DNA of 25,514 nucleotides, from positions 1-25,514 of the forward strand of contig CAXHJY010001604.1 in the NCBI GenBank assembly GCA_964016885.1, in the 5' to 3' direction. The DNA comes from Eledone cirrhosa (taxonomy: Eukaryota). The notes under the pieces are model-generated. The model was given only the letters and a program-made list of their open reading frames with translations. It was not told the DNA's origin and did no database searches. Positions within the stretch are counted from its first letter, which is position 1, and the number at the start of each line of letters is the position of its first letter. Below are positions 1-25,514 of the stretch, piece after piece. Made by a program: the position numbers and the translations under genes.

Positions 1-1533
<1,533 letters not shown>

Positions 1534-1680
1534 AAGCTTGAAACTAGTACATCGTTCCTGTGTCAGTGTTGAACAAAAAGGTGACGTGGTTGCCTTAACA
1601 CCGTATGGCATAAATTCAGGCTGTTCAGTTTGTTTACAAACGAACAAAGCGACGTTAGCGCCGCTAAACTGATACGTGCA
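1534..1680. other. Unassigned non-coding island with small hairpins (copy 1)
   Basis: tgttc-a-gtttgt-tt-acaaac-gaaca hairpin and ttagcg-c-cgctaa palindrome; identical copy at 11285-11431. Confidence 0.4.
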
Positions 1681-1921
1681 TATATGTATGTGTACCTGTA
1701 TGCATATGTATGTATATATGTATATATATATATATATATGTGCATGCTACTGTACGTCTGTATACATATATGTATGTACGTATACATGCATACTTACATT
1801 TAAGTAAGTGCCATACTAAGAGTGAGAAATGAAATTTCGTTTTCATTTTGTTTCAATATATGTATATATATATATGTATATGTATATATATATGTATATG
1901 GATATATATATGTATATATAT

Positions 1922-1955
<34 letters not shown>

Positions 1956-1960
1956 ATGAT

Positions 1961-2293
1961 GGAGGCACATGGCTTAGTGGTTAGAGCATTGGCCTTGCAA
2001 TCGAAAGGTTGTGAGTTCAATTCTCAGACTGGGTGATGTGTTGTTTCCTTGAGCAAGACACTTTATTTCACATTGCTCCAGTTTACTCAGCTGTAGAAAT
2101 GCGATGATAGGGACTGGGGTCTATATCATTCCACTGCAAAGTGGTCGTGGAGGTGCCACGGCAAAAAAGCACCCAGCACTCACTGTAAATGAGGTTGGTG
2201 TTAGGAAGGGCATCCAGCTGTAGAAATCAAGCCAAAATCAGTTCCCATCCCACCCTTGCAAGCAGGGAAAAAGCGGACGTAAAATGTAAAATG
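1961..2293 (+). mobile_element. tRNA-derived CORE-type SINE with RTE-derived 3' part (copy 1)
   Basis: Pol III A box tggcttagtgg (1970-1980), B-box-like agttcaattct (2014-2024), CORE-like ccttgagcaagacacttt...cagctgtagaaatg, 3' end matching the RTE at 21672-21709. Confidence 0.85.
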
Positions 2294-2310
2294 AATATAT
2301 ATATATATAT

Positions 2311-2344
<34 letters not shown>

Positions 2345-2380
2345 ATGTATATGTATATATATATATATGTATATGTATAT

Positions 2381-2414
<34 letters not shown>

Positions 2415-2432
2415 ATGTATATGTATATATAT

Positions 2433-3252
<820 letters not shown>

Positions 3253-3661
3253 GGTGGCTGCCAACTCGTTTTCGAGTACGGCCACTACTTTATATCCATG
3301 TAGGAGAACCCCTACCGATGCGCTGAACGAATGTGACTTTAGTCCAGCCAGCGACTTGAAAACTCTGGTACAAAGACTACACTTGTGACCATTATTGACA
3401 CATAGTGCAGGGCCCATGGTACCATGTGATGACAAGTGCAGAGAGATCTCCAGATATAAAGCAATGCCTGTGCTGTGAAGCTTTTATAGTGAGCAAAGGC
3501 ACTGCACAAAGCCAGTCCCACTCTCTTAACCAAGATGATATTTACCAAAAAGAAGAACAGGTCAACATCATTGGATACCATCAGGGTTGCAGGTGTTATA
3601 TCAGAGTTTTCCTTCTCCTAGAATTCTGCCTTGACAAAGGCTAAGGGGTCATCTCTCCCGG
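3253..3661 (-). mobile_element. RTE-derived non-autonomous element, 5'-truncated copy
   Basis: ~98% identical to 4584-4994 with the same left (3') end; minus strand encodes zinc-finger remnant [17 protein letters not shown] and a terminal hairpin gtggc..ctcg-aaaa-cgag..gccac. Confidence 0.7.
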
Positions 3662-4583
3662 CATATACATGTATATATACATACATGTATATATACATAT
3701 ACATATACATACATGCACATATACATATATATACATACATACATATACACACATACATACATATATATACATACATACATACACATATACATACATACAT
3801 ACATACATACATACACATACATATACATACACACATATATACATATACATACATACATATACATACATATACACATACATATATATACATACATACACAT
3901 ATACATACATACATACATACATACACATATACATACATACATACATACATACATACACATATATATACATACATATACACATACATACACATACACATAT
4001 ATACATATATATACATACATACACATACATACATACATACATACACATACATACATACATATACATATATACACACACATACATATATATACATATATAC
4101 ACATACATACATATATATACATACATACACATACATACACATACATATACATACATATATACATACACATACATACATATATACATACACATACATATAT
4201 ATATACATACATATATACACATACATACATATACATACACATACACACATATACATACACAACATACATACATATACATACATATACATACATACATACA
4301 CATACATACATATACATACATACATACATATACATACACACACATACATACATATACATACATACATATATATACATATACATACACACATATACATACA
4401 TACATATACACACACATACATACATACATATACATACATACACACATATATATACACATACATACATATATACATATACATACACACATACATATACATA
4501 CATACATACATATACATACATACATATACACAGATACATATATATACATATACATACATACATACATATACATACATACATAT
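3662..4583. repeat. (CATA)n/(CA/TA) compound microsatellite
   Basis: Direct inspection; composition differs from the other tracts. Confidence 0.97.
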
Positions 4584-5193
4584 GGTGGCTGCCAACTCGT
4601 TTTCGAGTACGGCCACTACTTTATATCCATGTAGGAGAACCCCTACCGATGCGCTGAACGAGTGTGACTTTTTAGTCCAGCCAGCGACTTGAAAACTCTG
4701 GTACAAACACTACACTTGTGACAATTACTGACACATAGTGCTGGGCCCATGGTACCATGTGACGACAAGTGCAGAGAGATCTCCAGATATAAAGCAATGC
4801 CTGTGCCGTGAAGCTTTTATAGTGAGCAAAGGCACTGCACAAAGCCAGTCCCACTCTCTTAACCAAGATGATATTTACCAAAAAGAAGAACAAGTCAACA
4901 TCATTGGATACCATCAGGGTTGCAGGTGTTATATCAGAGTTTTCCTTCTCCTAGAATTCTGCCTTGACAAAGGCTAAGGGGTCATCTCTCCCGGTGATTT
5001 TGGATGGCCATTGACTCTTAAGAGCTCCTTTGCCCTTTGACAGGTTTTGTTTTTAGTCCTGCAGGATGTCCAAAGTCACCCTCCTCACCAAGAAACCTTG
5101 GTGGGGGGTTGCCAGTTTAGTCGCCAACGACCCGACCATGAAACAGGTTGTACTGGGATACATGTTACCAGTAGCACCAACTGGTGACCTGAC
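4584..5193 (-). mobile_element. RTE-derived bipartite non-autonomous element (~610 bp), longer copy
   Basis: Minus strand has a motif recalled from RTE 5' regions (ctaggagaaggaaaactctg, 4935-4954), then a C2H2 remnant and a 3' hairpin; no RT or endonuclease. Confidence 0.7.
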
Positions 5194-5291
5194 ATATATA
5201 CATATATATATACATATATATATACATATATATATACATATATACATATATATATACATATATATATGTATATATATACATATATATATAC

Positions 5292-5387
<96 letters not shown>

Positions 5388-5473
5388 ATACATATACATA
5401 CATATATATATACATACATATATATATACATACATATATATATATATACATACATATATATATATATACATAC

Positions 5474-5506
<33 letters not shown>

Positions 5507-5573
5507 CATACACATATATATATATATACATACATATATATATATATACATACATATATATATATATACATAC

Positions 5574-5606
<33 letters not shown>

Positions 5607-5719
5607 ATACATATATATATATATATACATTATATATATATACATATATATAATATATATATACATATATATATATATACATACATATATATATATATAC
5701 ATATATAATATATATATAC

Positions 5720-5754
<35 letters not shown>

Positions 5755-5928
5755 CATATATATATACATATATATATATATACATATATATATATAATAT
5801 ATGTATATATATACATATATATATATACATATGTATATATATACATATATATACATATATATGTATATATACATATATATATACATATATATATATATAT
5901 ACATATATATACATATGTATATATATAC

Positions 5929-5961
<33 letters not shown>

Positions 5962-6039
5962 CATATATATATATGTATATATATATATATGTATATATAT
6001 ACATATATATATATGTATATATATACATATATATATATG

Positions 6040-6104
<65 letters not shown>

Positions 6105-6105
6105 G

Positions 6106-6185
<80 letters not shown>

Positions 6186-6205
6186 CATATATATATATAT
6201 ATATG

Positions 6206-6257
<52 letters not shown>

Positions 6258-6258
6258 C

Positions 6259-6301
<43 letters not shown>

Positions 6302-6302
6302 C

Positions 6303-6342
<40 letters not shown>
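5194..6342. repeat. (TA)n microsatellite
   Basis: Direct inspection. Confidence 0.97.
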
Positions 6343-6348
<6 letters not shown>

Positions 6349-6479
6349 ATAAATGCTCTGAAATAGCGATATATATGTGAATATAGACATAGAATATTCG
6401 AAAATATTCTGTATGTTTATAATAAACATTTTGAAGACCTAATCGCTATAGAATAGAATACGTCACGTATTACAATTAG

Positions 6480-6568
6480 ATTCTCGATAAAAGCAAGGGA
6501 AGTAATCTACGCGTTTCATTCTTGTTAGAAATCATCAGGACTACATATCCAGTGCTTTTATCGAGAAT
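6480..6568 (-). ncRNA. Type I hammerhead ribozyme
   Basis: Reverse complement of 7907-7995. Confidence 0.85.
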
Positions 6569-6789
6569 GACACAGCTAGAGACTTATAGAATACTTAGCT
6601 GTGTACAGGAACTGGTTTGAAAGAGCGGTTGCCGGTCCGGCAGAAATTAGAAATTGGAATAAATGCTCTGAAATAGCGATATATATGTGAATATAGACAT
6701 AGAATATTCGAAAATATTCTGTATGTTTATAATAAAAATTTTGAAGACCTAATCGCTATAGAATAGAATACGTCACGTATTACAATTAG

Positions 6790-6878
6790 ATTCTCGATAA
6801 AAGCAAGGGAAGTAATCTACGCGTTTCATTCTTGTTAGAAATCATCAGGACTACATATCCAGTGCTTTTATCGAGAAT
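6790..6878 (-). ncRNA. Type I hammerhead ribozyme
   Basis: Identical unit copy (+310). Confidence 0.85.
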
Positions 6879-7099
6879 GACACAGCTAGAGACTTATAGA
6901 ATACTTAGCTGTGTACAGGAACTGGTTTGAAAGAGCGGTTGCCGGTCCGGCAGAAATTAGAAATTGGAATAAATGCTCTGAAATAGCGATATATATGTGA
7001 ATATAGACATAGAATATTCGAAAATATTCTGTATGTTTATAATAAACATTTTGAAGACCTAATCGCTATAGAATAGAATACGTCACGTATTACAATTAG

Positions 7100-7188
7100 A
7101 TTCTCGATAAAAGCAAGGGAAGTAATCTACGCGTTTCATTCTTGTTAGAAATCATCAGGACTACATATCCAGTGCTTTTATCGAGAAT
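7100..7188 (-). ncRNA. Type I hammerhead ribozyme
   Basis: Identical unit copy. Confidence 0.85.
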
Positions 7189-7409
7189 GACACAGCTAGA
7201 GACTTATAGAATACTTAGCTGTGTACAGGAACTGGTTTGAAAGAGCGGTTGCCGGTCCGGCAGAAATTAGAAATTGGAATAAATGCTCTGAAATAGCGAT
7301 ATATATGTGAATATAGACATAGAATATTCGAAAATATTCTGTATGTTTATAATAAACATTTTGAAGACCTAATCGCTATAGAATAGAATACGTCACGTAT
7401 TACAATTAG

Positions 7410-7498
7410 ATTCTCGATAAAAGCAAGGGAAGTAATCTACGCGTTTCATTCTTGTTAGAAATCATCAGGACTACATATCCAGTGCTTTTATCGAGAAT
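7410..7498 (-). ncRNA. Type I hammerhead ribozyme
   Basis: Identical unit copy; the next copy (from 7720) is cut inside CUGAUGA by the inversion junction. Confidence 0.85.
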
Positions 7499-7906
7499 GA
7501 CACAGCTAGAGACTTATAGAATACTTAGCTGTGTACAGGAACTGGTTTGAAAGAGCGGTTGCCGGTCCGGCAGAAATTAGAAATTGGAATAAATGCTCTG
7601 AAATAGCGATATATATGTGAATATAGACATAGAATATTCGAAAATATTCTGTATGTTTATAATAAACATTTTGAAGACCTAATCGCTATAGAATAGAATA
7701 CGTCACGTATTACAATTAGATTCTCGATAAAAGCAAGGGAAGTAATCTACGCGTTTCATTCTTGTTAGAAATCGATGTCTATATTCACATATATATCGCT
7801 ATTTCAGAGCATTTATTCCAATTTCTAATTTCTGCCGGACCGGCAACCGCTCTTTCAAACCAGTTCCTGTACACAGCTAAGTATTCTATAAGTCTCTAGC
7901 TGTGTC

Positions 7907-7995
7907 ATTCTCGATAAAAGCACTGGATATGTAGTCCTGATGATTTCTAACAAGAATGAAACGCGTAGATTACTTCCCTTGCTTTTATCGAGAAT
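7907..7995 (+). ncRNA. Type I hammerhead ribozyme
   Basis: Stem I gtagtc (7931-36)/gattac (7968-73); core CTGATGA 7937-43; stem II t-ttct-aaca-agaa-t; GAAA 7958-61; palindromic stem III ACGCGT; GUA triplet with cleavage after 7967; distal 16-bp stem attctcgataaaagca/tgcttttatcgagaat. Confidence 0.88.
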
Positions 7996-8216
7996 CTAAT
8001 TGTAATACGTGACGTATTCTATTCTATAGCGATTAGGTCTTCAAAATGTTTATTATAAACATACAGAATATTTTCGAATATTCTATGTCTATATTCACAT
8101 ATATATCGCTATTTCAGAGCATTTATTCCAATTTCTAATTTCTGCCGGACCGGCAACCGCTCTTTCAAACCAGTTCCTGTACACAGCTAAGTATTCTATA
8201 AGTCTCTAGCTGTGTC

Positions 8217-8305
8217 ATTCTCGATAAAAGCACTGGATATGTAGTCCTGATGATTTCTAACAAGAATGAAACGCGTAGATTACTTCCCTTGCTTTTATCG
8301 AGAAT
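8217..8305 (+). ncRNA. Type I hammerhead ribozyme
   Basis: Identical unit copy (+310). Confidence 0.85.
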
Positions 8306-8526
8306 CTAATTGTAATACGTGACGTATTCTATTCTATAGCGATTAGGTCTTCAAAATGTTTATTATAAACATACAGAATATTTTCGAATATTCTATGTCT
8401 ATATTCACATATATATCGCTATTTCAGAGCATTTATTCCAATTTCTAATTTCTGCCGGACCGGCAACCGCTCTTTCAAACCAGTTCCTGTACACAGCTAA
8501 GTATTCTATAAGTCTCTAGCTGTGTC

Positions 8527-8615
8527 ATTCTCGATAAAAGCACTGGATATGTAGTCCTGATGATTTCTAACAAGAATGAAACGCGTAGATTACTTCCCTT
8601 GCTTTTATCGAGAAT
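8527..8615 (+). ncRNA. Type I hammerhead ribozyme
   Basis: Identical unit copy. Confidence 0.85.
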
Positions 8616-8836
8616 CTAATTGTAATACGTGACGTATTCTATTCTATAGCGATTAGGTCTTCAAAATGTTTATTATAAACATACAGAATATTTTCGAATA
8701 TTCTATGTCTATATTCACATATATATCGCTATTTCAGAGCATTTATTCCAATTTCTAATTTCTGCCGGACCGGCAACCGCTCTTTCAAACCAGTTCCTGT
8801 ACACAGCTAAGTATTCTATAAGTCTCTAGCTGTGTC

Positions 8837-8925
8837 ATTCTCGATAAAAGCACTGGATATGTAGTCCTGATGATTTCTAACAAGAATGAAACGCGTAGAT
8901 TACTTCCCTTGCTTTTATCGAGAAT
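8837..8925 (+). ncRNA. Type I hammerhead ribozyme
   Basis: Identical unit copy. Confidence 0.85.
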
Positions 8926-9146
8926 CTAATTGTAATACGTGACGTATTCTATTCTATAGCGATTAGGTCTTCAAAATGTTTATTATAAACATACAGAATA
9001 TTTTCGAATATTCTATGTCTATATTCACATATATATCGCTATTTCAGAGCATTTATTCCAATTTCTAATTTCTGCCGGACCGGCAACCGCTCTTTCAAAC
9101 CAGTTCCTGTACACAGCTAAGTATTCTATAAGTCTCTAGCTGTGTC

Positions 9147-9235
9147 ATTCTCGATAAAAGCACTGGATATGTAGTCCTGATGATTTCTAACAAGAATGAA
9201 ACGCGTAGATTACTTCCCTTGCTTTTATCGAGAAT
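9147..9235 (+). ncRNA. Type I hammerhead ribozyme
   Basis: Identical unit copy. Confidence 0.85.
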
Positions 9236-9456
9236 CTAATTGTAATACGTGACGTATTCTATTCTATAGCGATTAGGTCTTCAAAATGTTTATTATAAAC
9301 ATACAGAATATTTTCGAATATTCTATGTCTATATTCACATATATATCGCTATTTCAGAGCATTTATTCCAATTTCTAATTTCTGCCGGACCGGCAACCGC
9401 TCTTTCAAACCAGTTCCTGTACACAGCTAAGTATTCTATAAGTCTCTAGCTGTGTC

Positions 9457-9545
9457 ATTCTCGATAAAAGCACTGGATATGTAGTCCTGATGATTTCTAA
9501 CAAGAATGAAACGCGTAGATTACTTCCCTTGCTTTTATCGAGAAT
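9457..9545 (+). ncRNA. Type I hammerhead ribozyme
   Basis: Identical unit copy (gtagtcctgatga at 9481). Confidence 0.85.
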
Positions 9546-9647
9546 CTAATTGTAATACGTGACGTATTCTATTCTATAGCGATTAGGTCTTCAAAATGTT
9601 TATTATAAACATACAGAATATTTTCGAATATTCTATGTCTATATTCA

Positions 9648-11284
<1,637 letters not shown>

Positions 11285-11431
11285 AAGCTTGAAACTAGTA
11301 CATCGTTCCTGTGTCAGTGTTGAACAAAAAGGTGACGTGGTTGCCTTAACACCGTATGGCATAAATTCAGGCTGTTCAGTTTGTTTACAAACGAACAAAG
11401 CGACGTTAGCGCCGCTAAACTGATACGTGCA
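11285..11431. other. Unassigned non-coding island (copy 2)
   Basis: Identical to 1534-1680. Confidence 0.4.
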
Positions 11432-11672
11432 TATATGTATGTGTACCTGTATGCATATGTATGTATATATGTATATATATATATATATATGTGCATGCTA
11501 CTGTACGTCTGTATACATATATGTATGTACGTATACATGCATACTTACATTTAAGTAAGTGCCATACTAAGAGTGAGAAATGAAATTTCGTTTTCATTTT
11601 GTTTCAATATATGTATATATATATATGTATATGTATATATATATGTATATGGATATATATATGTATATATAT

Positions 11673-11704
<32 letters not shown>

Positions 11705-11707
11705 GAT

Positions 11708-12040
11708 GGAGGCACATGGCTTAGTGGTTAGAGCATTGGCCTTGCAATCGAAAGGTTGTGAGTTCAATTCTCAGACTGGGTGATGTGTTGTTTCCTTGAG
11801 CAAGACACTTTATTTCACATTGCTCCAGTTTACTCAGCTGTAGAAATGCGATGATAGGGACTGGGGTCTATATCATTCCACTGCAAAGTGGTCGTGGAGG
11901 TGCCACGGCAAAAAAGCACCCAGCACTCACTGTAAATGAGGTTGGTGTTAGGAAGGGCATCCAGCTGTAGAAATCAAGCCAAAATCAGTTCCCATCCCAC
12001 CCTTGCAAGCAGGGAAAAAGCGGACGTAAAATGTAAAATG
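11708..12040 (+). mobile_element. tRNA-derived CORE-type SINE with RTE-derived 3' part (copy 2)
   Basis: Identical to 1961-2293. Confidence 0.85.
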
Positions 12041-12042
12041 AA

Positions 12043-12093
<51 letters not shown>

Positions 12094-12127
12094 GTATATG
12101 TATATATATATATATGTATATGTATAT

Positions 12128-12161
<34 letters not shown>

Positions 12162-12176
12162 GTATATGTATATATA

Positions 12177-12434
12177 TTTGCTAACCAGCAAAAATCCAAA
12201 CAGAACTGGTCTGATAATGAAATCGACATTCTAATAAACACATGGCATTGCCTTTCCCAAACAGAAGATATAGATGCTTCATCTCTGAACGACATTGCTA
12301 AACGTACAGTTCAATTTTTGAAAACTCGATCTGAACAACAGATTCAAAATAAATTAAAGCAAATCGAAATTGCTTTTAAATTAATCAATAAACATTTGGA
12401 TAAACTACGGTGTGTTTTCTCTTCGAATGCTGTC

Positions 12435-12465
<31 letters not shown>

Positions 12466-13325
12466 AGCAGCTACAACAGCAACAACAACAACAGTTACAA
12501 CAACAACATCAACAGCAACAACAACGACAACAGTGTGAACCACTCCTTGATTCATCAACAATGGCCGATCTACTAAATGAAACTATTGACCCCCCAGTAG
12601 CCTCTGTCTCACAGCATGAAACTCCACATCCTTTCTCTGGCCCAGCAGTCCAATCATCACCACTGCCAACATCTCTGCCTACTACTACTACTACTACTAC
12701 AACATTTTTGTCTACTGCTATGTCAAGGAATTTACCTTCTAATACCAGTACAAGAACTCTCCCTCCCACAGTCCACAAAGGTCGTCAAATCCTACCCAAA
12801 CCATCATCTACACCTCTCACAACACACACACCCACATACCCACCCACTCGAAACCCCATCATTTGCCGCTACTCTCTACGCTATAGAATATGTACGGATA
12901 GTGGCTGCAAATTCACCCATTTACCTAGGACAAAACGATCTATCCCCACAAACAGCCACCACCATAATACATACTCTAATTTAACACCAACACAACCACC
13001 AATAACTCAAACAAGGAATCCACAAATCTGCCGTTTTTCCCTGCGAGACAGATTGTGTTTAGACCGGGATTGTCCCTTTACCCATCTCCCGGGGACCCGT
13101 CGGACAAATGAAAATAAAATTAAAAATAAAAGCAAAAACAAAAACCATAACCTACATAAAAATAACCACTACCACAGTCACCAACAGTCTTCTAAACAGG
13201 AAACTTCTTCCTCTTTTTTAGCCATAATGAATCTGGCAAAAGAACTGGAAAAAAACATTCGAGCTATCACCCAGCACCACCCTCCACTATCACCCCACTG
13301 CACAAACTCCCATTGCTGCCATTAA
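12177..13325 (+). CDS. LINE ORF1 (5'-partial): Myb/SANT-like domain, poly-Q, Pro/Thr linker, two CCCH zinc fingers
   Basis: [13 protein letters not shown]...[13 protein letters not shown]; [19 protein letters not shown] and [19 protein letters not shown] (C-x8-C-x4-C-x3-H). Confidence 0.75.
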
Positions 13326-16300
13326 CAAACAAACAAATTAACAACACACCAAAACAATTAAAACCATCCACTCTCGCCTCTACATTTTTGCTTAACGCCC
13401 AAGGCATCAGCCCTTCCACCAATACTCAAAAATGGAAGATCAAATTCCTGGAGGACTGGATTGATGTCCATCCAAACCACATCCCTTTCTTCGTCCTCAC
13501 TGAAACCCATCTCAGTAACCTCCACTTGGAAGCCGAGGTGAAAGTGAAAAATTTCAAAGCCATCCGTGCTGATCGCGCTGGCAGAAGAAAGGGCGGAACT
13601 GCCATTTATGTCCATAATTCTTTCTCAACAGAGGCTATGAACATATTCACTAATGGATACTGTGAGGCAGTCACTGTATTCAGTCAAACCAACAACCTAT
13701 TAGTAGTTGGGCTCTATAGGCCACCCCAAACGCCTGTACCATGCTTCAAGGAATGCCTCAACAGCATAAAGTGTTTCATCCAAGAGTGTCACCCTGACAA
13801 CATCTTAATGATGGGGGACTTCAACCTCCCCGGAGTTGACTGGTCCACAAACAGCCTGCCACCAGGTTCTTCTGCCTCAACCTCTGACAGGGAAGCTGTG
13901 GAATCGCTTCTTGACTTCATGGATGATTTCTTCCTATCCCAACTGGTGCTCGAACCAACGAGGTGCCACAAAAACGTCCTAGACTTAATTTTCAGCAATC
14001 ACACTGACAATATCCACAATATTGCAGTGGAGAAAACTCTACTCTCTGATCATGACATGGTTCTCTGTGATCTGAGATTCCACCGTCCAATATACAAACC
14101 CAATGTCATCTCTCCTGTCCATCCGTTTGACGCTATGGATTTCCACAATGCAAACTGGGAAGCGATCAGTCATGATCTTGCACATGTCGACTGGTCCTTC
14201 ACGCACACTCATACACCCACTAACATCAAAAAGTCCTGGCAGACATTTGTGGACACTGTTACAAACATATGTGCTAAACACACCCCATTAAGAACTATAA
14301 ACAAATCTAAGAGCAGAATCCCTAGAAATAGAAAAACGCTCATCAGAAAAATTAAGAGAACGAACAAAAAAATCAACAAGCTGAAATACTGTCAGCAGCA
14401 ACACATCAACTTGACTGCCATTTCATCACTAGAGATTAAAAAACATAACCTCCAAAACAACATAATGTCCCTCATCAACAATCAGAGAAGAGCTGAAGAG
14501 GCCTGGGCCATTGAGAAGATCAAACTCAATCCCAAAGTGTTCTTTTCATTTGCAAAAAAACACAAAATCACTGGCTCTACTGTTGGCCCTCTAATTGATG
14601 AAAATGGCACTCTTCAAGACAATGCTAAAACCATGGGTGAGATACTGCAGAAACAATACTGCTCTGTTTTCAGCAATCCTGATATGGCCGATCTGGGCTG
14701 TATCGGCGATGTGCTACTCCCCATTACACCTTATCGGACATAACGTTTGGCGCCCCTGATGTCTTGGCGGCAATAAAGGAAATCAAGCATAATTCAGCAG
14801 TAGGTCCCGATAGGTTCCCTGCTTGTGTCTTGAAGGCGTATCAACACCAACTTGCTTCTCCTCTTGCCAATCTGTGGCGGAACTCACTGGATGCTGGATA
14901 TGTGCCAGAAAACCTTCTATCCCAGTCTGTTGTCCCAGTTTTCAAAAAGGGAAACAAATCCCTTGCCGTGAATTACCGTCCAATCTCACTCACCTCTCAT
15001 ATCATTAAGGTATTTGAGCGAGTGGTGAGATCGCGAATGACCCACTTCCTTGAGAGTAACAATATGCTGAACTCCAACCAGCATGGATTCCGTAATGGAA
15101 GGGATTGCCTGACGCAACTACTGCATCACTTTGATGACATTTTGAGAGCCTTGGGAGAGGGTTCCAACACTGATGTTATCTACCTTGATTTCAGCAAGGC
15201 CTTTGACAGGGTTGATCATAACATTCTACTGAGAAAGCTGTCCAATATTGGTGTCACTGGAAAGCTGCTGCAGTGGATCAAGAGCTTCCTGTCAAACAGA
15301 ACCCAACATGTTGTAGTTGAGGGAGTCAAATCAAGCCCAGCCAAAGTCAGTAGTGGAGTCCCACAAGGCAGTGTTGGGCCCACTTCTCTTCATCATCTAT
15401 ATTAATGACATCACTGACATCATCAAACACAGCAACATTAAAATTTTCGCTGATGATTCCAAGCTCCAAAAGGTCATCAATGGCGTGGATGACCGGATAA
15501 GCCTTCAGTCAGACCTACTGGCTGTTACCCAATGGGCAGAAAAGAATAACATGTTACTGAACGAAGACAAATTCGAACTGATCCACTTTGGAAAAGAGGA
15601 TGCTCTGAAACTCCCGTACTCCCTTCCCTCCGGGGAAACTCTCGTGGCATCTAACAACATCAGAGACTTGGGAGTAACCGTGGACAGCAACATAAGCTGG
15701 ACCACGCATATAAGCAGCAAAGTTGACATGGCCCGCAGAATGTGTTCCTGGATCCTCAGAACCTTCCAGTCGAGAGATTCCCGCACCATTATCCTTCTCT
15801 TCTCTACTTTCGCCCGACCACACCTTGAATACTGTTGTCCACTGTGGTCTCCCCACACGAAACAAAGTATCATGAAACTTGAAGCTCCTCAAAGGGCAAT
15901 CACGAAAAAGATAGATGGCATGTCAGACCTTGACTACTGGGGTCGATTGGAAAACCTGAAACTTTACTCACTCAAACGTCGCCGTGAGCGTTATATTATC
16001 TGCATGATGTGGAAAATGTTCCATCATCACTGCCCAAATGATGTTGGCATCGCCTTCAAGATACACCCAAGGCTTGGGCCCCGTGCTATCCGTCCCATTC
16101 AAAAATCTAAATCGCAACTCATAACAACAATACGGCACAATTATTTCACCTCAATCGGCCCTGCTCTCTTCAACATCACACCAGGACACGTCAAAACAGA
16201 AACTGACCACACAAAATTCAAGAAGTCTTTGGACAAATTCCTCCAAGTAATCCCGGACAAACCACCCACACCCGGATATGTCTCCGCAAACAGTAATTCT

Positions 16301-16333
16301 CTTCTCGAATGGGCCATGGTGCCCAAATCCTGA
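13220..16333 (+). pseudogene. LINE ORF2 (APE endonuclease + reverse transcriptase) with two frameshifts
   Basis: LNAQG, TETHL, YRPP, GDFN, LDLIF, SDH; NYRPISLTS, QHGFR, YLDFSKAFD, GVPQGS/VLGP, FADD; frameshifts near ~14720 and ~15372 (ORF pieces 13313-14743, 14764-15405, 15317-16333). Confidence 0.92.
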
Positions 16334-16400
16334 ATTGAAAGACTTCGCCAGGTGGTGCTATTAAGTTAGACATGGCCTGGGCCAATACTGGCCAAAACAT

Positions 16401-16430
16401 TTCAAAGTTATTCAAAGTTATTCAAAGTTA
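16401..16430 (+). repeat. LINE 3' tail (TTCAAAGTTA)x3, preceded by the ggcca-atac-tggcc hairpin
   Basis: Direct inspection; short tandem tails are typical of CR1-group LINEs. Confidence 0.85.
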
Positions 16431-16441
16431 TATATATATAC

Positions 16442-16472
<31 letters not shown>

Positions 16473-17710
16473 CTAGAGAATAAATTCCAAACCTGGAAGC
16501 AGGGACTAGAGAGAAAGGGCCTCAAAGTCAACATAACAAAGACTAAGGTCCTTGTAAGTAGACGAGAAAACAGAACCCAGATCCCCTCAGGGAAATGGCC
16601 TTGCTCAGTATGTAGGAAAGGTGTAGGTAGAAACTCCATTCTCTGCCCCAAATGCAAACAATGGGTACACAAGAGATGTAGCGGGATCTCAGGAAGCTTA
16701 ATTAAGAATGTAGGATTCACATGCAGCAGCTGTGCTGAAACAGCAAGCAAACAGCCACAGGAAACAAGTACCACCAATCTCTGGGAGGGCCCTGTAGAAA
16801 CAGTAGACAGCTTCTGCTACCTAGGTGACCGAATTAGCAACGGAGGTGGGTGCTCAGAAAGTACAATAACTAGGGTAAGAACGGGATGGAAGAAGTTTAG
16901 GGAACTACTACCACTGCTAGCTGCAAAAGGCTTCTCCCTCAGAATGAAAGGCAGACTGTATGATGCGTGTATCCGAACAGCGATGTTGCATGGTAGTGAG
17001 ACCTGGGCGCTGAAGGTGGAAGACTTACGTAGATTAGAGAGAAACGAAGCCTGCATGCTCCGATGGATGTGTAACAGTAATATACGTGAACGACAAAGCA
17101 TAAATGAATTGAGAGAGAGACTGAGCATAAGAGGAATCAAATGCTGCGTGCAGGAGAGGCGGTTACGCTGGTATGGACATGTGATGCGTATGAAGGATGA
17201 CAGCTGCATAAAAAGGTGCAGAGCACTAGAAGTTGATGGAAACCGCGGAGTGGGGAGACCCAAGATGACTTGGGATGAGGTGATAAAAGCCGACCTTACC
17301 CAACTACACCTCTCAAAGTCAATGACACACGACCGTGACTTCTGGCGTCACGCAGTAATACAGGGTACCCGACCTCCCATGGGTACATGCTGAAGCATAT
17401 AAACAATATGCACCCCCCCCCCCCCCCCCCTCCACCGCAAGGTGGCCGTGGAGGTGCCACGGCAAAAAAGCACCCAGCCCACACTGTAAAGTGGACGTGT
17501 AGGCGCCACAAAAAAGCACCCAGCACTCACTGTAAATGAGGTTGGTGTTAGGAAGGGCATCCAGCTGTAGAAATCAAGCCAGATCAGTTCCTGTATGAGC
17601 AAGGCATGGTCAGCCGACCAGACACTGCCCACAACAGGACAACCCGTCTAACCCATGCTAGCGTGGAAGAACGGACGTAAAACGGTGATGATGATGATGA
17701 TGATGATGAT
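16473..17710 (+). mobile_element. RTE-clade LINE, strongly 5'-truncated, long-3'UTR subfamily
   Basis: Open frame 16473-17393 (LENKFQTWK...PHD...FCYLGD...[11 protein letters not shown]...GRPK), C18 tract, 3' module and (GAT)n tail. Confidence 0.92.
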
Positions 17711-19033
<1,323 letters not shown>

Positions 19034-21726
19034 CCACAATGACAGAGGACGGAGACATCGTTATGCTAGCAGGAGACTTCAATGGTCATGTTGGACAGCT
19101 CCAGGATGGTTACACTGGGGTACATGGTGGGCACGGTTACGGTTCAAGAAATGAAGAAGGAGTGAGACTTCTTGAATCTTGTGATGCAAGTACATTGACT
19201 ATTTGCAACACAAACTTCCAGAAACCTGCCAATCACCTAATAACCTACAAATCTGGTGAGCACATAAGCCAGATTGACTTCCTGCTAGTTAGGCAGCGGG
19301 ACAGGCAGATAGTGTCTAATACCAAGGCATACCCTGGGGAAGAATGTACCCCACAGCATAGGTTAGTTGTTAGTGATATCTCAGTAAGCAAGAGATGGAA
19401 TGAGACATATAGGAAGGTGTGGAGAAGAAAGGTCTGGAAGCTAAAAGACCTTTCACTAAAATTCAAATTTAGGAAAGCCCTTCAAGATGTATATGACGAA
19501 AAACAAGACGATTTAGAGACGTATGACATAGATAATAACTGGAAGTTCTTACGTGACAACTTGCTGCAGGCTACTGATGAAACCTGTGGCTGGAGCAGAG
19601 CTCCAACCAGACAGAGAGTGACCTGGTGGTGGAACAGCACAGTAGATAAGGCTATTAGAGACAAAAGACTAGCATGGAAGGCTTGGAAAAAGGGTGGGAG
19701 TAGGGAAGAATATACAGCCACTAAGAGAGAAGCTAGACGTCAGGTGTACTTAGCACGCAGGGAGGCAGAGAGTAGGAGGTTTGCCAATATTCTGCGACGG
19801 GAAGATCAGAGGCGTGCGGTGTTCCACATTGCAAGGCAGTGTGTCAATGCAAATCAGGATGTTGTTGGTGATAAATGTGTCCGGGATGATGCCGGTGTAC
19901 TTAGTGTCACGAATGACCAGAAAAAGGAGGCCTGGAAATGTCATTATGAGAGACTGATGAATGTGGAGAACGAATGGGAGAGAGAGAAATTACCCTTGGT
20001 AGATCCGACAGAGAGACCAGCTATTGAGATTGACGAATATAGGGTCCAAGAGGCGATTAGGGAAATGAAAAATGGTAAGGCGGCCGGACCATCGGGAATA
20101 GTTGCTGAGATGCTGAAGGCATCAGGGGACGTAGGCACTAAACTGGTTGCACGTATCATCAATCAGGCTATATATGGTGGTGTCATACCCAAAGACTGGT
20201 GCAGCAGTATTCTCATAAATTGCTACAAAGGTAAAGGGGATGCTTTGGAGAGGAGCAATTATAGGGGTATAAAACTGATAGATCAGGTTATGAAAGTGGC
20301 AGAAAGGATTTTAGCACAACTAATTAGAGAAAGGGTCAAACTAGATGAGATGCAGTTTGGTTTTGTGCCTGGGAAGAGTACAACAGATGCCCTCTTCTTG
20401 GTGAGACAAATGCAAGAGAGGTTCTTAGAGAAGAATAAGCCACTATACTTAGCCTTTGTTGACCTAGAGAAGGCCTTTGATAGGGTACCCCGATCTGTCA
20501 TCTGGTGGTCCCTAAGGAAGCTGGGTGTTGAGGAATGGCTTGTGAGGACAGTGCAAACTTTGTACAGAGGTACTCTCAGTAAAGTCAGGGTAGGAATGGA
20601 GTTTAGTGAGGAATTCCAGATACAAGTAGGAGTACATCAGGGTTCGGTCCTCAGCCCGCTCTTGTTCATTATAGTCCTCCAAGCCATAACAGAGGAGTTT
20701 AAGACTGGCTGTCCATGGGAACTTCTCTATGCTGACGATCTGGCTCTTATGGCAGAATCAGTAGAGGAGCTAGAGAATAAATTCCGGCTATGGAAACAGC
20801 AGTTGGAAGCAAGAGGACTGAGAGTAAATCTAGCTAAGACAAAAGTGTTGATGAGTAGAAAAGAGGACAAAACCCTGATTCCGTCAGGGAAATGGCCATG
20901 TTCAATATGCAGAAAAGGAACTGGCATAAATTCTATAAAATGCACACAATGCAGGTCTTGGGTACACAAGAGATGTAGCGGGATAGCAGGCAAACTAACA
21001 GGTAGGGAGAAATATGTATGCAGTAGATGTACAGGGAAATTAGACAGTAGAAGTCGCACTGATAGACACATTTTTCAAATGCGAGAGGGCGCTATAGAAG
21101 TGGTGGATAGCTTCCGGTACCTAGGAGATCAGATTAGCATGGGAGGAGGGTGTTCCGAGGCCATAGTATCTAGAATAAGGACGGGTTGGAAGAAGTTTAG
21201 GGAGCTGCTTCCTCTGTTGACGAAGAAGGGTTTCTCCCTGCGTACGAAAGGCCGGTTGTATGATGCCTGTGTGAGGAGCGCGATGCTGCATGGTAGTGAG
21301 ACATGGGCAGCAACCGCAGAGGATATGCGACGGCTGGAGAGAAATGAGGCAAGCATGCTCCGTTGGATGTGCAGTGTAAATGTGCGTGAACGACCCAGCA
21401 TAAATGTGTTGAGAGAGAAACTGTGTCTGAGAGGGATAGAATGTAGTGTACGGGAGAGGAGACTGAGGTGGTATGGACATGTGATGCGCATGGAGGATGA
21501 CCGATGGGTGAAGAAGTGCCAGGAAATGCCAGTTGAAGGAAGACGTGGTAGAGGTAGACCACGAAAAACATGGGCGGAGGTGGTGAGAACAGACCTCAGA
21601 TCATTGAAGCTCACGGTGGAGATGACGAGGGACCGTGACGAGTGGAGAGATGCTGTGCTGAATAAGACTCGTCCCACCCTTGCAAGCAGGGAAAAGCGGA
21701 CGTAAAATGATGATGATGATGATGAT
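19034..21726 (+). mobile_element. RTE-clade LINE, 5'-truncated in the endonuclease, with essentially no 3'UTR and a (GAT)n tail
   Basis: Stop codon at 21705 directly followed by aa(tga)n. Confidence 0.95.
19039..21705 (+). CDS. RTE ORF (partial APE endonuclease + RT + PHD insertion), uninterrupted 888 aa
   Basis: [78 protein letters not shown]. Confidence 0.93.
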
Positions 21727-24426
<2,700 letters not shown>

Positions 24427-24449
24427 ATACATATATATATATATACATG

Positions 24450-24526
<77 letters not shown>
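24427..24526. repeat. (TA)n spacer between head-to-head RTE copies
   Basis: Direct inspection. Confidence 0.95.
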
Positions 24527-24527
<1 letters not shown>

Positions 24528-25514
24528 ACACTAAATCCCTCCCCCATGAAGAATGCACCTCCCAACATAGACTGATAATTAGCGACCTCATAGTCAGGAC
24601 GAGACGTACTCGACAACAGAAGAGGACTATCCTCAGGAGGAAAATATGGAAGCTAAAGGACCCCACAGCCAGGAATAAATTTCAAAGCATATTACTTGAT
24701 GCTTTCGACAGTAAGGAAGAACATTTAGAGTCGGACAATATAGAGGGAGAGTGGGAATTTCTGAAAGCAAACCTGCTGTTGGCGACAGACGAGGTCTGTG
24801 GCTGGAGCAGGCCTGTAGGCAGGAGGAGAGTAACATGGTGGTGGAACAGTAAGGTGGAGGGGTCAATTAAGACCAAAAAGCAGGCTTGGAAAGTATGGCG
24901 GGATGGGGGAAGTAGAGAGGACTATCAAGTGGCCAGGAGGGAAGCTAGGAGACAAGTGTACTTAGCAAGAAGGGAAGCTGAGGAAAGAAAGTTCAAGCAT
25001 GTTCTACAACGCGATGACCAAAAACGTGAGGTGTTCAGGATTGCTAGGCAATGCGTCAAGGAAAACCGTGATATTGTCGGGGAGAAGTGTGTACTAAACG
25101 ACGATGGCACACTTGCCATCACCGACACTGATAAGAAGGTAGCTTGGAAGTGTCACTATGAAAGGCTACTAAATGAGGAGAATAAATGGGAGAAAGACAG
25201 TCTCCCCCATATCGACCCAATAGAGGGACCAGCAGTGTTAGTCGAGGGGAGTATAATAAGTAAGGCAATCAAGGATATGAAGACTGGTAAGGCGGCTGGG
25301 CCTTCGGAAATAGTTGCTGAGATGCTGAAGGCATCTGGCACGGTGGGACACACCATGGTCACCCGCATAGTTAACCAAGTCGTACAGAATGGGGTTGTTC
25401 CGAAGGACTGGCATAGTAGCATCATCGTTAACTGTTATAAGGGTAAAGGAGACGCCCTAGATAGGAGTAACTATAGAGGCATTAAATTAATCGACCAGGT
25501 CATGAAGGTCACGG
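24527..25514 (+). mobile_element. RTE-clade LINE, 5'-truncated, running off the window; sibling of 22140-24426
   Basis: Open frame [20 protein letters not shown]...VTWWWN...[15 protein letters not shown]; 25005-25514 is ~99% identical to the reverse complement of 23917-24426. Confidence 0.93.

Follow-up and report, generated by a model that had tools for sequence, protein, structure and literature searches.

The window analysed here, a 25,514-nucleotide stretch of Eledone cirrhosa DNA, contains a 310-bp repeat with hammerhead ribozyme motifs and raises the question of how such a repeat enters a genome, from which template and by which enzyme. The window is a small unplaced 25.5-kb contig with many simple repeats.

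Array architecture and the predicted ribozyme

Using Tandem Repeats Finder, we identified two 310-bp arrays of 4.6 and 6.1 copies (99% matches), 10.7 units in total, with ten complete hammerhead cores, four on the minus strand (6532, 6842, 7152, 7462) and six on the plus strand (7937 + 310n). A sequence-only reading had described one 310-bp array of this size with ten complete type I hammerheads. Those counts held, but the array is not a single tandem run; it consists of two blocks in opposite orientation, with 5' end meeting 5' end at 7773/7775 (Table 1). The outer end of the right arm shares AT-repeat microhomology with the target, and its last unit carries the target's T at 9648 rather than C. 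The same reading correctly denied the array any coding capacity: no coding ORF was found in it, the longest Met ORF of the plus arm is 30 aa, and an ORF with reverse transcriptase (RT) and GIY-YIG endonuclease, the hallmark of an autonomous Penelope-like element (PLE), is absent. Elsewhere in the window, LINE-type RT and endonuclease frames (RTE- or CR1-like) lie beside TA tracts.

Table 1. Coordinates of the two-armed 310-bp insertion and its flanks in the window.
Feature	Position	Strand	Details
Left target flank	5194..6342	.	(TA)n-rich microsatellite (Tandem Repeats Finder)
Left arm, 4.6 units	6343..7773	- (RNA sense)	Outer (RNA 3') end is site B, unit position 165, adjoining (TA)n
Tail, unit positions 140-165	6343..6368	-	On left-arm end, missing from right-arm end; "tail" as defined in PMC8557442 and PMC11167929
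Outermost minus-strand hammerhead	6488..6553	-	Remaining three at 6798-6863, 7108-7173, 7418-7483
Inner junction	7773..7775	.	5'-truncated arm ends (unit positions 285, 118) with one extra base between
Right arm, 6.1 units	7775..9656	+	Outer end is site A, unit positions ~130-139
Hammerhead domain with closing 16-bp helix	7907..7995	+	Helix 7907-7922 / 7980-7995; 310-nt periodicity
Type I hammerhead	7931..7973	+	Stem I 7931-7936/7968-7973; core 7937-7943; stem II 7945-7956; GAAA 7958-7961; palindromic stem III
Predicted 310-nt monomer, unit positions 1-310	7968..8277	+	Between two predicted cut sites; 34% GC
Unit positions 61-200	8028..8167	+	Hairpin and both proposed reverse-transcription start sites
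Right target flank	9657..11283	.	(TA)n-rich microsatellite (Tandem Repeats Finder)

The claimed fold, a 6-bp stem I extended through a 3-bp inner helix into a 16-bp helix, was recovered as stated: the ribozyme with its 16-bp helix gave a z of -6.46, with 0/200 shuffles equally stable, and the monomer a z of -4.38 (0/100 shuffles). A U-U mismatch opens stem II, and stem III consists of a 2-bp palindrome. The predicted cut, after GUA (7967), is consistent with the core numbering, and the 310-nt monomer proposed earlier is likewise supported. The minimum-energy fold partly pairs the core and lies 1.5 kcal/mol below the cleavage-type fold, the latter scored without stem III. An Rfam scan, which had been proposed as a check, bore out the motif in kind but not in score: on the arrays, all 10 matches listed were to Hammerhead_HH9, scoring 19.2 bits where the gathering score is 52 (E 0.27). 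Over the whole window, the 150 of 333 matches listed were all to microRNA families on TA repeats and below the cut-off.

A lack of conservation or covariation in the core had been named beforehand as grounds for refutation, and the check, once run, did not refute the ribozyme. None of 29 fixed variant types falls in the 12 core bases, and the 12 types within the ribozyme are at N7, in loop II, at position 10.1 or in stem I (p about 0.02). Across 16 sequences from the family and its sister families (~69% identical to the window family), 94.8% of cells pair and 13/28 pairs show changes on both sides, including a swap of the core pair C3-G8 to U3-A8 (8:8 among the 16 sequences; two changes on the tree). 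This set comprises about three lineages only, chosen by shared anchor motifs, and in its alignment the row of the window is shifted by one column at the predicted cut. Covariation, together with fixed variants that spare the core, supports structural constraint on a type I hammerhead; the assignment to non-LTR retrozymes is likewise supported. The four best-kept 20-nt windows against the sister families all lie in unit positions 61-200 (80-87%, compared to 55-61% for the ribozyme arms), from which we infer a candidate enzyme-binding region.

A young family of two-armed insertions

Sequence-pattern matching was used to count copies in the 3-Gb host genome. The window's 43-nt ribozyme has 4,177 exact matches (control, 0), and 1,265 A-ends and 1,312 B-ends run into TA repeats, giving at least 1,312 insertions; by scaling, there are roughly 1,700 loci and 13,000-14,000 units, which are 98-100% identical, in arms that reach about 45 units. 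The loci are dispersed over a chromosome-scale contig, lack LTRs, and consist of unit sequence between TA tracts. (TA)n abuts the outer ends also in 12 loci found first by the ribozyme pattern rather than the end pattern; with (TA)n on both flanks, a target-site duplication cannot be read. Tandem 310-bp units, 34% GC and the absence of coding sequence agree with the features of non-LTR retrozymes. The family comprises recent insertions of a protein-free repeat with a predicted self-cutting-RNA motif, the majority of them built from two back-to-back arms within a TA microsatellite. Because it is young, ends and variants can be read almost as they were laid down.

The outer ends obey a strict rule. 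Apart from the window, every locus was taken from the first half of one contig. In 78/78 two-armed loci with both ends read, the arms finish at different sites, one at A (unit positions ~130-139) and its partner at B (163-170). This count excludes L033, which has an assembly gap, L037, L186 and L187, whose far end lies beyond the stretch fetched, the partial second copy in L058, and all one-armed loci. Among the 194 ends listed on C1:1-210.7 Mb, all 63 outward-facing pairs are A+B, with no A+A or B+B (p 1e-19). When 20 of the 68 unpaired ends were fetched, 14 proved two-armed (12 with both ends read, 12/12 A+B) and six one-armed.

Inner ends behave differently, being evenly spread over the unit (p 0.20), with 3/156 within 5 nt of the predicted cut site; no array ends at the cut site among the outer ends read. 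Overlap lengths from mismatch-tolerant comparison overstate microhomology, so we used exact extension (49 loci): of 35 junctions that lack an insert, 15 have microhomology of at least 3 nt, where chance predicts 6.6%. In 6/78 loci, a fixed 1-nt insertion lies two bases past the cut and was considered as a ligation scar; since these insertions belong to inherited haplotypes and preserve stem I pairing, they were not taken as one.

We also considered horizontal transfer or an infectious viroid-like RNA. Seventeen organism labels contain at least 0.76 of the unit's words, with no RNA run among the sources listed, and the unit is present without any difference in X1, X3 and X5. Of 24 runs listed, 8 were examined for the unit in other organisms. 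X12 and X4 contain unit and flanking host repeats together at 0.02-0.15% of the level in the host-like run X2, whereas the unit is absent from organism J's raw reads (X21, 1,938 million letters), so organisms D and J represent trace carry-over and this explanation was rejected for these two. The unit had 0 matches to metagenome and viral contigs.

Enzyme and template

The host genome is rich in PLE proteins that combine RT with a C-terminal GIY-YIG (10,596 first-look candidates, 150 scored). Neptune-type PLEs there leave the same inverted-copy-plus-tail footprint: 11/11 two-armed PLE loci have one long-end and one short-end arm, with tails of 35-62 nt and the order hammerhead, A, B that is also found in the 310-bp unit. 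An inverted 5'-truncated copy, two start sites, a one-end tail and a (TA)n target are the features of endonuclease-bearing (EN+) PLEs. One PLE family has an open 796-aa frame in 6/6 copies fetched, which were picked for that length, and a U3-A8 hammerhead core occurs in 3/4 PLE families examined. Among named proteins, the relatives of the genome's PLE protein come mostly from bivalves, at no more than 66% identity, and a second protein search returned no close named relative. Tail likeness was tried as a guide to the partner element among five PLE families, and the best candidate was not significant (34/500 shuffles as good). The reverse transcriptase that the sequence-only reading supposed to be borrowed is supported by the PLE-type footprint at two-armed loci, and a PLE is its most likely source.

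Variants bear on the template. In 54/78 loci, variants are present in every unit of both arms (for example, A88T in 25/25 units at one locus), forming 26 haplotypes, 18 of which occur once. Such fixed variants, common to both arms, favour rolling-circle copying of a single putative monomer circle. Over 72.5 kb covered by both arms (outer 4,960 nt only for arms >5 kb), there are 72 arm-private differences, while mirrored differences occur at only 2 loci, against up to 36 expected if templates were linear copies of arrays mixed as today's; if some private differences are assembly errors, that expectation would be lower. At the two exceptions, L061 and L067, both arms carry identical unit-by-unit differences counted from the outer ends, which is impossible from a monomer circle and points to a linear multimer. 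At L190, position 276 distinguishes the arms in 4/4 units compared, suggesting that two templates were used. Some arms have also been amplified since insertion, as periodic variants in L034/L035, L036 and L063/L064 show.

We consider it probable that the window holds one young hammerhead-repeat insertion, likely made in a single event, in which a Neptune-like PLE RT-endonuclease copied one predicted circle from both DNA ends. An existing array would be transcribed as a multimer, and its hammerheads would cut after GUA, probably as dimers via the palindromic stem III, releasing a 310-nt monomer that is ligated to a circle; published retrozymes, the shared fixed variants and the clean joints suggest this step. 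A PLE protein, probably a dimer, would then bind around unit positions 61-200 and cut both strands of (TA)n, the target seen at the loci. One DNA end would prime at site B, and base-pairing to the AU repeat of the RNA would let the other prime at site A, matching the fixed ends and the one-A-one-B rule. Both enzymes may travel round the same template, across the cut site and for a variable number of turns, in line with the shared variants and clean joints. The two cDNA ends would stop at random unit positions and be joined, often via microhomology; inner positions are random and the joints show 1-7 nt. Later unequal exchange may reshuffle some long arms, where periodic variants are seen. The more specific version, in which the two active sites of a dimeric PLE enzyme start from separate fixed sites and pursue one another around a single ribozyme-made circle, we rate as evenly balanced between true and false.

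The main competitor, unlikely yet deserving weight, keeps the same PLE enzyme and start sites and makes an uncleaved linear multimer the usual template, with circles rare or unneeded. It accounts for L061 and L067, and read-through of the cut site fits uncleaved RNA equally well. Moreover, for an anole PLE in vitro, RNA that had not been processed served as the dominant template, and cleavage by the ribozyme proved dispensable (PMC11167929), and 1/9 predicted frog retrozyme dimers cleaved in vitro (bioRxiv 10.64898/2026.07.22.740005), both of which count against the circle. However, mirrored loci are only 2/78 against the 72 private differences, the 26 whole-locus haplotypes would require repeated single-unit bottlenecks followed by multiplication, and the fixed variants spare the catalytic core. 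Growth in place, by which PLE-type insertions of 1-2 units later expanded by unequal crossing-over like a satellite, appears improbable. Period-7 and period-27 patterns in two long arms and the recurrence of A45G in one arm of L036 are what it would produce, and the preprint cited above suggests tandem growth by local amplification, whereas our data favour arrays made at insertion. Most loci are multi-unit in both arms, 98-100% identical and with the same fixed variants, and recurring private variants are missing from most arms. A single unit cannot expand by unequal crossing-over.

Mobilisation by a RTE- or CR1-like LINE, the inversion arising by L1-type twin priming or from a broken, flipped concatemer, is very improbable, even with the RT and endonuclease frames adjoining TA tracts in the window. 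Twin priming or a single break predicts an inner end beside the other arm's outer end, but 21/156 inner ends fall at 125-175 (chance expectation 25.7) and paired inner ends lie within 15 nt in 8/78 loci (7.8); with positions at chance level, both were rejected. In addition, both outer ends are fixed internal sites, as in PLEs, and the unit lacks an added simple-repeat 3' tail. We give least credence to fold-back reads that produced an assembly artefact, or to an ordinary satellite whose likeness to a hammerhead is fortuitous, for which the small, repeat-rich contig and the Rfam score below the family cut-off could be cited. The two arms are of unequal length and stop at distinct fixed sites, the loci are scattered along a chromosome-scale contig, and the core shows covariation; inversion joints also occur in short-read contigs of X2 and are therefore not a long-read artefact.

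Relation to known elements and significance

The retrozyme class is already known in print, and the window family is a new addition to its non-LTR members. Metazoan non-LTR retrozymes (Cervera and de la Pena 2020, PMC7229834), including a published mussel example, are likewise tandem (150-450 bp), <45% GC and non-coding, with one type I hammerhead and short palindromic stem III per unit, thousands of copies, and co-existence with PLEs; the U-U mismatch that opens stem II is also seen in axolotl HHR_Amex2. That paper put forward PLE or LINE mobilisation from circles as a hypothesis, and its main text does not contain "inverted", "orientation", "octopus" or "cephalopod"; in the present family, the footprint of insertion can be seen directly in the DNA. 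Li, Clavereau and Pollet 2026 (bioRxiv 10.64898/2026.07.22.740005) derive retrozymes from PLE pseudo-LTRs and have them use PLE enzymes, and the 310-bp unit follows the pseudo-LTR layout, with the hammerhead before site A and site A before site B. Their case is built on phylogeny and co-occurrence, mainly in vertebrates, compared to an insertion footprint here; in the text of the preprint available, "tail" and "orientation" are absent and "inverted" occurs in one reference only.

EN+ PLEs of the Neptune and Naiad type share the inverted 5'-truncated copy, a one-end tail (30-40 bp) and (TA)n targets (Craig et al. 2021, PMC8557442), as well as adjacent RT start sites that define the tail, with both strands cut and extended and a predicted dimer (Frangieh et al. 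2024, PMC11167929). Unlike them, the window family lacks an ORF and repeats its unit up to about 45 times per arm, and neither strict one-A-one-B pairing nor a template common to both arms is stated for PLEs in the available text of these papers. PLE hammerheads (Cervera and de la Pena 2014, PMC4209133) share with the window unit a palindromic stem III, which suggests dimeric cleavage, and have U3-A8 for C3-G8, as in the sister families; the window family, in contrast, keeps the canonical C3-G8 core and a long closing helix. A full-text search outside most subscription papers and Repbase, judged by title or start of abstract, returned no two-armed retrozyme insertion or cephalopod retrozyme.

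For the way in which non-LTR retrozymes re-enter genomes there is a published proposal (PMC7229834), with mechanisms described as remaining to be elucidated (bioRxiv 10.64898/2026.07.22.740005), and the formation of tandem and inverted PLE insertions was named as a next task (PMC8557442). Our analysis offers genomic support for a proposed retrozyme mechanism that is itself unproven. Whether a circle or a multimer serves as template can be tested directly in vitro with this family, for which a compact, defined template, a target, two mapped start sites and open-frame candidate enzymes are all available. If the version with a dimeric enzyme on one circle is true, one mechanism would explain the long-noted inverted-copy-plus-tail structure of PLE insertions, and animal "hammerhead satellites" would be born full-length by rolling-circle reverse transcription.

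Hammerhead blocks and neighbouring repeats in the window

The sequence-only reading had described a single 310-bp array with ten complete type I hammerheads and no coding capacity. The period and the total of about 10.7 units held, but the array is not continuous. Six of the ten motifs lie on the plus strand and the other four on the minus strand, and the repeat therefore forms two inverted blocks joined at their RNA 5' ends. Each block deviates from a perfect repeat at a single base, both are bordered by long TA microsatellites, and the repeat lacks coding capacity. We numbered the unit from the base following the predicted cut, with window position 7968 as position 1.

The ribozyme domain folds far more stably than its shuffles (z -6.46). 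An Rfam scan, proposed with the original reading, returned matches at exactly the ten motif positions, although these were weak Hammerhead_HH9 matches under the family cut-off. A U-U mismatch where stem II begins and a short palindromic stem III are shared with axolotl retrozymes, whose dimers are reported to cleave better (PMC7229834). Upstream of the ribozyme lie a CCAAT motif and, 66 nt away, a TATA-like motif, the same arrangement as in the pseudo-LTRs of Penelope-like elements (PLEs). Speculatively, this pair could form an internal promoter, the TATA-like motif having itself been a selection anchor.

Features of the window, with forward-strand coordinates
Feature	Position	Hammerhead strand	Description
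Left block	6343-7773	minus	4.6 units of 310 bp
Right block	7775-9656	plus	6.1 units of 310 bp
CCAAT motif	8128-8132		unit 161-165
TATA-like motif	8196-8204		unit 229-237
2.7-kb duplication	1-2748 and 9722-12493		96.6%; TA tract and LINE 5' part; initial 150 non-repeat bases identical
Second local duplication	2740-3661 and 4073-4994		86.8% including simple repeats; short reading frames like the N-terminus of a non-LTR ORF
CR1/L2-type LINE	11284-16333		begins directly after right TA flank; ORF1 (~12180-13322) Q-rich, without Pfam match, followed by frameshifted APE endonuclease and reverse transcriptase (RT) frames
Four RTE-like LINE pieces	16365-25514		RT with internal PHD-like finger; open stretch of 884 aa at 19051-21702; end in TGA repeats beside TA tracts; best database match 54%

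The family in the host genome and its relatives

The window's 43-nt ribozyme has 4,177 exact matches in the 3.0-Gb host genome; the loci at the head of the listing have minus-strand copies first, then plus-strand copies. At 12 such loci that were read, the outer ends of the two back-to-back arms adjoin TA repeats, and just two unit sites serve as end points, A (~139) and B (165-167). End-specific patterns identified 1,265 A-ends and 1,312 B-ends genome-wide. Among 194 ends listed on one chromosome-scale contig (C1:1-210.7 Mb), all 63 outward-facing pairs joined one A to one B (p 1e-19; 29 in A-B and 34 in B-A order; median span 2.6 kb), while 68 ends were unpaired. When 20 unpaired ends were fetched, 14 proved two-armed with a variant end missed by the pattern and six were one-armed, one of them with a 10-nt B stub. 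Every two-armed locus with both ends read (78/78) carried A and B. Scaling from end counts gives a family of ~1,700 loci, with a rough estimate of ~13,600 units, or 0.14% of the genome. Many different inversion joints are present in short-read contigs of the host-like sequencing run X2.

Some individual loci depart from the simple layout. One captured 272 nt of unrelated sequence between its arms (L036:2599-2870), possibly through a template switch. Short rearranged unit pieces at three inner junctions (L043:2343-2520, L034:3894-3905 and L042:3546-3558) suggest repeated re-priming during joining. The right flank of L038 (4486-5850) is a different tandem repeat of ~0.6 kb, high-copy in X2.

Of 29 fixed variant types, not one alters any of the 12 core bases; 12 of the types lie inside the ribozyme, at N7, loop II, position 10.1 (where the change gives an A-U pair) or in stem I (p ~0.02). 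A motif from the tail, the stretch between A and B, matches 5,681 further sites belonging to older sister families (L084:2433-2876; L128-L157), of which five full monomers measure 313-322 nt and are 68-71% identical to the unit. Many of the 30 sister loci listed also end in TA repeats just beyond site B. In the sister families the palindromic stem III is longer, and the core is C3-G8 in some and U3-A8 in others.

Conservation and covariation of the core across genomic copies, named earlier as a test, were borne out. Across 16 aligned ribozyme domains, a set holding few independent lineages, 94.8% of cells pair, versus 86.1% in shuffles and 40-54% in slid controls, and 13 of 28 pairs are altered on both sides. 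The tertiary C3-G8 pair becomes U3-A8 in eight of these family and sister domains, through two changes on the tree; PLE hammerheads have been reported with the same variant of the core (PMC4209133). The best-kept region between families is positions 61-200, with the start sites, rather than the ribozyme arms, as might be expected of an enzyme-binding element. A single 163-nt spacing (C1:56078493-56078836) suggests a half-size unit. Another small two-armed hammerhead element (L119 ~6130-6335, L120 ~2640-2845, L138, L192:2029-2054) sits in TA tracts, with a stem II resembling that of the unit and a longer stem III.

The unit also occurs in 20 listed runs, none of them RNA, under 17 organism labels, a distribution that at first resembled horizontal transfer. 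With runs placed on one locus with its flanks, X2 covered the unit at ~240,000-fold depth; run X12 reached 0.15% of this and run X4 0.05%, and in both the adjacent host repeats were present in similar proportion. Among raw reads of organism J, none fell on the unit. Horizontal transfer was rejected on these grounds for the cases tested, which trace carry-over explains.

Penelope-like elements and the insertion footprint

In published PLE insertions, the 5' end carries a copy that is inverted and 5'-truncated, a tail of 30-40 bp is present at one end only, and the targets are (TA)n (PMC8557442). In vitro, a PLE protein, predicted to be dimeric, cuts and extends both strands, and its RT starts at two adjacent internal sites bounding the tail (PMC11167929). 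GIY-YIG matches are numerous in the host genome, and long PLE frames fetched from it contain an RT plus, at the C-terminus, a GIY-YIG nuclease preceded by a CxxxxCxxC motif, as described for Neptune and Nematis (PMC8557442). These frames are probably Neptune-type, an assignment made on the motif. PLE insertions obey the rule seen for the unit: each of the 11 two-armed loci read pairs a long end with a short one, both in TA repeats. Tail lengths are 62, 35, 38 and 49 nt. As in the unit, the hammerhead-like core is followed by A and then B, with spacings lying on either side of the unit's 170 and 196 nt. Ends of the PLE family at locus L110, which has open 796-aa frames and ~100 copies with at least 90% amino-acid identity among 149 scored, align with sites A and B, a likeness that is not significant.

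In about half of the listed A-ends, the target's T replaces C at position 131, which fits pairing of a (TA)n primer with the RNA's AU repeat. The unit differs here from the anole PLE studied in vitro, whose start sites are described as lacking homology to the target (PMC11167929). Mobilisation of the unit by PLE-type machinery is, in our assessment, highly probable; a PLE link of non-LTR retrozymes was already proposed in PMC7229834 and has been argued from phylogeny (bioRxiv 10.64898/2026.07.22.740005). The 3' UTRs at L108, L110 and L119 show apparently Neptune-type PLEs with U3-A8 hammerhead-like cores that would escape canonical descriptors, and in L110-family copies an upstream ORF overlaps the 796-aa RT-EN frame.

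The template for both arms

At 54 of 78 loci, all units of both arms share one or more variants (for example, a 2-nt deletion in 22/22 units and A88T in 25/25), so both arms are normally copied from one template. Of 26 whole-locus variant haplotypes, 18 occur once. Such whole-array variants mean that a new change can fill a complete array, which calls for a bottleneck of one unit and its subsequent multiplication; rolling-circle reverse transcription supplies this directly. Since arms cross the cut site with no indels between units, and their inner ends are spread uniformly along the unit (p 0.20; 3/156 within 5 nt of the cut site), the template was covalently continuous.

A continuous template could be a circle or a linear multimer. 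If the templates were linear copies of arrays with the present degree of mixing, up to 36 mirrored differences would be expected, an upper bound because the parent arrays were then younger and errors may account for some of the private calls. The 72.5 kb covered by both arms contains 72 differences private to one arm and only two mirrored loci, which argues against a mainly linear multimer, although L061 and L067 require a multimeric template. These two loci, the apparent use of two templates at L190 and later unequal exchange in three long arms count against a circle-only model. We regard a mainly linear template as rather unlikely and a mainly circular one as reasonably probable. A circular RNA of one unit would then be copied from both DNA ends by rolling-circle reverse transcription. 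Full-text literature searches and the retrozyme and PLE texts consulted yielded neither a rule that retrozyme insertions have two arms, one ending at A and one at B, nor variant data showing that both retrozyme arms share a template.

The size and GC content of the unit, the type of its ribozyme and its dispersal match those described for non-LTR retrozymes (PMC7229834), and by these genomic features the element classifies as a non-LTR retrozyme. The family is real, young and of a known class, and its value is mechanistic.

Follow-up and report, generated by a model that had tools for sequence, protein, structure and literature searches.

How does a tandem array of a small, ribozyme-bearing repeat come to reverse its direction half-way along, so that its two halves point away from each other? 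The question is raised by a locus of Eledone cirrhosa on an unplaced contig of 25,514 bases (C1631), and this entire contig, out of a genome of 3.0 Gb, is the window analysed here. The initial annotation had suggested that two reverse transcription reactions, twin-primed as in LINEs, had each rolled several times around one circular RNA. Here, we relate the locus to its family and to the Penelope-like elements (PLEs) of the same genome, and discuss which parts of that suggestion hold.

The locus and its repeat unit

The two arms of the array meet head to head (Table 1). With register 1 of the unit defined as the base after the predicted ribozyme cut (GUA^), the left arm runs from an inner 5′ end at register 285, inside CUGAUGA, to an outer 3′ end at 165; the right arm runs from an inner 5′ end at 118 to an outer 3′ end at 130, or at 139 (position 9656) if one mismatch at 9648 is allowed. 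None of these four ends is the predicted cut site. The mid-array inversion with outward arms, the break inside CUGAUGA followed by a base fitting neither arm, the position of the junction and outer ends away from the cleavage site and the single internal variant had all been described in the initial annotation and are confirmed.

Table 1. Features of the array in the window (positions in the 25,514-base contig)
Feature	Position	Strand	Remarks
Left part, interrupted (TA)n target tract	5194..6342	no strand	
Left arm, 4.62 units	6343..7773	-	sense pointing left
Sole internal variant	6737	-	register 81, G>T in sense
g at head-to-head junction	7774		matches neither arm
Right arm, 6.04 units	7775..9647	+	sense pointing right
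Hammerhead, type I (predicted)	7931..7973	+	CUGAUGA core at 7937; predicted cut after 7967
One cut-to-cut monomer	7968..8277	+	predicted circular RNA
Site A in internal unit	8097..8106	+	registers 130-139; AU-rich; could pair with (TA)n primer
Site B in internal unit	8131..8139	+	registers 164-172; predicted single-stranded loop
Right part, interrupted (TA)n target tract	9648..11283	no strand	

The window also holds other repeats. Positions 1-2748 and 9722-12493 are a duplication, 96.6% identical, of a TA tract, a tRNA-derived SINE-like piece and the start of a LINE, and its second copy continues into an AP-endonuclease LINE (~12180-16333). Two RTE-like LINE segments that are 98% identical (23917-24432 and 24999-25514) lie outward around a TA tract (24427-24527), and an open frame of 1,331 codons at 17710-21705, its first part TA repeat, holds a LINE related to them.

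The array has a period of 310 bp with 99% matches and a GC content of ~0.34, which fits the range of non-LTR retrozyme units (~170-400 nt, low GC). No frame of at least 100 aa lies inside it, and the unit has neither a reverse transcriptase (RT) nor a GIY-YIG frame, so it is not an autonomous PLE. Each unit can be read as a hammerhead in the order helix I 5′ strand, CUGAUGA, helix II, GAAA, helix III, cut and helix I 3′ strand, with a helix I of 6 bp, a helix II of 4 bp and a palindromic helix III. With the numbering used for this motif, the cut is predicted after GUA. The motif recurs every 310 bases, in six complete copies on the + strand and four on the - strand. In Rfam the unit has no match at the gathering threshold, and Hammerhead_HH9 aligns to the core weakly (19.2 bits, cut-off 52). 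None of 100 shuffles is as stable as the folded 310-nt unit (z -4.88), whose predicted circular fold is rod-like, with registers 13-28 and 250-265 closing it as a 16-bp inverted repeat; a hairpin around site A is no more stable than shuffles (z -1.09).

Across the family, the four commonest variants all lie within the ribozyme and keep its predicted fold. Fixed variant types fall into the 43-nt ribozyme in 10 of 33 cases (p 0.012), a hint that the ribozyme matters for spread; in its core there are none among 32 types, with 1.2 expected, which is not significant. Judged by these sequence features, the unit is a non-LTR retrozyme with a type I hammerhead and predicted self-cleavage.

Five loci (L045, L049, L060, L107 and L121) share a fixed 1-nt insertion two bases past the predicted cut and ligation site, always together with a variant at register 287. 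Fixed substitutions in sense, counted over all two-arm loci, comprise 10 A>G and 4 T>C, compared with 7 and 13 among sporadic ones (p 0.08, not significant), and two loci are mosaic solely at an A>G site, register 276. The A>G skew among fixed substitutions could reflect A-to-I editing of the template.

Polarity of the arms across the family

An interior 28-mer has 16,125 exact matches genome-wide (~16,000 copies), which at ~8.7 units per insertion gives roughly 1,900 loci. The family is dispersed, with 129 end clusters in the first 258 Mb of scaffold C1. Our survey covered the window and one scaffold, the largest (443 Mb), of a single genome. It took in the loci behind the first 100 ribozyme-pattern matches. 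From the places then left on the C1 list, it added 40 of 41 clusters with several ends and the first 40 of 79 places with a single end. Copies were located by sequence patterns and loci were parsed with a circular alignment model; two regions that merely continued another locus were excluded, and a second arm of 19 nt at L117 was added manually.

Among the 95 insertions parsed, window included, 85 are two-armed with both arms pointing outward, none is inward, seven are one-armed and three are cut by a gap or by the end of the fetched sequence. Since most loci were located through their 3′ ends, and such searches cannot detect inward pairs, the fair test of polarity comes from interior patterns: in the sample drawn with these, independently of the ends, all 18 two-orientation loci are outward (p 8e-6), the bias that the initial annotation had predicted for other loci. 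The seven one-arm insertions have ordinary sequence on their inner side. The two-armed inversion is thus the normal form of this family.

For the window itself, a fold-back chimera arising in sequencing or assembly has to be considered, as the locus sits on a whole, small contig of 25.5 kb with other duplications. The assembly contains the junction 26-mer a single time. Among public runs the best matched seven of nine sequence words and none matched all nine, no RNA run was among those listed, and none of the contigs listed from four public runs bridges 7774; the junction there is hence without independent read support. A fold-back, however, would give arms and flanks that are mirror images, and both differ: the registers of the two arms disagree at the inner as well as the outer ends, the sequences past the TA tracts are unrelated, and the tracts share at most three of their first 20 interruptions at any offset tried. 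The junction is therefore not a fold-back. Moreover, the locus obeys the rule for outer ends described below, and its form recurs in 84 further insertions on the 443-Mb scaffold, all with junctions of their own; the geometry is thus no artefact. At the level of the family a chimera fails, and for the window we regard such an origin as extremely improbable.

The unit itself is present in public data. In one run it occurs in hundreds of variant contigs that are covered very deeply, and loose TA ends are seen there at one site-B position. Two runs with different organism codes (X1 and X8) have one 340-nt contig each that is exactly one closed unit, at a depth of ~30, which fits a circle or a tandem array alike; in the raw reads of run X21 no unit was found. 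Its occurrence in runs of many organism labels is probably low-level carry-over and is not taken here as a sign of transfer between species.

Fixed outer ends and variable inner junctions

Outer ends lie at one of two places in the unit, site A (registers 127-139, mostly 130 or 139) or site B (164-172, mostly 165). Every complete two-arm insertion has one A end and one B end (82 of 82), and the pairing also holds for all 31 insertions chosen via one end alone; in the window, B is the long end of the left arm and A the short end of the right. The search patterns favour 130 and 165, so that the split within each site is biased, and the A/B pairing is unbiased. Site B lies 26-42 nt further along the RNA than A, matching the PLE 'tail' of 30-40 bp, which is often present at one end only (PMC8557442). 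Site A can pair with a (TA)n primer over 8-10 nt, and B ends lie at AT matches of 1-2 nt. The fixed, differing outer sites suggest that both ends of the cut chromosome copied the same, probably circular, RNA.

Pure TA runs continue past each end (median ~20 nt) and reach at least 6 nt on both sides in 79 of the 82 insertions; because the target is (TA)n, a target-site duplication would be hidden. A search for empty sites with paired flanks among the fetched loci gave two matches, both of them other repeats ending in TA tracts. A match to C20 of a junction elsewhere in the window was also rejected as an empty site, the shared part being only a 1.2-kb piece of LINE.

The initial annotation had foreseen random end registers, an expectation that fails for the outer ends and holds for the inner ones. 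Inner registers are spread evenly over the unit (chi-square p 0.62) and are not enriched at the cut site (3 of 170 seen, 5.5 expected), and the two of a pair are unrelated, lying within 10 nt of each other in 6 of 85 cases compared with 5.8 by chance. Sixty of the 85 inner junctions have no inserted base and the other 25 carry 1-272 extra bases; microhomology of at least 2 nt is found at 34 of the 60 insert-free junctions, compared with 18% by chance. Arms average 3.8 units on the A side and 4.9 on the B side, their lengths are weakly correlated (rho 0.31, p 0.005), and 125 of 164 are longer than two units.

Two of the junction inserts are long. At L036 (4099-4370) a GC-rich insert of 272 nt has no match among the fetched loci. 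The 54-nt insert at L067 (3861-3914) is a common repeat that also lies ~600 bases into the left flank of the same locus, on the opposite strand; its identity to this nearby copy suggests templated repair at the junction.

Head-to-head PLE repeats have been ascribed to self-priming, on the basis of palindromes at their junctions (Arkhipova et al., 2013, PMC3846280). A corresponding fold-back on an antisense template would suit L086 and L121, where the junction falls exactly at the 16-bp inverted repeat of the unit. The unrelated inner registers nevertheless argue against self-priming, as do retrozyme junctions that lack the palindromes it requires, and a fold-back gives no reason for the second outer end to lie at a fixed complementary site.

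One template, and whether it is a circle

Both arms cover the ribozyme at 76 loci, and at 73 of these a single ribozyme haplotype is shared by all copies of the two arms. Two random templates would be expected to match with a frequency of 0.20, and the 76 loci hold 27 distinct full haplotypes. In addition, 14 variants private to one locus (within 85 of ~1,900 loci, ~5%) are fixed throughout both arms, for instance in 9 + 9 and 10 + 9 copies per arm at L071 and 7 + 11 at L104. Such fixation is expected when one monomer is copied repeatedly: at the sporadic load of 0.136 variants per unit in present arrays, drawing one monomer from them predicts 11.6 private fixed variants in 85 loci. The comparison of identity within and between loci proposed in the initial annotation hence favours one monomeric template. 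The haplotype of the window is among the two commonest, and the uniformity of this locus, taken by itself, therefore says little and cannot show a circle.

In dual priming, two RNAs from the same uniform source would serve the two target ends, and an asymmetric complex would assign A and B by strand. No RT would then have to displace the cDNA of the other, a uniform array would give rise to circles of one haplotype, and for L1 twin and dual priming are described as indistinguishable (Meyer et al., 2010, PMC2837659). However, the haplotype sharing at 73 of 76 loci would require one dominant source per cell, in-register variants in both arms point to a single molecule, and the A+B rule is most simply read as two sites on one molecule. 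We consider dual priming improbable and retain a single RNA as the template for both arms.

The in-register variants occur at L063, L106 and L113, where, with copies counted inward from the outer end, the two arms carry identical unit-specific variants at the same copy; at L063 the haplotype switches at the same copy in both arms and 16 more uniform copies follow. These matched mosaics support one molecule for both arms, but a monomer circle cannot produce them, so that multimeric templates or later conversion between the arms must also occur; they would account for about a tenth of events. The same three loci favour a scheme in which PLE twin priming at A and B mostly copies a long, uncleaved linear multimer from a young, uniform array, with no rolling, and uncleaved RNA is the main substrate in vitro (PMC11167929). 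Linear copying would, however, lead to ~34 in-register variants in both arms at today's load, where three events are seen in 251 overlapping units; this expectation assumes source arrays as varied as today's average, and very young sources would give fewer and narrow the gap between the models. Sporadic variants are barely commoner where one arm alone extends (5.0e-4 vs 4.1e-4 per site), the 14 variants fixed across both arms would require a one-unit bottleneck at some generation, and arms would shrink every generation unless regrown. A linear multimer as the usual template is accordingly unlikely in our view, though the least unlikely of the alternatives, and a circular monomer is preferred. 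Over 751 passes across the cut site differences are not in excess there, which argues against end-to-end jumping between cut monomers.

Array length does not all stem from reverse transcription. At L034/L035 (G000:C1:43586900-43593790), with an arm of 19 units, a 308-bp unit in both arms and two variants of period 7, there has been a later duplication of a 7-unit block, and L036, like L053, is mosaic in one arm. Expansion of a short insertion by unequal crossing over (Li et al., 2026, bioRxiv 10.64898/2026.07.22.740005) can appeal to this duplication. Separate growth of the arms, on the other hand, predicts arm-specific fixed substitutions, and the differences seen between arms are effects of indel placement, in one case beside the inverted repeat within the unit (L121), apart from an insertion at L058 and a partial switch at L053. 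Expansion and self-priming, taken together, have a very small share of our belief compared with priming at both ends on one RNA.

Link to Penelope-like elements

GIY-YIG matches are abundant in this genome (150 scored of 10,595 candidates), and the long PLE frames that were fetched form four groups. The frame at L156 carries RT and GIY-YIG domains and defines family P1, whose 73 scored matches are all 96-100% identical. Both P1 and P3 insert in (TA)n with their arms outward and with one long and one short end, as seen in every pair with both arms in view (P1, 7 of 7; P3, 3 of 3); the spacing of long and short end is ~70 nt in P1 and ~37 nt in P3. Among the first 100 P1 motifs, a hand count of neighbouring pairs within 5 kb gave 22 outward and one inward, and the latter spans two adjacent insertions. 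These insertion scars link the retrozyme to PLE machinery, by which it would be mobilised. In a comparison that covered the ends of P1 and P3, neither family resembles the A/B region significantly (82-177 of 1000 shuffles did equally well), and no partner family was singled out by sequence.

P1 is represented at L156:2770-8950 (G000:C1, ~145.87 Mb) and also at L162, L164 and L165, with RT, Cys linker and GIY-YIG; from these features we take it to be Neptune-like. Its terminal repeat holds a hammerhead-like motif with 11,632 exact matches, mostly in short two-armed insertions in (TA)n. A TGA that recurs in P1 matches was dismissed as recoding, since it arises from a frame difference in the query copy. 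Further non-coding families with hammerheads were encountered at L127:2440-2870, L156:97-205 and 1930-2770, L165:8500-8720, L168:4120-4340 and L162:1680-1810; one of them is ~78% alike to the unit, and most are outward and two-armed in TA tracts. A different, C-rich PLE at L033:3781-6501 has a CA-rich terminal repeat and a hammerhead-like motif of its own. Its adjacency to a retrozyme arm was not counted because a 200-N assembly gap lies between them.

A proposed insertion mechanism

We propose that the hammerhead cuts the array transcripts, which then circularise as RNAs of 310 nt. A Penelope-like RT/GIY-YIG protein, probably a dimer, would act in trans and cut both strands of a (TA)n tract, whereupon both target 3′ ends would prime on a single RNA, A serving one of them and B the other, as the end rule suggests. 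Each RT would then round the circle several times by strand displacement and halt at a random point. Joining of the two cDNA ends, through short microhomology or with a few bases added, and fill-in would leave two head-to-head, outward arrays of one haplotype with a tail at one end only. A minority of events would use multimeric RNA, and some arrays would be altered later by unequal exchange.

Twin priming at A and B by a PLE is very likely to be correct. The full model of a non-LTR retrozyme, with PLE twin priming on one RNA and mostly a circular monomer as template, is probable, with appreciable room for doubt. In vitro, start sites are the same on both strands and insertion is independent of ribozyme cleavage, with uncleaved RNA as the main substrate (PMC11167929), observations that count against the model. 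From the initial annotation, twin priming is supported and the LINE-type machinery replaced by a PLE-type one, for which inversion is the rule. Its picture of two RTs on one circle stands as regards the single template; the circle draws on the family rather than on this locus, and three loci call for a multimer or conversion.

On a wider reading, which we judge only somewhat better than evenly balanced, Penelope-type insertion is two-ended by default, with a dimeric RT-endonuclease, one RNA and two fixed, neighbouring priming sites; on a retrozyme circle it would become double rolling-circle reverse transcription. If this is true, the PLE tail, the inverted repeat and the tandem repeats are three marks of one reaction, and the ~1,900 loci form a genomic record of circular RNA as a transposition template. 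The A+B rule already ties the tail to the inversion, with no exception in 82 cases. For the existing in vitro system, the prediction is that a circular template should yield multi-unit cDNA on both strands, starting at A and B.

Comparison with known systems

Non-LTR retrozymes were defined by Cervera and de la Peña (2020, PMC7229834), who proposed that PLE RTs make tandem cDNA from circles. An earlier paper by the same authors (2014, PMC4209133) proposed circles for PLE tandems and noted paired ribozymes on opposite strands; in both, the circular-RNA route is put forward without insertion-level evidence. The present family resembles the retrozymes described there in its tandem units (170-400 nt), low GC, one type I hammerhead per unit and absence of an open reading frame, and the locus is a real and ordinary member of this known class. 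It differs from that account, in whose main text the word 'inverted' is absent (PMC7229834), in its head-to-head arms, fixed paired ends and (TA)n targets. More recently, retrozymes were linked to PLEs by phylogeny, with local expansion invoked and the mechanism left open (Li et al., 2026, bioRxiv 10.64898/2026.07.22.740005); orientation is not discussed there. PLE inversion, the tail and the circle model have each been published. Their combination for retrozymes was not found in the literature searched, nor was a report of two-armed retrozyme insertions, the A+B rule or PLE twin priming, although supplements and older PLE reviews, outside the scope of that search, may note the pairing.

Among PLEs, an inverted, 5′-truncated copy beside the 5′ end has been described, as have (TA)n targets for Naiads, and how tandem, inverted and tailed insertions arise is called unresolved (Craig et al., 2021, PMC8557442). 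The retrozyme shares with endonuclease-bearing PLEs the head-to-head 5′-truncated copy, the tail at one end and a microsatellite target (PMC8557442, PMC3846280). Unlike them it has no coding region, and both of its arms are multi-unit arrays of one small RNA; where these papers give inversion as 'often' and the tail as 'optional', both are nearly obligatory here.

The closest biochemical system is PAc, a Poseidon PLE of Anolis (Frangieh et al., 2024, PMC11167929). The purified protein, a predicted dimer, cuts and extends both strands of AT-rich DNA, and its reverse transcription begins at two adjacent internal sites that delimit the tail. In PAc, however, starts do not differ between strands and are not tied to the two insertion ends, the templates are linear, and, unlike those of PAc, the retrozyme priming sites have AT microhomology with the target (PMC11167929).

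Finally, twin and dual priming have been described for L1, and in L1 twin priming, too, both target ends prime on one RNA, giving inverted parts and an internal junction with some microhomology (Meyer et al., 2010, PMC2837659). There, the first strand is primed at the poly(A), the second site is variable and the parts do not overlap. The retrozyme has no poly(A), both of its sites are fixed and internal, and its arms overlap over many units. The family, being young and abundant, offers an unusually clean and testable account of an open insertion mechanism.
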